Both the position numbers and the translations under genes were made by a program. Positions 1 through 64,000 of a stretch of DNA of 64,000 bases are shown one piece after another; positions within the stretch are counted from its first letter, which is position 1; each line of letters opens with the position of its first letter. Source of the stretch: a virus; the IMG/VR virus record IMGVR_UViG_3300045988_117149. One strand, 5' to 3'. The notes under the pieces were generated by a model. It made no database searches. It was given only the letters and a program-made list of their open reading frames with translations, and was not told the origin of the DNA.

Positions 1-311
1 ATTTTTTTTTCGTTGATGTATACACTATCGAACTGTTTACCATCTATCTGTAGATAAGAAAAGCCGATATTATTAATAAATAGTTCCCTGAGTTCCTCTA
101 ATTGTTGGTATGTACCATCCTCTGAATCTTGACATACTTTGATTATCAGACCTGAGCAGAAGTATAACTGAAAGTAATAAACCGTAGTTTCTACGTTAAA
201 CCGAGTGCTCTTAATATCAGTAATCCATACCAAGTCCCTACAATTGAATACATTAGTGGGATTAGTATTTACTGGCTTAGTAAACCATTTTATTATTCTT
301 TGTAATATCAT
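1..311 (-). CDS. hypothetical protein, N-terminal part only (gene runs off the left edge)
   Basis: The ATG at 311-309 overlaps the TGA of ORF 308-514 (ATGA). The frame stays open for >100 codons to position 1 (MILQRIIKWFTKPVNTNPTNVF...). It is absent from the ORF track because there is no stop inside the window. Confidence 0.45.
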   Translation of the reverse strand, partial: MILQRIIKWFTKPVNTNPTNVFNCRDLVWITDIKSTRFNVETTVYYFQLYFCSGLIIKVCQDSEDGTYQQLEELRELFINNIGFSYLQIDGKQFDSVYINEKK

Positions 312-514
312 AATGAATCTGTTAATGGGTGTTCTGTATGCCCATCCTTTTTGCAATGAGGGCAAATATAATAATCAATGAAGATACCTCGTGAATAATT
401 TCTATTCCACTTCTTTCTATGTGCTCTCTTTTTACAGAAGTCACATTTCCAATAAGTATCAAGGTATATCGAATATCCTATTAGGAGTATTCCTATAATT
501 ATAAAGTATTTCAT
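308..514 (-). CDS. small membrane-anchored zinc-ribbon protein
   Basis: N-terminal hydrophobic helix (FIIIGILLIGYSIYL) followed by CDFC...CPHC cysteine pairs; tightly packed with its neighbours. Confidence 0.55.
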   Translation of the reverse strand: MKYFIIIGILLIGYSIYLDTYWKCDFCKKRAHRKKWNRNYSRGIFIDYYICPHCKKDGHTEHPLTDSL

Positions 515-593
515 ATCTTAATGCCTTATGTCCTTTATTCGTAATATACCTTTCCTCCTACGGAGAAAAAGTATATACTCATAGTACTTCTAG

Positions 594-2081
594 TTAACTG
601 TTAGTAAGGCTATGGTTAGGATGTTTCTTCCATAGCGTATCTAACAATATTACTTTTAGTTCTTGTCTCTGATAATACTGCTTCCTATGTTTACCATGCC
701 TATCTAAGTAATTGCCTGGATAGTGAAGGTCATCGAGATACACTCGAGATTTCGATTCATCGGTTCTTACCAAACGACCAAGGAACTGAATTGATTTTTC
801 CTGGCTATCCATGGATGCAGCATTAAGTAGATACCTAAGCTTAGGAAAGTTTTTACCTCGAGCAATGATTGTAGTTGATACCAAGATATCTATCTTGCCT
901 TCCCTAAAATCTTTCATAATTTGTTGTCTCCTTTTAGTGGGAGTATCAACATGCACATAGGCAATATTATAGGCATCGCCCAGTTTCTTTTTAAAGAATT
1001 TATATAGATTTTCACAGTGTGCAATATGCTTGCAAACTACAAGTGCAGGATATCTGCCATAGGATAAATTCCACTTTAACCGAGATAAAGCCATCTTCCT
1101 TGCTTTCTTATTTTCGGTAATGGTATCATCGTATATTTCCTTATAGGATATACAATCTGATTCCCAATTACCATACCAGGGTTTACCAGGTACCATCTTT
1201 ACGATTGTTTTAGTAGAATAACCTTTTCGAATTGAATCCTTAAGTTTAAACTCAGCAAGTACATTACCAAAGAAACAACGTAGGTTCATATTCTTAACTC
1301 TATCCTTAGCAAGCTTACTCATATAAATCGTACCAGATAAACCGATACGAACTCGAGTATTAAAGAGACGAGTAATTACATTCTGATATTGCTTACTACC
1401 TCCTTGGTCAGCCTCATCAATAAGTACCATATCAATCTGAGATAATTCCTTTTGATAAAATCTCATGTTACGAGAAATAGATTGAACCATACCTATGGTG
1501 AAGTTACTCCAATTTAAAACTTTGCCTTGAACGAATGTGATATTCTCTCCCGGGAGATATTGCTTGAATTCTTCTCTAGCTTGATTCAACCAGTCAGAGT
1601 CATTAGTTATTAGCAAAGTCTTTAACTGCTTCTTATAGGATAGATATAAAGACGACATGATAAGAGTTTTACCTGCATTAACCGTATAATCTAAAACACC
1701 AATCTGAAAAGGTTTACCTCCTATGGTATTACTGATTATTGCCTTGACAGCTTTCTCTTGTTCAGGTCTTAAAATATACTTACCTATCTTCGTAACAACT
1801 TTACTGACTTTAGGTAAGGGTTGTCTCATATCTACAACTTTAGGTTTAATCCCATACTCAATACATTTCTCATATATCAAAGGAAGTAAACCTATTTTAA
1901 ATTGACCAGTCTTGGTAATATAATGTATCTTACCATCCCAGTTCTGCATCCCTCTTTGCCTTGTACGTAAGTAGAAGGCATTGGGATGTCTTATTGCAAA
2001 CTCTTGGTAGAGTTTCTGTGCGAACTTAAGAGGTAAGTCCAGTTCGCACATATTCCCATTCTGAATTATAATCTTACTCAT
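594..2081 (-). CDS. superfamily-2 DEAD/DEAH-box helicase
   Basis: Walker A VNAGKT, motif II LIDEAD, motif III LSGT, and a C-terminal helicase lobe (IIARGKNF). TAATG overlap with the upstream gene. Confidence 0.8.
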   Translation of the reverse strand: MSKIIIQNGNMCELDLPLKFAQKLYQEFAIRHPNAFYLRTRQRGMQNWDGKIHYITKTGQFKIGLLPLIYEKCIEYGIKPKVVDMRQPLPKVSKVVTKIGKYILRPEQEKAVKAIISNTIGGKPFQIGVLDYTVNAGKTLIMSSLYLSYKKQLKTLLITNDSDWLNQAREEFKQYLPGENITFVQGKVLNWSNFTIGMVQSISRNMRFYQKELSQIDMVLIDEADQGGSKQYQNVITRLFNTRVRIGLSGTIYMSKLAKDRVKNMNLRCFFGNVLAEFKLKDSIRKGYSTKTIVKMVPGKPWYGNWESDCISYKEIYDDTITENKKARKMALSRLKWNLSYGRYPALVVCKHIAHCENLYKFFKKKLGDAYNIAYVHVDTPTKRRQQIMKDFREGKIDILVSTTIIARGKNFPKLRYLLNAASMDSQEKSIQFLGRLVRTDESKSRVYLDDLHYPGNYLDRHGKHRKQYYQRQELKVILLDTLWKKHPNHSLTNS

Positions 2082-2665
2082 TACTTAATGATTACCGTTA
2101 CGCCTTTAGATTTCTCTTTACCAGAAACTTCCTTTAGTAATTTTACATGATGTTCTTCATCGGCAATCAGCTTCTCAAGGAAGTAATTCACATCATCATA
2201 ATCTTTACGGTCTTCATACTGTTGGATAGCTTTCTGAATCTTTCGATAGTGAGCTATAGTTTCCATCTCTGAACTTAAAGCAATCTTCATTGCCTCTCCC
2301 CAAGTAGAACCAATCCCAATATTGGGGTTGATACTCATGGTAGAGTAATCTTCATAGGGATCTGCCTTCTGTAGAAAATCTGATATCTTATCGAGATGTC
2401 TCATTTCTACCAAACCAATACCCAACATCAGTTCTGAGATTTCATCAAACCGAGAAGATTGCTGAGTGTACATAATAATTGCACTGAGCTCAGAGAATGT
2501 AGCATTCTTCCAGATTACATAGAACAGGTTAATTATCTCATCAGGCCATGGTTCGATATCCTTAAAATCTGGATAATCCACGGATTGGTCTGAATACTTG
2601 AGGACATCTATAAAAGCATTAGCTGCATCCTCTACTCTGTTTCCGAAAAATTGTAAACCTTTCAT
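2081..2665 (-). CDS. ferritin-like (diiron-carboxylate four-helix-bundle) protein
   Basis: E / ExxH / E / ExxH pattern: SELSAIIMY, LVEMRHL, SSEMETIAHY, ADEEHHVKLL. Confidence 0.6.
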   Translation of the reverse strand: MKGLQFFGNRVEDAANAFIDVLKYSDQSVDYPDFKDIEPWPDEIINLFYVIWKNATFSELSAIIMYTQQSSRFDEISELMLGIGLVEMRHLDKISDFLQKADPYEDYSTMSINPNIGIGSTWGEAMKIALSSEMETIAHYRKIQKAIQQYEDRKDYDDVNYFLEKLIADEEHHVKLLKEVSGKEKSKGVTVIIK

Positions 2666-2666
2666 A

Positions 2667-3488
2667 TCATTTTCTTATTTTATCCCAAAGGGAACCTTCA
2701 ACTTCTGGTTCACCTTCAAGTAGTTGTTTATTCTTATATTTATATAAATACTTATTGTATCTTTCAATTGCTTTATCCGTATACATTTGTGCAATATCTG
2801 GTAACCCATTGCACCATGCAAGAGATTCAAACTGAGCATCGATGAAGGTCTTATAATTCCAGCCCTCCTCTTTTAGGAATTCACCTACCTTTGCAAAGTG
2901 TACATACTTCTCAGGTTGATTTTCATAAGACTCATATATACCAGTTGCCTTAGCAATCTTACCTATGAAATAATCATGTATCTCTTTAGTAAGTTCTAAA
3001 TCTGAATGTTGTAATTCTATCTCAGCATCTATCTGATTAGTAATGTTTTCTTGCATGGATAATAACCTTTGCATAACATTCCGATAATCCTTCATCCTTT
3101 TTAACCCGGTCTCTATGTATTTGATAAAACCTTCTCGGGTATCAAATTTAAAATCCTCACAGAATGTATTACATATCTCGGCAAGCTTTTTACAATTTGC
3201 CCATTCTCGAGAATTACTTTCATTTATTTTACGAACTCCCCTATGCTTTAACTTTATACGGGTTGCATATAAAATATCGGCAACAAGGGCAGCATCCCCC
3301 TTAGATGCTAGTAAAATGTTATTAACTCGCTTAGTATTCTTATTATTAGAAACTAAGACTGCTCTATGATTTATTGCCTCCTTTCGAGCAATAACAAAAA
3401 AAGCCTCAACTGGGAAGTTATCTACCTCTAAGGTATTTAATATTTCCTCAAACTGAGACTTAGTTATATGGATAGATGGTTCACGCAT
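2667..3488 (-). CDS. hypothetical protein of the replication module
   Basis: 273-aa ORF lying 1 nt from the next gene; no motif recognised. Confidence 0.55.
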   Translation of the reverse strand: MREPSIHITKSQFEEILNTLEVDNFPVEAFFVIARKEAINHRAVLVSNNKNTKRVNNILLASKGDAALVADILYATRIKLKHRGVRKINESNSREWANCKKLAEICNTFCEDFKFDTREGFIKYIETGLKRMKDYRNVMQRLLSMQENITNQIDAEIELQHSDLELTKEIHDYFIGKIAKATGIYESYENQPEKYVHFAKVGEFLKEEGWNYKTFIDAQFESLAWCNGLPDIAQMYTDKAIERYNKYLYKYKNKQLLEGEPEVEGSLWDKIRK

Positions 3489-3521
3489 AAATATATTATT
3501 TTATAATATAATAGGAACTCC

Positions 3522-4475
3522 CTATTTCAATGAGTTTCTGATTGATATCAATTCTTGATAACTTTGATACCGAGTAGCATATACTAACTTAAGTGTTTTA
3601 GATTTCCCCAAATCGTTTACATCGAATCCTTCCGGTAAAAACACCACCTTAATCTTTTTATAGGACACAAGTTTGAGCGTCAGATTGATTGCGTATTGCT
3701 TAGCGTCTGGGTCCAAAAGAATAATAAATCTCTCGCATTGGGATTTAAGTAACTCATTGACTTGGAATGCAGATATAGCTTTACCCATTGTGGCAATTGC
3801 TCTATCTCCGAGAGTGAGGGCATTAAGTGCTCCTTCGCAAATGAATACCGACCGATACATTTCCAACGCATCATGATTAAAGATGATAAACTGTTTTCCC
3901 AAACCGGTAATGTCTTTGTCTGGGTTATTATATCTGGGTCCTTTGCCGATAACATTTCGAGCATTGTAATATCTAAGTTGTCCTTGATAATAGAAGGGGA
4001 TGATAAGGTACCCATATGTCGTGCCCATTGTTCCATATCCGATACCACATCTTGAAAACTTCTCGATGTTAAAGCCGCGTTTCTTGACATACCCTCGAAT
4101 GCTTTTTGCAAGTTGGCTATCCCCGAGCGAAATGTTTCTAAATCCCTCAGGGAGATATACTGGCTTACTTTCGGCAAGCTCAATTTTCTCTTCCTTAAAC
4201 TGTAGTTCATCAAATTGGCCATTGTTCAAAAAATTAATTAGTTCATGGTACTCAGTAAATCCTTCTATGTCCATTATTAGTTGAGCAGGAGAAGGATGGG
4301 CATTACATCTAAAACAATTGGTTCTATACATAGAAAGGTTAACTCCCAACTTATGTTCTCTCCCACAATAGGGGCAAGTTGGTATACGCATCCAGCCATG
4401 CCTATAATCATAACCCCCTAATCGTTTAATGAAGTATGTCCTTAGTCTAGATTTAAACTGATTGGTTATTTTCAT
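3522..4475 (-). CDS. DNA primase (zinc finger + TOPRIM)
   Basis: CPYC...CFRC zinc ribbon at the N-terminus. TOPRIM-like acidic motifs FICEGALNALTL and ILLDPDA. Confidence 0.8.
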   Translation of the reverse strand: MKITNQFKSRLRTYFIKRLGGYDYRHGWMRIPTCPYCGREHKLGVNLSMYRTNCFRCNAHPSPAQLIMDIEGFTEYHELINFLNNGQFDELQFKEEKIELAESKPVYLPEGFRNISLGDSQLAKSIRGYVKKRGFNIEKFSRCGIGYGTMGTTYGYLIIPFYYQGQLRYYNARNVIGKGPRYNNPDKDITGLGKQFIIFNHDALEMYRSVFICEGALNALTLGDRAIATMGKAISAFQVNELLKSQCERFIILLDPDAKQYAINLTLKLVSYKKIKVVFLPEGFDVNDLGKSKTLKLVYATRYQSYQELISIRNSLK

Positions 4476-4598
4476 ACCCTCTTATAGCTTTTCTAAATTA
4501 CTTTTCGAAGTTTCTTTAAATCCTCTAAATCTAAATCATTAATAGCAATGATTTGCCAACCATTATGAGATATTTCTAAAGCTATCCCATCAGACCAT

Positions 4599-5180
4599 CT
4601 ATCTTTTACTACCTCTACTCTCTTTGTTTTCATAACTGTTATTTAATATATTACGAATTACCCTATCACCAACTCCAAATCTCTTTCCTAGAACCCTTAA
4701 TAAAGTTTTGTTTACTTTCCATTTAGTAAACCCTAATTGGATTAGTTCAGATAGTAATGTATTATAATAAGCTTTTACTTTAGGTATATCATTTAAGTTT
4801 AATTTACGATGTATATTATCCTTACCCATTACTGAAATCAGATTATTACCATCCCTGATAGATTGGTGTACATTTTCTTTCTGGGTACCCCATTTTAGAT
4901 TCTTATAATAATTATTATAAATATCGTTATCTAAGTGCATTACTACAGGTAAATTATTGGGGTTAGGTACATAAACAGTAGCTACTAATCTGTGAACAAA
5001 AATCTTTGTAGACTTACCATCCCTATAAAGGGATACACTATAGTATTTGGGACGTTTCTTTGGTATTAGTGGGGTAAACTCATTACTTAATTTACCCCTA
5101 CTTCCTCGGACATATCTTGAATATACGCTCCCAGTTTTAGAAACGTAGTATCCCATAAATCCTGGTATATTATCTTTCAT
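4599..5180 (-). CDS. free-standing HNH homing endonuclease (NUMOD4 / HNH_3-like with C-terminal HTH)
   Basis: IPGFMGYYVSKTGSVYS (NUMOD4-like), then VMHLDNDIYNNYYKNLKWGTQKENVHQS (HNH_3-like). TAATG overlap with the helicase stop. Confidence 0.85.
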   Translation of the reverse strand: MKDNIPGFMGYYVSKTGSVYSRYVRGSRGKLSNEFTPLIPKKRPKYYSVSLYRDGKSTKIFVHRLVATVYVPNPNNLPVVMHLDNDIYNNYYKNLKWGTQKENVHQSIRDGNNLISVMGKDNIHRKLNLNDIPKVKAYYNTLLSELIQLGFTKWKVNKTLLRVLGKRFGVGDRVIRNILNNSYENKESRGSKR

Positions 5181-6616
5181 TATATATCTCCTTGCTTTTT
5201 GTTATATTTCTCCATATTAGCATCTGGGTTACTAGAACTTTTTAGAGAATTATCCAGTTGTTCTCCATATACCCTGTCATATTCTTTTCGTTGTTCTCTA
5301 GTAAATTCGGTACACCGTTGAGTTTCTGTAGAGCATTTAAAAAGAGCTCTACCTGATGGTAGACCATCCCTTTGAACCACTATCTCGGCCCTTAATATAT
5401 CATCCCTTTCTTCTTGTTCTGTAGCATTTAACCCCATAATTACTTGAGCATTTCTTACTATGGCTATAGAACCAGATATATCATTTTCATCATATCTGGT
5501 TTTTCTATGTTTTTTACCCTCTCTAGTAATATGATGTGCAGTCCAGATTATATCAAGTTTCATTTCTTCGGCTAAGTTACTCAAGTCTATATATACATTG
5601 GATATTCTTTCGAAATCTTCTCTGTCTCTAGATATTGATGCAAGTTTACCTGCGTAGTCAACCATTAGTACCCTTATATCTATACCCTGGTTACGCAATT
5701 GAATTATCTTTTCCCTGATATATGTGACATCGGTAATCATTGCAGGAACCCTTTCAACTACCAATTCAACTCCGAACCTTGCAAGCTTTCTTAAATGCTT
5801 TGCCTCGAGTTTATCATATTCACCTGAGTATAATTCTTTCTTGGTTTTATTAATACTTGATTGAATGAAACGGTCCATGATTTGGTCCTGACCATTTTCT
5901 GTATCTATGTATAATACTGACTTCTTCATTCTGAGATAACCTCTTGCAAGGTTTACCATGAAAAATGTCTTCTTTGCTTTAGGTTTATCCAATATCACAT
6001 TTACAGAATGTTCTGGGTAACCTCCTGCATTGGTAAGGTCATTCAATTGCCTATATGGGCAAGGTATTACGGATGGTTCAGATTGTCTTTTAAACTGTCT
6101 TTCTGTAACATCTCGTATCATATATAAGGGTTCATCCTCTTTCTTAGGTTTACTTTTCTGAAGTACCTTCTCAATCTTCCTTGAATATTCTTCATATTGT
6201 TCGAAGTTATCCAAGTCGAAGGAATCATTTAGGTTCTTCATTTCAACGTAAGTAGAGAACTGATATATCCTTTCCTTGATATATTCCGAATCAGATAAGG
6301 GAATATGATACAAATTGCTTATCAATTTTTGAATACTTGGCAAGTCATCCTTAGTTACTAAATCGACGTATGCCTTTGATTCTAGCAATTCTTTTATAAC
6401 CTGCTTCAGAATATTTTCTGAAGGCATCTTGCCTTGCTTTTTAAAATACTTTGATATGCCCTCGAATATAAGAGCATGTTCTATGAGAACCAGATAACTT
6501 GATTTAACCCGACGCAGGACTAAACCACCTTCTTTATCCCTTAGAATGAACCGGAGTATCTCTAACTGGAAGTCCGGAGTAAAACTAAATTTAACTGAGT
6601 CTTTAAACTTTTTCAT
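5180..6616 (-). CDS. DnaB-like replicative helicase (RecA-fold ATPase)
   Basis: C-terminal RecA-like core with a degenerate Walker A (DKPKAKKT) and Walker B (VLMVDYAG). The track start at 6685 is a TTG; the first in-frame ATG is at 6616 (MKKFKDS...). Confidence 0.6.
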   Translation of the reverse strand: MKKFKDSVKFSFTPDFQLEILRFILRDKEGGLVLRRVKSSYLVLIEHALIFEGISKYFKKQGKMPSENILKQVIKELLESKAYVDLVTKDDLPSIQKLISNLYHIPLSDSEYIKERIYQFSTYVEMKNLNDSFDLDNFEQYEEYSRKIEKVLQKSKPKKEDEPLYMIRDVTERQFKRQSEPSVIPCPYRQLNDLTNAGGYPEHSVNVILDKPKAKKTFFMVNLARGYLRMKKSVLYIDTENGQDQIMDRFIQSSINKTKKELYSGEYDKLEAKHLRKLARFGVELVVERVPAMITDVTYIREKIIQLRNQGIDIRVLMVDYAGKLASISRDREDFERISNVYIDLSNLAEEMKLDIIWTAHHITREGKKHRKTRYDENDISGSIAIVRNAQVIMGLNATEQEERDDILRAEIVVQRDGLPSGRALFKCSTETQRCTEFTREQRKEYDRVYGEQLDNSLKSSSNPDANMEKYNKKQGDI

Positions 6617-6762
6617 ATCTATATTGCAATATTTATAAACTAATAGATTTTGATAGTACCGAGATAGTTCTGAGCATGTTGACAACTATCTAGAAACATA
6701 CTAATCCACTACCTTAAGCTCAAGTATATTTAATATTATTATTTTATATAAGAAAAAATACT

Positions 6763-6770
6763 TATATTTG
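6763..6770 (+). promoter_or_regulatory. Bacteroidota-type -7 promoter box TATATTTG
   Basis: Matches TAnnTTTG, 23 nt upstream of the ATG at 6793. Shares the context TATATTTGCATAA-GAAT with the box at 47504. Confidence 0.6.
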
Positions 6771-6792
6771 CATAACGAATATTTAAAAGAAC

Positions 6793-7446
6793 ATGGGAAA
6801 AAGTAAAGGAAATAATGGCTCAGAGCTTCATAGATTAAAACCTATGCAGGAATATGATGAAGCTACATTCAACAGACTTTATAAAGTCTGTAAGCCAGTA
6901 ATCAGAAATCTTACCCGACAGATTGATTATAAAAGGTTTAACCTTACACCTGATATCATTCAATCTTATTTCTGGGATAAGATGCTATTTGTTTTCAACA
7001 AATACTATGGTGAATGTACTGAAGAACATCTTAAAGCAAGAATCCTTGCATCACTTAGTACATTCAAAAATAAATTGCTTCGTTCGGCATACGGAGAACA
7101 AGCAGAGTATAATCAAAGTCTCTTTAAGCTTGATGATTTATTCGATAATGATAAAGAGTTAGAGGATGATAGTGAACAAGAGAAAGCTAAATCCGAAATG
7201 CTTGATATGATGTATAAATATATGAAGGATAAACTTTCTCCCGATGCCTATCTCTTATTTGAGGTATTACTAACTCCTCCTCCTTTTATTAAAGAGAGAC
7301 TTGGGGATAGTACTCGAATTACCAACATAATGCTTATAGAGTTTTTTGAAATGCCTAAGACTAATGATTCCATGAGATATATCTCAGAACTTAGACAAGA
7401 TATCCAATACTGGGAAGATAGAGCTAAGGAAGAACTTAAGTATTAA
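6793..7446 (+). CDS. hypothetical protein, possibly a sigma-70-family-like transcription factor
   Basis: The only + strand gene within 47 kb, with its own host-type promoter and terminator. FNRLYKVCKPVIRNLTRQI...IIQSYFWDKMLFVF resembles sigma region 2; the functional call is weak. Confidence 0.5.
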   Translation: MGKSKGNNGSELHRLKPMQEYDEATFNRLYKVCKPVIRNLTRQIDYKRFNLTPDIIQSYFWDKMLFVFNKYYGECTEEHLKARILASLSTFKNKLLRSAYGEQAEYNQSLFKLDDLFDNDKELEDDSEQEKAKSEMLDMMYKYMKDKLSPDAYLLFEVLLTPPPFIKERLGDSTRITNIMLIEFFEMPKTNDSMRYISELRQDIQYWEDRAKEELKY

Positions 7447-7456
7447 CACAAAAGAA

Positions 7457-7480
7457 AAGGGGCGTTTCCCAACGTCCCTT
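7457..7480. terminator. hairpin between convergent genes (bidirectional terminator candidate)
   Basis: AAGGGGCG-tttcccaa-CGTCCCTT, an 8-bp stem with one G:U pair, lying between the stop at 7446 (+) and the stop at 7581 (-). Confidence 0.5.
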
Positions 7481-7580
7481 TCCCAACAGATTTTCAAAAT
7501 CAACTATGCAAACACGATTTGTAAAGTGTCCTAATACTAATAACTAATTCAATCTATATTATGAAGTGGAATGAAGTTAC

Positions 7581-8936
7581 TTATGATGATATCTTTTGGA
7601 TATATCGTAATGTAATAGTCGGTGGTAATTTTTCGATATTCAAAGTCTCTACCGAAGTCTCTTGTAAGAAACTTTCACCAAGCAAATTCCAGCTCACTAC
7701 AATAGCACCATCTTGGATTCCCTTAGTTGGAGTTCCTCTACCAAAGTCACCATTCAAACCTGTCTCTCTATTAAAGAAGGACTGAGGACGAACGTTCTCC
7801 CAGTTGTTAGCATTATCCTGCTTACCTTTAGATACACCAAGAGCATGTCTATGTTTAGGCAAATCATCCCCCTTAATCTGGATAAGAAAATTACCTTGAG
7901 TAGGTGTATAGTAATCACCCACATTCTGTAACATAGTTTCATCACCAATCTGAATACCTCCTGCTTGGTAACCAATAATTATTCTACCAGAAGCCTTGGT
8001 GTATTCTGCCCATCCTTCTGGGATTACATCAGTTTCCCAGAGGATAATAGAACCGATTGGGAGATTAGCAGTACTCAGAGACTCGGCAAATTCTTTTCTG
8101 ATTGCCTCAAGTTGAGCATCAATGTATTGTTTGATGTTCAATGAATTGCCTGCTTCATCTACTACTGGGAACCCAGTATTCATTTCTTCGGTTCTCTTTA
8201 TAGATTCTTTGAATGAACTATAGGTTGCAGTAGTAAAAGGTATCTCTTGGAATTTACCTTGGTAGGGTACGATTGCAAAGTTCTCATTTCGTTTTGTCAT
8301 TGCATCTGTACCCTTACCATAGATACCGATAAGAACAACCGAATTCTTATTATTAGAGTAATAAGGGCAAGCACTCTCTACCATCTCTAGAAGATTGCTA
8401 TAGGTCATATTATAATCGGAATATACATCACTATTGAGTATACTCGGAGTACGATTTGCCTCGGCAATCGGGTAATAGATATCGTTAGCCTTCTTGAATA
8501 AATCATAGAAGCTTTCTGAGGATTCATTCCAATAGGCTACGAAGTCTACTGGGTTATCTACTGGTTCTGAGATAGTAGTATGTACTGCAAAGAGTAATAC
8601 CTCTTCGGTTGAGCCTTGAGTACCTTGAATATTTTCGACAGTAAGAGTTTGCTCATCAGAGATAAATACATATCCATCTCTTGAGATACAACCAAAGTTT
8701 ACATCGGGTAATTCTCCATCTTCTGAAGCCTTTGCCATGTACCTTGCCATGATACGGTCCTTGATTACATTAGCATACTTACTCCCAGATACTCCTTGAG
8801 GAGATACCGTTAACCTACTACCATTTATGGTGGCTGAGCCGAAACCACAGAATGGCCCTAAACCAGAGGGAGCAGCAATTGCCTCTGCTGCTTCCTTTGA
8901 TTTAATGATACCTTCATACTTAAAGTACGTCTTCAT
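7581..8936 (-). CDS. tail fibre protein with C-terminal phage tail-collar domain
   Basis: LPIGSIILWETDVIPEGWAEY...LPKHRHAL matches the tail-collar pattern. Start moved to the ATG at 8936 (MKTYFKYEG). Confidence 0.75.
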   Translation of the reverse strand: MKTYFKYEGIIKSKEAAEAIAAPSGLGPFCGFGSATINGSRLTVSPQGVSGSKYANVIKDRIMARYMAKASEDGELPDVNFGCISRDGYVFISDEQTLTVENIQGTQGSTEEVLLFAVHTTISEPVDNPVDFVAYWNESSESFYDLFKKANDIYYPIAEANRTPSILNSDVYSDYNMTYSNLLEMVESACPYYSNNKNSVVLIGIYGKGTDAMTKRNENFAIVPYQGKFQEIPFTTATYSSFKESIKRTEEMNTGFPVVDEAGNSLNIKQYIDAQLEAIRKEFAESLSTANLPIGSIILWETDVIPEGWAEYTKASGRIIIGYQAGGIQIGDETMLQNVGDYYTPTQGNFLIQIKGDDLPKHRHALGVSKGKQDNANNWENVRPQSFFNRETGLNGDFGRGTPTKGIQDGAIVVSWNLLGESFLQETSVETLNIEKLPPTITLRYIQKISS

Positions 8937-9447
8937 TATTGTTATTTTTAAAGTTATTCTTTTGTTCTGCCATATCCTTAAATGCTTCACCCAAGTCCTT
9001 GAACTTGAAGGTTAACAATTTAAAGAGAATCTTCCATATACTGTACTTCTTTTTGATACCATGTATTTCGCAGATATGCCCATATATACTATCTACTTCG
9101 AAGCAATAGCATAACACCATTACAGTTATGGATACTACGATTGGGTCCATCCCATAAGGTTCACCTATAGCCTTACCAAGTACAGCTCCCAATAAAACAT
9201 AGCAGATATAATCTACTACTTTATTTAGAGTTCTTCTTCCAGCCCTAGATTTTCGAATTTCTATACCTTGAACTCTACTCGCAGATATACCAAACCATAA
9301 GTCGGATAGAATTAGTATTATTGCTAATACTATCATCCATCTCAGGTCATGGAGGATTTGAGTACATTCTCCCAATATGCCCACAGTAAATGTCTTGAAT
9401 AAAGACTGAGTTGTGGTCTCAGTGATTCTATCGATTGTGTTTATCAT
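8920..9447 (-). CDS. multi-pass membrane protein, holin-like
   Basis: 3-4 hydrophobic helices (IVLAIILILSDLWFGI, YICYVLLGAVLG, IVVSITVMVLCYCF). The track start at 9465 is a TTG; the ATG at 9447 forms an ATGA overlap with the upstream stop. Confidence 0.45.
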   Translation of the reverse strand: MINTIDRITETTTQSLFKTFTVGILGECTQILHDLRWMIVLAIILILSDLWFGISASRVQGIEIRKSRAGRRTLNKVVDYICYVLLGAVLGKAIGEPYGMDPIVVSITVMVLCYCFEVDSIYGHICEIHGIKKKYSIWKILFKLLTFKFKDLGEAFKDMAEQKNNFKNNNNEDVL

Positions 9448-11906
9448 TGTTCTATTATTTGCCAAGATTGATTACTGTAGGTTGTAATGGTGAAAGTCTT
9501 TTCCGATAGGTCATCGAAATCCCATTCCAACTTTTGAGGACTAACACTTAAGAGATCTGCATCTACTACTGTGAACTTAGTTCTCTTAGAAGTATCTGCA
9601 ACTGATTCAAAGATATATTCTCCTGCTTGAGCAGTGATGAATTCATAGCCTTGTCCACCAGCATCGTAGGTATTAACCTTACCTACTTCCCTAATTCTAC
9701 TATCGAAATCTGGTTTATTCGAAGTACACTTGATTAGGGTAGATACTTGTTTAACAGTACCCTTTAGTTCGGCATACTCTGGAGTACAAGATATCTCAAT
9801 GATAGTTGGATAATCTTCTAGGATTACTTGGCATCTTAGAGAAGAACCATCATCAGCTACAAAGGTATAGGTACCTGCCTTGGTAAGAGTAATCTCTTCA
9901 CCCAGGTTATAGGTTTCCCCAGTCTCATCACAAGTAGCAGTACCATTTACATTTACCCCATTCTTCATCTCTTCCAGTGAGAACTTACAAGCAGACTTCT
10001 CATCTACCAAAGCATATACTGCATAGGTATCATCAATCTGGTCTTCAGGTAAAGTCCAATCGGGTTCTTGCCAATGTTCATCGGTAGTATCTGAAGGAAC
10101 TATCTTTAACTTATTCTGATATACTGTTGGAGAATTGCTTACAGTCCAGATAGTCCTTGCAGAGGGGTATGCTACGGATTGGAAAGTATAAGTTCCTGAC
10201 CTATTAGTAGTATATACATAACCACTCTTAGCATCAAATACTTCCCCAGTCTCTATCACTCTTACTCTATAATCATCTCCATTACCTGAGATACGTTGAA
10301 TACTTACTGCGGTCTTGGCTGAGCCATTGAACAAAGTAGAGGATGGTGGGTTAATACTAACTCGATAGATTGCAGTCTTACCAGAAGTTACTTCGAAGAT
10401 ACCTACACCTTCTTCAGTTTCTCTTTTATCAAGAGTACACCTAAACTTATAGGTACCATAACTGCTGGCAGTAAACTTATCACCATTCTTAAATAACTTA
10501 GTGTCACCTACCAACCTACAGTATAAGTCCCCGGTAAATGATTCTGGGTAATTGGATTCGATGGTTAGGGTAGTAGTTGCATCCCGTATACTTTGTTTAT
10601 CCCCAACTCGAAACTCAGAGGGAGTACATCTTACCTTATAAGTAATCTCTTGTCTGGTTACTACAAAGGAAGTTTGCTTTACTGGGAACTCTACAATCTC
10701 AAAGTAATAAGTACCTGGTTCTTTAAATTCCCAAGTTGCTCCTGATACCTTTACTTGGTCAGTCCCTGACAGTCGAACATTACAAGTTTTGATTTGTCCC
10801 TTATAAGATACGTTAGCCCTTACTACCGTATATACACTTAGCTTTGATGGAGTTATCTCTGCAGTAACTGGGTCACAGGTAATTGAATATACCCTATTAT
10901 AGGATTCTTGACCTACTGTGATTTGGGTTATCTTAGAGTTATCCCCAACACTTCTGAAATAATAAGTACCAGCCCTTGGTATATTAAATATGGAATCACT
11001 TGGATGTTTTGTGTATCCCCAGTTTATCTTATCACTTGATATCTGAAATCTTAAATCTGCATTAGGCCAATCAGCAGTTACCATTACCCTAACTGGTACT
11101 TCGTATACTTCAGAAGTTATCAGATTTGGTTGGTCTGGGTTTACCAATTCTGCTTTGATTGCATACCCATCGTTTACCGTAAATCCATATTGGATATTGA
11201 AGGATACGTGGTAAGGTATGAATCTTCGGAAGAAACTTTCTACTGCTTCCCTAAATCTCTTGAATGCCTCCGAATTCGAAGTATACCCATGACCTGTAAG
11301 ACTAAAGGTTACCGGTATACATTGAGAACAATCAAATGTATTATCATAGGAATACTTGTCGTCGTACAAGAAGTATTGGTCGAAGTAAGGATGGCCTTTT
11401 ATCCAACCATCGTAAGAATCTGCCTTAGCAGGGTCTGAGACTGTACAGGTTAACCCATATAGCCTCATCATTATTTCGAAGAACTCAGAAGTACCTCGTA
11501 TCTTGAATAGAGATACCGAGTATCTTAGAATGTTTCTTACTTGAGTACTGGTTAAGGTAAAAGGTCCCTCCTTGGGTATTATCCAAAGCTTTGATAATTC
11601 CTGGAGTTTACTGTCTGAGTAGAAACCATTAAAGTACTCTGACCACTTCTGGGCATCTATTGTGTTCCCATAAGCGAAGGGCATTTCTCCGAGGAATTGC
11701 CAAAGAAAGTTGAGATACATGTCTGGAGTTTTATCTATATCAATAATATCCAGAATGTTATCAATGTCCTTAGTAATATAATCTTCAAAATGCTCTCCAC
11801 AAATTTCTAGAAACCTCTCCAGAATGCCCTTACCATTTACCTTATAAGTATCTTGGTCCTTATATTCGAATGGTAAAAAATCGATTAGGTTTTTGAGGTT
11901 TATCAT
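9444..11906 (-). CDS. baseplate / fibre-proximal protein (gpI position) with six Ig-like repeats
   Basis: Follows the J-like gene as in P2/Mu. Six repeats spaced about 85 aa apart, each ending in G(T/E)Y(Y/T/K/I)F...(V/T). Confidence 0.55.
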   Translation of the reverse strand: MINLKNLIDFLPFEYKDQDTYKVNGKGILERFLEICGEHFEDYITKDIDNILDIIDIDKTPDMYLNFLWQFLGEMPFAYGNTIDAQKWSEYFNGFYSDSKLQELSKLWIIPKEGPFTLTSTQVRNILRYSVSLFKIRGTSEFFEIMMRLYGLTCTVSDPAKADSYDGWIKGHPYFDQYFLYDDKYSYDNTFDCSQCIPVTFSLTGHGYTSNSEAFKRFREAVESFFRRFIPYHVSFNIQYGFTVNDGYAIKAELVNPDQPNLITSEVYEVPVRVMVTADWPNADLRFQISSDKINWGYTKHPSDSIFNIPRAGTYYFRSVGDNSKITQITVGQESYNRVYSITCDPVTAEITPSKLSVYTVVRANVSYKGQIKTCNVRLSGTDQVKVSGATWEFKEPGTYYFEIVEFPVKQTSFVVTRQEITYKVRCTPSEFRVGDKQSIRDATTTLTIESNYPESFTGDLYCRLVGDTKLFKNGDKFTASSYGTYKFRCTLDKRETEEGVGIFEVTSGKTAIYRVSINPPSSTLFNGSAKTAVSIQRISGNGDDYRVRVIETGEVFDAKSGYVYTTNRSGTYTFQSVAYPSARTIWTVSNSPTVYQNKLKIVPSDTTDEHWQEPDWTLPEDQIDDTYAVYALVDEKSACKFSLEEMKNGVNVNGTATCDETGETYNLGEEITLTKAGTYTFVADDGSSLRCQVILEDYPTIIEISCTPEYAELKGTVKQVSTLIKCTSNKPDFDSRIREVGKVNTYDAGGQGYEFITAQAGEYIFESVADTSKRTKFTVVDADLLSVSPQKLEWDFDDLSEKTFTITTYSNQSWQIIEQ

Positions 11907-13624
11907 ACTATCTCATTTACGGTTAGTGTTAACTGTGAAGCATTTTCGAATACTGGTAAATTAAAACCAGGGTCTTCATAATCATGGTTGGGTTCTGATA
12001 CTGTAATTGAATAACGGTACCCAGATTGGTAACTGTTGTTCTGTATATCCAGGGAGAAGTCAAAACCATTTGCCTTGTCTACTACCTGAAGTGAACCACC
12101 AACAGAGCCCGTAGCTACATAACCATTCGATACTGAACGTACTGTGAAAGTCGTAGATGAATTGAAGGTTATGAAGTAGGTCATAGACCCAGTAGCCTTA
12201 TTCAATTTGAATTGTCCCAATGCAAGTTCTTTGTTGCCATAGATAGTAGTAGGCCAAGGCTTGATATAGAACTTGGTAAGGTGTAGGTAATCTACAGTAG
12301 ACAAATTATCAATCAGAGCATAGATATCAGATACCCTTACGCTTCCCCCAATCTCTGCTTGTTCTGGAGAGTAGGCATTATACAAAGCAGTAAGGATTTG
12401 AGTCTGTATCTCGGCAGTCTTATATGATTTCTTTCCAGTGACATCCATTTCCAAAATGATTTGAACTTTGCCTGCAGATTTAACCTTGAGCCAAGTAGTC
12501 ATTGGAGCCCTTTGAGATAATAGATTATATACTCTACTGATTAACTCAGAAGAAGCTACTGCTCCACCATCTGGGCTAATATATACCGTAAGTTTTCTAC
12601 CACATTCGTAATCTGCTTTTGCCTTATTAACCCCATCAACTAACATTGCCAGGCTTTCGAAATCCTCTTTGGTAATAGCTACTCCCAGAGTCTTAACACT
12701 CAAAGGTATATGTTCCTTGAGCATAGTGAAGTTCTCATAATTAGAACCGCCTCCGGCATCATAAGCATTACTTACAGTGGCATCTGTAATTGATGAGGAT
12801 ATAACGGAAGGTACTGAGGTAATTGTATTACTCTTTACATTACCCTGAGAACCATTGGTTAAGTAGAATACTACATTGGTTATCTTTGCACCTGCTGCAG
12901 GTTTCTTACCAAAGGTACCATCCCCAAACATAATATAGGGGTTTAGAGACTCATCTACTGACACCATAAAATGTTTATCAGTAGGTTTAGACTTTGCAAA
13001 GGTTTCTACCAGTACCCAAGATTCCCCACCTATTTGTAAAGACATAGAGCCATGTTCATAATACTTACCGTTGGGTAATGTACCAAGATTAAGTTGTACT
13101 CTATCTCCTGTGGGTATTACCATGTTATTGAGAGCACTTGTAGTATACTTCTCGTGTTGAATAATTGGTACCCTGCAGGTAGTTACATTTGAATACCAAG
13201 TAACGTCTCGGGCAGATAACCAGCTATTACCACTCTGGTCTGTAAATAGAGTTCCTTGTGGTATGGTTAACTTTGCACCAATGGAGTTACCAGTAATACT
13301 TCTAGATAAGATTACATCTACCGTAGCGGCAATTGCTGCTCGAGCATGGTAATCTACCAATGCACCATGTTTAACTACCGAATCATATCTACGAGCCGTA
13401 GATAAGAAAGTTTCTCTTGCCATATTGTCTACATAGTAATGCAGTACTTCGGCAATTGCTGCAAACAAGGAGAGAATGATAATAAGGATGTTTCCCTCCG
13501 AATAGTCCGTTATGAGTTTCTGACCATCCTTGTCCTTAAGACCCATAAGGGATTCTACCAGCTTGGCCTTAATTTGTTGGTAAGACCTCTGGTATGGGTT
13601 AAGCCATTTATTTGTGATTCCCAT
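11903..13624 (-). CDS. baseplate J-like wedge protein
   Basis: 573 aa, lying directly after the gp25/W-like gene (W-J-I order). ATGA overlap with the next gene. Confidence 0.65.
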   Translation of the reverse strand: MGITNKWLNPYQRSYQQIKAKLVESLMGLKDKDGQKLITDYSEGNILIIILSLFAAIAEVLHYYVDNMARETFLSTARRYDSVVKHGALVDYHARAAIAATVDVILSRSITGNSIGAKLTIPQGTLFTDQSGNSWLSARDVTWYSNVTTCRVPIIQHEKYTTSALNNMVIPTGDRVQLNLGTLPNGKYYEHGSMSLQIGGESWVLVETFAKSKPTDKHFMVSVDESLNPYIMFGDGTFGKKPAAGAKITNVVFYLTNGSQGNVKSNTITSVPSVISSSITDATVSNAYDAGGGSNYENFTMLKEHIPLSVKTLGVAITKEDFESLAMLVDGVNKAKADYECGRKLTVYISPDGGAVASSELISRVYNLLSQRAPMTTWLKVKSAGKVQIILEMDVTGKKSYKTAEIQTQILTALYNAYSPEQAEIGGSVRVSDIYALIDNLSTVDYLHLTKFYIKPWPTTIYGNKELALGQFKLNKATGSMTYFITFNSSTTFTVRSVSNGYVATGSVGGSLQVVDKANGFDFSLDIQNNSYQSGYRYSITVSEPNHDYEDPGFNLPVFENASQLTLTVNEIV

Positions 13625-13625
13625 A

Positions 13626-14051
13626 TTATTGTGTATTTAATGAATTATCCGAGTGATCATAGGTGATGTCGAGGTACTGACTAGAATTTGTTCCATTTAC
13701 TACATAAGCTACTTCTATATGTATTTTTGCATCAACTCTAGTAACGGTAATGCTTTGGAAGGTTATTCTCTGTTCCCATGCACCTATGGCTTGTTTTAAA
13801 AACTCTTTAATTATAAAACTTAGGGCTTGTGAGTTTGGTTCCTCGATACATTGCCAAAGTTTACTACCAAAGTTTTCTTGTCGAAATCTCTGGCCAATCA
13901 TGTAATATAGGATAGCACTTATATTATCCCGGATAAGTTTGAAATCCCCATTGACTGGGTACCAACCGGTCTCTCCCTTTTCGTTTCGAGTAAGTTGAAT
14001 AGGGAATGTTACACCTATACCAACTATATCTGTGAAGTAATTCTTTTCCAT
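13626..14051 (-). CDS. baseplate wedge protein, gp25 / GPW-like
   Basis: IRDNISAILYYMIGQRFRQENFGSKLW matches the GPW_gp25 pattern. The ATG at 14051 gives a TAATG junction; the track start at 14063 is a TTG. Confidence 0.75.
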   Translation of the reverse strand: MEKNYFTDIVGIGVTFPIQLTRNEKGETGWYPVNGDFKLIRDNISAILYYMIGQRFRQENFGSKLWQCIEEPNSQALSFIIKEFLKQAIGAWEQRITFQSITVTRVDAKIHIEVAYVVNGTNSSQYLDITYDHSDNSLNTQ

Positions 14052-14773
14052 TAGTGTATACAAGATTTATCCTCATAATCATCAATCTGAAATTGTGAGA
14101 ATGGTTTAGTTACTTGAGTTACTGTAGGACCTGAAGAACCAGGTCCAGTAGTTACACCTGAGTGTACATGAGAGTTGAACATACTTCTTAGTTGTTCAAG
14201 TTCCTTAATCGTTTGATTTAGTTTCTCAGTTAACTGTTCGATGTTAATGATTCCCCTATTACTACCCTCATTTAGTACTACAGTATCACCAGAATTAATA
14301 CCAATGCTTTTCTTAGAAGCCACTACCACATCTGATTCTGAGTATACCGATACAGTACCATTGAAGTATAAATTCAGAGTTCCTTCATCATCATTGATAA
14401 CAATCAAATTACCTTCGGGAGTAACCAACCCCATCTTATTGGGACCATTCAATGGCTCAGGAATTTGTTGTAATCCCCACCCATGATATTCCCAAAGAGG
14501 TTTAGTTGGGTCTCCGAACTCGAAGGTAACAAAAACTATATCGCCTATCTTAGGAGCTAAGAACTTGAAACCAGTACTGATTGAACCGTGTTGTCCTTTA
14601 GGTAAAGCCCATGCAAAAGTACCGCCCATTACTTCTGGGATACATACTTTCACCCTATTCATATTCTTCTCAGTATCTTCATTGTCTACGACTATACCTC
14701 GATAAACTGAGTAGTACCTACCAAGACCTTCTAGGCCTTCTTCGGTTATTATCTTTGCAGTTTCGTATCCCAT
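14051..14773 (-). CDS. baseplate spike / assembly protein V-like
   Basis: N-terminal OB-fold-like segment GIVVDNEDTEKNMNRVKVCIPEVMGG...WALP. Position before the W-like gene. Confidence 0.6.
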   Translation of the reverse strand: MGYETAKIITEEGLEGLGRYYSVYRGIVVDNEDTEKNMNRVKVCIPEVMGGTFAWALPKGQHGSISTGFKFLAPKIGDIVFVTFEFGDPTKPLWEYHGWGLQQIPEPLNGPNKMGLVTPEGNLIVINDDEGTLNLYFNGTVSVYSESDVVVASKKSIGINSGDTVVLNEGSNRGIINIEQLTEKLNQTIKELEQLRSMFNSHVHSGVTTGPGSSGPTVTQVTKPFSQFQIDDYEDKSCIH

Positions 14774-14775
14774 AA

Positions 14776-16653
14776 TTATTTTAATTTATTCTTTCTTATG
14801 TACTCTGTGAAATTCTTCTGAGCTACTTTTGAATAATCGAACTTAACCCAATAATCATCTGGTACTTGAACTTCCTTGATGGATATCTTGCCTGGGATAT
14901 ACTTACCTGTAGAAGTAGTAGTATTACCTGAACTAATAACTATACCTTCTGATTTAGCTATTGGGTCTTTAGCAACTACTTCAGTATAATAAGCTTTCTT
15001 ACGAACAAATTCAGAAGCACCTTTTTTATCAACTACCTCACCATTCTTACCCATGAAGTTCTCTACAAAGTATACTACTTCATTATAGGTGAAGTCAAGT
15101 ACTAATTCATTGGTATTACTCAAGGCTTTCTTATCTTTACCCTTATCGGTTTTACTATTCGACTTAGCATCATTAGCCACAATAGTTTGAGTAGATAAAC
15201 CAGATTTCGATGTAACTGAGCCTGACTTACCAGCATTCTTAACCAGCTCTAAGTTAGTTACATAACCTTGACCTGCATCCATGGAATGAGTACATTGCTT
15301 AATGTACCAAGGTCCCGACCAACGTCTACCCACGTTATCAATTATAACAATCTGGGAAGATGCTAGAGAAGGTCTGCCCACTACTTGCATTTTGCATACG
15401 AGCCGTTTTTCGGTATGCTTTAAACCACCATTGGCATTAGCATTAGCTGCCCAAGCATACTTATCTGCCCCACCATATCTACCAAAGAGATTATGATAGA
15501 GTTTATAGATAGGTACTTTAACATTAGATTTCTTCCAATGTTGTACTTTTACCTTCTTACCATATTGACCTTGACCATAATGTTTAGAAGTATCAGTTTC
15601 CATATCACTAAGGACAATGGTATAGGGGTCATTCTTTAGAGCAGCATACCCTCTTTTAGAAGCAGGTAATACTCCCATCTGATAGTTTATACCGGAAGCA
15701 ATTCCAGCACCTGCTTGATTAGAAGCGTAGCCTTCTGGGTCATAATCCATGGGGTCCACATATTCTATGGTCATATAGGTCATCTGGTCATCGCCTTCAA
15801 ATAGGTATCTTTCATTTTTAAGGATGTTGTAAAGATTAGCCTCCAATTCCTTACCATTCTTTGAATTACGTAAAGCTTGTTGTACTGCTCTCTTACGGTC
15901 ACTGGGCAAATTAGAAACTGCTTGATTAATGGTCTCTCTTAATTCATCCATATTCATTTCATCCAGATGTTTCTGCTTCCCCTTTTCATAAGCTTCTGCA
16001 GGATTAGAAGCATTGAATTCCTGAAGTGCTTGCCTATGAGTTAAGTACCTATCGAAGCTTTTATTCTGAGCATCCCATTCTCCAATATGGTTAGTTGTGG
16101 GATGACTTCGATAATCTTCTACATTATCACTACCATAATTAACCACCATTGTATTATCTACTCTGGCTATATATTGGTCATTCTCATTCGAAGTTTTTTC
16201 CTCTTCTGGTTCTTTTATACCAGTAGTGATTACATTTAAGTCCTTAGTTTCTGGACTTACCAAAGGAGATAGAGTTGCCTTAACTCTCTTAGTAATGTTC
16301 TCCATAGTAAATGATACACTGAGTACCTCACCGTTTTCTCCTTGGTAAGTATAAGTATGAACTGGTTCCTCATTGAACTTACGATTGTGTATGTAGATAA
16401 CTCCATCTCTGGAATCTACATACCAAGGCCCATTGGTATAACCTTTCATCTTCTGTTCTAATTGAACCAAGATATTCTTACCCACCAAACCAAAGTCGCT
16501 ATCAATCAGAGCCTTCAAATCCTCAGGCATAGCTACTTGAGCTACTCCACTAAACCGGTTAGCATAAAGCACCTTTCCAGTAGTAGTTCGAGTATTTTCT
16601 GTAGGCACCTGTAGTGACTCGTATACTTTATTACTTATTATCTGTTGTTCCAT
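14776..16653 (-). CDS. baseplate hub protein (gpD / Mu gp44 position)
   Basis: 625 aa, between the tape-measure-proximal genes and the spike; synteny only. Confidence 0.45.
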   Translation of the reverse strand: MEQQIISNKVYESLQVPTENTRTTTGKVLYANRFSGVAQVAMPEDLKALIDSDFGLVGKNILVQLEQKMKGYTNGPWYVDSRDGVIYIHNRKFNEEPVHTYTYQGENGEVLSVSFTMENITKRVKATLSPLVSPETKDLNVITTGIKEPEEEKTSNENDQYIARVDNTMVVNYGSDNVEDYRSHPTTNHIGEWDAQNKSFDRYLTHRQALQEFNASNPAEAYEKGKQKHLDEMNMDELRETINQAVSNLPSDRKRAVQQALRNSKNGKELEANLYNILKNERYLFEGDDQMTYMTIEYVDPMDYDPEGYASNQAGAGIASGINYQMGVLPASKRGYAALKNDPYTIVLSDMETDTSKHYGQGQYGKKVKVQHWKKSNVKVPIYKLYHNLFGRYGGADKYAWAANANANGGLKHTEKRLVCKMQVVGRPSLASSQIVIIDNVGRRWSGPWYIKQCTHSMDAGQGYVTNLELVKNAGKSGSVTSKSGLSTQTIVANDAKSNSKTDKGKDKKALSNTNELVLDFTYNEVVYFVENFMGKNGEVVDKKGASEFVRKKAYYTEVVAKDPIAKSEGIVISSGNTTTSTGKYIPGKISIKEVQVPDDYWVKFDYSKVAQKNFTEYIRKNKLK

Positions 16654-17144
16654 TACTGAAAGATTTCTATGATTACACCAGTAGCATTATCACAACCATT
16701 GTCCAAGAAGGTAGATAACTTATAACCTTCCATATCCGAAAAGTTATAGGCTGGTTGGTACCTTAAATCACCCGTTGAATCAATGCACTTAATAGTTACA
16801 TGAGTACCCGTGGAATCGAAAGTAGCATCGAAGTCTCTCACCTTGATTATCTTAACTGGACCCGATACGAATTGACCGTCTGGATAAATATAACCCCACT
16901 GAAGGCAGATTACCTGACCCTCTTGCAAAGCTTCAATATCTACGGTATCTGGATTACCAGTATCAAAAGTGATAGTAGCTAAATTCTCTTTCTCCTCATC
17001 ATATCTATAAGTCCAGGTACTTATATACGCTCCAAGAGGAATGCCCGTAAGAGGATTCTTAATGGGCATTCCTTGAAAATCGAAAAGGGCCAAGTAGGGT
17101 TGGCCCATTCCATTATATAATATGGGTTTTTGTTTAGCCGGCAT
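16653..17144 (-). CDS. hypothetical tail/baseplate protein
   Basis: 163-aa ORF with TAATG coupling to the downstream gene. Confidence 0.5.
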   Translation of the reverse strand: MPAKQKPILYNGMGQPYLALFDFQGMPIKNPLTGIPLGAYISTWTYRYDEEKENLATITFDTGNPDTVDIEALQEGQVICLQWGYIYPDGQFVSGPVKIIKVRDFDATFDSTGTHVTIKCIDSTGDLRYQPAYNFSDMEGYKLSTFLDNGCDNATGVIIEIFQ

Positions 17145-17424
17145 ACACAGGAATTTTTATAAGGGTTCCACTTTCTAATTCCTTAAAAGGATTGAGGATA
17201 GTATTGGCTTCAGCAATTAGAAACCATTTACCAGAATCCCCATAATACCGATAAGCAATATTCTGCAAAGTCTCACCATCCTTAACTGTATGTTGGATGT
17301 CATCACTTGATGAGGGTACTGATGTACGTACTGCCTCTAAAGAATAATCTCCATCACCATAGTTTAAAACATAGGCTTGGTCATAGGGACTTGCACCTTT
17401 TAAATATTGAGATGTATCAATCAT
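17134..17424 (-). CDS. LysM-domain tail protein (gpX-like)
   Basis: HTVKDGETLQNIAYRYYGDSGKWFLIAEAN...GTLIKIP is a LysM motif. The ATG at 17424 overlaps the upstream stop (ATGATTGA). Confidence 0.75.
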   Translation of the reverse strand: MIDTSQYLKGASPYDQAYVLNYGDGDYSLEAVRTSVPSSSDDIQHTVKDGETLQNIAYRYYGDSGKWFLIAEANTILNPFKELESGTLIKIPVYAG

Positions 17425-18334
17425 ATTTAATGCCCTCCGTCTTCTTAAGTGAATCAGAATTAATAAAATCTCCATAGGATAAGTTATAGGCACTTACTCT
17501 CTTGAAGATTAATTCCTGAGTTGCTGCTGCAGGCAATAATTTACCATTGCCAAATGTAGCAGGTTTACCAGGTACCCTTATCCTATAACCATTCTGAAAG
17601 TTCTTCAGAGTATAGGTTGCAGAGGTAAGGATATAATAATGGTTTTCGAATATACCGGAATCTCCCCACTCTATTTGGATTATAGGAGGTGCTGCTTGGT
17701 AACCATTTGCCTTCGTCCAGGCTTCAAGTAATCTACATTTATTTATCACTTCCTCTGGGTTATCCAAAGTAGTTGAGAACCAAGATACATTGAATTGAAT
17801 GATATCTTCTGCTCCCGTGAAATGATACATAGGTGTATTACGACCCATAGACTTAATGGTTGCCCAAGTAGTTTCCCCTCTAAAATCTAATTCAGGAGGT
17901 CGATTCTGTAAAGTAATATATTGGGTTGGGTTAGCAGACATGTTATAAATCCGTACTTCGTTTTGATACCGGATGTCTGCCTTTACTTCGAAGTTTCTGT
18001 AATTAGTGGTATTCTTATTACCCTTTGCTGGGTCTACTCCTTCCCCTTCCTCTTGACGTGGGAATTGTAATTCCATTCTCCACTTTGCCTGGAGTTGTTT
18101 GTTTAGAGTTGGGTTCTTAGAAGATATCTGAGCTTCTCCGGGTACCCCATTTGGGTCATAGATCTTACCCTTGAGAGCACTATCTTTTGGAAGAGTAGAA
18201 GTAGCTCGGTTAAGTAATATCCGAGCTCTCCAAAGTTTATTCAAAGGGCCAGTAAGAACACCAGCTGTATCTCGAGTAAGGTCATTGTATTTTTCAATAA
18301 CTTTACCAGCTGCCTGTCCTAATATTTTAGCCAT
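17417..18334 (-). CDS. tail protein (Mu gp43 / DNA-circularisation-protein position)
   Basis: 305 aa, directly after the tape measure gene; synteny only. Confidence 0.4.
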   Translation of the reverse strand: MAKILGQAAGKVIEKYNDLTRDTAGVLTGPLNKLWRARILLNRATSTLPKDSALKGKIYDPNGVPGEAQISSKNPTLNKQLQAKWRMELQFPRQEEGEGVDPAKGNKNTTNYRNFEVKADIRYQNEVRIYNMSANPTQYITLQNRPPELDFRGETTWATIKSMGRNTPMYHFTGAEDIIQFNVSWFSTTLDNPEEVINKCRLLEAWTKANGYQAAPPIIQIEWGDSGIFENHYYILTSATYTLKNFQNGYRIRVPGKPATFGNGKLLPAAATQELIFKRVSAYNLSYGDFINSDSLKKTEGIKYD

Positions 18335-18345
18335 AATATTTTAGT

Positions 18346-20289
18346 TTATAATCCTAATACTACTCCAGTATAATCCTGTTGACTACCAAGGGTATAGTCT
18401 CCCACGGATTGCCCATCTATACTAATGCCAATCTTGCCTTCTTTTAAGCCATCCCTAATTGCAGACTTTATAGCATTAACAAATTTCTCTTCATTCTGAG
18501 CCCTAATGGTTAATGGGTCATCTTCTTTGTTATTCTGGGCATCAGTATTCCTATCTACCGAGCTTATCAATCTACTACCCACTTCAATTAATAAGGGTAA
18601 ACCGATAGTAATTGCTAAACCCCAGGGTCCTCCTAAGAATCCCATAAATCTGCCAAGCATACCGGTTAAACCTCTAGTAGCAATCTGACCTGCTGCTCTA
18701 CCACCTGCATTAGCAGCGGCTCCCCCAACGGCACCGCCCATGAGATTACCCGCCATAGTAGTTGCCATTGGTACACCAGGATTTGGTGTCTTAACATACC
18801 TACCGTTTGACATATTGTAGAATCGACCTTTGCTATTCATTCCGATACCACTTGACATCATCTGGAGTTGAACCATAGTTCTCATGAGATTAACCATACT
18901 TACCATGTGAGCTTCCATGATGGCAAATTGGGTATTAGTCTTTATAGCTGCAGCTGACATACCATTGGTTTCAGTAGTAGTTAAGGCCTGAAGATAAGAG
19001 GTCATCCTCATGATACCTCTCAAAGTCCTAAAGCCTGCCACTATAGTACCAACTACTACACCCGTAGCAGCTACTCTTAAGGCAAAGCTACCTCCCCAAG
19101 TTTCTGAAATAGTATTAACTATGTCTACAAACTTAGTTCCGAATTGGAGAACGGGAGTAAATACTCTACCCATTGCAGCACCTGCAGTTACCGTTAAGTT
19201 CTCAAGTGAAGATTCCCATTGGTCAATTACACCGGCATCTGTCTTAAGTCTTTCTTCGTTCATCTGGTTTACTGCACCCATATTCTTATTATAGGTAGCA
19301 AGTATCTGTCCCATCTTATCCCTACCAGAGGCAATATCTCTAAGTACTGGGAGCATACCACGATTACCACGAACACCGAAGATATTGAAGAATGTTGGAG
19401 TTTCAACACGAGAAGGCATATCTACTGCTGCCTTAGCAAACTTTTGATATACAGAATATAAGTCAATAAGATTACCCTGAGCATCGAAGAAGTCATCGGG
19501 ACTTAAGCCCATGTTTGCTAAAGCGTTATAGCCTTTCTTTTTTTGGTTAACAAGAGATAGTTGTAAATAACGTATCATATTTGCCAGAGAGGTACCAGCC
19601 ATAGAACCTTGTATACCCATATCTCCCAATACACCAATGGCCGCAGCAGTTTGCCTAAGATCTACTCCTGCAGTTGCCATATCTGCTCCTGCATAAGATA
19701 TGGACTGGGCTAAGTCCTGCAAAGATATATTTGCATTAGTTACTGCAGTATATAAATCATCAGTTACTCTAGCGGCTTCGGTCATTGGGATTTGGTACAT
19801 TGACATGATATTAGTCATCAAGTCAGCTACACCACCTTTACCTCCCACTGGCATTGTAAAGATTGAAGCCAGCTTAGAAGCCGGCCCAATCATTTCCTTA
19901 ATAGCATCGAATTTATTACCTGCCATAGCCAGGTATCTTTGTCCTGATGCAACATCCGAAGCAGTAAGAGGTGTCATAGCATTGACGTCTTTTGCCAATT
20001 GTAACATCTCCTTCTGTTCTGCAATGGTAGCACCAGCAATCTTCGAAGCAGTCCAAACTTCATTCTGAACACCTGCAGAGTATTTATAGGCCCTGGCCAT
20101 TCCCCCTACGAGCTGCATTCCGAAGTCTAGTGAATTAGAAGCTGACATCTGAATACCTCTGTTCCAGGTATTCATATCATTCATCATAGTTCTAAATGAA
20201 CCAGATATCTTACCAGCTTCTTGAGAGAATCGGTCTCTTAAAACCATGGCAACACCGACCTCTATTACACTCCTACTGGCATTTATCAT
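18346..20289 (-). CDS. tail tape measure protein
   Basis: 647 aa, rich in Ala/Gly/Met and helical, with C-terminal hydrophobic Gly-rich segments. Preceded by a frameshifting chaperone gene. Confidence 0.8.
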   Translation of the reverse strand: MINASRSVIEVGVAMVLRDRFSQEAGKISGSFRTMMNDMNTWNRGIQMSASNSLDFGMQLVGGMARAYKYSAGVQNEVWTASKIAGATIAEQKEMLQLAKDVNAMTPLTASDVASGQRYLAMAGNKFDAIKEMIGPASKLASIFTMPVGGKGGVADLMTNIMSMYQIPMTEAARVTDDLYTAVTNANISLQDLAQSISYAGADMATAGVDLRQTAAAIGVLGDMGIQGSMAGTSLANMIRYLQLSLVNQKKKGYNALANMGLSPDDFFDAQGNLIDLYSVYQKFAKAAVDMPSRVETPTFFNIFGVRGNRGMLPVLRDIASGRDKMGQILATYNKNMGAVNQMNEERLKTDAGVIDQWESSLENLTVTAGAAMGRVFTPVLQFGTKFVDIVNTISETWGGSFALRVAATGVVVGTIVAGFRTLRGIMRMTSYLQALTTTETNGMSAAAIKTNTQFAIMEAHMVSMVNLMRTMVQLQMMSSGIGMNSKGRFYNMSNGRYVKTPNPGVPMATTMAGNLMGGAVGGAAANAGGRAAGQIATRGLTGMLGRFMGFLGGPWGLAITIGLPLLIEVGSRLISSVDRNTDAQNNKEDDPLTIRAQNEEKFVNAIKSAIRDGLKEGKIGISIDGQSVGDYTLGSQQDYTGVVLGL

Positions 20290-21190
20290 TTCGTTTTCTT
20301 TTTAATCTGTTTATAATATTGCTCGGCCATATCCTTGAATATTTTTCTTATTCTGTACGGAAGACGTAAAAAGCCGAAATAATCTAAAGTTATCTCGGCT
20401 CTAGTGATATAAACAAAATCACTTTCTAAACTTACTCTTCCGTCAGGTAGAAAAAATTAGGTGCCCAAGCTATAGGATAGTTTCTTTCCTCTCCAGTCTG
20501 TGGATGGGTGATATGAGAATCCCCTTTGAATACCGGGTCGATAGATAGAATATACTTTCTCATCTCAGCCATATCTTTTGCACTAAAAGGTGTAAAGTTT
20601 GAAACCTTTTCCCAGTTACCATCTACATCTAAGTAAAGGTTACGGCAAAGGAGAGGAGCATTCTTTGTTTGTTTCTCCATAGGCAAAGCCATGAACATCT
20701 GTTCACCCTTACCGGTCATGCAATCGAATTTGATAAGCTTACCTGAAGAGAGAGTGTACTCATGGTCCGTAAGTTTCTTACCTTCCGGATAGAAAGGAAT
20801 GGCATCTGGTTTTTCCTTGAGCTCTTCTTCAGAAGGAACCTGACTGTAATCGAAAAGATACTCGTGAAGATCTTGGCCATACATAACCTTCCCTCCTTCT
20901 TTTCCCCAATCATATTCGAATTCTACTTCGTCTCCCAAAGAGAAAATTCGAGAATTGAAGATAATACAGTACCGGTCATTAACTGGTAAGTTAAGTGCAT
21001 CCTCAATGGTTAACTTCCCACTGGGTGTTGCATCTGTAGTTACTACAATTGCTGCAATGAACTTAGTAAGGTTCATCAAAGTTTTCATGTCTGAAAGGTT
21101 ACTGAGAATATCTTCGTCAGCACCATTCTGTTCTCTAATCTGGTATTTATAACCAGACGGTCCGATAAATCCAAATGTTCTAAATTCCAT
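20286..21190 (-). CDS. tail assembly chaperone, -1 frameshift-extended product
   Basis: After T TTT TTC, the -1 frame is open for 54 codons (LPDGRVSLESDF...KQIKKKTK). Its TGA overlaps the tape measure ATG (AAATGA). Confidence 0.6.
20432..21190 (-). CDS. tail assembly chaperone (short, frame-0 product)
   Basis: Lies between the tube and tape measure genes. Carries a slippery heptamer 6 codons before its stop. Confidence 0.7.
   Translation of the reverse strand: MEFRTFGFIGPSGYKYQIREQNGADEDILSNLSDMKTLMNLTKFIAAIVVTTDATPSGKLTIEDALNLPVNDRYCIIFNSRIFSLGDEVEFEYDWGKEGGKVMYGQDLHEYLFDYSQVPSEEELKEKPDAIPFYPEGKKLTDHEYTLSSGKLIKFDCMTGKGEQMFMALPMEKQTKNAPLLCRNLYLDVDGNWEKVSNFTPFSAKDMAEMRKYILSIDPVFKGDSHITHPQTGEERNYPIAWAPNFFYLTEE
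20450..20456 (-). other. -1 programmed ribosomal frameshift slippery heptamer T_TTT_TTC
   Basis: Frame 0 reads AAT TTT TTC TAC, i.e. the X_XXY_YYZ pattern, in the canonical chaperone position. Confidence 0.6.
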
Positions 21191-21246
21191 ATTAATTACT
21201 TTTTATGTTTACAAATGTTCATAGTATTCCCTATAACAACAAGAAA

Positions 21247-21280
21247 GGGGTGAGACATCCTATCTCAGGAATCCCACCCC
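21247..21280 (-). terminator. hairpin + T-run downstream of the tube gene
   Basis: The - strand reads GGGGTG...(inner TGAGA/TCTCA)...CACCCC followed by TTTCTTGTTGTT, 34 nt after the stop at 21314. Confidence 0.45.
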
Positions 21281-21313
21281 TCCACCGAATCTTAGTGAAA
21301 ATAGACTAAGGAA

Positions 21314-21778
21314 TTAGTATTTATCTGCAGTACCAACTGAGAACTCAATGGACTCAATGGTATTCTCTGAAGCCATTCTGTCCAAGTCTAAGCCAGTAAC
21401 TTTACAGGGCCAAACCTCTTCGAAGATATGGGTGTTAAGAACTGAGACTCCGTCTTCAGCAAGTTCATTTACGATTGCAGTTTCCCATATCTGAGCAGGA
21501 GGTAATCCCCCACCGGCAATCATATCTTGGCAAGCATATAGCCAATCATGAAGCCAGGTATCTGAACCTGCAGTAGTCATAAGTTTCTCTACGATAAGAT
21601 TACCAACTGAAACCCTACCTGGAGTTTTAACGTCTCTATTGACGTCCCCATGAGCAACCTGGTCAATCTCTACATCTGGCAAAGTACAAGTTTGGAACAG
21701 ATAAGTATTGATAGGGTGCTTGGGGAACATGATACTCCACAAGAACTTCTTCCGTGGATTTTTTACTTTTGCTCCCAT
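21314..21778 (-). CDS. tail tube protein
   Basis: 154 aa, directly after the sheath gene and followed by a terminator-like hairpin. Confidence 0.65.
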   Translation of the reverse strand: MGAKVKNPRKKFLWSIMFPKHPINTYLFQTCTLPDVEIDQVAHGDVNRDVKTPGRVSVGNLIVEKLMTTAGSDTWLHDWLYACQDMIAGGGLPPAQIWETAIVNELAEDGVSVLNTHIFEEVWPCKVTGLDLDRMASENTIESIEFSVGTADKY

Positions 21779-21790
21779 CGTTATAATTGT

Positions 21791-23563
21791 TTAAGCGTTA
21801 TTACTTGATTCCACAATTGATACAGACTTGGAAGCTGCATCAATTACAATTTCCATAGTTACCTCTTGCATAGGAACTACGTCCTTATACTTAAGGATAG
21901 CACGGTACTTACCTTGACGAGCATCTGCCTCGTTGTTAACCGAGAGATCATCCCAAGAGGTTGCATCTTGGTCACCCATCCAGGTATATTCGGTCATGGC
22001 ATCTTCATCTACCAAAGAGTCTAGTGTGGGTTTAACCTCCAACCAAATTCTCTTCCAAGTACTCCAAACGTTAGGCTCTTCGATGTACTTGTTAAGTACA
22101 GGACGAAGGAACTTCTTCAAATACAAGTTCAATCTTACGATTGAAAGGAACCGTTCTGAATCCTGTTTTACCTGAGAAGAGAAGCAATGCCAAAGCATTG
22201 TCTGTTTGCCTGCATCAGGAGTATCCTTGATTACCATCTCATTGATGTAATTTTGGGCCAGAGTATTCAATTCTGAATACCGAGAGGGAGAACCATAGTT
22301 CGGGCATACTGGTCCAACGGCATCCCCAATAACTCCTCGGTTCATACCTGCAAAAGATTTCCAAGGTCCATATTGAGTAGCAGAAGCATCACCCAAACCT
22401 GCAATGGTACCCACTACATCGGAATCTTGAAGATTACCGTTTTCATTGTAGTACTTAAGTCCACCACCGAAATAGGCAATATACTTAGAGTTACCCACAG
22501 TACCCAAGCAAGTCTGTACCCAAGTTACCTGAGCTTTGTAATCTCTGGCCTGAGTACCCTGAGTATAATGAGTAAGGTGTTTCGGAACTTCGATATAGAG
22601 TACCCATTCCATCAGTTCCTTTGCCATATCCGCAGCAGCCTTGTATACCTTGAGTACATCTGCATCAGCAGTAAGGTGTTGAGAGATATGAGAAATGAAT
22701 AACTGATAGAAGTCAGTGTAATCCTTTACGAAGTCCAAAGAAGCAATCCATTCATCGGCAGTAGGAGTAGAACCTGCAGAACCGATAGTACCGGTAAACT
22801 TCTTTTCATCTTCTGTAGGAGCAGCACCACCTACAGTTAATGTAACGGCATTCTTTGTACCATCTACACTATCAGTAAGCCATTTGATAAGATTCTCGAA
22901 AGAAGAACCAGCAACTACTACCGGCTTAATATATTCTGAGTTCTTAGCAAATGCACTAAGAGCAAGGTAATCTACCGAAGTATCATTATTTTCATCGGCA
23001 GTTTTGTAAGTGATTACTGGACCTTGTTCAAGTACTTGACCATTGCCAGAATAGATTTTGTAATACAAGGTGTTAGCTTGTTTGTAGAAACCCACCTGGA
23101 AACTATCAGTACTACCGATTGGGTCCCCATAACCTTTAGTTACCAAGCCTAAGCTATAAGTAACTCCACTTGAGGTAATGGTAATGAGTGCTGCAGGTGT
23201 AGCTGGGTCTGGGGCAGCAGAAGCCGGTACTATGCCTTCCTCTTCGGATTTAGCAGCAGCCTTTGTTTTACTTGCTGCAGTTGCAGCCACTGTACCCTGG
23301 GTAGCTCCCTTACCAAGTACTCGAATAACACGAAGCTTAGAACCACCTGTCAAGGCTTTTTCGATATTTGATACAGAACCATCTGGCACAATCTCAGAAC
23401 CATAAATTCTTTGAAACTGAGAGAAAGTAGAGATGATTTCTGAGGGGTCATCGTATGGGCCCTTAGTAGTTCTAGCCAATACACAAGAAACTCCTAACAT
23501 AGGAGTAGTTTGAAGAACATTGTTGTTCTTAAACTTAAAATCTACATGAGGTGAAGTTGGCAT
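21791..23563 (-). CDS. contractile tail sheath protein
   Basis: 590 aa, first gene of the sheath-tube-chaperone-tape-measure series. Confidence 0.7.
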   Translation of the reverse strand: MPTSPHVDFKFKNNNVLQTTPMLGVSCVLARTTKGPYDDPSEIISTFSQFQRIYGSEIVPDGSVSNIEKALTGGSKLRVIRVLGKGATQGTVAATAASKTKAAAKSEEEGIVPASAAPDPATPAALITITSSGVTYSLGLVTKGYGDPIGSTDSFQVGFYKQANTLYYKIYSGNGQVLEQGPVITYKTADENNDTSVDYLALSAFAKNSEYIKPVVVAGSSFENLIKWLTDSVDGTKNAVTLTVGGAAPTEDEKKFTGTIGSAGSTPTADEWIASLDFVKDYTDFYQLFISHISQHLTADADVLKVYKAAADMAKELMEWVLYIEVPKHLTHYTQGTQARDYKAQVTWVQTCLGTVGNSKYIAYFGGGLKYYNENGNLQDSDVVGTIAGLGDASATQYGPWKSFAGMNRGVIGDAVGPVCPNYGSPSRYSELNTLAQNYINEMVIKDTPDAGKQTMLWHCFSSQVKQDSERFLSIVRLNLYLKKFLRPVLNKYIEEPNVWSTWKRIWLEVKPTLDSLVDEDAMTEYTWMGDQDATSWDDLSVNNEADARQGKYRAILKYKDVVPMQEVTMEIVIDAASKSVSIVESSNNA

Positions 23564-23620
23564 AATTCTATTGTGATTAAAGTTAATTACTCGTTTAATT
23601 TATACCCTAGAGTATTGTAC

Positions 23621-24325
23621 CTATTCCTTAGGTATCTTCAACTCTAGCATTTCATTTTCGTTTTGTTCGAACAATCCAATGAGAGCAGTAATATCTTTGA
23701 TAGGTGTAAGTGTACCTTCTTCCAAAAGCTTTTCTGGGAGAATACCATCTTTACATACGTAAGTATATACCTTCTCAAGTATACCATGTTCTACATCTGG
23801 ATGGTCATAATAATTACCAATTTCAATGAATAGGTTTCCGGTTGGGTCAAGCCTGCCCTTGCTCCATTCCTCTAAGTCATTAAAGTATGGTCTTACATAT
23901 CCTCTAGCAGGTAAGCCAGCATATAAGATTGTATGCAATAATCTCATATCGGCTTGTGTTTGAGAAACGAGGTGTATATCAACTGTGATATCTTTAGTCT
24001 CATAGGGAAACTCTGAAGCTTGGTAATTACCGTCTTCTAACTTATCACCAATGATATATTTGTTCACTCCAATATCACCAGCATAATAACCTTGCAGTTC
24101 GATTGTTATTCTGGGGAGAGTCTTGGGTCCTTTTACCTGATTGTTTCCTATACCAAACAAGGGTATAAACTTAGGCATACCCTTGATAGCCTCTGCAAAA
24201 CGTTTTTCGTTTTCTTGAGACAAGGGCAAGAAGTCTTCTGGATTTAAGGTAAGACCCATTTCTAACATGGTGCTGAGGAGACATATATAGAATGTTCTCT
24301 CAACTACTTCTTCTGAATTTACCAT
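23621..24325 (-). CDS. hypothetical virion protein (neck / tail-completion position)
   Basis: 234-aa ORF between the connector genes and the sheath gene. Confidence 0.5.
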   Translation of the reverse strand: MVNSEEVVERTFYICLLSTMLEMGLTLNPEDFLPLSQENEKRFAEAIKGMPKFIPLFGIGNNQVKGPKTLPRITIELQGYYAGDIGVNKYIIGDKLEDGNYQASEFPYETKDITVDIHLVSQTQADMRLLHTILYAGLPARGYVRPYFNDLEEWSKGRLDPTGNLFIEIGNYYDHPDVEHGILEKVYTYVCKDGILPEKLLEEGTLTPIKDITALIGLFEQNENEMLELKIPKE

Positions 24326-24327
24326 AA

Positions 24328-25275
24328 TTAAGCTTGATCAGGAATAACTCTAAGTCCTTCATCAGCATTTACCCAATTTACTGTACCATCTCCTACTTGT
24401 ATTTGAGCCTCTACTACTAAGATATATAAAATTCCAAAAAACCTACAGTCATAATGGATAGTACAGGTTAATTCATCAACACTGGTCGTTGCTGCTGAGG
24501 GGTAATTCGTAAACCATAGTTTCCAAGGAATAGGGTCTCCACTTAGATTTGGGATAGTACCATTAACTGTTTCCCCAATCTTGGGTACTCTGAAGGGTCT
24601 AATAAACGTAGCTACCTCTTCTCCATTGATAGTGTACACTATGTAACCCCTAAAGGTAGCAGTCTTCACAGCAGGATTATTTGCTACAGAGTGACCTAAT
24701 CCTGCTACTGGTCTAATTTCATAAGTAACTACTCTAACACTTGGAGATTGAGTTATATTAATAGCTTTCTCGAATTTTTCACTTTGAATTATCTTGACTA
24801 CTCCAGTTCTTTCAATTGGATTATAGGTACCCGACTGATACTCCCCATTTCTTGATAGAGTTTTAATAATAGCCTTTCCTGGTTTATTACCTTCGCCTAC
24901 CTCTTGGGTTACTTCTAACCAGTCTACGGTAGTTTCGATTTTCCAATCTACAGCTCTATATTCATCCTGAGGTACATTGTTGAGGAACTTTTGTTGATAG
25001 CTGTATACCTCTATCTCTAAAGTCTCACCCTTTTTAGTACCATCAAAGGTATGGGCAGTTACGTCTGGAGAAATACTCCAGTATGTATTCCAGGATTCTG
25101 CAGGGGTAGTGTTAGCTTTCTGAACCAAGGTTACTTCCCTTTCTACTCCCTGTACTACTACCTTGAGGATCTGTTCTTTGATATTATCTCGGTCTTCATT
25201 TATTGCCTTCGGTTTTACACGAATAGTGGCAGTACCTGTTCCGGATAATGCGGATATTTCAAAATCTGCTGCCAT
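24328..25275 (-). CDS. hypothetical structural protein with N-terminal Ig/BACON-like segment
   Basis: FEISALSGTGTATIRVKPK...REVTLVQ resembles the repeat seen in 27433-29274 and in the 48.4-51 kb paralogs. Confidence 0.5.
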   Translation of the reverse strand: MAADFEISALSGTGTATIRVKPKAINEDRDNIKEQILKVVVQGVEREVTLVQKANTTPAESWNTYWSISPDVTAHTFDGTKKGETLEIEVYSYQQKFLNNVPQDEYRAVDWKIETTVDWLEVTQEVGEGNKPGKAIIKTLSRNGEYQSGTYNPIERTGVVKIIQSEKFEKAINITQSPSVRVVTYEIRPVAGLGHSVANNPAVKTATFRGYIVYTINGEEVATFIRPFRVPKIGETVNGTIPNLSGDPIPWKLWFTNYPSAATTSVDELTCTIHYDCRFFGILYILVVEAQIQVGDGTVNWVNADEGLRVIPDQA

Positions 25276-25832
25276 TATTTTACCCTCCTTATTTCTTTTC
25301 TGATTTCATTTCGTATTTCCTTTTGTAAGGCTACCTTTCCACCTGCAGCCTTAAATGCAGGACCCCAGAGAGGACGAGGTGGTAAGTTACCATCTCTGCT
25401 ACCATACTCGAGCATGATAGCAATCTGATTCAAAGTTTTTCTTGAAGTCTTACCTGTGTAGGTAATCTTCCTGATTCCAATTGGTAATCCTACGAAAGTC
25501 CTCTTCTTACCTTTTACTATGGTAACGGACTTTGCATATTGACCAGTAAGGTTTAGCATTGTATGTTCTCCATACTTCTTAATGGTACCTGGAGAATGTT
25601 TTGGCCAAGATACTCCAGAACCCTTTGGAGGTATACCAGTATTTAAACTACGCCTTACTATACGAAGAAGTTGATTGCCAAACTTCTCGGTACCTTTCGC
25701 ATAGCCTTTTGTTAAGATACTTGGAGTCTGAGCAATCAACCTTTCTGCACGAGCTTGTTCTCGTTTATCTACGTATATTTCTAGTGGACCAATTGGAGTC
25801 GATATATTAATATTAACCGACTTACTTGGCAT
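25275..25832 (-). CDS. head-tail connector / virion morphogenesis-like protein
   Basis: Start moved to the ATG at 25832, 1 nt after the upstream stop; the track start at 25868 would overlap by 35 nt. Functional call is from position only. Confidence 0.45.
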   Translation of the reverse strand: MPSKSVNINISTPIGPLEIYVDKREQARAERLIAQTPSILTKGYAKGTEKFGNQLLRIVRRSLNTGIPPKGSGVSWPKHSPGTIKKYGEHTMLNLTGQYAKSVTIVKGKKRTFVGLPIGIRKITYTGKTSRKTLNQIAIMLEYGSRDGNLPPRPLWGPAFKAAGGKVALQKEIRNEIRKEIRRVK

Positions 25833-25833
25833 G

Positions 25834-26355
25834 TTACTTGTCTTTAAATAATCCCAGCTCTTCGGCAATTTTTTCCAGGAGTGCTTCTGACCTATTTAAT
25901 CGGACATCCACATTACCCATGTAGGCTTTAAATTCTTCGAACTCAGGAGCTGGTTTACTGGGTTCTTTGTAATTGATAGAGCCTAAAATTTTATCGCATT
26001 CTGATACAATTGCCTCATACCTTTCCCGGTTATTAAGAATGTTCACTGCATTCTGTCTCTGATTAGAAACTTCACTGATAATGTTGTCCAGATTAGTGGT
26101 ATAATAAATACCATTGTAAATACCTTCCTCTGCCTGAGATGGCAAATAGATTGTGATTTGAGATACTGAATCCTGTATCACAAGTTCAAGGCTATTTACA
26201 AATCCATCCTTAACCATGGATGCCATGGGTTTACTTTCACCTACCTTCAGAATCCTTGCTTGGTCAAAGATAGGATAGAGAGCACGTCGGTCTCTTTCTA
26301 AGGAGAAGATTATATCCCCTTTCTGCAACTTTTGAAAAATCATCTTATCGTCCAT
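25834..26355 (-). CDS. hypothetical head-tail joining module protein
   Basis: 173-aa ORF, tightly packed. Confidence 0.5.
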   Translation of the reverse strand: MDDKMIFQKLQKGDIIFSLERDRRALYPIFDQARILKVGESKPMASMVKDGFVNSLELVIQDSVSQITIYLPSQAEEGIYNGIYYTTNLDNIISEVSNQRQNAVNILNNRERYEAIVSECDKILGSINYKEPSKPAPEFEEFKAYMGNVDVRLNRSEALLEKIAEELGLFKDK

Positions 26356-26356
26356 G

Positions 26357-26557
26357 TTACTTCTTATTTATTAAATTTAAACCAAATGAAACTGCACCTG
26401 GATTCTTCTGCATGAAGTCTACCAGGTTTAAGAATTGATAGTATCCAAATTGATTTATGAGTACCTGAGCTTTGTTTGCTACTTCTTGTGCAATCTCTAT
26501 ATTAGGAGCGGGTAATGCCAATTGTATCTTAAATTCGGTGAGTTGTTCTTGTTCCAT
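26357..26557 (-). CDS. hypothetical small protein
   Basis: 66-aa ORF 1 nt upstream of the next gene; first gene after the terminator at 26584-26618. Confidence 0.45.
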   Translation of the reverse strand: MEQEQLTEFKIQLALPAPNIEIAQEVANKAQVLINQFGYYQFLNLVDFMQKNPGAVSFGLNLINKK

Positions 26558-26583
26558 AATTCCTTAGTTATTGGGTTAAAACG

Positions 26584-26618
26584 AAAAAAGGAGTACACCG
26601 GTTAGATGCACTCCTTTT
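26584..26618 (-). terminator. rho-independent terminator
   Basis: The - strand reads AAAAGGAGUGCA-ucuaaccgg-UGUACUCCUUUUUUCGUUUU: an 8-bp stem with one G:U pair plus a U-tract, 25 nt after the stop at 26643. Confidence 0.75.
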
Positions 26619-26642
26619 CAATCATCTTAGTTTTTGGCAAAT

Positions 26643-27350
26643 TTAAGCCGGTGTAGTAGTGGTGCCTTTCAATGCAGCAACTACCTGGCTAATGATGTTC
26701 TGGTCTCTTTGAGCATCAACTACCCGGTTAAGGCGAGCAATCTCCTGGTCTTTGGCAGTGTTCTCGATGAGGCACTTGATTTCCTGTTGACCATTCTTCA
26801 GATCACAGCAGCAACGTTCCAACTGAAGAGCCAGATCGGATTTCACTTCCTTAATCAAGCCCTTAGTTTCACAGCAACAGTTTTGCTGTTCGTGTTCCAT
26901 GTTGCAGAGACGGTCCATTACACGATTGAAGCCTGCGCCCATTTGGTCACGAGAATCTCTGATATCAGAGTTCGTTTTGTAACCCAAATCACAAAGACCT
27001 CTTTCGGTAGTGAAACGGTTGTTGAGGATTTCTCTTCCAACACCTGCAACGTCTTTTGCTACACCGCTGATTTCCTGAGTTACTCCTCTAGCAGCATCAG
27101 AGATATCCTTGTAGATACCTGCCTTTGCTTCCTGAACAGTAGATTCTACTTTCTGGATGTCAGCCTTGGTGTCATTGATTTTGTCCCATACGGAAACTGC
27201 AGCAGCACCAAAGCCACCACCTACCAATGCACCACCGACTGCACCCCAACCAGAACCCCAGCCTGAGTTGTTACGACCATAGTTGCAATCATTGCAACCT
27301 CTATCCGCGATTACTACGCCATCGCCAGCACCTTTAACTTCGACTCCCAT
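26643..27350 (-). CDS. Cys-triplet, glycine-zipper, coiled-coil protein of unknown function (probably abundant)
   Basis: 235 aa with GWGSGWGAVGGALVGGGFGAAAV, two CCC triplets (QNCCCETKG, ERCCCDLKN) and 11 Cys in total. GC and codon style resemble the capsid genes. It has its own strong terminator. Confidence 0.6.
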   Translation of the reverse strand: MGVEVKGAGDGVVIADRGCNDCNYGRNNSGWGSGWGAVGGALVGGGFGAAAVSVWDKINDTKADIQKVESTVQEAKAGIYKDISDAARGVTQEISGVAKDVAGVGREILNNRFTTERGLCDLGYKTNSDIRDSRDQMGAGFNRVMDRLCNMEHEQQNCCCETKGLIKEVKSDLALQLERCCCDLKNGQQEIKCLIENTAKDQEIARLNRVVDAQRDQNIISQVVAALKGTTTTPA

Positions 27351-27432
27351 AACGGTTTAGTTTTAGAAAGTTAATAAATAAGTTTTTGATTTCTCTAATA
27401 CATTATAAAATACTATACTATGGTGTTGTATT

Positions 27433-29274
27433 TTAAACACTAAAGTAATATTCATAGGTAATCACTGCAGCATTCTGAGTTATGTTGACTGTAAGCTCCC
27501 AACCGTCATCATCGTTTTCTGCTTGCCTTAATTTAATGGTACCTGACCTTGTTGATTCTACGGTATTCTCTGTTAAGGTTAAGGTTAACCCATAGTTTCC
27601 ATTATCACTTGATAACGTTGTAATTGCTACATTTGTAACCCAACTTGGTTTTGAGGTTACAGTTAAAGCTAATGGGTATCTTGTACTTATTTCAGAACCG
27701 TTTATTACCTTAGTCTTAAAAGAATAAGCTACATCAACTATAAAATTATTACCTCCCAAAGCTGATAATCCGGTTCTGGAAGTAGTTCTAGAACCAGTAG
27801 GGGAAGTAAATGCCAAGTAATACTTATAAGATACTGAAGCAGCACTCTGAGTAACTGTGATGGTTTTAGTAGTTGCCCCACTATAGGATGCAGTTACTGT
27901 ACAACTTCTACTTGAAGTACCCGTGTTCTCTGTAGCAGTAAGTACCGTCTTAGCTGAATTCAAACTAAATCCAGTACCACTTGCACTAACCGTAGGTGTA
28001 GCACTCTTCGAAGAACCTGCACTTGTTGACCCTGAACTCCAATGGTTGGTAGTAGGTATACTTACACTGGCATAAATATTAACACTACCTCCTGAATTAG
28101 AGATAGAGTATGAATTTGCCGATAAACTTATTACTGGTGTACCATCGGTAGTACTGGTAATTGAATTCGCTGCCTGATATACATCAAGGGTTATAGATTT
28201 CGATTTACCATTCAGAGATACTGTACAAGTAAGGGAGCCTACTCTTGTTCTAGCCTTAGATGTAGTTCCCAAAGAACTTGCACTAACGGCAGTACCATAA
28301 GAAATACTAGCACCAGATGTAATCGTACCTCCTCCCGTAGTAGAACCATTCCATCCCCAAGTCTGTGAATAACTTGGAGCTGTTGTAAATGAACTCCTTG
28401 TTCCTCCTGATGCTGGGATATCTGATACTGCTCCACCACTTACTGTGATTTCACTATAGGTTCTATAACCTGCAGATTGAGAACAACTAATGGTTAACTT
28501 CTTATTGGTTTCTGCTTGAGTTAATACTACACTACCAGACTTTGCCGAAGTAGAAGTATTATTGGCCATAGTTACCGAAGTACCAGTACCAGTAACTCCT
28601 GTATTAGCCCGGGTATAACTTAAAGAAACCTGACTACCATAAGTATGCCCATTTCTGTACTCTTGTTTGTAAGAAGTTACAGTAAATGTTTTCGTTCCTC
28701 CAGTTGCCCCAAATGACATAGATGTTGGATTCACTGAGAAAGTCTGAGTCCAACTTTGAGATGCTGCTGCCTGAGACCAACCGATAGCAAAAGTTTTACC
28801 AGAGCCCTGTTGGAGTATTACTCCATCAGTCTTGGACCTTGCAGTTAAATCTAAGTTCTCTTGAGCAACCCAACCTCCGGCATCGGACCAAGATATCCAA
28901 GAAGGTAATCCAGAAGTAGAGTAATTTACATCCTCTTTAATACCAGTAGCTACACCATCTAAGTACTTTTCCCGATTAGAGGTTCCTCCAAAGCCTTTAT
29001 CTGCATTGGTAGGAGACCCACCTAAAGCAGTAAAGTTTAGAGTAGTATTAGCAAGGGTAAAAGTATACTTATAGGTTACCTTATGAATATCTTCGAGTTT
29101 AACACCCTCGTTATTTCCATAGGAACTAGCATTGGAGATTTCCAAGCCAACGTAATTTTCCCCCGTTCCTGTAGGGGTGAGTGCTAACAATTCAGCCTTG
29201 GTAGGGCAGTCGTTACCTGTCTTACCAAGGCCTACTTTAGTTTTGACAGCACTCCATGTTGCTATCTCTCCCAT
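27433..29274 (-). CDS. Ser/Thr-rich protein built of BACON/Ig-like repeats (fibre- or capsid-associated)
   Basis: At least four repeats ending in R/K-S-G/C-(S/T)-(I/V)...(I/L)T(V/I)xQ, e.g. TRSGTIKLRQ...NITQ and SRSCTVTASY...ITVTQ. Confidence 0.55.
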   Translation of the reverse strand: MGEIATWSAVKTKVGLGKTGNDCPTKAELLALTPTGTGENYVGLEISNASSYGNNEGVKLEDIHKVTYKYTFTLANTTLNFTALGGSPTNADKGFGGTSNREKYLDGVATGIKEDVNYSTSGLPSWISWSDAGGWVAQENLDLTARSKTDGVILQQGSGKTFAIGWSQAAASQSWTQTFSVNPTSMSFGATGGTKTFTVTSYKQEYRNGHTYGSQVSLSYTRANTGVTGTGTSVTMANNTSTSAKSGSVVLTQAETNKKLTISCSQSAGYRTYSEITVSGGAVSDIPASGGTRSSFTTAPSYSQTWGWNGSTTGGGTITSGASISYGTAVSASSLGTTSKARTRVGSLTCTVSLNGKSKSITLDVYQAANSITSTTDGTPVISLSANSYSISNSGGSVNIYASVSIPTTNHWSSGSTSAGSSKSATPTVSASGTGFSLNSAKTVLTATENTGTSSRSCTVTASYSGATTKTITVTQSAASVSYKYYLAFTSPTGSRTTSRTGLSALGGNNFIVDVAYSFKTKVINGSEISTRYPLALTVTSKPSWVTNVAITTLSSDNGNYGLTLTLTENTVESTRSGTIKLRQAENDDDGWELTVNITQNAAVITYEYYFSV

Positions 29275-29275
29275 A

Positions 29276-32200
29276 TTAATCTACATCTTTAAGATTTCTG
29301 AGTTCTGAGATTTCAGCCTTCAAAGCCTTAATCTCATCGTAAAGAAGTTTGATACCTTCGATTGCCAGAGTAGACATCTTATGGTACTTAACTTGTTTTA
29401 CCAATACGTATTCTTCACCGTCGATAACAACTGTTTCGAATTCCTCAGGATTAGGAACTGAATCCTTAGTTCTTGGGTCTTCTTCTACGTAGTTATTAAA
29501 CCCAGCTGCTTCCAAACCTTGTGCAATGGTACCTTCATCTTCCTTACCATCCATGATAAAGGATTCTGTAGGTATACTGCAAATTTGTTCCAGAGTATGG
29601 GTTAACGGTTTGATGTTAGATTTCAATCTTTCATCGGAAGACTCTTTCCAGAAACCAGAAGGAGCAGTAGTCTTAGCAAATACTACCTGGTCGGTAGTTG
29701 CCAATCCCAACTGGGTTCTAGTTACTGAATGAGGATTATCCTTTCTACCTGCATGGTTACTGATAGAAGTCTGAGCAGCAGTACCAGCAGCCTTAGCATC
29801 GGCAATGGCAGAAGCTTGAGCGGTAGATACTGGTTTGTTAGCATCCGAGGTATTATCGGCATTACCTAAACCTACCTGAGCCTTGGTTACTCCATGAGGA
29901 TTGCTCTTATTGGCAATATGCTGATTTACCTTGGTTTCCAATGCCGTTAAATCGGTATCAGTATTACCTACTGCTTCATCGATGTAAGTTTTCAATTCTG
30001 TTCTAAGAGAATTGATAGCATTGGTTCTGTTAGTAATTTCATTTGCCAACCCAGTAACTGTGTTATCCAGGTTCTTCTTGTCGGCTGCAGTCATTACACC
30101 GGCTACGGTTTGTGTAGCTGCAGGAATATCGAAAGTATGTTGAGTTTCGTTTACCTGGAAACTACCATCCTCTTTCCTTTCTGTCCACCAATAACCTATG
30201 GTTAATTTAGTAGCAGAAGTAATCAGATTAATTAAATTACCTGAGTTCTCCAAATCTCTACCAAGGATATGGTCAGGGAAACTGTTAATCTTAGCCGTAA
30301 TTGCATTATCGGCATTAGTACGATTGGTAGTTTCGGTAGCTATCTGATTAGGTAGGGTAGTGTCAAGCTTAACCTTATCAGCAGCAGTCATTACACCAGC
30401 CTGAGAAGCTGTAGCAGCAGTAATCTGAGAATAATGATCTTGAATATTACCATTACCAAACCAACATTTGAAATTCAGTCGTACTGTACTTGCTTGGTAA
30501 GTGTTATTATTAAAATGAGATGCACCATTAGCTTTCAGAGAAGCTACCTGGTCTTCCAATTCTTTACCTCTACCACCATCGAAAGCAGTACCTGTAATTT
30601 GTCCAAGGATAAGTACCTGAGCATCTGCCCTTGCAAAGATAGTACCTGTCCAACGGAATTGGTAAGGAGGTTCACCATTGGTAATATTGATATAAATCTT
30701 ACCTGCCTCTCCAGTGATAGCATTCTGATGAGCAGCATCCGAATACAATTTGATATTCGTAAGTTCTCCCGTAGCAGATTTATCATAAGTAGCATATACA
30801 TCAATGATGTCATCTACGTATGATGGCAATTGGTTAGCCGGTACCGTACCATTAGCATCAAGAGAAGCAAAGCCATTAGCTTTACCTTTCGTAGCAACAA
30901 AGGCATCATGCTTAGCTTCTAGAGCATCAATATTTGCCTGCAATTTATTATCAAGTGCGGTATCTGCTGCGGTTCTATCGGATATCTCTTTGTCGATTCT
31001 TGCACCCAATGCAGTATCAGCATCCGTACGGGCTTTTGCTTCATCGGCTACTGCTTTAGTGAACTTAGTATCAAGGGCTGTATCGGCATCTTTACGGTCT
31101 TGGATTTCCTTGTTTAGAGCAGCTGTAGAGGAATTAGTCAAAGCCTCGATTGCATCTTTACGGTCTTGAACCTCTTGAGCAATAGCATCTGGTAATGTCT
31201 CATCAAGATTTACCTTATCTGCTGCAGTCATTACACCCGCAAGAGTTTCAGTAGCAGCGGGTATATAAGTAGTCTTAAAATCTCCAGCTTCACTGGTATA
31301 AATACCACTCTCTTTTTTAGAAGAGAACTTATGAGTTAAAGTAACATGGCTACTCTGTTGAACTACCTCAACTGGTTTATCACCAGATAGGATGATGACC
31401 TTATCTGGTATAGAATCGAACAACTTCTTATCAGCTGCTGATTGTACACCAGCCTTTTCGGGAGTAGATGAAGGCAGAGTAATGGGATTCTGAACTGTAG
31501 TACCATCTTCAACATTAGTCTTAGTAGCAGCAATTCCTACAGTAGTTTCATTAGGAGTAACTGCACCCAAAGCAAAGTTAGCGGTATTGATTCTGTCCAA
31601 TTCTACTTTATCTTTCGCAGTCATAGTACCAGCCTTATCTGCTGATACTACCGGTAAATCGAAAGTATCCGTAGTGTCATCATTCAAGCCATTATCCTTA
31701 GTTACTGTAACTGTAACCTTATCAGCATCAGAAGCTGCTGAGATTTCGGTAATAGCATTGGGGTCTAAGCCATCAAGTTTAACCTTGTCTGCAGCAGACA
31801 TAACTCCGGCAAGAGTTTGAGTAACTGGCAAAAGGTTCTTAGTTGCCTCTACCTCATCACCATACTGATTATTCTCTTGGTCTTTAGTAGAAGTTTTTAC
31901 CTTGAATGTAAGTTGAGTAGCGTTACGAGTTACAGCACTTACATCTGTAACCATGGTACCAGGCAAAGCATCAGAAGTACCTTCCTCAGCTACCAATCTT
32001 TCCTCATGGTCATTGGTAATTGCAGTGAATTTATTATCCAATGCAGTATCGGCATCGGTTCTGTCTTGGATTTCTTTATCGATACGAGCATTGATTTTCT
32101 TATCTTCTGCAATACGAGCAGCTTCCTCTGCATCGATATTATCCTGGAGAACTTTATCGGCAGCAATTCTTTCTTCTCTTTCTGTATTGAGGTCAGAAGT

Positions 32201-35200
32201 ATTCTGGTCGATTTTTGCCTCCAATCGGATATCTTCGGATTTACGAGTAGCAATTTCACTTTCCAACAAATCCTTGATGGCAGTGTAATTACCATTAACG
32301 TTATCTTGAATACCCTGGATTAGTTCCAAGTTACGTTGGATATTTGCCGAATTCTGATTTACCAAAGCATTGGTAGCATTCAGAGAAGTTAACAACTCTG
32401 TACGAGTTTCACTAACGAAAGTTCTCAAATCATTTACCGTTGTGGTAAGAGTAGTACTCAGGTTAGTGAAAGATTGTTGCAGGTTATCGTCTCCTTGTTC
32501 ACGCAAGTTCTTTTCAGCAGTAAGCTTATTTTCTAATTCAGTAAGCTTAGCAGTCATAGTTGCAGCGAAATTTGGGTCATCCCCTAATGCCTTAGCAATC
32601 TCTGCTAGAGTATCAAGTACTTCAGGTGCAGAACCAATAATCTTTTGGATAGCTGCCTCTACTTGTTCTGCATTCTGGAAATCAGAATCATTGAGTAATT
32701 CTGATACCTTCGTAATGTAGTTAGCATGTTCTTCGATGCCATCAAGTTTAGCATACAGAAGGTCGGTAAAATCATTTGCAGAAAGACCCTTGCCATCTAC
32801 TTTGTCTACCTTCTTATTATCCATTGCCTGGTCTGCAGCAGTACGGTCTGCCTTTTCCTGAGCAATAGCATTATTAATAAGGGTATCTTGATTAGCACGT
32901 TCTGTGGCCTCCTTATCGATATTGGTTTGCAACAGAGTATCACCTGCCAAACGTTCGTTCTTCTCAGTAAGGATATCCTGGTTGATAGCAGCCATGTCAT
33001 CCTTGTGATTCTGAAGATTGGTATCAATCTTTGCCTCAAGAGAAGTTTCCTTGGCAATTGCCCGGTCTTTCTCTGTATTGATTGCAGTGGTATTATTCTT
33101 AACCTGCTCTTTGAGGTCATTCATAGCAGTCGTATTGCCTGCCTCTAGAGTATCAATACGAGCTCCCAATGCAGTATCAGCCGCAGCTCTGTCCGTTTTT
33201 TCTTGGTCAATCTTGGTATTCAATTTACCTACCTCTGATTCCAAAGCTTGTTTGGTATTATCCAACTTAGCAGTGAATTCTGTAGACAAGGCTTTATCTG
33301 CAGCAGTACGGTCTGCTACTTCTTTATCGAGATTTACCTGAAGAACTTGGTCTGCAGCTGTTCTCTCAACACGTTCAGTGTTAAGGTCGATATTTACATT
33401 ATCAATACGAGAACTCAAACCACTGTCAGCATTAGTACGGTCAACGATTTCCTCGTTAATCATATCCTTAACCTCCTTGTAGTTATCACCTACTGTCTTG
33501 GTTAAGTTAGTGATGGCTTCTGAGTTTCTTTCGATATCGTGCTGATTAGTAGCGATAGCAGTAGTATTCGCATTAACCTGTTCCGTAAGTTCATTACGAA
33601 GAGTGTTAATAGAATCCTGAATGCTCAAAGCCAATTCTGAAACACGTTTGTTTACGTTATTCAAACTTACAGTGTAAGCCTCATCAGCAGTCTTTCTGTC
33701 GGCAATTTCCTTATCCAAGCTTGCCTGGATTGCGGCATCTGCATCTTTACGGTCTTGGATTTCTTTGTTCAAGTTATCCTTAACTACATTAAGAGCAGTA
33801 TCACCAGCAGTGGATTTATTGTCGATATATTCTTTCAGTTTAGTTTCAAGAGCAGTATCTGCAGCAATTCGGTCTGCCTTTTCTGTAGCTACCTCTGCAC
33901 TGTTTGCAGCATCACCAGCAATACGGTCTTCCTTCTCTTGGTTAATCTCCTCGGTTAAGGCAGCTAACTTCTTGGTGATAGTTGTTGCAAAGTTGGGGTC
34001 ATTACCAAGAGCATCGGCAATTTCCTTCAAGGTATCAAGTACCTCGGGAGCAGAACCTACAATTTTCTGAATAGCAGCATTAACTTGCTCTTCATTTTGG
34101 AAGTCCATATCATTAATCAACTCAGAGAGCTTGGTAATGTAATTGGCTTTCTCTTCAATACCGTCAAGCTTAGCTTTGAGAATATCCGTAAAGTCATTCT
34201 TAGTCAATGAATAACCTTCACGTTTATCTACCTTCTTATTATCAAGAGCAGTATCTGCATCTTTACGAGCCTGAGTTTCAGTAGCAATAGCTTCTAACAG
34301 TTGAGTCTTATCTGCTTGACCTTGGAGTTTTACATCCTCAATCTTATGATCCAAAACCAAATCCTGAGCAGCACGAGCAGTAGCTTCGGAATCAATATTA
34401 TTCTGAAGTACCTGGTCTGCAGAGGTACGAGCTTGAGCCTCTTGGTCAATTTTACCTTGCAAAGCATTATCTGCATTAGTACGGTCAGCTACCTCTTTAG
34501 AAATTTCATTATGAAGAACTTGGTCCTCAGAATGACGGTCTACTGCTTCCTGGTCAATCTTACTCTGCAATGCTTGAGTATCTGATTGGCGATTAGTGAT
34601 TTCCTCATTAATCTTAGAATCCAGAATAGTATCTGCATTCGTACGATTAGATACCTCTTCAGCAATCTTGGCTTCAAGAGCAGCCTTGTCATTGATGTGA
34701 AGAGTTTTGAGTTCATTTACACTTTCCTTGATTTCGTTATCGGCAGCGATACGTTCGTCCTTTTCTTGTTGGATGAGGCTCTTAAGTTCATCCTTAATCT
34801 CATCGCTCTTATCGTTTACCTTATCATTGAGATCCTTAATGTCTTCGGCATTTTTATCTGCCTTAGCTTCTACCCGAGCAATATCAGCTTTCAAGTCTGC
34901 CTTAACAGTATCAATTTTGTTGATTAACTGTTCAGCAGCATATTTCAAGTTATCATCTACCGCAGCAATAGCAGCACCCAATGCAGCTTCTGCTTCCTTA
35001 GCACGACTTACTTCCTCGCTAAGAGAAGTACGAAGCTCGGTAAGTTTATTTGTGATAGTTGTTGCAAAGTTGGGGTCATTGCCCAAGGCTTCTGCCAACT
35101 CCTTAAGAGTATCAAGAGCATCATCAGCACCATCAACCAGGTCACTGATTGCCTTCTTAACATCCTCTTCAGTTTGGAACTTGAGATCATTTTCAAGCTC

Positions 35201-35446
35201 TGAAACTTTAGTGATGTAGTTTGCTTTCTCCTCGATTCCATCCAACTTAGCCTTAAGCTCGTCGGTAAAATCGTTTTTAGATAAGCCATAACCTTCTTTC
35301 TTATCTACCTTATCCTTGATAGAAAGTACGAAGGCCCAGAACTCATTAATAGTTCCGGCAAAGCCAGCACGAACAAAGTCATCATAGTAACCTTGTAACA
35401 ACCGCTGGTCAATTTCTTCGCAGGTATAATACTTACTTACATACAT
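29276..35446 (-). CDS. giant tail fibre (2056 aa) with triplicated module, coiled coils, GVM(S/T)AADK repeats and a C-terminal S74 intramolecular chaperone
   Basis: LDTLKE(L/I)A(E/D/K)ALG(N/D)DPNFA occurs three times. At least five (T/Q)xAGVM(S/T)AADK(V/K)xLD repeats. SDERLKSNIKPL lies near the C-terminus. Confidence 0.85.
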   Translation of the reverse strand: MYVSKYYTCEEIDQRLLQGYYDDFVRAGFAGTINEFWAFVLSIKDKVDKKEGYGLSKNDFTDELKAKLDGIEEKANYITKVSELENDLKFQTEEDVKKAISDLVDGADDALDTLKELAEALGNDPNFATTITNKLTELRTSLSEEVSRAKEAEAALGAAIAAVDDNLKYAAEQLINKIDTVKADLKADIARVEAKADKNAEDIKDLNDKVNDKSDEIKDELKSLIQQEKDERIAADNEIKESVNELKTLHINDKAALEAKIAEEVSNRTNADTILDSKINEEITNRQSDTQALQSKIDQEAVDRHSEDQVLHNEISKEVADRTNADNALQGKIDQEAQARTSADQVLQNNIDSEATARAAQDLVLDHKIEDVKLQGQADKTQLLEAIATETQARKDADTALDNKKVDKREGYSLTKNDFTDILKAKLDGIEEKANYITKLSELINDMDFQNEEQVNAAIQKIVGSAPEVLDTLKEIADALGNDPNFATTITKKLAALTEEINQEKEDRIAGDAANSAEVATEKADRIAADTALETKLKEYIDNKSTAGDTALNVVKDNLNKEIQDRKDADAAIQASLDKEIADRKTADEAYTVSLNNVNKRVSELALSIQDSINTLRNELTEQVNANTTAIATNQHDIERNSEAITNLTKTVGDNYKEVKDMINEEIVDRTNADSGLSSRIDNVNIDLNTERVERTAADQVLQVNLDKEVADRTAADKALSTEFTAKLDNTKQALESEVGKLNTKIDQEKTDRAAADTALGARIDTLEAGNTTAMNDLKEQVKNNTTAINTEKDRAIAKETSLEAKIDTNLQNHKDDMAAINQDILTEKNERLAGDTLLQTNIDKEATERANQDTLINNAIAQEKADRTAADQAMDNKKVDKVDGKGLSANDFTDLLYAKLDGIEEHANYITKVSELLNDSDFQNAEQVEAAIQKIIGSAPEVLDTLAEIAKALGDDPNFAATMTAKLTELENKLTAEKNLREQGDDNLQQSFTNLSTTLTTTVNDLRTFVSETRTELLTSLNATNALVNQNSANIQRNLELIQGIQDNVNGNYTAIKDLLESEIATRKSEDIRLEAKIDQNTSDLNTEREERIAADKVLQDNIDAEEAARIAEDKKINARIDKEIQDRTDADTALDNKFTAITNDHEERLVAEEGTSDALPGTMVTDVSAVTRNATQLTFKVKTSTKDQENNQYGDEVEATKNLLPVTQTLAGVMSAADKVKLDGLDPNAITEISAASDADKVTVTVTKDNGLNDDTTDTFDLPVVSADKAGTMTAKDKVELDRINTANFALGAVTPNETTVGIAATKTNVEDGTTVQNPITLPSSTPEKAGVQSAADKKLFDSIPDKVIILSGDKPVEVVQQSSHVTLTHKFSSKKESGIYTSEAGDFKTTYIPAATETLAGVMTAADKVNLDETLPDAIAQEVQDRKDAIEALTNSSTAALNKEIQDRKDADTALDTKFTKAVADEAKARTDADTALGARIDKEISDRTAADTALDNKLQANIDALEAKHDAFVATKGKANGFASLDANGTVPANQLPSYVDDIIDVYATYDKSATGELTNIKLYSDAAHQNAITGEAGKIYINITNGEPPYQFRWTGTIFARADAQVLILGQITGTAFDGGRGKELEDQVASLKANGASHFNNNTYQASTVRLNFKCWFGNGNIQDHYSQITAATASQAGVMTAADKVKLDTTLPNQIATETTNRTNADNAITAKINSFPDHILGRDLENSGNLINLITSATKLTIGYWWTERKEDGSFQVNETQHTFDIPAATQTVAGVMTAADKKNLDNTVTGLANEITNRTNAINSLRTELKTYIDEAVGNTDTDLTALETKVNQHIANKSNPHGVTKAQVGLGNADNTSDANKPVSTAQASAIADAKAAGTAAQTSISNHAGRKDNPHSVTRTQLGLATTDQVVFAKTTAPSGFWKESSDERLKSNIKPLTHTLEQICSIPTESFIMDGKEDEGTIAQGLEAAGFNNYVEEDPRTKDSVPNPEEFETVVIDGEEYVLVKQVKYHKMSTLAIEGIKLLYDEIKALKAEISELRNLKDVD
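32530..32810 (-). repeat. fibre module copy 3 (VDKVDGKGLSANDFT...DPNFAATMTAKL)
   Basis: More diverged at the DNA level; collinear at the protein level. Confidence 0.7.
33955..34232 (-). repeat. fibre module copy 2 (VDKREGYSLTKNDFT...DPNFATTITKKL)
   Basis: The 29-nt core gtgatagttgttgcaaagttggggtcatt at 33975-34003 is identical to 35052-35080. Confidence 0.8.
35035..35310 (-). repeat. fibre module copy 1 (about 92 aa: VDKKEGYGLSKNDFT...DPNFATTITNKL)
   Basis: Shares a 29-nt identical core (35052-35080) with copy 2. Confidence 0.8.
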
Positions 35447-35458
35447 ATTTTTAAAAAT

Positions 35459-35884
35459 TTAAGGATTAATTACTGCACGTTGACGACCCAGTAAGAATTC
35501 AGAGTCGATATCTCTGAAAGGTTCTTCTTCTGAACCACAGAAAGCATTTTGTGGTACATCTGGATTTTCTAGGTCTACATCTCCACCGTCCTCAATATCT
35601 CCCCGTATGCAAGCATAATCAGGAAGCCTATTTACCCGGAACTTAATTACCTGGCCAATACCAGGATGAGGTATTATCTTATCCCAAATATCCCCGAAGT
35701 AATCTTGAAAGCAGGTGACAAATTTGTTTCCGGTCATCGATTGAAATGCCGTTACATCATTGCCATTACCTTTCATTTCAATATGAACTCCAGAGGTACC
35801 GTTAAGGATAACCAAGTTACTATCAAACCAAATTCCATTGTTGGTAGTAATTGGTGTCCACCTCAGTACTAACATCTTTGCCAT
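35459..35884 (-). CDS. hypothetical structural-module protein
   Basis: 141-aa ORF directly upstream of the giant fibre gene. Confidence 0.5.
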   Translation of the reverse strand: MAKMLVLRWTPITTNNGIWFDSNLVILNGTSGVHIEMKGNGNDVTAFQSMTGNKFVTCFQDYFGDIWDKIIPHPGIGQVIKFRVNRLPDYACIRGDIEDGGDVDLENPDVPQNAFCGSEEEPFRDIDSEFLLGRQRAVINP

Positions 35885-35895
35885 ATACTTTATTT

Positions 35896-36372
35896 TTATT
35901 CTACAAATTCTACTTTTGTATCTCGGTCTCTCTTTAGGATAACCATGAAAACCAAAGCCTCATCCTTAGCTTGAGCCGTTTGAGTATCACCTGATGGCTT
36001 ATAAACTATACCGTTGATTACAAACCTATCTTGTTCCCAATTAAAATCCCAATAACCTTCCGGTGTAAGATAACCGATTTGTTCTATATAAGATTTAGAA
36101 ATTAGTATTGATAAGTTTTCGTCATCCAATTCCCCAGTGATAGTTGCCTTGTTGATAGGCCAGTTTCTGAAAGCATTGTAGTAACATAATGCTTCGATTT
36201 GGATGTTATAATATTTAGGTATACTATCCTCAGCATGGCTGAGAAGTTGGTTAACGTTTTTTGCCCAAGTGATTGTTTGTCTACCGGCATCCCAATCTAA
36301 GAAGTCAGTGATAATTTTCTTGTACCTATCCCAAGAGCGGTTCTTTACCATTCTCCAGGGTTCTTTTGTCAT
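35896..36372 (-). CDS. hypothetical structural-module protein
   Basis: 158-aa ORF with ATGA overlap with the upstream gene. Confidence 0.5.
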   Translation of the reverse strand: MTKEPWRMVKNRSWDRYKKIITDFLDWDAGRQTITWAKNVNQLLSHAEDSIPKYYNIQIEALCYYNAFRNWPINKATITGELDDENLSILISKSYIEQIGYLTPEGYWDFNWEQDRFVINGIVYKPSGDTQTAQAKDEALVFMVILKRDRDTKVEFVE

Positions 36373-37265
36373 AACTCAGTAAGGATTGATTTATTACCAC
36401 CTTTCACAGGAGTACTTGGATTAGGTCCATCCAATACACCCGGTTGCCTTCGGTTAACTACTCGAGGAACTACGGTTCGTGATACAGAATCACAGAACGG
36501 CAGGTATATTTCTAATCTTGAAGCTAACATACAAAGGTTCTTTCTTAATTCATCTATTAAGCCACCTGGTTGCATTGCTTGAGAAAGTGTTTTCCATAAT
36601 GAGCTTGCAGCTTCTGCCAGAGTGTCATAATATTGAACTTCAGTGGGCCCAGTAGTGATTTGTTTAATCCTATCACCTCGGGCAAGTTCAGGTTTAGAAG
36701 TACCATCACCAGTTTGCTCTTTGGTAGATGTAATTTGACTTAGGTATTCGGAAGTACTTGTCAATAGATTAAGTATCTTCACATTAAGAAAGTCCCATGC
36801 TGCCAATTCCATTATTAATTGGTTTTCTAGTGCTTCATACCATAATTCATCAGTATATTTATCTGGTGCTATTGCATGGTTTACTAGCGGTCCAATATAA
36901 TATTGCCATTTAGTGATGTATATAGATTTCTCTTCCCTGGTCATACCATCGGATATTTCTGAAGGTATGTAGTAATCGATTAAGTTATATATTGTATCGG
37001 CTAATGCCGTATGCCCATAATCACAAACTACCAGAGTCTTATCTACGGTAAGGTCTAAACCGGCAGAGTTAGTTACGTGTAGGGTAACTGTATAAAAACC
37101 GGGAGTTTCATAAGAATAGGAAACATGTCTTCCACCATTGAAAACCTCTCCCTTATCATCGCCAAAGTCCCAGTCAAAAATAGATTTGGCCGGGACTTTG
37201 GATATGACTCTGAATGAAACTTCCAGACCTGACGTAACGTACAAAAAGTCTAGATTGTCTTTCAT
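36369..37265 (-). CDS. structural protein with N-terminal PKD/Ig-like domain
   Basis: FDWDFGDDKGEVFNGGRHVSYSYETPGFYTVTLHVTNSAG matches the PKD-domain pattern. Confidence 0.6.
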   Translation of the reverse strand: MKDNLDFLYVTSGLEVSFRVISKVPAKSIFDWDFGDDKGEVFNGGRHVSYSYETPGFYTVTLHVTNSAGLDLTVDKTLVVCDYGHTALADTIYNLIDYYIPSEISDGMTREEKSIYITKWQYYIGPLVNHAIAPDKYTDELWYEALENQLIMELAAWDFLNVKILNLLTSTSEYLSQITSTKEQTGDGTSKPELARGDRIKQITTGPTEVQYYDTLAEAASSLWKTLSQAMQPGGLIDELRKNLCMLASRLEIYLPFCDSVSRTVVPRVVNRRQPGVLDGPNPSTPVKGGNKSILTEL

Positions 37266-37294
37266 ATTAGTCTGTCTTATGTAATTTTCATAGA

Positions 37295-37696
37295 CTACCC
37301 TTTAGAAGAGGATTCAAAATCTTCCAGCAAAGCCTGCAACAGAGTCTCTACTGTATCGTTCGGTTCTGCTTCGATTTCGTGGAGTTTTGCAACCAACTTC
37401 AGTTCCTCAAGTGAGTAAGCCTTGGCAATTTTTTCCAAAGTCATACCTTTCTTGAACTGAGCAGTCAATCTCTTGTCCATCTTTTCGATGTCGGCTTCCG
37501 AATACTTTTCGATATCGGTTTTGTCGGCAACGATAATCAAATGACCTGCAGCGATAGCCTTTTGGATTTTCGGTGATCTCCATTGACGGCGGCTGAGTTC
37601 TTTGTCTTCTCCTTTACATACGGTAATCCCCGTTGATTGGTCATGAAAACTGTAAGCTCTTGGTCCCACAGTTACGGTATATTTTTCTTTAGCCAT
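37295..37696 (-). CDS. hypothetical protein, first gene after the capsid terminator
   Basis: 133-aa ORF with GC and codon style like the capsid genes. Confidence 0.55.
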   Translation of the reverse strand: MAKEKYTVTVGPRAYSFHDQSTGITVCKGEDKELSRRQWRSPKIQKAIAAGHLIIVADKTDIEKYSEADIEKMDKRLTAQFKKGMTLEKIAKAYSLEELKLVAKLHEIEAEPNDTVETLLQALLEDFESSSKG

Positions 37697-37723
37697 ATTT
37701 TCTAAGATTTAAAAAGTGATAAA

Positions 37724-37755
37724 GAGAGGATAGGCTTTTTAGTTCCTACCCTCCC
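37724..37755 (-). terminator. rho-independent terminator after the capsid gene
   Basis: The - strand reads GGGAGGGUAGG-aacuaaaaag-CCUAUCCUCUC (11 bp, two G:U pairs) followed by UUUAUCACUUUUU, 33 nt after the stop at 37788. Confidence 0.65.
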
Positions 37756-37787
37756 TTGGGAATTTATATAGATAAAACCGGACTACC

Positions 37788-38906
37788 TTATTCAAGGTTT
37801 ACCATCAAGTAAGGGTCAACGTTCATGAATTCGGGGAATCCATTTTCGCTGAATCTCTTGTCGGCAGCCAGCAACAGAGTTGCATCCTGGTACATCTTAG
37901 AGAAACCAGTAGTCAAGCTAGCGTAGATAGCCTGAGTTTGGTTAGAAACGATTCTCTCTGATTCCAGCATCAACTGACGAGCAGTCAGCTTAATCAAAGC
38001 GGCAGATGTATCAATCAACAGCAACTGTTGGTCTGGAGTACCCGGATGGATGTAGAAGTCGGCATTCTTGGGAACCGGAGACTTCACATTCAGTGTAGCT
38101 TCAGTTGTACCAGAGTGGCGGTCTTTGAATTCCGGCAAGTTCAACATTTCGATTGCTTGGTCTTCACCACCAATCATTGTCTGGAAGTTGCGTCCCATAC
38201 GAGCAGCACGTACCCAGATATGCAAAAGGTCTTTGTAAGTGATACCGTTGGTTGTTTCGTATACACCGATTACCGGGGCAGACTCAGAGCCATCAGGGTT
38301 GTTACCATTGATAGCCACGTCCATAGCCAGAGTATCCAGAGCATAACCCAACTGAACACCAAAGTCACGAAGATAGATTCCCAAGACATCGAGTGAAACG
38401 TAGTTGCGAACTTCGTCAGTAAGTTTGAAACCTTTTCCGATTTTGAAGAGGCTAACTGATTTCTGTCCGAAGCTAACATCACCCAATGGGATAGTTTCTG
38501 CCTCGTTAACCTTTGCAGGTGCAGCATCCGACATGTTAACCATCGGCATGATTGCTTGCAAACCATTGATAGGTTGGTCTGATGCAATGATGTTCGGATA
38601 GAACGGTGCCTGGCGCATACCCAGAGTGATAGCCGAGCGAATGATTTCCGGAACAATCCAACGGACATTCTGCTGAGGCATAGTGAAGATATTCTGCATG
38701 GTATCAACTTTCGGATTGATTCCCATCTTTTCAAACAATTCATCTTCGGAAATACCCCATTTACCGGTAACCAACTCTCCCAAGGTAATTTCTACAGGCT
38801 TCTTTTCCTGTGAACCGGAACGTACAGCTTCCAAGCTTCTTACCATTTCCGGCAGCTCATTCATAAAATCCTGAGCCTTCATTTTTGTAATATCAATTTG
38901 TCCCAT
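37788..38906 (-). CDS. major capsid protein
   Basis: 372 aa, last gene of the portal / scaffold-protease / decoration / capsid series. Raised GC, followed by a strong terminator. Confidence 0.65.
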   Translation of the reverse strand: MGQIDITKMKAQDFMNELPEMVRSLEAVRSGSQEKKPVEITLGELVTGKWGISEDELFEKMGINPKVDTMQNIFTMPQQNVRWIVPEIIRSAITLGMRQAPFYPNIIASDQPINGLQAIMPMVNMSDAAPAKVNEAETIPLGDVSFGQKSVSLFKIGKGFKLTDEVRNYVSLDVLGIYLRDFGVQLGYALDTLAMDVAINGNNPDGSESAPVIGVYETTNGITYKDLLHIWVRAARMGRNFQTMIGGEDQAIEMLNLPEFKDRHSGTTEATLNVKSPVPKNADFYIHPGTPDQQLLLIDTSAALIKLTARQLMLESERIVSNQTQAIYASLTTGFSKMYQDATLLLAADKRFSENGFPEFMNVDPYLMVNLE

Positions 38907-38920
38907 AATTTCTTTTTGGT

Positions 38921-39394
38921 TTAACGGATGAGTACTTGAATTACATCATTTGCCTCATCTGCGGGAGTGATGGCAATGAACTGTGATTCATCTGTAGCGG
39001 CTTCAGCGATTGTGAAACGGTCATGCAAGAGGTCTGCAGTTGGGTTAATATAACCACAATCTAGAGCTTCTTTTGCAACCCAATTCAAAATCATATAACC
39101 TTGAACTGCTACGGTTACTTCTACTGGGAAGTTACGTTGAGGTTGGTAAGCAGGATTGACATTGTCAGTTACTGCTATACCCAGATATACCTGGCTACCA
39201 GCACCACCCGGGATAAACGGTTCAATCAAACCGTCAGTACCCAAAGCAACTGCCATGCCCTGTACAATCTTTGTGTCAGCCTTTACATTGAAGGCTTGAT
39301 GCAATTTGTGTGATTCACTCTTGTAAATCACCGCTCTCGGAGTTCTTTCTCCAAAGAGAGTCATTTGCTGAGGATCGTTTACGATTTTAGTCAT
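38921..39394 (-). CDS. head decoration / DUF2190-like protein
   Basis: 157 aa directly before the capsid gene. Pattern VQGMAVALGTDGLIEP...YLGIAV...VTVAVQGYM. Confidence 0.5.
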   Translation of the reverse strand: MTKIVNDPQQMTLFGERTPRAVIYKSESHKLHQAFNVKADTKIVQGMAVALGTDGLIEPFIPGGAGSQVYLGIAVTDNVNPAYQPQRNFPVEVTVAVQGYMILNWVAKEALDCGYINPTADLLHDRFTIAEAATDESQFIAITPADEANDVIQVLIR

Positions 39395-39418
39395 AACTCT
39401 AAATATTTATATGATAAC

Positions 39419-40939
39419 TTACTTGATTTTCTTCTTGTACAGACTGTCGAGTACGCTGCCGGTTGAAGAAGGTTCTTGGTTCTGGGTAGTGTCTTCGGTT
39501 CCAGTCTTACCCTGAGTGTCATCTTCACTTACAGAAGAAGCACGGTTAACGTCCTTAGAACCGCATTTTGCACAAGTGAGAGGGAACTTCTCTTCCAAGC
39601 GAGCTTGGTAATCCTTAGTCAAGGAAATAAGAGTAGTGATGCCAGTAGTTTCTGCATTGAGCATCGTAACGATTGTCTCATCTGCATTTTCACCCATCAA
39701 CTTCTTGTAGGTTCCTACGGCATTCTCACGGAGAGAAGCAATGTGATTTTTACCTACTGTTGCCATTTCTGTCAAGTTTGCAACCTGAGCATTCAGATTA
39801 GTAACCTGTTCCGTAAGAGAATTTTTCTCTGTAGTAAGGTTATCAACAGAAGTTTGCAATTCGTTTCTGGATGATACCAAATTCTGAATCAAGGATACCG
39901 CAGCTTCCTGGGACATCTCTTGACCTTCTCCCAAGGTAAGCATATCCTTACCAAACAGAGATTCGAGAAATTCTTGTAATTCTTTGTTCATATTTTCTTT
40001 ATTATTGGTTTTTGATTTCTCATCACCTTCTTGGTTATCATTAAAAGAACCTTGAGTATCGTCCTTTTCCTGGAAGGATGAAAAGTCTGATTTGTAATCA
40101 GTGAAGAAGTATTGCTTGGATTTATCATCCCGGTATTCTTCGTAGGATGACCAAGTCCTTTTGGCAAATGTAGGATTGATAATTTTACCATCAGAACCAA
40201 TCTTCTGGGCAAATGAATCAGCACCGTGTGATACCAGAGAAGTTTCCATATACCGAACCACTTCGGTAACAATTCTTCGTACCATTTCACCCTTTGAATC
40301 ATAGGTACCGAGTTTTTGATAGAATTCACTCTCTTCCATACTTGGGTGAGATTTATCCCACTTAAATTGTACGGTAACCGAATTACTATGAATTGAAGGA
40401 GGTTCCATAAGGATGCCTCTAGCAATTCTTGGGTTTGCCTTACCATCAATCTTCAGAATACCGTTGATACCTCCAGGGATAGTGAAGCTACCATCCTTAT
40501 AAGCCTCTTGCCACATCACTTGAGATACAGCACCGATTGCATTACCAATGTTAGTTTCATGGTCGCAATTTACTGTTTGCCCAAGTAACATTTTCATAGA
40601 AGCCTTGAGTACTCCATTCTGACCGAAGTCTGTCGGATTCCAGTTCTTAGATACAATCGTTTCTGAGAGTAATCTGAACATCGGTTCGATAAATTCTTCG
40701 TCCTTGGGAGTAAGTTCCGATTTATCCAGGTTAGGATAATAGGTATTATAATCTATATCCCCTCCCCAAAATCCAAATTGAGCAATGGTGTCCGGTGTAG
40801 GATTCTTCCATTTGTAATAATTCTCTGAGAAAGTCTGAGCCCCAACTGCTTCTGGGATATACCCAGCCATGATTGTATGGCCCTGACCTATCGTCATTGA
40901 ATCAAGATGCTCTTTGTTTTTCTTTGTAAATTTACTCAT
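39419..40939 (-). CDS. putative prohead protease / scaffolding protein
   Basis: 506 aa between the portal and decoration genes. The C-terminal third is coiled coil (NELQTSVDNLTTEKNSLTEQVTNLNAQVANL). Confidence 0.4.
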   Translation of the reverse strand: MSKFTKKNKEHLDSMTIGQGHTIMAGYIPEAVGAQTFSENYYKWKNPTPDTIAQFGFWGGDIDYNTYYPNLDKSELTPKDEEFIEPMFRLLSETIVSKNWNPTDFGQNGVLKASMKMLLGQTVNCDHETNIGNAIGAVSQVMWQEAYKDGSFTIPGGINGILKIDGKANPRIARGILMEPPSIHSNSVTVQFKWDKSHPSMEESEFYQKLGTYDSKGEMVRRIVTEVVRYMETSLVSHGADSFAQKIGSDGKIINPTFAKRTWSSYEEYRDDKSKQYFFTDYKSDFSSFQEKDDTQGSFNDNQEGDEKSKTNNKENMNKELQEFLESLFGKDMLTLGEGQEMSQEAAVSLIQNLVSSRNELQTSVDNLTTEKNSLTEQVTNLNAQVANLTEMATVGKNHIASLRENAVGTYKKLMGENADETIVTMLNAETTGITTLISLTKDYQARLEEKFPLTCAKCGSKDVNRASSVSEDDTQGKTGTEDTTQNQEPSSTGSVLDSLYKKKIK

Positions 40940-42423
40940 CTTGGTTTAGTATTTTGGTCCCCTCGAGAAGGAGCCGGGTTATTCTTATCTCTTGACCTAC
41001 GAGCAGATTGGTTTTTATCATTCTGCCTTTGTTTCTTCTTGGTACCTTCTTGTGGGTCACCTCCACCCTTAGAGAATTGGTCCTCAAGTGAAACTCTTGG
41101 TTCATCCTCATCAGGAGAATCGTATCCCATTTCCCAAGCATATTGCTCCTGGCTAATGATACCAGCTTTGTACAACAAATCAAGGTTCTGTATCTTATAC
41201 TGACGACCTTGTTGGATTTTGACTTCATCAGAAACTGTAGAAGTTCCCCAATCAATCTTCATCCCCTTATTATTAAAGCCTGCCAGACGGAGTTCTAGAG
41301 AATAAAGTCTTTCCAATACATAAGCAACAAGCATTTGTATATTTTTTAACTGGCTAATCATCTTAGACAGCATTATGCCCGTTGCACCTTCACCAGTAGT
41401 GGCAGATACCCCAATGATAGAACCGTTAACTCCAAGGCCATTAGCAACTGATTGTTGATTCATATTCCAAGGCTTCTCTATATTACCCATTTCTTTGGTG
41501 GTAGAGTTGAGCTTGAATTCATGGTCATCAATGTAACCAGCTACTACTCCATCTTTCATACTATCCCGAATATTACGTTTAAGTAAATTAAGTTCTCGGT
41601 TCAATCTAGCTTCATAGGCTTGAATACTTTCATTGGGTCTTTGGTTAGATTTTTGCATCTTAGCTTCAACAAAACCAACCATACCACAAAGCTCCATGAT
41701 ATGTTTGAAGTTAATCTTCATATCATTTTGACCTTTTAAAGAATCCAATGCAGGCATGAAAGGTGGAACTCCATAAGGTTCATCGGTATCATTGAACATA
41801 CCAACATAGAAGTAAGTTTCTGGGTTCAGCTTAATGTAATCTTGTTGCTTCATCCAGAAATTATTGTTCTTCTGGTAAGGAGAATACACTCCATTTAGTT
41901 CACGTTTAAACTTGATATATTCTGGCTTAAGGAATAATACTGTTGCCAAACCATCAAGCTTATCATTTGGAACTCCCTCTACTGATATTGCCCCACTTAC
42001 AAGAAGTTGAACAATCATTTTGTTAACCAGACCATCTATACCTGCCGTATACCGAGTCCAACCTTTAGTAGCTTCTTTAAGATGTTCTCTCATCTTAGAG
42101 GCTTCGGCATCGGTATTATTAGGGAAAGTTACAGTATGACCGGTGTTAGCTAACTTAAACATATCCTGCAATGCAATTCCCATATCAGGATTTACCTTGT
42201 ATAAATCTCTGATTAAAGGTATTACATCAACACGAAAAGAGGGTTCAACTATTTTAGTTAACCCTTGTAATGATGTTATTAAGTTATCGCTATCATCGTC
42301 AACTGAGACTCTACCAGGTGAGATAGTAGTAGATGGCTTTGCTTCCTTATTCTGGGAAGAATCATTCTTGGGAGGGTCCTTTTTACGGCCCCAACCCCAA
42401 TTAAAATTGAAGTACTTTTTCAT
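40936..42423 (-). CDS. portal protein
   Basis: 495 aa immediately after TerL, with ATGA overlaps on both sides and a basic C-terminal tail. Confidence 0.7.
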   Translation of the reverse strand: MKKYFNFNWGWGRKKDPPKNDSSQNKEAKPSTTISPGRVSVDDDSDNLITSLQGLTKIVEPSFRVDVIPLIRDLYKVNPDMGIALQDMFKLANTGHTVTFPNNTDAEASKMREHLKEATKGWTRYTAGIDGLVNKMIVQLLVSGAISVEGVPNDKLDGLATVLFLKPEYIKFKRELNGVYSPYQKNNNFWMKQQDYIKLNPETYFYVGMFNDTDEPYGVPPFMPALDSLKGQNDMKINFKHIMELCGMVGFVEAKMQKSNQRPNESIQAYEARLNRELNLLKRNIRDSMKDGVVAGYIDDHEFKLNSTTKEMGNIEKPWNMNQQSVANGLGVNGSIIGVSATTGEGATGIMLSKMISQLKNIQMLVAYVLERLYSLELRLAGFNNKGMKIDWGTSTVSDEVKIQQGRQYKIQNLDLLYKAGIISQEQYAWEMGYDSPDEDEPRVSLEDQFSKGGGDPQEGTKKKQRQNDKNQSARRSRDKNNPAPSRGDQNTKPR

Positions 42424-43922
42424 CTTGGTTGTACGATTACGTTAGTTTTTCCTTTCCTTATGTGATTAGTGATTGCTTTCCCAAAGATGTCATCATCGGA
42501 ATATACATCACCTTCTAAGTCTACATCCACTGCAGAGTTATTTGCTCTGTGTTTACCCATTGCAACAGGTCTACCAATACCATCATATATGAAGGTATAA
42601 GCTTCTTGAACGAAGAATGGGTCTTTGATAATTACATTATCATTTCGGATATCCTCTTCTAGGTTCTCTATTATCACTGAACGATTCTTGGTGGTGGTTA
42701 ACCAACCTGGAGACTTATCCATCTCTGGTCGGCTTTTGCCCTTTTTCTTGAGCATCTTTTGGTAGTAATACAAATTCGGATAACCTTCATCCTGGAGTTT
42801 AGAAGTTACTGCTAAACCAACGTCATTGGATTCTGGAGCTATCAATGCTTGATTAAATAACATCCCAGTATCACCAAGTAACTTAGCATAAGTACCCACT
42901 GCCATTCTTCCCTTGTATATACATTGTTCTTCTCCTTGCTTATCCATGCAGGTAAATGAAGAGTAGTCAGTAGCTCTACCTGTTGAAACGTCTGCACCAA
43001 TGAAATATTCCTTGTCATCCTCTGGTTCACAGAACTGCCTATACTGACCATTGAATCTTCTCTTTATCACTGGGTAATCACTAAGGCAGTCCTCGATAGC
43101 TTTTATGTCAGCTAAGTCGAAGACTGTGTTACCTGATGATAAGAAGTCACCATCAATCTCTTGGGCAGTTCGTTTAGCTCCCAGGGCAGAAGACATCTGG
43201 TTATACCAATTGATATCTCGTTCTGGGTGCATTTGCCAGTATAATCGGATTGGGTTAAATGGGTTTCCTCCAGCGATAGCATCTACCCAAGTTGAGTGAT
43301 AGAAGTTACCTACACCGTAAGGAGTTGAATTGACGATAGCAGCACCACCGGTGGATAGAGTTGGGAATGCGGCTGCCCAAATCTGAGCTGCCCACCGAAC
43401 TACTGCTGCTTCGTCAATTACCAGGAGTGAAAGTGATTCAGAACGACCGGCTTCTGATGAGGTCGGAATCGATTCAATGAAAGAACCATTATCGAATTCT
43501 ATCATTGAAGCAGAACCATATTCTCCAGTTCTACCATTTATGATTGGTGTTTGTAAGTACCATGGCAAGTTCTTGTACATGAATTTTATTTTCTTCAGTA
43601 CCTTCTTTGCTGTGGTGTCCTTAATAGAGATGATGTTAATCTTCTTGTTAGGATGATACATAGCCAACCATAGGCAGTACATTGAAATAAGCTCTGTAAT
43701 ACCAGCCTGACGAAATTTCAGGATGATGTTAAATCTTTCGGCAATGAAATTATACAGAACTGATTTCTGGAATGGGTATAGGTCAAATCTTACCTTTCCC
43801 AATACTGGGTGTATCACATTACAGAAAAGGCTAAAATAGAAAACATCTACTGAAACCCTTGAGAGGTTTGCAAGCTCTTCTCGAGTTAAAGTATTTCGAA
43901 TTTCTGAGATAGTCTTTGCCAT
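42420..43922 (-). CDS. terminase large subunit
   Basis: 500 aa. N-terminal ATPase with LKFRQAGITE (degenerate Walker A region) and LLVIDEAA (Walker B), plus a C-terminal nuclease-sized domain. Followed by the portal gene. Confidence 0.8.
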   Translation of the reverse strand: MAKTISEIRNTLTREELANLSRVSVDVFYFSLFCNVIHPVLGKVRFDLYPFQKSVLYNFIAERFNIILKFRQAGITELISMYCLWLAMYHPNKKINIISIKDTTAKKVLKKIKFMYKNLPWYLQTPIINGRTGEYGSASMIEFDNGSFIESIPTSSEAGRSESLSLLVIDEAAVVRWAAQIWAAAFPTLSTGGAAIVNSTPYGVGNFYHSTWVDAIAGGNPFNPIRLYWQMHPERDINWYNQMSSALGAKRTAQEIDGDFLSSGNTVFDLADIKAIEDCLSDYPVIKRRFNGQYRQFCEPEDDKEYFIGADVSTGRATDYSSFTCMDKQGEEQCIYKGRMAVGTYAKLLGDTGMLFNQALIAPESNDVGLAVTSKLQDEGYPNLYYYQKMLKKKGKSRPEMDKSPGWLTTTKNRSVIIENLEEDIRNDNVIIKDPFFVQEAYTFIYDGIGRPVAMGKHRANNSAVDVDLEGDVYSDDDIFGKAITNHIRKGKTNVIVQPR

Positions 43923-43924
43923 AT

Positions 43925-44536
43925 CTAAAAGTTATACGTTATTTGAAATTCGATGTCAGTACCTATCCCAGATTTTATCTTCGGATAGTAAAATGTATTG
44001 ACCCCGAGTTTGTAATTAAATCTCTTAGTCTTGATTGAAAGACCAGCTCCCATATCGAAGAGATTATTGAAAGGTCTGTATTTGCCATAGACGTATGGAC
44101 TAAGTGATAGCCTTGCAACTTTCTTTCGAGTTAATTGACCCTCATACCAGTTGTAGTTGTACTTATCCAAATCGATATTGAATAGTCTAGTTGAATAAGT
44201 TCCTAATTGTTGATTCAGGAAACTTAAGTTCAACTGATTCTTCTTTAAGACAACTTGAACCAGGGAATCTTGTTTACTGATAACTGGCTGTCTTATGGAA
44301 TCAGGAAAGAGAGTTGACTGCTTCTTGTTATCGTAAACTAAGATTTTACCTGGTTGAGTTTCTTCAGAGTACTTCTTCTCTGGTTTGAAGGGTTTGTCTG
44401 AGTAGACTGTATCTGGGATTTCATTGACCGCTTGATTCAGAGAATAAACTTCTCGAGTCAGTTTGTAATTCCTGAAGCAAAGGTAAATAGTAAATCCTAG
44501 AAGTACAATGAACAAGGCCCATTTTAATTTCTTCAT
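43925..44536 (-). CDS. secreted/anchored beta-rich protein with OMP-like C-terminal signature
   Basis: N-terminal MKKLKWALFIVLLGFTIYLCF. C-terminal alternating-hydrophobic strands ending ...DIEFQITYNF (terminal Phe). Confidence 0.5.
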   Translation of the reverse strand: MKKLKWALFIVLLGFTIYLCFRNYKLTREVYSLNQAVNEIPDTVYSDKPFKPEKKYSEETQPGKILVYDNKKQSTLFPDSIRQPVISKQDSLVQVVLKKNQLNLSFLNQQLGTYSTRLFNIDLDKYNYNWYEGQLTRKKVARLSLSPYVYGKYRPFNNLFDMGAGLSIKTKRFNYKLGVNTFYYPKIKSGIGTDIEFQITYNF

Positions 44537-44583
44537 GGTTCAAAATTTTAGGAAGTTCGCGATTAATAACATACTATCTAATC

Positions 44584-44604
44584 GGTAATCGCTAAGCGAT
44601 TACC
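44584..44604. repeat. perfect 10+1+10 palindrome GGTAATCGCT-A-AGCGATTACC
   Basis: Read directly, 48 nt upstream of the ATG at 44536, at the head of the packaging/head gene block. Confidence 0.8.
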
Positions 44605-44776
44605 TTTATCGAACGTAGTGAGATAATATCCCAATATACTACTACTGATATAGATGATATGATAGCTATATATACGCAGATAAATATATAGATATATATA
44701 CGTAGTATATTATATATCTATATATTTCAAGGCAGTGTTTGGACTTATATAGAATACTTTCTATATAAAGCTAAAA

Positions 44777-45826
44777 CTAGTGATTCCGTTTAAGGCATTT
44801 CTTAAACCAAATCCCCACCTCATAAACCGAACCCTTGGCAATTGTGTACCTTGCCTTGTTTAACCAATAATGGTGATTTTTAAAATCCCCTTCATAGGTA
44901 TCACCTCTGGTAGTTTTGTAGAGGTAAATTTTAAATTTCTCTGGGAATCCCATGATTGCCTTGAAATCCTCAACTCCCAATGGGTACCCATCTGGTCTAA
45001 ATTGCCTATCTGCAGGTCTCAAGGTTAATGGAGGTTTATCATCTTCCAATCGATATACTCCCGGGAGAGTACTCATCTTAGTTGTCTTGATAGGCCACTT
45101 CTTTTCCTTGTTGAAGTCTCTAACCCAGAGTCTATGTATCTTTGCTACTGTAAGATTCTTTTTCTCTGGTAGCTTTCGATAGTCATACATTGCCAGGGTT
45201 TTTGCCATAAATGGAATTTGGTTAGTATCAATTTCAGAGCTAAACGTTAGCGGCTTAAGCAACTCTCTAGTTGTCTTTAGTTCATTAACTTTAAATACTT
45301 CATCAAAAGCATTTAAGTATTTCTTACCGGTCTTCTTATGAACTCCAATGATGAGTAATCTCTTCCTTGACACTTGAGAGTTCCCATAGTCAGAAACTGA
45401 CCTTTCATGAAAAACTAATTTATAGTCTTTCAGTGTTTCCTCAAAGAAATCCTTGGGTAGCAAGGATAGTAGTCTTGGTAGATTTTCTATAAGAAATACC
45501 TTAGGTTTATACTCTAATATTGCAGCAATTACTAGATTAAGACTACGATTATCCTGGGGATTGCCCAACTCCTTTACTTTTGATAACCTCATAACTGAGG
45601 ATGCACCACAGTCTGGGGATGAAATTATGATATCTACTTTCTCATCAAATTCTTGTAAACAGAAACCCTTGTAGAATGGTATATCCCCAAAGTTGAGTTT
45701 CCATTGTTCTTCGCCCGGTGTATGGAATACTCCTCTAATCTCTATATTCCCTAACAAATTTTTCTTAAAAGGGAACAGGAGTGCACCCTGTCCAGCGCAC
45801 ACTCCCAATACCTTTAGATTCTTCAT
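44777..45826 (-). CDS. DNA (cytosine-5)-methyltransferase
   Basis: Motif I VCAGQGA, motif IV SPDCG, motif VI IENLPRLL, motif VIII QVSRKRLLIIGV. Confidence 0.8.
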   Translation of the reverse strand: MKNLKVLGVCAGQGALLFPFKKNLLGNIEIRGVFHTPGEEQWKLNFGDIPFYKGFCLQEFDEKVDIIISSPDCGASSVMRLSKVKELGNPQDNRSLNLVIAAILEYKPKVFLIENLPRLLSLLPKDFFEETLKDYKLVFHERSVSDYGNSQVSRKRLLIIGVHKKTGKKYLNAFDEVFKVNELKTTRELLKPLTFSSEIDTNQIPFMAKTLAMYDYRKLPEKKNLTVAKIHRLWVRDFNKEKKWPIKTTKMSTLPGVYRLEDDKPPLTLRPADRQFRPDGYPLGVEDFKAIMGFPEKFKIYLYKTTRGDTYEGDFKNHHYWLNKARYTIAKGSVYEVGIWFKKCLKRNH

Positions 45827-46263
45827 TTCTTATAACTTCTCAATTTTACGTACTTAAGCCATGCAAATGGTTTACGATTCTCCAAGTAGTATGGGTCTTT
45901 ATCATTATTGTGAGCTTCCTCTTCGAAACTTACATCATGATACCTCTCATTCTGTTTGTTCCAACCGGCAAAGCACATGATAATAAGATATTCGATTCCA
46001 TACCAAATGTAAAAGAATCCCAAACCAAGGATAGGAATCCACCAGAAGGATAGACCCAATGAGCAGAGAATGATTCCTAGAATCAGACCCACAATTGTAC
46101 ACTCAATCTGTTGTACTTGGTGAGTACGTTCGTGATCAATATCCTCTTGCAATAAATCCTCTTCTTTATCCTTGAAGAAGGAGTTATAGAGGAAGGTAAT
46201 TGCCTTGTAACTGGGGAAAAGGAATACTTTTGCTACCCAGCTGTTAAAATGACATCTTTTCAT
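45823..46263 (-). CDS. membrane protein with HExxH motif (holin or mini-metalloprotease candidate)
   Basis: DHERTHQ followed by two hydrophobic helices (IVGLILGIILCSLGLSFWWIPILGLGFFYIWY). ATGA overlaps with both neighbours. Confidence 0.5.
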   Translation of the reverse strand: MKRCHFNSWVAKVFLFPSYKAITFLYNSFFKDKEEDLLQEDIDHERTHQVQQIECTIVGLILGIILCSLGLSFWWIPILGLGFFYIWYGIEYLIIMCFAGWNKQNERYHDVSFEEEAHNNDKDPYYLENRKPFAWLKYVKLRSYKK

Positions 46264-46856
46264 ATCTTATCTTTGAAGTTTTCGTAAGAATTTCTTAGCT
46301 TTTGGTCGTAAGCATTTTGTGCATATCCAGGACCATTGTACTTTCTTGCAAAGCCTGCCCAGTCCTTTTCCTTGAGATTCTTCAAACAACCAGAGGTATT
46401 CATGAAGTAGTACATCAATTCTAGTTGTTTTTCGTGAGATTCTGACATCTTATGAACGAATTCATAGACATCTTTACAGCTACAAAGATTGTGATTGAAG
46501 CCCATGATCTGGAACATTCCCCAACTTGCAGACTTTAAAGCACATTCTTCGTCAATTTCTTTGGCTAATTCGAGTCTTTTGTACTCATGAACACCTCCGA
46601 GATACTTCGATTTATCCCATTTAGGGAAAAATACTGTAGGATACTTCTTGCAAAGATAACCTAAATCTCTGTCAGGGAACTTTTTATGAAATTCCTTGTA
46701 CATGATGTGACCTTCGAAGAGGATTTGAGGTCTACCGTCAGCCAAAAATCCATCTCTACCAGCTGCTTCTACTACTTGAACAGCTTTGAGTAGAGCTGGT
46801 TCTAGACCCAAGCGATTAGCAAGGTCTCTAATCATCTCATTTGTTAATTTATCCAT
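46260..46856 (-). CDS. endolysin, N-acetylmuramidase family (DUF3380/PF11860-like)
   Basis: SWGMFQIMGFNH and FARKYNGPGYAQNAYDQKL motifs. Confidence 0.75.
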   Translation of the reverse strand: MDKLTNEMIRDLANRLGLEPALLKAVQVVEAAGRDGFLADGRPQILFEGHIMYKEFHKKFPDRDLGYLCKKYPTVFFPKWDKSKYLGGVHEYKRLELAKEIDEECALKSASWGMFQIMGFNHNLCSCKDVYEFVHKMSESHEKQLELMYYFMNTSGCLKNLKEKDWAGFARKYNGPGYAQNAYDQKLRNSYENFKDKI

Positions 46857-46967
46857 AACTTATCAGTTTTAATGGTTCAATTTTAGTAACGAAAGTATTG
46901 CTTATAACCCATTTTCGGGATGTTAGTTGGTTCTATTATCCTATATAATTCTAAAATATAATGCAAT

Positions 46968-47492
46968 ATGGAGAAGATTAAGAATGAAAATCGGTGCAAA
47001 CTATGTAAAGAACCAATCAACCTGGATGATTTTGAATCCTCATTTGAGATACCCCAGTTGATGGCAAAGAAACACGTTTGCTTTAGTTGTGGTTTTTGGA
47101 TAAAGAGGAAAGAATATGATGAGAAATTATGGAAAGAGTACTTCAATAGTGGTACTACCAACAGCTCAAGAATCCCGGTAGTTACTCCTAATTGGGAACA
47201 TTGGATAGTAAAACCCTTTCAAAATCTACTAATTGAAACGGGTACTTTCTCAAGAGTAAAATTGGAAGCTACTCGTTATTATATGGCCGTAATAACCGAT
47301 GCTTACCCCAACAAAGTTTGGTTTATTGATAACAATAACATGTCTCACCAGGGCACTATTCCAGAGCATCTAAGACATTTATATACTCCAAATGGTATAT
47401 ACCTTTCTCCCATGGAATGGAAACTCTTCCAGGACCGCAAAACAGTTACCTCGGATGAGATAAAAAATATGATTAATAATGCAATAATATAA
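46968..47492 (+). CDS. zinc-ribbon protein, function unknown
   Basis: CKLC...CFSC pairs near the N-terminus; first gene of the + strand cassette. Confidence 0.55.
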   Translation: MEKIKNENRCKLCKEPINLDDFESSFEIPQLMAKKHVCFSCGFWIKRKEYDEKLWKEYFNSGTTNSSRIPVVTPNWEHWIVKPFQNLLIETGTFSRVKLEATRYYMAVITDAYPNKVWFIDNNNMSHQGTIPEHLRHLYTPNGIYLSPMEWKLFQDRKTVTSDEIKNMINNAII

Positions 47493-47503
47493 AATAAATT
47501 TCG

Positions 47504-47511
47504 TATATTTG
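47504..47511 (+). promoter_or_regulatory. Bacteroidota-type -7 promoter box TATATTTG
   Basis: TCGTATATTTGCATAAAGAAT lies 28 nt upstream of the ATG at 47539. Confidence 0.6.
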
Positions 47512-47538
47512 CATAAAGAATTAATTAACTAATTAGAT

Positions 47539-47940
47539 ATGAAAAAAGAAAAGAAAGAAATCAAAAAGCTCCGTGAAGGTGATGAACTACTCTTCCAACT
47601 TGGAGAAAGACAAATCGTAGAGAAGGTGAAAGTAGAATCCATTGATAAGAAAGGTGGGTTTGCAATCTTAAGCAATCGAGTAAAAGTTGCTAGAAGTTTG
47701 GGTCCTGATGATATCTATGCAAGGTTGGATGGGAAAGATGGAAAGGTATTACCTCTTACCGAGGAAAACGAGAAATACTTTCAGGCATTCAAGGCATATT
47801 TCTCAATTAAGAGAAATTCCGAGATACTGGATAAGGGTCTCAGAAATATGAGTAAGGAAGAACAAGTAGAAGTACTTATCGAATTCGATAAGAAGTTTAC
47901 CAAGATTGTTAACAAATACTTCAACAAAGAGGAACAATGA
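47539..47940 (+). CDS. hypothetical protein
   Basis: 133-aa ORF behind its own promoter; ATGA overlap with the next gene. Confidence 0.55.
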   Translation: MKKEKKEIKKLREGDELLFQLGERQIVEKVKVESIDKKGGFAILSNRVKVARSLGPDDIYARLDGKDGKVLPLTEENEKYFQAFKAYFSIKRNSEILDKGLRNMSKEEQVEVLIEFDKKFTKIVNKYFNKEEQ

Positions 47941-48128
47941 CTACAGTAATATTGACAATTTACCTGGTATGCTTACCGTTCACAGTATTCTTTGTAAAAG
48001 CAACATTAGAATACTTGCCTCAATCACATAAGGTGCATTCACTGGTATTATTCTTATCGGTCTGGTTTTTGCTACCTTTATTTCCGATTTACCTATTATT
48101 GAAATTCATAAAACATAAACTGGTATGA
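47937..48128 (+). CDS. small two-helix membrane protein
   Basis: 63 aa, almost entirely hydrophobic; ATGA overlaps on both sides. Confidence 0.5.
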   Translation: MTTVILTIYLVCLPFTVFFVKATLEYLPQSHKVHSLVLFLSVWFLLPLFPIYLLLKFIKHKLV

Positions 48129-48424
48129 GATACTTTTTTGATAGAGATGGTAATTATGCTGGGTCATCAATGCAAGGGTGGGAGGTAATACTCCTACTCT
48201 GCCTCCCAGTTCTTATTGTATTATTCTTTGTATTCCTTCCCTTAATTATATTGCATAAATATGCCTCTAGAGAAGAAGATAAGAAATTCGAAGAAGAACA
48301 TCCGCAAATATTAAAAGTAGATTCTTATATTACCGGCTGGTACCCTTGGCATAGATATTCCCTTGCATATACCATCTCCCTTGTATGTTGGGTAATTGCA
48401 ATGCTAATGGCTTTGACTAATTAA
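48125..48424 (+). CDS. small membrane protein (two helices)
   Basis: WEVILLLCLPVLIVLFFVFLPLIIL and SLVCWVIAMLMAL. Its stop overlaps the convergent stop of ORF 48417-49175. Confidence 0.5.
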   Translation: MRYFFDRDGNYAGSSMQGWEVILLLCLPVLIVLFFVFLPLIILHKYASREEDKKFEEEHPQILKVDSYITGWYPWHRYSLAYTISLVCWVIAMLMALTN

Positions 48425-49175
48425 TCTTGATTCTAAGCATAACCCTTTTAACATATCCGTTTATCTTATTGCCCAGTATAAGTTCTATAAGTATACCTCC
48501 GGAGAAATCTGAAGGAGAAAGGTTTCCTTTTTTAACGGTAATAGAACCATGACTATAGGAACCAGAGGGAGTCCAATCGGATGGGTCTACTGTATCTATC
48601 TTATAATTAATGGCTTGAGAATATTCTCTATCACAACCATAAAATAAACCTTGAGCATCATAGAGACTCATATTAAAATAGAAATCAGAATAAGGTACCA
48701 ATTGACTACCTTTTAAGTAGAGCTCGAATATAGCAGTGGGTTCTGTATATGAACCATTATCAGACCAAGGGACCTTAGTTACAGGTATAAGTAAATATTC
48801 ATCTTGAGATGCAGGTAAGGTACCTGAAGTTACATATTGACCATTATAGTTTAAGATATAGGGTAAGTCTTTATATGTAGTTAGAGAGTTCTTATCATAC
48901 CTACCCCATATTTCTACATACATTGGGATATCTACTGCCTTCTGAGTGATTGTGATAGTGATAACTTTACCAGTAGTGGCTTGGGTAAGAGTGATAGTGG
49001 CTGCTCTACTTGAAGAACCTGAGTTTGCAGAAATGTCTACTTCTAAATTGTAAGATACTGCATCATTTGATGTCTTCTTAGTAAAAACCCAAGCATTACT
49101 TGATGAGATTGGTGGGTCATATGTGATACTTGTAGTAAAGTCAATAATATCTGACTTAGATACTTTACCATTCAC
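48417..49175 (-). CDS. BACON/Ig-like protein, paralog C. The true gene is probably 48417-49300, but its ATG is out of frame at the G9 tract.
   Basis: The track start is only a GTG. The frame is open upstream through the tract, and the ATG at 49300 joins it if the tract is 10 or 7 nt long. Motif SSRAATITLTQ...ITITITQ. Confidence 0.6.
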   Translation of the reverse strand: MNGKVSKSDIIDFTTSITYDPPISSSNAWVFTKKTSNDAVSYNLEVDISANSGSSSRAATITLTQATTGKVITITITQKAVDIPMYVEIWGRYDKNSLTTYKDLPYILNYNGQYVTSGTLPASQDEYLLIPVTKVPWSDNGSYTEPTAIFELYLKGSQLVPYSDFYFNMSLYDAQGLFYGCDREYSQAINYKIDTVDPSDWTPSGSYSHGSITVKKGNLSPSDFSGGILIELILGNKINGYVKRVMLRIKIN

Positions 49176-49276
49176 TACAGTATCTCTATATGAGTGAATG
49201 GTAAAGGTCTTTTTGGTTGCATCTGAAGGTACTGTTATTTCCTGAGATGCGGCTCTGGTACTAAATACCAGATTTA

Positions 49277-49285
49277 GGGGGGGGG
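49277..49285. repeat. G9 homopolymer (C9 on the coding strand)
   Basis: Counted directly: gatttaGGGGGGGGGattta. Confidence 0.95.
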
Positions 49286-49309
49286 ATTTAAATTTTCCAT
49301 ATCTTTCTT

Positions 49310-49933
49310 TTAATATTGATACATGTCAATTCTGTTACTAGCTATAATGTCCCCATAACTAAATCGTATATAAAACCATCCAAAATAAGTTCCGGAACTT
49401 CCTCCCTTAGTAGAGATTACCATAGAATCAGTACCTTGAGTTTGGTCTGAAGCTATGGAGAAACCACCATTAAAGGGACTTTGTTGAGATATCTCAAAGG
49501 TATCAGTAGTTCCCATTCCTTCAGTTTCGATAGTACCATCAGAATAGATATCTGATTTGAAAACCTCGAAAATCATTCTGGATATAGTTGAATCTACATG
49601 GGTTTCATAAGTTTCTGTGTTGGCATCATAGATATAGTTTCCATTATCCGGATTACCTACACAGAAATATTTAGTTGAGATTATATATCTCTGAGGAACC
49701 TGAGAGTAATTAAGGGTAATCCTCTTACCGGATGCAGGTTGGAGAAGTACTATCTTACCACTTCGAGTGGAAGAGGTATTATTAGCTGGTACTGTAATGG
49801 TTAATTGGGAAGGAACCTCAGAAGTCTTAATAGTACTACCTGAGGGTAAATTCTGAGATTCCACTTTCCAATTAGCAGCATATTCTTGAGCTAAGTTACC
49901 ATTGATGTACTTATAGGTAATAGATTCAACCAT
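49310..49933 (-). CDS. BACON/Ig-like protein, paralog B. The true gene is probably 49310-50024, but its ATG is out of frame at the C7 tract.
   Basis: The frame is open upstream to 50005. The ATG at 50024 joins it if the tract is 6 or 9 nt long. Motif SSTRSGKIVLLQ...ITLNYSQ. Confidence 0.6.
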   Translation of the reverse strand: MVESITYKYINGNLAQEYAANWKVESQNLPSGSTIKTSEVPSQLTITVPANNTSSTRSGKIVLLQPASGKRITLNYSQVPQRYIISTKYFCVGNPDNGNYIYDANTETYETHVDSTISRMIFEVFKSDIYSDGTIETEGMGTTDTFEISQQSPFNGGFSIASDQTQGTDSMVISTKGGSSGTYFGWFYIRFSYGDIIASNRIDMYQY

Positions 49934-49986
49934 TACTACGGTAGTTTCTCCTGCCCCTGCAAAACTTAAATCAAGGGTGGTGACCT

Positions 49987-49993
49987 CCCCCCC
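49987..49993. repeat. C7 homopolymer (G7 on the coding strand)
   Basis: Counted directly: gacctCCCCCCCtacgg. Confidence 0.95.
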
Positions 49994-50035
49994 TACGGAA
50001 TGATACTACATTTTTCTTTTCCATATCCTTGAAAT

Positions 50036-51007
50036 TTATAAAGTGATTATTTGGTCTGATGAAGGCAATAGGAAAGTAGACCTTAATTGCCAAGTTTGAT
50101 TAGTAAATCTATAAGCTGATATACGATCACCTGGGTAAGCCATTTCAGTACTACCATTTTGTAAATTTACTCTTACACCCTCAGATTTTTTATACTTATG
50201 GACTGAGGTATCATCTAATACAGCGAAATTAAAATAAGCTGTACCAGTACTACCAGTTTGAGGTGTTTGCCCCTCTTTGAAGAAAGCTCCTGAAAAAGTG
50301 TTCAGAGGCCAATTGATTGTAAGGGTGATATCCTGTTCCGCAGCTTTCTGCCATATAGTCACTTCTCTACGTTGGTCACCACAGGTTACTAAGAGTGTTC
50401 CGGACCTTTCTGAAGAACCCGAGTTTGCTGCAGTTGCTTTAACTATAATTTGGTACCAATTAGGTGCACCTGCCATAATAGACCCATCTTTAACTGTAAC
50501 CTTAGTTGCCCAAGAAGGAGTTACTCCTACGGATGGTTGTTTGGCCATTACCTCTCCATCACTTCGAGTCATATAAGATTGAACCATAATCGTAGTAGTA
50601 TTACCTATATTAGCTCCTATGGTAGCACTTACATTCAATACACCTAAGAAGTAGGTATAAGTGAAGTTGGGTTCTTGACTTATAGGGAAAGATATAGTTT
50701 GACCAGATTCTCTCTGCTTAAATACAAGAGTATGGGTTCTGGCAGAGGAACCTGTATTCTCTTGCAGGGTGGTAAAAGTTACTTTGCAATCATTGCCCTC
50801 AAAAGCATATTTCACGCTTACCCAAGAGGGGATGCTGGATTCCATATCCCAATCTACATTAGTCTTCTGCCCAGTACTCTTGCCATTAATGTACTTGGTC
50901 TTATAGGAGTAGATATAGGTAGTCTTGGTATCCCCAACATTCTGACCTATCTCAAAGACCGATGCCCTGGGTGCAGCATTGGCTACTCTAAAGTTAAATT
51001 CGTTCAT
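50036..51007 (-). CDS. BACON/Ig-like protein, paralog A (two domains, intact)
   Basis: SSARTHTLVFKQ...ISFPISQ and SSERSGTLLVTC...EVTIWQ motifs. Uninterrupted ATG-to-stop ORF. Confidence 0.65.
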   Translation of the reverse strand: MNEFNFRVANAAPRASVFEIGQNVGDTKTTYIYSYKTKYINGKSTGQKTNVDWDMESSIPSWVSVKYAFEGNDCKVTFTTLQENTGSSARTHTLVFKQRESGQTISFPISQEPNFTYTYFLGVLNVSATIGANIGNTTTIMVQSYMTRSDGEVMAKQPSVGVTPSWATKVTVKDGSIMAGAPNWYQIIVKATAANSGSSERSGTLLVTCGDQRREVTIWQKAAEQDITLTINWPLNTFSGAFFKEGQTPQTGSTGTAYFNFAVLDDTSVHKYKKSEGVRVNLQNGSTEMAYPGDRISAYRFTNQTWQLRSTFLLPSSDQIITL

Positions 51008-51107
51008 AATCTAATAAGTTTTATTGGTTTATAATTATTGCTCTCTTGATATTGTAGTCCTCTACCCATGGGATGCCATGAGTTCTATATATTTATATAA
51101 ATGCTAA

Positions 51108-51575
51108 ATGAATATGAGAAGTACAGATTACATAAGTAAGGGAACTGCAGTAGCAAGGCTATATAAGGCAAGGGAATACCTATTAATGGATAAAGATTGT
51201 AGGAAGGGCTTATGCTTTTACCTAAGGTCAGTAGATATCCTGGATTACCTCGAAGAGATTGGGATATGGAATTTAGATACCTTCAGTATAGAAGTTCTAT
51301 GGGCCTATGAGGATTTTATAAATAGAAGTTGTATAGTGGCTATGGGAAATGTGAAAGTAGTGGAGAGAAAGTTGAATACCATGTATAGTTGGAAGGATAG
51401 CTTTGATGCTAGGAGTTCATCCAAAGAGATATGGGGAATAGCAAGGGATTCTATCCCTGAGATTTCTCAAAAGAATTTCTATTGGTGGGACCCAAATGAT
51501 AGAGAGGTAAGGGTGAAGGCAATCGATTTATTAATTAATAAGGTAATGAAGTATGGTGAAGGAAAAGAAGATTAG
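51108..51575 (+). CDS. hypothetical Trp-rich protein, member 1 of a + strand tandem set
   Basis: 155 aa. Ends ...KYGEGKED, with the next gene's ATGGTGAAGG embedded in it. Confidence 0.55.
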   Translation: MNMRSTDYISKGTAVARLYKAREYLLMDKDCRKGLCFYLRSVDILDYLEEIGIWNLDTFSIEVLWAYEDFINRSCIVAMGNVKVVERKLNTMYSWKDSFDARSSSKEIWGIARDSIPEISQKNFYWWDPNDREVRVKAIDLLINKVMKYGEGKED

Positions 51576-51918
51576 GAAAGTGTTCGAAGAAATATACCAA
51601 GAGCAGTTAGCTAAACATAGGAGAGGAGGAACAATACAGAATCTTTGTAGGGTAATTAAAACCCATTGTGTTTTGAATGGGTATTCAACTTTATGGATAG
51701 AGATTCAGCAATGGTTTAAACCTGAAAGATATGGTTTAACGGAGTTATATTATACGATAGATGTTAATACCCCTACCCCGATTGAGATGATTCCTTATGA
51801 GGATAGAGATAGGTATTATTGGTTTCCTGTACATCAGGTATATAATTTGAAGAGATTGGAGATTCTTGAAATGGAGATAGATAATCAATTAAAGGAGGAA
51901 GGTTATGGTGAAGGTTGA
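51553..51918 (+). CDS. hypothetical Trp-rich protein, member 2
   Basis: 121 aa. YYWFP...RLEIL parallels FYWWDP...AIDLL in member 1. Ends ...GYGEG. Confidence 0.55.
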   Translation: MVKEKKIRKVFEEIYQEQLAKHRRGGTIQNLCRVIKTHCVLNGYSTLWIEIQQWFKPERYGLTELYYTIDVNTPTPIEMIPYEDRDRYYWFPVHQVYNLKRLEILEMEIDNQLKEEGYGEG

Positions 51919-52168
51919 GACTTTGAAGGAAGATGGGTTTGTTAGAATCCTAAGATGTAGGGAAGGTAATAGGATTTGGTATCAGATGTGGCTTACCGAT
52001 TTGGAGAAGGGTTGCATTGATAGATATTTCCTTGATATGGAAGTTAAGGCTTGGTGGTTGATTAATCTTCAGAGATGGTATGTTTTCTTTTATGAGAAGA
52101 ATGGTAGGAGAGTTAGGGGAGTATTGGGGAAAGATAGGACTAAGGATTTACTTAGGAGTATTTTGTAG
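51905..52168 (+). CDS. hypothetical Trp-rich protein, member 3
   Basis: 87 aa; starts with the same ATGGTGAAGG as member 2. Confidence 0.5.
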   Translation: MVKVETLKEDGFVRILRCREGNRIWYQMWLTDLEKGCIDRYFLDMEVKAWWLINLQRWYVFFYEKNGRRVRGVLGKDRTKDLLRSIL

Positions 52169-52323
52169 GTATAGGCCCGGGATGGTTAATCTGTTCTGGG
52201 CTTCTTTGTGTGAGCATGTGTGGTGTGTGGATGTGGGGTACCCCTTAATACGAGGTGTCAAAATCATGGCCTACTAAAACGAGCGTACGGTTACGTTAAA
52301 TTTAACATTTAAAAATAAAAAGT

Positions 52324-52351
52324 AAGGGACAAACATTTTTATGTGTCCCTT
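52324..52351. terminator. bidirectional terminator between convergent units
   Basis: AAGGGACA-aacatttttatg-TGTCCCTT, a perfect 8-bp stem, T-rich on both sides (TGTTTTCT on +, ACTTTTTATTTTT on -). Confidence 0.65.
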
Positions 52352-52357
52352 TGTTTT

Positions 52358-52654
52358 CTAATTATCTACTAAATGATTATTTAAATTTTCTTTAAATTGT
52401 TCATTTAAACAATAACATAAGTATAGTAAAAAAGTTTTAAAAGAAAATTTTTTATAAATTGTATATTCAACTTCTTTTAAATAGTTCATGCTTATTTGTT
52501 CAATCAATAGAAATTGCTCTGCATTAATTAATTGAAAAGTTTGCACGTCAATAATAGTAGATATTATTCTATGATTTGACTTTAAAAGAATATAAACTAC
52601 ATATAAAGCACTAACAAAAACAGCTAATAAGATAACAAACAAGATTAATAACAT
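52358..52654 (-). CDS. hypothetical membrane-anchored protein (AT-rich island)
   Basis: 98 aa with N-terminal helix LLILFVILLAVFVSALYVVYILL. Confidence 0.5.
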   Translation of the reverse strand: MLLILFVILLAVFVSALYVVYILLKSNHRIISTIIDVQTFQLINAEQFLLIEQISMNYLKEVEYTIYKKFSFKTFLLYLCYCLNEQFKENLNNHLVDN

Positions 52655-52661
52655 AATAATT

Positions 52662-52689
52662 TTATTTTTATGATAGGGAGTAAAATTTT
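52662..52689. repeat. perfect 28-bp palindrome GATAGGGAGTAAAA/TTTTACTCCCTATC (attenuator, terminator or operator)
   Basis: Read directly. Lies between the stop at 52711 and the ATG at 52654, 8 nt from the latter. Confidence 0.8.
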
Positions 52690-52710
52690 ACTCCCTATCT
52701 GATTTTTGTT

Positions 52711-53121
52711 TTACTTCATTGATTTTTTCACGATTTCGAGACCTTTTATTAATATCGCTTTCTTTTCTTCTTTTGTATTCTCACTTGCAATTGAATTAAA
52801 TGAAAAATCATTTAATGTATAGACTTGTTTATAAAAGTCTATAAAGCCCTCAATTAGTTTTTTATCTGCATTGTTTGCAATCGTTGAAAGAAAATTGAAA
52901 GTTACGTTTCTGAACTTTTTACGTAACGATTTGATTTGCTTTTCGTTTGCACCCTCAAAAAGTTCTTTTTTGTAAATTTCTGTTTTTGTCCCTAAAGAAG
53001 TTTTGAAAAGACCAGCATTTTTTTCTTTAACGCTTTTCAATACGTCTAAAGCAATTAAACTATTTGCTTTTGCGTTTGCACTTGCTTTTTCTACATTTAC
53101 ATTATTAATTTGCTTTTTCAT
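52711..53121 (-). CDS. hypothetical Lys-rich protein (AT-rich island)
   Basis: 136-aa ORF behind two tandem promoters. Confidence 0.6.
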   Translation of the reverse strand: MKKQINNVNVEKASANAKANSLIALDVLKSVKEKNAGLFKTSLGTKTEIYKKELFEGANEKQIKSLRKKFRNVTFNFLSTIANNADKKLIEGFIDFYKQVYTLNDFSFNSIASENTKEEKKAILIKGLEIVKKSMK

Positions 53122-53233
53122 AATAAAATGCTTGAAAGTTTTATTATTAATTATTTTTATTACCTTTTCAAATAGACCCTCAAGACTTTTTAAACTATTC
53201 TAATAAGGTAGTATTTATTTCATTTCTGTATTG

Positions 53234-53241
53234 CAAATATA
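53234..53241 (-). promoter_or_regulatory. promoter: -7 box TATATTTG with -33 TTTG (53261-53264) at 19-nt spacing
   Basis: The reverse complement of caaatata and of caaa; a full two-element match. Confidence 0.7.
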
Positions 53242-53339
53242 AGAACTATTTTTTAATCTACAAAATTTTTAGAGAATTATTTTCTTAAAAAGTTTTAATT
53301 AAAAATTTATTCAAATATCTTTTTGTTTTTCTCACATTG

Positions 53340-53347
53340 CAAAGATA
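53340..53347 (-). promoter_or_regulatory. second tandem promoter: -7 box TATCTTTG with -33 TTTG (53367-53370) at 19-nt spacing
   Basis: About 106 bp upstream of the first copy. The flanks are homologous (attgcaaaGATAcggactttattttaatctacaaa versus attgcaaaTATAagaactattttttaatctacaaa). Confidence 0.65.
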
Positions 53348-53612
53348 CGGACTTTATTTTAATCTACAAACATTTTCAAGAAAATTTTTTGAGAAAATGA
53401 ATATTTTTATTTTCAAAATTATTTTCGTGAAAAATTCATAAAATAGAAAATATTGTGCACCCTAAAAGGACTTAATATTTGCACTTAATTTTGGAGGTTC
53501 ACAAGGGAAATCTTCACACGCCTTGTAGTGGGCATATATGATATGTATATAGGTAATCCTATATAGCTTATGCCTGTCCTCTTGAGAGTGTATTATATAC
53601 CTGTATATTGAA

Positions 53613-53624
53613 GGCCATTAATGG
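53613..53624. repeat. palindromic motif GGCCATTAATGG, copy 1
   Basis: Exact; the core CCATTAATGG is its own reverse complement. Confidence 0.9.
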
Positions 53625-53782
53625 ACTAAGGTGATAAAGAATTAAGGCCAATTAGCTATATCCATATTATTGCCATCTATAAACCTATTAGGTCCTAATT
53701 CAATAAGGCCATATAGGGACTATGGTAAGCCTATAGAGATTAGGATAGCCTATAAGGGCTTACTAAGTTAGCGTAAGTAAAA

Positions 53783-53807
53783 ACCCAGTACTTAGGTAAG
53801 CCTGGGT
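53783..53807 (-). terminator. terminator after ORF 53819-54205
   Basis: The - strand reads ACCCAG-13 nt-CUGGGU followed by UUUUU, 12 nt after the stop. Confidence 0.55.
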
Positions 53808-53818
53808 CAAAGTTAGGA

Positions 53819-54205
53819 TTAGAGAGTATAGGGATGGGTAACGATATATGTATTATTGATATAGGTTACTGTAGGGGCAAGAGGTGAAGCCTCATAATCG
53901 AGAGGGAATGCTTTGTGTAATTCGTAGGAGCAAAGCTGTTCTTGTCTAGTATTCAGTTCGTTATCTGAATAGAATATTAGTGTATGTAAGCCATCGCCTT
54001 CTTCTTCGTTCTCTGTTGAGGTAATTGAGATTAGGTGAAAGCCTTGTTTGAGAAATTCTGAGTCTTTGTCAAGAGAACCGAGATAGCAATTGAGGTATTC
54101 GGTATAGCCCTGTACTGAAGGATTAGAAGCATTAGAGATTACTAAGGCATTATTAGTAAGTTCTGATTCAGTGTTGAGAACGAGGTACTTAATATTATTT
54201 TTCAT
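53819..54205 (-). CDS. hypothetical early protein
   Basis: 128-aa ORF with its own promoter and terminator, embedded in repeat-rich non-coding DNA. Confidence 0.6.
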   Translation of the reverse strand: MKNNIKYLVLNTESELTNNALVISNASNPSVQGYTEYLNCYLGSLDKDSEFLKQGFHLISITSTENEEEGDGLHTLIFYSDNELNTRQEQLCSYELHKAFPLDYEASPLAPTVTYINNTYIVTHPYTL

Positions 54206-54247
54206 AATGTTTAAAAATTAAATTGTTAGTATTTCTTTTTCTTTCTA

Positions 54248-54255
54248 CAAAGATA
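54248..54255 (-). promoter_or_regulatory. promoter -7 box TATCTTTG
   Basis: The reverse complement of caaagata, 43 nt upstream of the ATG at 54205. TTGC lies 19 nt further upstream. Confidence 0.6.
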
Positions 54256-54327
54256 CAAATAATAAATAATATATGCAATATGCCCCATTTGCCTTCGTAG
54301 GTTATTGATGGCCTTATAAATCCCCTG

Positions 54328-54339
54328 GGCCATTAATGG
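54328..54339. repeat. palindromic motif GGCCATTAATGG, copy 2
   Basis: Exact; followed after 1 nt by GATTGCCTT (54341-54349), an inverted copy of AAGGCAATC. Confidence 0.9.
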
Positions 54340-54408
54340 AGATTGCCTTAATCCTAATTTGCCCAGTACCTACTAATATATAATACTATATAAACTAACC
54401 TGAGGCAA

Positions 54409-54426
54409 AAGGCAATCAAGGCAATC
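54409..54426. repeat. two directly abutting copies of AAGGCAATC
   Basis: aaggcaatcaaggcaatc. Further copies at 54640-54648 and 54800-54808, and inverted copies at 54341-54349 and 54872-54880. Confidence 0.9.
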
Positions 54427-54663
54427 GAAATCACCAAATTGTCCTAGAGTTCTGCAAATAATGCTAATATAAATACTAAGCCAATTACTTACATAGTTAC
54501 TAGGAATATTGCCTAAATATTACCTATAAAAGCCCTAATTCCTATTTACCATTTAGCCTTAAAACCCTAATCCTATTTGCCTAATCACAAATCCTAACTC
54601 CAATACTTATTATATAATACCTAATATAATAACTTGGTGAAGGCAATCAAGGTAAATTGTGAT

Positions 54664-54675
54664 GGCCATTAATCG
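54664..54675. repeat. palindromic motif, copy 3 (GGCCATTAATCG, 10 of 12)
   Basis: Lies 15 nt after AAGGCAATC at 54640. Confidence 0.7.
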
Positions 54676-54807
54676 ACGATGTACTAAAGCTATACTACCC
54701 ACATACATAGAAGCTACATAACATACCTGTATTATATAATCCCCTACCTTCGAATTACCTTGAATGCAATCTATAATATAATACATATAAAGGGTACTCA
54801 AGGCAAT

Positions 54808-54827
54808 CGGATTTAGACGGATTTAGA
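54808..54827. repeat. tandem CGGATTTAGA x2 (partial third copy at 54841-54847)
   Basis: cggatttagacggatttaga abuts the palindrome at 54828. Confidence 0.85.
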
Positions 54828-54839
54828 GGCCATTAATGG
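54828..54839. repeat. palindromic motif GGCCATTAATGG, copy 4
   Basis: Exact. Flanked by AAGGCAATC (54800) and its inverted copy (54872). Confidence 0.9.
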
Positions 54840-55152
54840 TCGGATTTTGTGTACCTTTTAGGCCTTTTTGTGATTGCCTTTAAAGTGTGTAGTAGAGCTA
54901 TATGGTATAGTGGCTATATAGTGAGTTGAGTGGCTTTGTATAGTAGTAGGTAGGTACCTAGATCTCATTCTCAATTTTTCCCACCCCCGGCGAGGTACCC
55001 CAAGGGAAGGAAGGTAAGTATGTATTATGATTAGTATATGTTATATTGATGGTATATAGGATAGGTGTATTAGTTATATGTGTACCTTAGTTAGCGCTAT
55101 TAAGATTTTGATTATTTGTTTTGTTTGGTGGGTAGTATGTGGATGGGTAGTA

Positions 55153-55353
55153 TTATAGGATTACCTTGAATAGGTATTCGATTAGGATATTGTATAGTAA
55201 TAGGTATATTAGGTACTTGGTTATTATGTAGGCTTTGGGATATTTTATTTGGTTTTCTTTGTGTTGGGAGTAGGTCTTCTCTACGTCTAGGATCCTTAGT
55301 AGGAAGTAGAGCCCTACTAAGGATTTGGATAATATGTATAGGATTTGTATCAT
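55153..55353 (-). CDS. small hydrophobic early protein
   Basis: 66 aa; ATGA overlap with the upstream gene. Confidence 0.45.
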   Translation of the reverse strand: MIQILYILSKSLVGLYFLLRILDVEKTYSQHKENQIKYPKAYIITKYLIYLLLYNILIEYLFKVIL

Positions 55354-55610
55354 AATTCTGGTATTCCTTGTTTCTGTATTACGGTTCCTCCTCGATTAAA
55401 GGATATCTCTTGGCATTCTAAGTGTATTGTCTCGAAGTATTCCTGGATGCCCTGAAGACTGAAGAAGGTTAATTTCTCGTTACCGTATATGTTATTTACC
55501 TGGTCTATGATTTCTTGTTTGGCTTTGGTAGGGTCCTCATTGAGGGAATGTATTATATCCTGTACTTCGTTATCTTCGATAATTACTAAGGTAGTGATTG
55601 TTATTTTCAT
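55350..55610 (-). CDS. hypothetical early protein
   Basis: 86-aa ORF, 3 nt after the upstream stop. Confidence 0.55.
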   Translation of the reverse strand: MKITITTLVIIEDNEVQDIIHSLNEDPTKAKQEIIDQVNNIYGNEKLTFFSLQGIQEYFETIHLECQEISFNRGGTVIQKQGIPEL

Positions 55611-55613
55611 GTT

Positions 55614-55892
55614 CTAGTCGATATATAGGTTATACTTAATGTTTTCTAGTGTGAAGGATATGAAGGGTTTTTCCTCTGTTTCTTCCTTGGGATAGGCATT
55701 GAGGATTAGGTCATCCGTATTTAGGATTAGGTTTACTTCCTGTCCTCCATTAGTTGTGATGATGGTGATATCTTCCTCAAGGTCTCTGTCTTTCTCATCG
55801 CCCAGTGAATTAAGGAGGATAGCCGACCATGGATAATCTTGGACCTGTGATATAAGGATGATAAGCAGTTGGTTAAAAGCTCTTGTTGTCAT
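55614..55892 (-). CDS. hypothetical acidic early protein
   Basis: 92-aa ORF behind the promoter at 55955. Confidence 0.55.
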   Translation of the reverse strand: MTTRAFNQLLIILISQVQDYPWSAILLNSLGDEKDRDLEEDITIITTNGGQEVNLILNTDDLILNAYPKEETEEKPFISFTLENIKYNLYID

Positions 55893-55954
55893 AATGTTAA
55901 TGTGTTAGTGACCCGTTCGAGGTCGGTTAATATTATATTTTTATTTCTCTATTG

Positions 55955-55962
55955 CAAATATA
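55955..55962 (-). promoter_or_regulatory. promoter -7 box TATATTTG
   Basis: Reverse complement of caaatata, in the context TCGTATATTTGCAAT. TTGC lies 19 nt upstream. Confidence 0.65.
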
Positions 55963-56007
55963 CGAAATAAATATAATACGTGCAAATTAATATAATAATA
56001 TATGGGG

Positions 56008-56241
56008 TTAACTGGGTACCCTAATGAAGTCCAGTATTTCGATATCATAATAGGGCATTCCCATTAGTTCTCGGATTACCTGTTTGGTAAAATATACATG
56101 TAGGTGATTAGGATTTAATGTTTGCCTTGGATATCTGAGATATGGGTTTAATTCTTCAGTACGATATGTAACAAGGAAAGGCTCGCAAAAGCCTTCTCCT
56201 TGAATATTAAATGATACCAGGAATGTGTCTTTAGTTATCAT
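56008..56241 (-). CDS. hypothetical early protein
   Basis: 77-aa ORF; no clear promoter of its own. Confidence 0.5.
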   Translation of the reverse strand: MITKDTFLVSFNIQGEGFCEPFLVTYRTEELNPYLRYPRQTLNPNHLHVYFTKQVIRELMGMPYYDIEILDFIRVPS

Positions 56242-56302
56242 ATCAGTATGGGTATTAGTTGTGTATTTTCGATTGTTAAAACCGTATCTTTTGTTAAAGG
56301 TC

Positions 56303-56337
56303 GGGAACCGATACCGAATATAGTGATAGCGGTTCCC
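56303..56337 (-). terminator. hairpin after ORF 56385-56675
   Basis: GGGAACCG-19 nt-CGGTTCCC, a perfect 8-bp stem 48 nt after the stop; the T-run is weak. Confidence 0.45.
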
Positions 56338-56384
56338 TGAGGTAGTCTAATCATTAATAGGAAGATGATGTAGTCTTTCATTTG

Positions 56385-56675
56385 TTACCCGAAATAGAAT
56401 TTGCATAAGTCTTCTATGAAAGTCTCTTCTTCGTCCATGATTGTATCGGATTGTATGTATTCAAATTTGAATTGAGAATAGAATGGTCCGAATATCAGTA
56501 TCATTATGTTATCTTGCAGGTCGCATAATGATTGTTCCTCCTCTTCAGAGAGAGTAGATTGGTCCTTGTTAATGATATCAGAATAATTCTTAAGCAGAGC
56601 CTTGAGATTCTGAATACCTTCTGGGTTATTGGTTTCTATATCCAGCAATGTGGATTTCATTTCTTCTGTAATCAT
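56385..56675 (-). CDS. hypothetical acidic early protein
   Basis: 96 aa, rich in Asp/Glu (SEEEEQS, MDEEETFIED). Confidence 0.55.
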   Translation of the reverse strand: MITEEMKSTLLDIETNNPEGIQNLKALLKNYSDIINKDQSTLSEEEEQSLCDLQDNIMILIFGPFYSQFKFEYIQSDTIMDEEETFIEDLCKFYFG

Positions 56676-57061
56676 GATTGTATAGTTTTATAGGGTTTAG
56701 CAATTACTGATATGAACCCTTGTGGATATTGGGTATATAACAGTTGGAATGATACACCTTCTACGTTTGGTAAAAATACCCGTATGATATTTGCGAGCAA
56801 TGGGTAGATTTTCCATTGGTTCTCGTCCAGGAATTGTTGCCATTCAGCATGTTCATCCTCGTCATAGTTACCTGTTAGTTGGATATGGTATCCCTCTGGT
56901 GGAGGTGTAGGAAGAAATAAGTTGGTTACAACTTCGATTTCGTTGGTTTCCTTTTTGTATTGAGAGATAGGATACCAGATACCTTCGGTTTTCCATTTGT
57001 CTAATTGGAACAGGGTCATTCCCTGTTCCAGTGCGTTAAGCAGTTTGTATAAGTTTACCAT
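56672..57061 (-). CDS. hypothetical early protein
   Basis: 129-aa ORF; ATGA overlap with the downstream gene. Confidence 0.55.
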   Translation of the reverse strand: MVNLYKLLNALEQGMTLFQLDKWKTEGIWYPISQYKKETNEIEVVTNLFLPTPPPEGYHIQLTGNYDEDEHAEWQQFLDENQWKIYPLLANIIRVFLPNVEGVSFQLLYTQYPQGFISVIAKPYKTIQS

Positions 57062-57067
57062 AGTTGA

Positions 57068-57574
57068 TTAGAGTTTATTGATTGTTTCTGAAATGTAAAG
57101 CCCAGAGAATAATTCCGTTTCTCTGTGATCTGATTCGTATTTTTCGAGTGATTCAAGAGTATCGGAATATTGAGATATCATGTCTTCGTCATTTTCCTCG
57201 TTAGCAATGAAGTTTCTTAAATGGGTTTTGAGACCTTCGATTGTATAATCTTGGTGTTCAAGAGTTAATTGAGGAATAGCATAAATGATAGCCTCTACCT
57301 GTGAAGGAGAATAATCGTAGTATTGGTCATCGGCACCCTCTTCTAAGTCCATTGATTTGATATTTGATTTGATATCATTGAAGAGAATATCTTCGTTGGG
57401 ATAGATGCAAAGAGTAGCAGATGCACCTTGGTAATCGTCGGTTTCCTCGATGTCAATTTCAAAGATTTCGATACCGTCTGAAACTGAAAGACCTTCTGTG
57501 TAATCGAAAGTATGAAACTTGTTAGCATCGATTATCGATTTGAGTTCGGGGAGGGTTTTAATAATTTTTTCCAT
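57068..57574 (-). CDS. strongly acidic early protein
   Basis: Start moved to the ATG at 57574 (MEKIIKTLPELK), because the track start at 57613 lies inside the promoter. Many D/E runs (DIEETDDY, EEGADDQYYDY, NEENDEDM). Confidence 0.6.
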   Translation of the reverse strand: MEKIIKTLPELKSIIDANKFHTFDYTEGLSVSDGIEIFEIDIEETDDYQGASATLCIYPNEDILFNDIKSNIKSMDLEEGADDQYYDYSPSQVEAIIYAIPQLTLEHQDYTIEGLKTHLRNFIANEENDEDMISQYSDTLESLEKYESDHRETELFSGLYISETINKL

Positions 57575-57615
57575 TTTGTCTATATTAAAAATTGTTTGAG
57601 AAATATTTCTCACTG

Positions 57616-57623
57616 CAAATATA
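57616..57623 (-). promoter_or_regulatory. promoter -7 box TATATTTG
   Basis: Reverse complement of caaatata, 42 nt upstream of the ATG at 57574. Confidence 0.6.
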
Positions 57624-57674
57624 CAAAATTATTTTATAACTTGTATCACTATATAATATTATTTTTAAAAATAG

Positions 57675-57711
57675 AGAGGTACTCAGTTTTGGTTATGTAC
57701 TGAGCACCTCT
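57675..57711 (-). terminator. rho-independent terminator
   Basis: 13-bp stem (AGAGGUGCUCAGU / ACUGAGUACCUCU, one G:U pair) followed by CUAUUUUUAAAAA, 19 nt after the stop at 57730. Confidence 0.75.
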
Positions 57712-57729
57712 GAGGATATATAGAACTGG

Positions 57730-58296
57730 TTAGGGAATTATTGGTAGGCCATTATCTTCATTGAAATATCTTAATTTCCTTCGAGTTATTCGGCCTTCCT
57801 TTTCCTTTAATCCGTCTACCCACTTGGGATAGGATTTTATGGTAGTTTCGGTTTTATTACCATGATTATCTTTAATGATTACAAAAGAATCTTCTATGGT
57901 GATCTTATAAGTACTTCGATAGGTAGTAATGGTTTCTGGTATGCAGATGATTCCCTCTGATTTACGCATGCCTGCGTTTGTAGCCTTAGGATAATCTGTA
58001 TATTTAATAATACCGTTCTCAGTAGTAGCATAATGTAACCTTCTTCGGGTTATTCTTTTACCGTATGAAAGTTTCAGCTTGCTATACCAGGTTTGGTATT
58101 CCTCTAGAGAATTAAGCATAATAATTTGACTTGTTCCTTTAGCAGGAGTCTTAGATTTACTTATGGCTTGCTGAATAAGGATTTTATCAGGTTGCATAGT
58201 TAGCGAATATACAACCCGTTTGTAATTAAAGCTGAATACTGAACCAGAGGAGCATTCTATTTCCTCTGGTACGATAATAGGTTTTTGTTCATTCAT
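57730..58296 (-). CDS. hypothetical early protein with internal duplication
   Basis: Two halves each end in G(K/R)RITRR(R/K)L(H/R)Y...(E/D)NG. Confidence 0.6.
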   Translation of the reverse strand: MNEQKPIIVPEEIECSSGSVFSFNYKRVVYSLTMQPDKILIQQAISKSKTPAKGTSQIIMLNSLEEYQTWYSKLKLSYGKRITRRRLHYATTENGIIKYTDYPKATNAGMRKSEGIICIPETITTYRSTYKITIEDSFVIIKDNHGNKTETTIKSYPKWVDGLKEKEGRITRRKLRYFNEDNGLPIIP

Positions 58297-58469
58297 AATG
58301 TATACTCCTTTCTGATATCATCAAATTGTAGTAATGTCTTAAGTATCTTAGTTTTAGACCAAGTAGGTTCAAAGCCTATGCAAGGTATATATTCGTTATG
58401 AGGTACGAATAAAGTCATCCGACCTTGTTTTTGTAGGTCGGATTTTAGTTTCTTGTAATTAGTAGCCAT
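58293..58469 (-). CDS. hypothetical 58-aa protein (not in ORF track, below its size cut-off)
   Basis: MATNYKKLKSDLQKQGRMTLFVPHNEYIPCIGFEPTWSKTKILKTLLQFDDIRKEYTL. The ATG lies 2 nt after the upstream stop, and its TGA overlaps the next ATG (ATGA). Confidence 0.55.
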   Translation of the reverse strand: MATNYKKLKSDLQKQGRMTLFVPHNEYIPCIGFEPTWSKTKILKTLLQFDDIRKEYTL

Positions 58470-58471
58470 AG

Positions 58472-58855
58472 TTATGATATTCTGAAGTTAAGTTGATAAA
58501 TCCAATTATTGGAATCCATCTTAGTGAACGAGATGAATATACCATCGTTATCCGTGAACTTTTGCATGAATTTCAGAGCAGCATCAGCAGCTTGATTCTT
58601 TTTCTCGGTAGTATCAAGAGTTACCATACTCTCTAAGATGAAAGTGTAATAGGTAGTCTCATATTGACTGAAACAATTGATGTCTATCACCTGGAGATTG
58701 TGTAGTTCTGATAACTGGTATAGTTCAGTCATTAATAGGTTGTAGAGATTCTTTTTCTCATCTCGATCTAAATCAAAGTCGGATTTGTTCTTTATGAACT
58801 TAGTTACTACTTGAGCAAGTTGTTCATCCTGATTGTAAGTTACTGGGCTTCTCAT
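58472..58855 (-). CDS. hypothetical early protein
   Basis: Start moved to the ATG at 58855 (MRSPVTYNQ); the track start at 58885 lies inside the promoter box. Confidence 0.55.
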   Translation of the reverse strand: MRSPVTYNQDEQLAQVVTKFIKNKSDFDLDRDEKKNLYNLLMTELYQLSELHNLQVIDINCFSQYETTYYTFILESMVTLDTTEKKNQAADAALKFMQKFTDNDGIFISFTKMDSNNWIYQLNFRIS

Positions 58856-58882
58856 ATTTTTGTCTATTTTAAATTTGATATG

Positions 58883-58890
58883 CAAATATA
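58883..58890 (-). promoter_or_regulatory. promoter: -7 box TATATTTG with -33 TTTG (58910-58913) at 19-nt spacing
   Basis: Full two-element match. The leader is near-identical to the one at 61187-61213. Confidence 0.7.
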
Positions 58891-58964
58891 ATCATTTTTA
58901 TTTATATTACAAAATAATACTCTTTTATTTTAAAATGAGCTGAGGATGTGTATACACACTAAAG

Positions 58965-58987
58965 AAGGCAGTGGATTAGACTGCCTT
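58965..58987 (-). terminator. hairpin after ORF 58994-59479
   Basis: AAGGCAGT-7 nt-ACTGCCTT, a perfect 8-bp stem 7 nt after the stop. Confidence 0.5.
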
Positions 58988-58993
58988 TCGAAT

Positions 58994-59479
58994 TTAGACC
59001 TTATTGATTACAGTGTATAAGGCTGACCTAATTATTGATTCTCTGGTAGAGTTATCAAGCTTTTTCTCTACTTCATTTCTGAAGCATTCTTTTACGATAT
59101 GACTCAATTCCTCTTTCAGTCTGGAAGCTATTTCATCTGTAAACTTTTGTACCTTGAATGCTTTAGTTAATTCCTCTTTAGCACCCTCTAAAGGCTTATT
59201 TTCTACTAATTGAATGGTCTCATTAAGATATACTTCAAAGGTTTCATAACCTATCCATTCTATATCATTTAACCAATTTTCAAATTCCTCGTATACCAAG
59301 AAGGTATCTGGTTCATGCCCAGTGCAGGCATCAAATATGGGCATGATATTTCTGAGGAGCTCAGTGCCCACTAACTGTGTTGGACTTACTTCGGTATGTA
59401 TCTTATATAAACCGTGTTCATTCTTTAGACCCACTATCAAGTGAGTCACTAATGGGTTTTTCCTCTTGTTTATTAACAT
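58994..59479 (-). CDS. hypothetical early protein
   Basis: 161-aa ORF; overlaps the upstream ORF by 62 nt. Confidence 0.55.
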   Translation of the reverse strand: MLINKRKNPLVTHLIVGLKNEHGLYKIHTEVSPTQLVGTELLRNIMPIFDACTGHEPDTFLVYEEFENWLNDIEWIGYETFEVYLNETIQLVENKPLEGAKEELTKAFKVQKFTDEIASRLKEELSHIVKECFRNEVEKKLDNSTRESIIRSALYTVINKV

Positions 59480-59795
59480 AACTAAGTTTTTGTATTATGA
59501 GTTGAACGTAGGTATTTTTCTCTTTGTATATGAACATTACCGATAAAAGTATATCATGTTTCGGTAATATCATCTGTATGAAATTGCCTGGAGCAATTAC
59601 CGTAGCAACTACTGGAGAATCCTTTTGTGAGAAATTCTCCAGTATCATTTCTGTTCTTCTAATATGTTCAGGCTTTGTTGGGTCCAAAGTTAGGATGGGA
59701 GCAGTTAAACATTCTTTGATACCATTGGTTAAGGCATTGTATAACCATTCATCATTCTTTAAATCCTCAGCCTGGAGAGTCTTCATTATAATCAT
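59418..59795 (-). CDS. hypothetical early protein
   Basis: 125-aa ORF; ATGA overlap with the upstream stop. Confidence 0.5.
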   Translation of the reverse strand: MIIMKTLQAEDLKNDEWLYNALTNGIKECLTAPILTLDPTKPEHIRRTEMILENFSQKDSPVVATVIAPGNFIQMILPKHDILLSVMFIYKEKNTYVQLIIQKLSYVNKQEEKPISDSLDSGSKE

Positions 59796-60103
59796 ATCCG
59801 GAACCTATTTAGTATGGTATTATTGTTATCAATCTCGAATAACCATAATTCATGGTCCCGATAGGAGTTTGTTATCTTACTAAATTTGGATATCTGAAAG
59901 ATAACATGAGTTGTTGTTCTTGAAAGCATACTTGCATGGCAAGTAACATTGTCCGAAGATAGTTTGTTCTTGAAAGCTTTTAGCAAGTCTTCATCACTTT
60001 TATTAGCATTGTCTTCTAAAGTTTTGATAAACTCTATTTCGACATTTTCTGTCATACTTACCTTTCGGAAAGCGAATTTCTCTTTATTTTCCATGTTCTT
60101 CAT
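59792..60103 (-). CDS. hypothetical early protein
   Basis: The track start at 60139 is a TTG. The first in-frame ATG is at 60103 (alternative at 60094). Confidence 0.45.
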   Translation of the reverse strand: MKNMENKEKFAFRKVSMTENVEIEFIKTLEDNANKSDEDLLKAFKNKLSSDNVTCHASMLSRTTTHVIFQISKFSKITNSYRDHELWLFEIDNNNTILNRFRI

Positions 60104-60713
60104 TGTTTTTACCGATAGTCTCTTCTGTAATTTCTTCAAGAGTCCTTTCGATGATGTTTTTAACTATGGTTTGATTCTCTACTTTAGCATAACTATAGAT
60201 TAGGTCCAGCTGACTGCTTATGTAAGCATCTACCATTGATAAGTCCTTGAATAGTTCCCATTCTTTTAGGAAATTGAGCCTAATCATATTAGTAAACATA
60301 TTCTCATCATAAGGAATTTCAATGTAAGCACCTACCCTATTGAAGATATGTATTAAATGTTCTTCGATATACTTGGGTAATTCAAAGCAAGATGGTATTT
60401 TAGAATAAGTAATCCTACTCGGTATTAAATACTCGAAGGTAAAACGTTTAGAGAATGTTATTCCTGGGAAACGTTTACCAAATATCAAGGGTATCTTATA
60501 CTGTAATAACTGAGGAGTAGTATCATATATTACATAATGTTTAAGATATTCATTGTACATATCAAAGTATAACCGTTCGTCAAATTTACCAGACTCTATC
60601 ATGCAGAGTTCAAGAATCCGGTAAATAGATTTCACTGGCCCTTTGAATACCAGGTTACCCTTATCAAGGTAGATAAGGTTTTTAGAGCATTTCTTTCGTT
60701 TAAATAGGTTCAT
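60084..60713 (-). CDS. hypothetical early protein
   Basis: 209-aa ORF. Confidence 0.55.
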   Translation of the reverse strand: MNLFKRKKCSKNLIYLDKGNLVFKGPVKSIYRILELCMIESGKFDERLYFDMYNEYLKHYVIYDTTPQLLQYKIPLIFGKRFPGITFSKRFTFEYLIPSRITYSKIPSCFELPKYIEEHLIHIFNRVGAYIEIPYDENMFTNMIRLNFLKEWELFKDLSMVDAYISSQLDLIYSYAKVENQTIVKNIIERTLEEITEETIGKNNEEHGK

Positions 60714-60717
60714 GTGC

Positions 60718-60930
60718 TTAGAATGTAAAATTTATGTATATTTCTCTGTTTCCCTTGAGGAATTTCTCATGATTAGTATCTTCGTACTTATAGCAAGAAT
60801 AAGTCTTAGAGGCTTTGTCATATTCGCCCCTTACCCATACCGGAGCAGTTTCTGTTGGTCTGAGTTTAAAATAAGTCCCTTGATTAACCTTGTTAACTTG
60901 GGTTTTCTTGTATTCTAAATTGATATCCAT
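60718..60930 (-). CDS. hypothetical early protein
   Basis: 70-aa ORF, 1 nt after the upstream stop. Confidence 0.5.
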   Translation of the reverse strand: MDINLEYKKTQVNKVNQGTYFKLRPTETAPVWVRGEYDKASKTYSCYKYEDTNHEKFLKGNREIYINFTF

Positions 60931-60931
60931 A

Positions 60932-61186
60932 TCAGTATACGATTAAACCTGGGAACCCAAGTTGATTTGTTTCTAAGTTTATGGGTGTTTTGTATACCTT
61001 AACACTGCCATAGTAATTCCTAAGGTCATCATAGGAATGATGTTCATAGATGTCTGAATAAAGATCATCCTCTCCCTCCTGATATAGGTCGATTAAACGT
61101 TTCTCGGCTTGTTCATCGGATGTTTCCATTACTTGGAATAGGAAGTCTCCGGTAATAAGCGTGTAGATGTAACAATCTGTTTTCAT
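60932..61186 (-). CDS. hypothetical acidic early protein
   Basis: Start moved to the ATG at 61186 (MKTDCYIYT); the track start at 61216 lies inside the promoter box. Confidence 0.55.
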   Translation of the reverse strand: MKTDCYIYTLITGDFLFQVMETSDEQAEKRLIDLYQEGEDDLYSDIYEHHSYDDLRNYYGSVKVYKTPINLETNQLGFPGLIVY

Positions 61187-61213
61187 ATTTTTGTCTATTT
61201 TAAAATTGATATG

Positions 61214-61221
61214 CAAATATA
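61214..61221 (-). promoter_or_regulatory. promoter -7 box TATATTTG
   Basis: Reverse complement of caaatata. TTGC lies 19 nt upstream. Confidence 0.65.
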
Positions 61222-61260
61222 TAAATTTTCAATATAATATGCAATGAACCTATTTAACTA

Positions 61261-62172
61261 CTAGAGCCTCTTACTACGTAAGAATTGAGATGCAAAGGAG
61301 CCCATATCTTCCTCCTCTGGTACTTCCTCATATTGATACAATTCTGGGTCCTCCCCATCTGGGTCAATACGCATTTCTATTTCTCTACGTATCTCATGAT
61401 GTTCATCAGGGAATAACTCCATAGCTCCCTTATAATCATCGGTAATCTGGGCTAACTCTGCCTTGTTAAGGTTAAGACCTTCCTTACTGGTATCTACTCC
61501 CTCTTGCTTAGTAGCAACTACCTCAGGTAATGAAGCTATATCATATCTTTCCTCTAATAGTTTAGCCTCTTCAGTCTTATCCAGTATCTTTTGAGATTCT
61601 AATACTATTTGACGTGCCTCGTCGATTGAAATAGTGTTCTGAGGTTGATTTACATTGTTCTGATTGAACTGAGCAAATATATTGGTAGTACTTCCTCCAG
61701 TAATATTACGTACGATAGATTGAAGAGATGTAGAGGATTCCAACTTTAACTTTAAAGCCTTACCCAGCTCCGCAGATATAAATGGCATATACTTACCTCC
61801 CTGGGATTCTCTCAATACGTTTACCTGATGGGCTATCTCCATACGGTCTTCTAGTACCCAAGCAAGTTGTTCTCCCATTAATGCTTGCAGTAAATCTTCT
61901 GATTTTTCTTTGTCCCAGATTCTTGAGCTTAATAGCCTATCTCTCATAAAGATACGTATGTAATTGATATCTATACCCATACGGTATGAGAAGGTATTAA
62001 TATCATACGTAATACCACATAATACACCATTACCCATTAACCATTGATTGATAAGGTAGTTGTGTATATTTACCAGAAGTGTATCATTTGGGTTCTTCTG
62101 ATATTCTAAAGCCATTGCCGTAACTCCCATAGGTCTTGGGAACCTTACGATTTTATTTCTTTTTTCTAACAT
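61261..62172 (-). CDS. hypothetical protein (303 aa, acidic C-terminus)
   Basis: Largest ORF of the early block; no motif recognised. Confidence 0.55.
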   Translation of the reverse strand: MLEKRNKIVRFPRPMGVTAMALEYQKNPNDTLLVNIHNYLINQWLMGNGVLCGITYDINTFSYRMGIDINYIRIFMRDRLLSSRIWDKEKSEDLLQALMGEQLAWVLEDRMEIAHQVNVLRESQGGKYMPFISAELGKALKLKLESSTSLQSIVRNITGGSTTNIFAQFNQNNVNQPQNTISIDEARQIVLESQKILDKTEEAKLLEERYDIASLPEVVATKQEGVDTSKEGLNLNKAELAQITDDYKGAMELFPDEHHEIRREIEMRIDPDGEDPELYQYEEVPEEEDMGSFASQFLRSKRL

Positions 62173-62431
62173 ACAAATGAGATTTTCTTATGTCCGAACT
62201 TTCATCATATCCCACATACTCTAAATCGTACCTTACATACAGATTCAAAGATAGGTTGTAGAAATACCCTAAATACCTATCCCTTATTACCGATAAATTA
62301 AAAGCTTCACCAGAGATTAGGTCCCTGGTGAATACTAAATTACCTTTCCCAGTAATAGGGATTTCAAGGCAAAGTTTATAATCTCCTACCTTGAATTTAT
62401 TCCCATGAAGGTCTGTGATTTCCCTTGCCAT
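62153..62431 (-). CDS. hypothetical early protein
   Basis: 92-aa ORF; 20-nt overlap with the downstream gene. Confidence 0.5.
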   Translation of the reverse strand: MAREITDLHGNKFKVGDYKLCLEIPITGKGNLVFTRDLISGEAFNLSVIRDRYLGYFYNLSLNLYVRYDLEYVGYDESSDIRKSHLYVRKKK

Positions 62432-62834
62432 AATTTACCTTTTTACGGTTCGTAGGTTTTTTGTCTTGTTTACTACGGTTATATTCTGCCCTTGCCCTAA
62501 AATTGGGCAATTCCTCAATCATCTTTTGAATATCGGGGAATAATTGGGTCCTTAGAGGAACTACCTGGGTAGCGAAAAAGGCATTCCATAACTTCTGGGT
62601 AAAGGGTTCTCCTAACTTTAACTTGGAGATTGCCCAGAATTTGGTTTCGAAATTCTTAACTATTTCCTTAAACCGATAGTAGTATAGTTTATGGGTCTTA
62701 GGATTAATGCCAATGGTAGTAGTTTGGCAATAATCTAGAAATTCGTTACCTAATTCGGATATAAACTCTTTCCTTTTAAAATCATAGTTCTCTTGGTCGA
62801 GCTTAAATAATTTAACGTAATCGATTGCTTCCAT
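62397..62834 (-). CDS. hypothetical early protein with basic C-terminus
   Basis: 145-aa ORF. Confidence 0.55.
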   Translation of the reverse strand: MEAIDYVKLFKLDQENYDFKRKEFISELGNEFLDYCQTTTIGINPKTHKLYYYRFKEIVKNFETKFWAISKLKLGEPFTQKLWNAFFATQVVPLRTQLFPDIQKMIEELPNFRARAEYNRSKQDKKPTNRKKVNYGKGNHRPSWE

Positions 62835-62835
62835 G

Positions 62836-63186
62836 TTATTGTTTAATTATGAGTTTAGGGTATCCATCCGTAACCTGGAATAGATATCCCCTTATATCAT
62901 CTTCATAGTATGAAGACCAAATTGTTTTCTCTAATCGAAAATTATCTAAGATTGCCCCTTTCGGAATACCAGTAACATATATCTGATGTTTGGGCATTAT
63001 TGGGGTTATCCCGAATTTACCCTCTTTGTAATTACCATATGTACCATAATCCGGCATATTGCCTGTGAACCCAGTGGGTTGTAATACATCACTTACCAAG
63101 GTAGTTGGTTGTAACTCCCTTTTATTACAGAAGAACCGTAATTTCGATTTGCCTATATATAGGTCTTTAACTATTGCCCCAAACAT
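62836..63186 (-). CDS. hypothetical early protein
   Basis: 116-aa ORF. Confidence 0.5.
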   Translation of the reverse strand: MFGAIVKDLYIGKSKLRFFCNKRELQPTTLVSDVLQPTGFTGNMPDYGTYGNYKEGKFGITPIMPKHQIYVTGIPKGAILDNFRLEKTIWSSYYEDDIRGYLFQVTDGYPKLIIKQ

Positions 63187-63470
63187 TTGTATATGATTAT
63201 ATGGGTTATACCTTCTTTCTTGAAATAGAATTGGTTCTGTGAACGTTCTTCTAGTTTCTTCAATTCTCTTCGAGATTCAGTACAGATTCTGTCAGATTTT
63301 CTTAGAATATCCGAGATGCTATCCCAGATGGGTGCCATTTCCTTTACAGGCCCAGCATAGACAATTTTATGTTTAGCCTCAATTTGGGGATACTTTGATT
63401 TATACTGGTATTTACCTTTGAGGTAAAGTACATTATACTTTTCTGTTCCGTTTCTTCTTTCGTTTTCCAT
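63171..63470 (-). CDS. hypothetical early protein
   Basis: 99-aa ORF. Confidence 0.5.
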   Translation of the reverse strand: MENERRNGTEKYNVLYLKGKYQYKSKYPQIEAKHKIVYAGPVKEMAPIWDSISDILRKSDRICTESRRELKKLEERSQNQFYFKKEGITHIIIYKCLGQ

Positions 63471-63735
63471 TCTTAGTATTATTATCTATGTAATCTGAAA
63501 TATCATCAAGCTGCCCTAAAAGCAATGCTTGAATAAAGATGTGTATAGGCCTGAAAAAGAAATTCCTTACGTTATGTGGATTGATATACCAATCGTAAAC
63601 TATAAAGAACTTCTTTATCTTAGAATGCTTAAGTGAATGCTGAACAAGCCAAGATTTACAACATCGTTTATGTAATTCGACAAGTTCTTTATCTTGTTTA
63701 AGCATCTCCTTATCAGAGAAGATAGTGTAATCCAT
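63433..63735 (-). CDS. hypothetical early protein
   Basis: 100-aa ORF. Confidence 0.5.
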   Translation of the reverse strand: MDYTIFSDKEMLKQDKELVELHKRCCKSWLVQHSLKHSKIKKFFIVYDWYINPHNVRNFFFRPIHIFIQALLLGQLDDISDYIDNNTKNGKRKKKRNRKV

Positions 63736-63750
63736 TATGATTCTTTATAA

Positions 63751-63780
63751 AAGTTCCCAGACTGATTAGCCCGGGAACTT
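63751..63780 (-). terminator. hairpin after the partial right-edge gene
   Basis: AAGTTCCC...GGGAACTT, an 8-bp stem, with a following TTTTAT on the - strand, 15 nt after the stop at 63795. Confidence 0.5.
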
Positions 63781-63794
63781 AGGTTAATAAAGGG

Positions 63795-64000
63795 TTATGC
63801 AACTTGTTCGGGTTTGAGAACCTTTTTACGAAAGTCCTCATATGCCTTAGCAGCAGCCTTGAACTCTTTGGAGTTTTGGTCTTTGATACGAGCCATGGCA
63901 AGTTCCAATCGATGAAGTTCGTTTCGAGTTTGTTGTCTCCATTTCTTCCGAGCAAGAGTGTCAACTACATCCTCGGGATATACGTATTTTACTTCCCGAT
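63795..64000 (-). CDS. hypothetical protein, C-terminal part only (gene enters from the right edge)
   Basis: Open from the window edge to the TAA at 63797-63795: ...REVKYVYPEDVVDTLARKKWRQQTRNELHRLELAMARIKDQNSKEFKAAAKAYEDFRKKVLKPEQVA. More protein-like than the track ORF 63779-63964 in another frame. Confidence 0.5.
   Translation of the reverse strand, partial: REVKYVYPEDVVDTLARKKWRQQTRNELHRLELAMARIKDQNSKEFKAAAKAYEDFRKKVLKPEQVA

Follow-up and report, generated by a model that had tools for sequence, protein, structure and literature searches.

In T5-like phages, untranslated repeat regions keep their order across relatives with poorly conserved flanking ORFs (bioRxiv 10.1101/866236), and promoter-early/stem-loop (PeSL) cassettes have been described in T4-type phages (PMC4122927). 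Flandersviridae-like phages are reported to be detected in the human gut about as frequently as crAss-like phages (PMC8008677). Their genomes yield circular assemblies, the read coverage published for a Flandersviridae genome is even, PolA is among their encoded proteins, and Benler et al. raised the question of whether they persist as episomes (PMC8008677). No report of a cultured isolate was found in the literature searched. The stretch of DNA analysed here, hereafter the window, comprises 64 kb, all but ~21 kb, of the ~85-kb genome of a 'Flandersviridae'-like Bacteroidetes myovirus. The host group of this phage is Bacteroides of the human gut, where the phage is common. Between 53442 and ~55349, the window holds a conserved intergenic control region, situated inside the early, cassette-swapping part of the genome.

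A preliminary description of this DNA had pointed to a gap without credible genes around one small ORF (53819-54205). The gap is real, as recoding and small-ORF conservation tests found no coding. Reassignment of TAG, TGA, or TAA as a sense codon leaves the region closed, and its small ORFs show neither conservation in relatives nor third-codon-position bias. The micro-ORFs ORF63, ORF38, ORF33, and ORF66 were rejected, having no codon-position bias and stops in many relatives, and ORF 54610-54801 was rejected for its lack of a coding signature. ORF 55153-55353 has in-frame stops in 10 of 14 aligned relatives and no third-codon-position bias. Since this ORF fails the coding tests, the non-coding DNA reaches ~55349, and the gap is larger than first noted. 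Searches of the region for tRNA, tmRNA, and Rfam families found nothing.

Conservation was assessed in 82 aligned relatives, with hairpin V tallied over 83 sequences and the cassette slot over ~127 loci. The stretch 54328-54347 served as the search pattern for finding relatives, and its conservation is therefore by construction. The non-coding blocks are 80-92% identical in the 82 relatives and are better conserved than the neighbouring genes: ORF128 is present in just 23 of 82 relatives, and the right-hand genes have been exchanged. A basic neighbour of 136 aa (52711-53121) is highly conserved, with 2255 matches. It was modelled with good confidence (pLDDT 82), but comparisons with PDB folds, Pfam, and PDB profiles gave no match. 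The higher conservation of the non-coding blocks than of the flanking genes had not been remarked on in the preliminary description.

Table 1 Features of the intergenic region, with positions in the 64-kb window (strand: +, - or. for unstranded).
Feature	Position	Strand	Content or basis
Conserved non-coding block	53442-53612	.	Downstream of module M1 in the minus-strand sense; alignment of relatives
Copy-number-variable 13-mer GCACTTAAT(T/A)AT	within 53442-53612		Alignment of relatives
Candidate TAATTTTG box	53486-53493	+	Strict promoter scan
Module M1	53586-53660	+	AT palindrome word GTATTATATA 53590; A site GGCCATTAATGG 53613-53624; GGCC 53646
Predicted intrinsic terminator of cassette gene	53781-53812	-	Hairpin then U run; -12.2 kcal/mol, z -2.8
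ORF128, acidic (pI 4.5), replaceable cassette gene	53819-54205	-	23/82 relatives
Predicted host-type (Bacteroidetes) promoter, TTG, 20 nt, TATCTTTG	54240-54278 (box 54248-54255)	-	Strict TAnnTTTG scan
Site II	54303-54349	+	Inverted degenerate A TTATTGATGGCC 54303-54313; GGCCATTAATGG 54328-54339; GATTGCCTT 54341-54349
Variable segment 1	54351-54425	.	AT palindrome word 54374-54386; tandem AAGGCAATC 54403-54426; indel-rich among relatives
Block III, most conserved promoter-less block	54426-54575	.	AT-rich core AATGCTAATATAAATACTAAGC inside inverted repeat TCCTAG...CTAGGA
Variable segment 2, cassette slot	54576-54785	.	Here module M3: TATTATATAATA 54608; AAGGCAATC 54640; GGCCATTAATCG 54664
Block IV and module M4	54785-54945	+	AAGGCAATC 54800; A site 54828-54839; GGCC 54861; GATTGCCTT 54872-54880
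Hairpin V, terminator-like GC hairpin ACCUCGCCGGGGGU	54983-55000	-	-20.3 kcal/mol, z -2.3 in the window
Block VI, TGTACCTTAGTTAGCGCTATTAAGATTTTG... and two GGGTAGTA copies	55078-55152	.	
Further non-coding DNA	55153-55349	.	Formerly called ORF 55153-55353

The region is dense in repeated words, most of which had been listed in the preliminary description and were recovered as listed. The palindrome GGCCATTAATGG (A word) occurs exactly at 53613, 54328, and 54828 and nowhere else in the 64-kb window. A fourth copy had been claimed at 54664 with a match at 10 of 12 positions; the copy is there (GGCCATTAATCG), and it matches at 11 of 12. When up to one mismatch is allowed, CCATTAATGG has 11 matches in comparison with 3.0 ± 1.9 in shuffles, and its exact copies occur here only. 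The copies of AAGGCAATC (B word) lie at 54409, 54418, 54640, and 54800 on the plus strand and at 54341 and 54872 on the minus strand, making up six of the nine copies in the window (0.58 expected); the remaining three are at 35147, 44954, and 51516. Exact AAGGCAATC is poorly conserved in relatives, and the window is unusually rich in copies. The AT-only word TATTATATAATA (C word) at 54608 is a perfect palindrome. All words of this type in the 64-kb window fall in the region, far above the shuffle expectation, as does every one of the six matches to TATTATATAATAC at no more than one mismatch (0.46 expected). AAGGCCA is found at 53611, 53644, and 53705 on the plus strand and at 54309 on the minus strand, and the GGGTAGTA pair at 55129 and 55144 is joined by an inverted copy at 54693. 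The word order C-B-A recurs, as had been seen, because of a diverged tandem duplication of ~164 bp (54608.. versus 54772..), one copy of which is module M3.

The A sites, GGCC(AT)TAATGG, share one orientation. Across relatives, the distance from an A site to the next GGCC is exactly +33 in 107 A-site instances, and this pairing occurs twice in the window, in M1 (53613/53646) and M4 (54828/54861). The GGCC cluster is the densest of the window, with eight sites in 1.3 kb. In MT121964, which belongs to a different, non-alignable genus, the densest GGCC cluster (13 in 1.3 kb vs ~1.2 expected) falls in the same place on the map and includes one GGCCTTTAATG. The repeat-density score of the region, 72-79, compares with a window mean of 27 ± 15 and places it among the densest 1.5-kb windows; against shuffles, the score was 75 vs 18 ± 5.6. 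The motif scan that had been proposed earlier, carried out here over the 64-kb window, found the words concentrated in the region and not spread evenly. The non-coding words of the region do not recur elsewhere in the window, and no other iteron-like array was found in the replication module inside it.

Conservation varies among the parts of the region. Block III is 81-92% identical in the 82 relatives at 100% coverage; the arms of its inverted repeat reach 14 bp in relative L015, and the extended arms vary independently and thus do not covary. Block IV, 80-90% identical in the 82 relatives, contains a conserved G/T-rich stretch after GATTGCCTT. GATTGCC in site II and the nearby CATTTGCCTT (54289) are kept in 75-82 of the 82 relatives, and the tandem AAGGCAATC words of variable segment 1 in just 5-40. 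The interval from hairpin V to site II falls into three length classes (~490-510, 636-662, and 710-800 bp), the longest of which carries a gene of 126-144 aa after TATTATATAATAC, N23, CAAGGTAAT, and ATG. Near module M1 there is a degenerate second A copy, GGCCATATAGGG, at 53707, and the perfect A copy is the one at 53613 or the one at 53707, depending on the relative. The block at 53442-53612 has a weak plus-strand consensus fold (53455-53620; -18.8 kcal/mol, z -2.5). Fold z-scores from sliding windows were disregarded, being unreliable wherever the energies of the shuffles approach zero. Block VI holds one of the mere four GCGC sites in the 64 kb, and a perfect 13-bp hairpin is located at 55291-55323 (-18 kcal/mol, z -4.4).

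Conserved signals show that the outer parts of the region punctuate minus-strand transcription. The host-type promoter (54248-54278) would drive the replaceable cassette gene ORF128, the terminator (53781-53812) would end the cassette-gene transcript, and hairpin V lies downstream of the upstream early operon. The promoter is one of seven intergenic minus-strand TAnnTTTG sites in the early region, is the sole zero-mismatch match in 53400-55400, and is conserved in relatives; no canonical promoter was found on either strand in 54256-55349. The terminator and its T run persist in nearly all relatives; a single compensatory variant with changes on both sides (CCCAG/CUGGG to UCCAG/CUGGA) was seen, and an alternative GC hairpin occurs in other relatives. 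Hairpin V is conserved; the letters after it are TTTT in most sequence types (~66 of 83 sequences) and GGGAAAAA in the window, and the U.G to C-G variation of this hairpin is compatible with minus-strand pairing only. Two other types of promoter were considered and rejected. The T4-type late promoter TATAAATA occurs at chance frequency, and a sigma-70-like promoter TTGCCT-N17-TATTAT does not hold as a general rule, with spacing of 17-24 nt and TAnnTTTG as the host type.

The homologues found for ORF128 all have at least 73% identity, and none is named. ORF128 has no Pfam or PHROG match, and its model (pLDDT 67) has no fold match. We rejected it as the binding protein of the array because of its acidity, its lack of a fold match, and its absence from most relatives. 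The earlier suggestion of a cluster of operator sites holds for the promoter and two terminator hairpins, which are present, but is weak for the palindrome as the operator. The A sites are 72-91 bp or more from the sole promoter and none overlaps a promoter, and the common A variants GGCCCCTAATGG and GGCCATGAATGG disrupt the dyad with no compensating change. Dimeric-repressor operators at the A sites are therefore poorly supported, given no promoter overlap, a single orientation, and dyad symmetry that is not conserved.

The gene-free stretch, of roughly 1.5 kb, is real, packed with repeats, and better conserved than the adjacent genes, and it is therefore probably a protein-binding DNA site. 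Neither M1 (53586-53660) nor the ~730-bp core that separates hairpin V from the promoter appears to be transcribed from any recognisable promoter, and both seem to act as DNA. We tentatively propose that the region is a protein-binding cis-element whose most likely function is that of a lytic replication origin, a plausible proposal that is still far from secure. The array, with GGCC(AT)TAATGG as its unit, would provide sites for a phage DNA-binding protein; TTGCC-type words and AT-only palindromes that melt easily (TATTATATAATA) lie among the units. Once bound, the protein would open either these palindromes or the neighbouring tract of 18-20% G+C, and the opened DNA would receive the DnaB-like helicase, DnaG-like primase, and PolA of the phage.

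Several observations bear on this proposal. Genes for a DnaB-like helicase and a primase are present in the phage, the 18-20% G+C tract lies at 53100-53440, and the AT-only runs, 11-18 bp long, include the palindromic TATTATATAATA. The core has a G+C content of 31-36%, which is not below the genome average. GC skew is -0.36 at 54400-54599, +0.24 at 54800-54999, and +0.71 at 55000-55199, and the local flip from negative to positive at ~54800-54860 has the polarity expected at an origin. An origin had been among the functions suggested earlier, and of the single functions considered for the promoter-less core it is the best guess; over the 64 kb, however, cumulative skew reaches its extremes elsewhere, near 47 kb and 59 kb. 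Within the 64-kb window of the ~85-kb genome, none of the neighbours was found to be a Rep-, O-, or DnaA-like initiator, and neither ORF128 nor the 136-aa neighbour gave an informative fold or family for an initiator role. Matches to DnaA boxes are at chance level with no cluster here, and the words of the array are 9-12 bp long and partly inverted, not regular tandem iterons. In some relatives the AT palindrome lies 23 nt before the CAAGGTAAT-ATG of a real gene and is therefore possibly a non-canonical promoter, not an unwinding element. A scan of the core against GTDB genomes gave chance matches only, and thus no prophage or episome copy of the core.

It is possible, if rather doubtful, that the region is instead an early-region regulatory and recombination scaffold, in which promoter, terminator, and UTR modules serve as homology arms around swappable cassettes. 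Such a scaffold would include a non-canonical (middle-type) promoter, consisting of TATTATATAATA with GGCC and TTGCC activator sites, and modules M3 and M4, apparently empty, would have been orphaned by cassette loss. ORF128 is consistent with this as a cassette whose flanking promoter and terminator are both conserved. So is the gene of 126-144 aa that variable segment 2 holds in 14 of ~127 loci, directly after an A site, a TTGCC word, TATTATATAATAC, CAAGGTAAT, and ATG; the window has the upstream module of this gene without the gene. The early promoters are also near-identical, with ~40 nt in common between those at 58883 and 61214, and MT121964 has two matches to the one at 55955. However, the core consists of 730 bp of unique sequence kept in all relatives, whereas PeSLs are small motifs found at many junctions, and the other six early promoters are without A, B, and C words. 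The middle-type promoter is opposed by the variable spacing (17-24 nt) between the TTGCC and TATTAT words and by the sigma-A of Bacteroidetes, which recognises TAnnTTTG, not TATAAT. Orphan remnants would moreover be expected to decay, yet the blocks stay 80-92% identical.

Blocks conserved without ORFs could also reflect one or more ncRNAs, for example a plus-strand RNA that starts from the TAATTTTG box (53486) and is antisense to the cassette gene, or a minus-strand RNA ending at hairpin V. Changes within a hairpin at 53503-53530 are G.U-compatible solely for the plus strand, the pairing of hairpin V is compatible with the minus strand only, and the fold at 53455-53620 is a modest plus-strand consensus. 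We nevertheless regard ncRNAs as improbable, given no Rfam match up to E 1, consensus energies of 0 to -3 kcal/mol for blocks III and VI and weak energies elsewhere, the missing canonical promoter in 54256-55349, and an inverted repeat in block III whose extended arms lack covariation. The GGCC-word array might be a pac site for headful packaging bound by TerS, with cutting perhaps gated by the phage's own C5-cytosine methyltransferase, by analogy with the Dam-gated pac site of P1. The T4 gp17-like TerL suggests headful packaging, the C5-methylase gene, which is conserved across genera (among the best 80 relatives compared, with genera beyond represented by MT121964 alone), adjoins those of TerS and TerL, GGCC clusters occupy a syntenic spot in two genera, and the ends of ~85-kb contigs are ~5-fold enriched in the equivalent of 52.3-55.5 kb of the window. 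The array is nonetheless ~9 kb from the putative TerS gene (43925-44536), whereas known pac sites are located in or beside terS, and GGCC is only a candidate target of the methylase, which has no PDB sequence relative. The contig ends are scattered over 3 kb, others lying at homopolymers, which fits assembly breaks at repeats or variable DNA, and read coverage is reported as even (PMC8008677); a pac site thus appears quite unlikely. We would give as little credence to a related possibility, again by analogy, that the GGCC-word array is a methylation-read cis-element timing origin firing or packaging. In that case the conserved C5-cytosine methylase would mark the GGCC sites, and a phage protein on bipartite GGCCATTAATGG-N21-GGCC units would sense their methylation state. 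A genome terminus, a terminal repeat, or a T5-iss-like DNA-transfer signal is very unlikely. The region resembles the T5 untranslated repeat regions (bioRxiv 10.1101/866236) and contig ends are enriched nearby, but full-length contigs hold it at arbitrary internal coordinates, no base is common to two contig ends, DnaA boxes form no cluster, and assemblies are circular with even coverage (PMC8008677). The genome terminus considered in the preliminary description is not supported, in view of the T4 gp17-like TerL, the arbitrary internal positions in ~85-kb contigs, and the scattered ends.

As a single-copy non-coding element of ~1 kb outlasting the surrounding genes, the region is a prime candidate for the replication origin in Flandersviridae-like phages. 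An origin, if true, would be useful for shuttle vectors or engineered phages for Bacteroides, and concrete motifs are supplied in GGCC(AT)TAATGG, the +33 GGCC, and TATTATATAATA. Should the region be regulatory scaffolding only, it would still document PeSL-like cassette exchange outside the T4 group. Control by methylation, if true, would be a cytosine-methylation counterpart of the Dam/GATC control at oriC and P1 pac, and would concern one of the commonest human-gut phage families.

The region shares features with four known systems. Like the GATC clusters of P1 pac and E. coli oriC, it has a local cluster of a methylatable 4-bp palindrome (GGCC), and the phage has a C5-cytosine methylase gene of its own; unlike them, its array is far from terS and its methylation dependence is only hypothetical. 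The T5 iss-type regions are likewise longer than 1 kb, contain direct and inverted repeats and palindromes, and are better conserved than neighbouring ORFs; some members have them interrupted by an HNH or homing-type gene, just as a homing-endonuclease-like gene splits the present region in some relatives. However, those of T5 sit in a 10-kb terminal repeat with fixed ends and have eight DnaA boxes, whereas in the present phage the terminase is T4-like, the genomes assemble as circles, and DnaA boxes do not cluster. As in PeSLs, a putative early promoter (54248-54278) and stem-loop terminator (53781-53812) bracket the variable ORF128 in a hyperplastic early region, with near-identical promoter copies at several junctions. 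PeSLs are short and many-copy, in contrast to the core at 54350-54980, which is single-copy in the window, ~630-730 bp long, without a canonical promoter, and equipped with its own motif set. Iteron-type origins (lambda ori, P1 oriR, and iteron plasmids) differ in their regular tandem iterons of 17-22 bp, as against words of 9-12 bp that are partly inverted, and here there is no adjacent initiator gene, no DnaA boxes, and a genome-scale skew extreme located elsewhere. What the region may have in common with these origins is the clustering of short words beside easily melted AT-rich DNA, a non-coding island conserved within the lineage, a local switch in strand composition, and a fixed spacing of sites, here 33 bp or roughly three helical turns.

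Apart from ORF128, a minus-strand cassette gene, no credible ORF was found in the region, as the preliminary description had proposed. Reassignment of any stop codon created no long ORF there, a tRNA search found none, and an Rfam search was negative even with E values of up to 1 allowed. The small ORFs were not kept in relatives and had no codon-position bias. ORF 55153-55353 was rejected as a gene by the same two tests, and the non-coding DNA therefore reaches ~55349. A perfect 13-bp inverted repeat (55291-55323; -18 kcal/mol, z -4.4) immediately follows the ORF 55350-55610 stop codon and has a U run on neither strand.

ORF128 was carried by nine loci in IMG/VR and by several contigs in ENA and Logan. 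With a search pattern taken from site II, over 100 additional loci were recovered; 82 distinct relatives had sufficient flank for alignment and were projected on the window. The non-coding blocks showed 80-92% identity at full coverage, with block II conserved by construction, since it holds the search pattern, and blocks III-VI free of that bias. ORF128 was present in 23 of the 82 relatives, and right of 55150 the genes mostly differed. No copy of the core of the region was found in GTDB representative genomes.

Features of the region and promoters of the window
Feature	Position	Strand	Basis
Block I, conserved	53700-53812		alignment of relatives
Block II, conserved	54200-54350		alignment of relatives; holds search pattern
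Block III, conserved	54426-54575		alignment of relatives
Block IV, conserved	54785-54945		alignment of relatives
Block V, conserved	54983-55000		alignment of relatives
Block VI, conserved	55078-55128		alignment of relatives
Indel-rich segments between conserved blocks	54351-54425; 54576-54785		alignment of relatives
Site II	54303-54349	+	
Module M1	53586-53660	+	
TAnnTTTG promoters	53234, 53340, 54248, 55955, 57616, 58883, 61214	-	intergenic box scan

By repeat density the region was among the highest-ranking windows of the 64 kb, and its words did not recur elsewhere in the window. Every exact copy of the A palindrome (GGCCATTAATGG) was at 53613, 54328 or 54828, which upholds its reported confinement to the region; the near-copy at 54664, previously given as 10 of 12 matching positions, has 11/12. 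The six reported copies of B (AAGGCAATC) were recovered, out of nine in the window (0.58 expected in the region), and all window copies of C words (TATTATATAATAC-type, AT-only palindromes) were here (0.46 expected). The recurring C-B-A order was likewise real, being a diverged tandem duplication of ~164 bp. Most B words were restricted to particular lineages, near-universal TTGCC copies being limited to those at 54289, 54343 and 54874.

The A sites had a single orientation throughout, and the common variants GGCCCCTAATGG and GGCCATGAATGG disrupt the 10-bp dyad, arguing against the symmetric operators suggested earlier. A second GGCC follows exactly 33 bp after the A site at 53613/53646 and 54828/54861, with unrelated spacers; in relatives this spacing occurred 107 times, with hardly any other distances below 80 bp. 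Such fixed spacing is the signature of a predicted bipartite protein-binding site. GGCC was enriched 3.3-fold in the region, its densest cluster in the window, and the sign of the GC skew switches at ~54800-54860. Phage MT121964 belongs to a different genus (portal 64% identical) and its non-coding DNA could not be aligned; there GGCC clusters most densely (13 copies in 1.3 kb versus ~1.2 expected) at the same map position, together with AAGGCC words and one GGCCTTTAATG.

On the minus strand, an upstream early operon is followed by a long 3' region, hairpin V, ~730 bp without a recognisable promoter, a promoter, the cassette gene, a terminator, M1, an AT-rich tract carrying a tandem pair of strong promoters, and a very conserved 136-aa gene. 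The ORF128 promoter in block II (TTG, 20 nt, TATCTTTG) was the sole match without a mismatch to the host-type promoter in 53400-55400. Immediately after the ORF128 stop codon, block I closes with a hairpin and U run on the minus strand, with one compensatory variant and one alternative hairpin among relatives. Block V consists of a small GC hairpin, again on the minus strand, and its U.G to C-G variation is compatible with that strand alone; TTTT follows in most relatives, not in the window. The Bacteroidetes box TAnnTTTG with an upstream TTG had seven intergenic minus-strand matches in the window.

These seven canonical Bacteroidetes-type promoters (TTG, N19-20, TATATTTGCA) stand at the heads of small-gene operons and look like the repeated early promoters of PeSL (promoter-early/stem-loop) cassettes. 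Those at 58883 and 61214 have ~40 nt in common, 5' UTR and start codon included, and that at 55955 matches two MT121964 copies 1350 bp apart. At 53455-53493, the 13-mer GCACTTAAT(T/A)AT is present in one to three tandem copies depending on the relative, which changes the spacing from the upstream TTG to a plus-strand TAATTTTG box.

The second indel-rich segment is a slot for cassettes. The distance between hairpin V and site II fell into three length classes, the longest containing a 126-144-aa gene (14 of ~127 loci) with a weak N-terminal match to an HNH-endonuclease PHROG (E = 0.014). This lysine-rich gene lies at 2336-2770 in locus L015 and also occurs in L006, L092, L108 and others. It is preceded by an A site, a TTGCC word, TATTATATAATAC, 23 nt, CAAGGTAAT and ATG. 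The window keeps this gene-preceding module and lacks the gene, which is the main argument for reading the C word as a possible non-canonical promoter. As a candidate binding protein, ORF128 was rejected (acidic, model pLDDT 67, no fold match). The 136-aa protein behind the tandem promoters (52711-53121, minus strand) is basic (pI 9.8) and all-helical; it had 2255 database homologues, the best 120 at ≥96% identity, and its model (pLDDT 82) and sequence had no match in Pfam, PDB, fold and family searches.

In this tailed phage the minus strand carries almost every gene, including the structural set (TerL, portal, protease, major head protein, sheath, tape measure and baseplate), with replication genes for a DnaB-like helicase, primase and second helicase at the left end of the window. 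It also encodes a muramidase, three BACON-domain proteins and a C5-cytosine methylase without a sequence relative in the PDB. In content, gene order and the ~85-kb size of related contigs, the phage agrees with the candidate family 'Flandersviridae' (Benler et al. 2021, PMC8008677), and the non-coding region sits in the family's '~20-kb locus of unknown ORFs', just ahead of the lysis/structural block. An inserted HNH endonuclease gene (4599-5180, minus strand) separates the genes for the DnaB-like helicase and the primase. Several short palindromes were strongly avoided across the whole window (observed versus expected: GCGC 4 and 79, CGCG 3 and 79, GATC 26 and 218, CTAG 73 and 218), GGCC and CCGG showing no avoidance; the probable explanation is avoidance of restriction combined with protection by the phage methylase (44777-45826). 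A three-gene plus-strand cassette (51108-52168) has extreme GC skew (+0.4 to +0.64), is missing in several relatives (e.g., L004), and has the exact 13-mers GTATAGTGGCTAT and GGTGAAGGCAATC in common with the non-coding region. Early minus-strand genes (55350-58885) have a C-rich, A-rich coding strand and late genes on the same strand a G-rich one, so that cumulative GC skew climbs at ~47-59 kb under constant gene orientation.

Conservation above that of the flanking genes, the lack of ORFs, promoters or RNA structure, the one-orientation sites with fixed spacing and the syntenic GGCC cluster in another genus point to a DNA-level cis-element that would be bound by protein. Among such elements we tentatively rank a lytic origin first. 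The region is the sole repeat array found in the window, replication module included; adjacent DNA includes AT-only palindromes as well as a tract of very high AT content, the local skew polarity is right, and helicase, primase and polymerase are phage-encoded. However, no initiator gene was found among the neighbours, a DnaA-box search gave hits at chance level with no cluster in the region, and the extreme of the cumulative GC skew over 64 kb lies outside it. The strongest rival, which we consider rather doubtful for the region as a whole, is a regulatory and cassette-exchange scaffold like the PeSL cassettes of T4-type phages, a description that certainly holds for the outer parts.

The region could be a pac site, although it lies far from terS, and a non-coding RNA has little support. 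The fixed genome terminus that had been considered is unlikely, because the circle is opened at arbitrary points in full-length contigs, TerL is gp17-like, and contig ends, although ~5-fold in excess in window-equivalent 52.3-55.5 kb, are dispersed over many different positions. This scatter is consistent with assemblies breaking at repeats and in variable DNA. In the near-full-length contigs L199-L274, ends accumulate within 3-8 kb upstream of the methylase gene (window-equivalent 48.8-55.5 kb), some at poly-G, poly-C or poly-T runs of the BACON-gene region and others throughout 52.3-55.5 kb.

Two T5 hallmarks, terminal repeats and DnaA boxes, are absent from the window phage. Descriptively, the closest parallel is nevertheless the untranslated repeat regions (injection stop signal, iss) of T5-like phages, which comprise >1 kb of repeats and palindromes, are conserved above neighbouring ORFs and are sometimes split by an HNH gene (bioRxiv 10.1101/866236).
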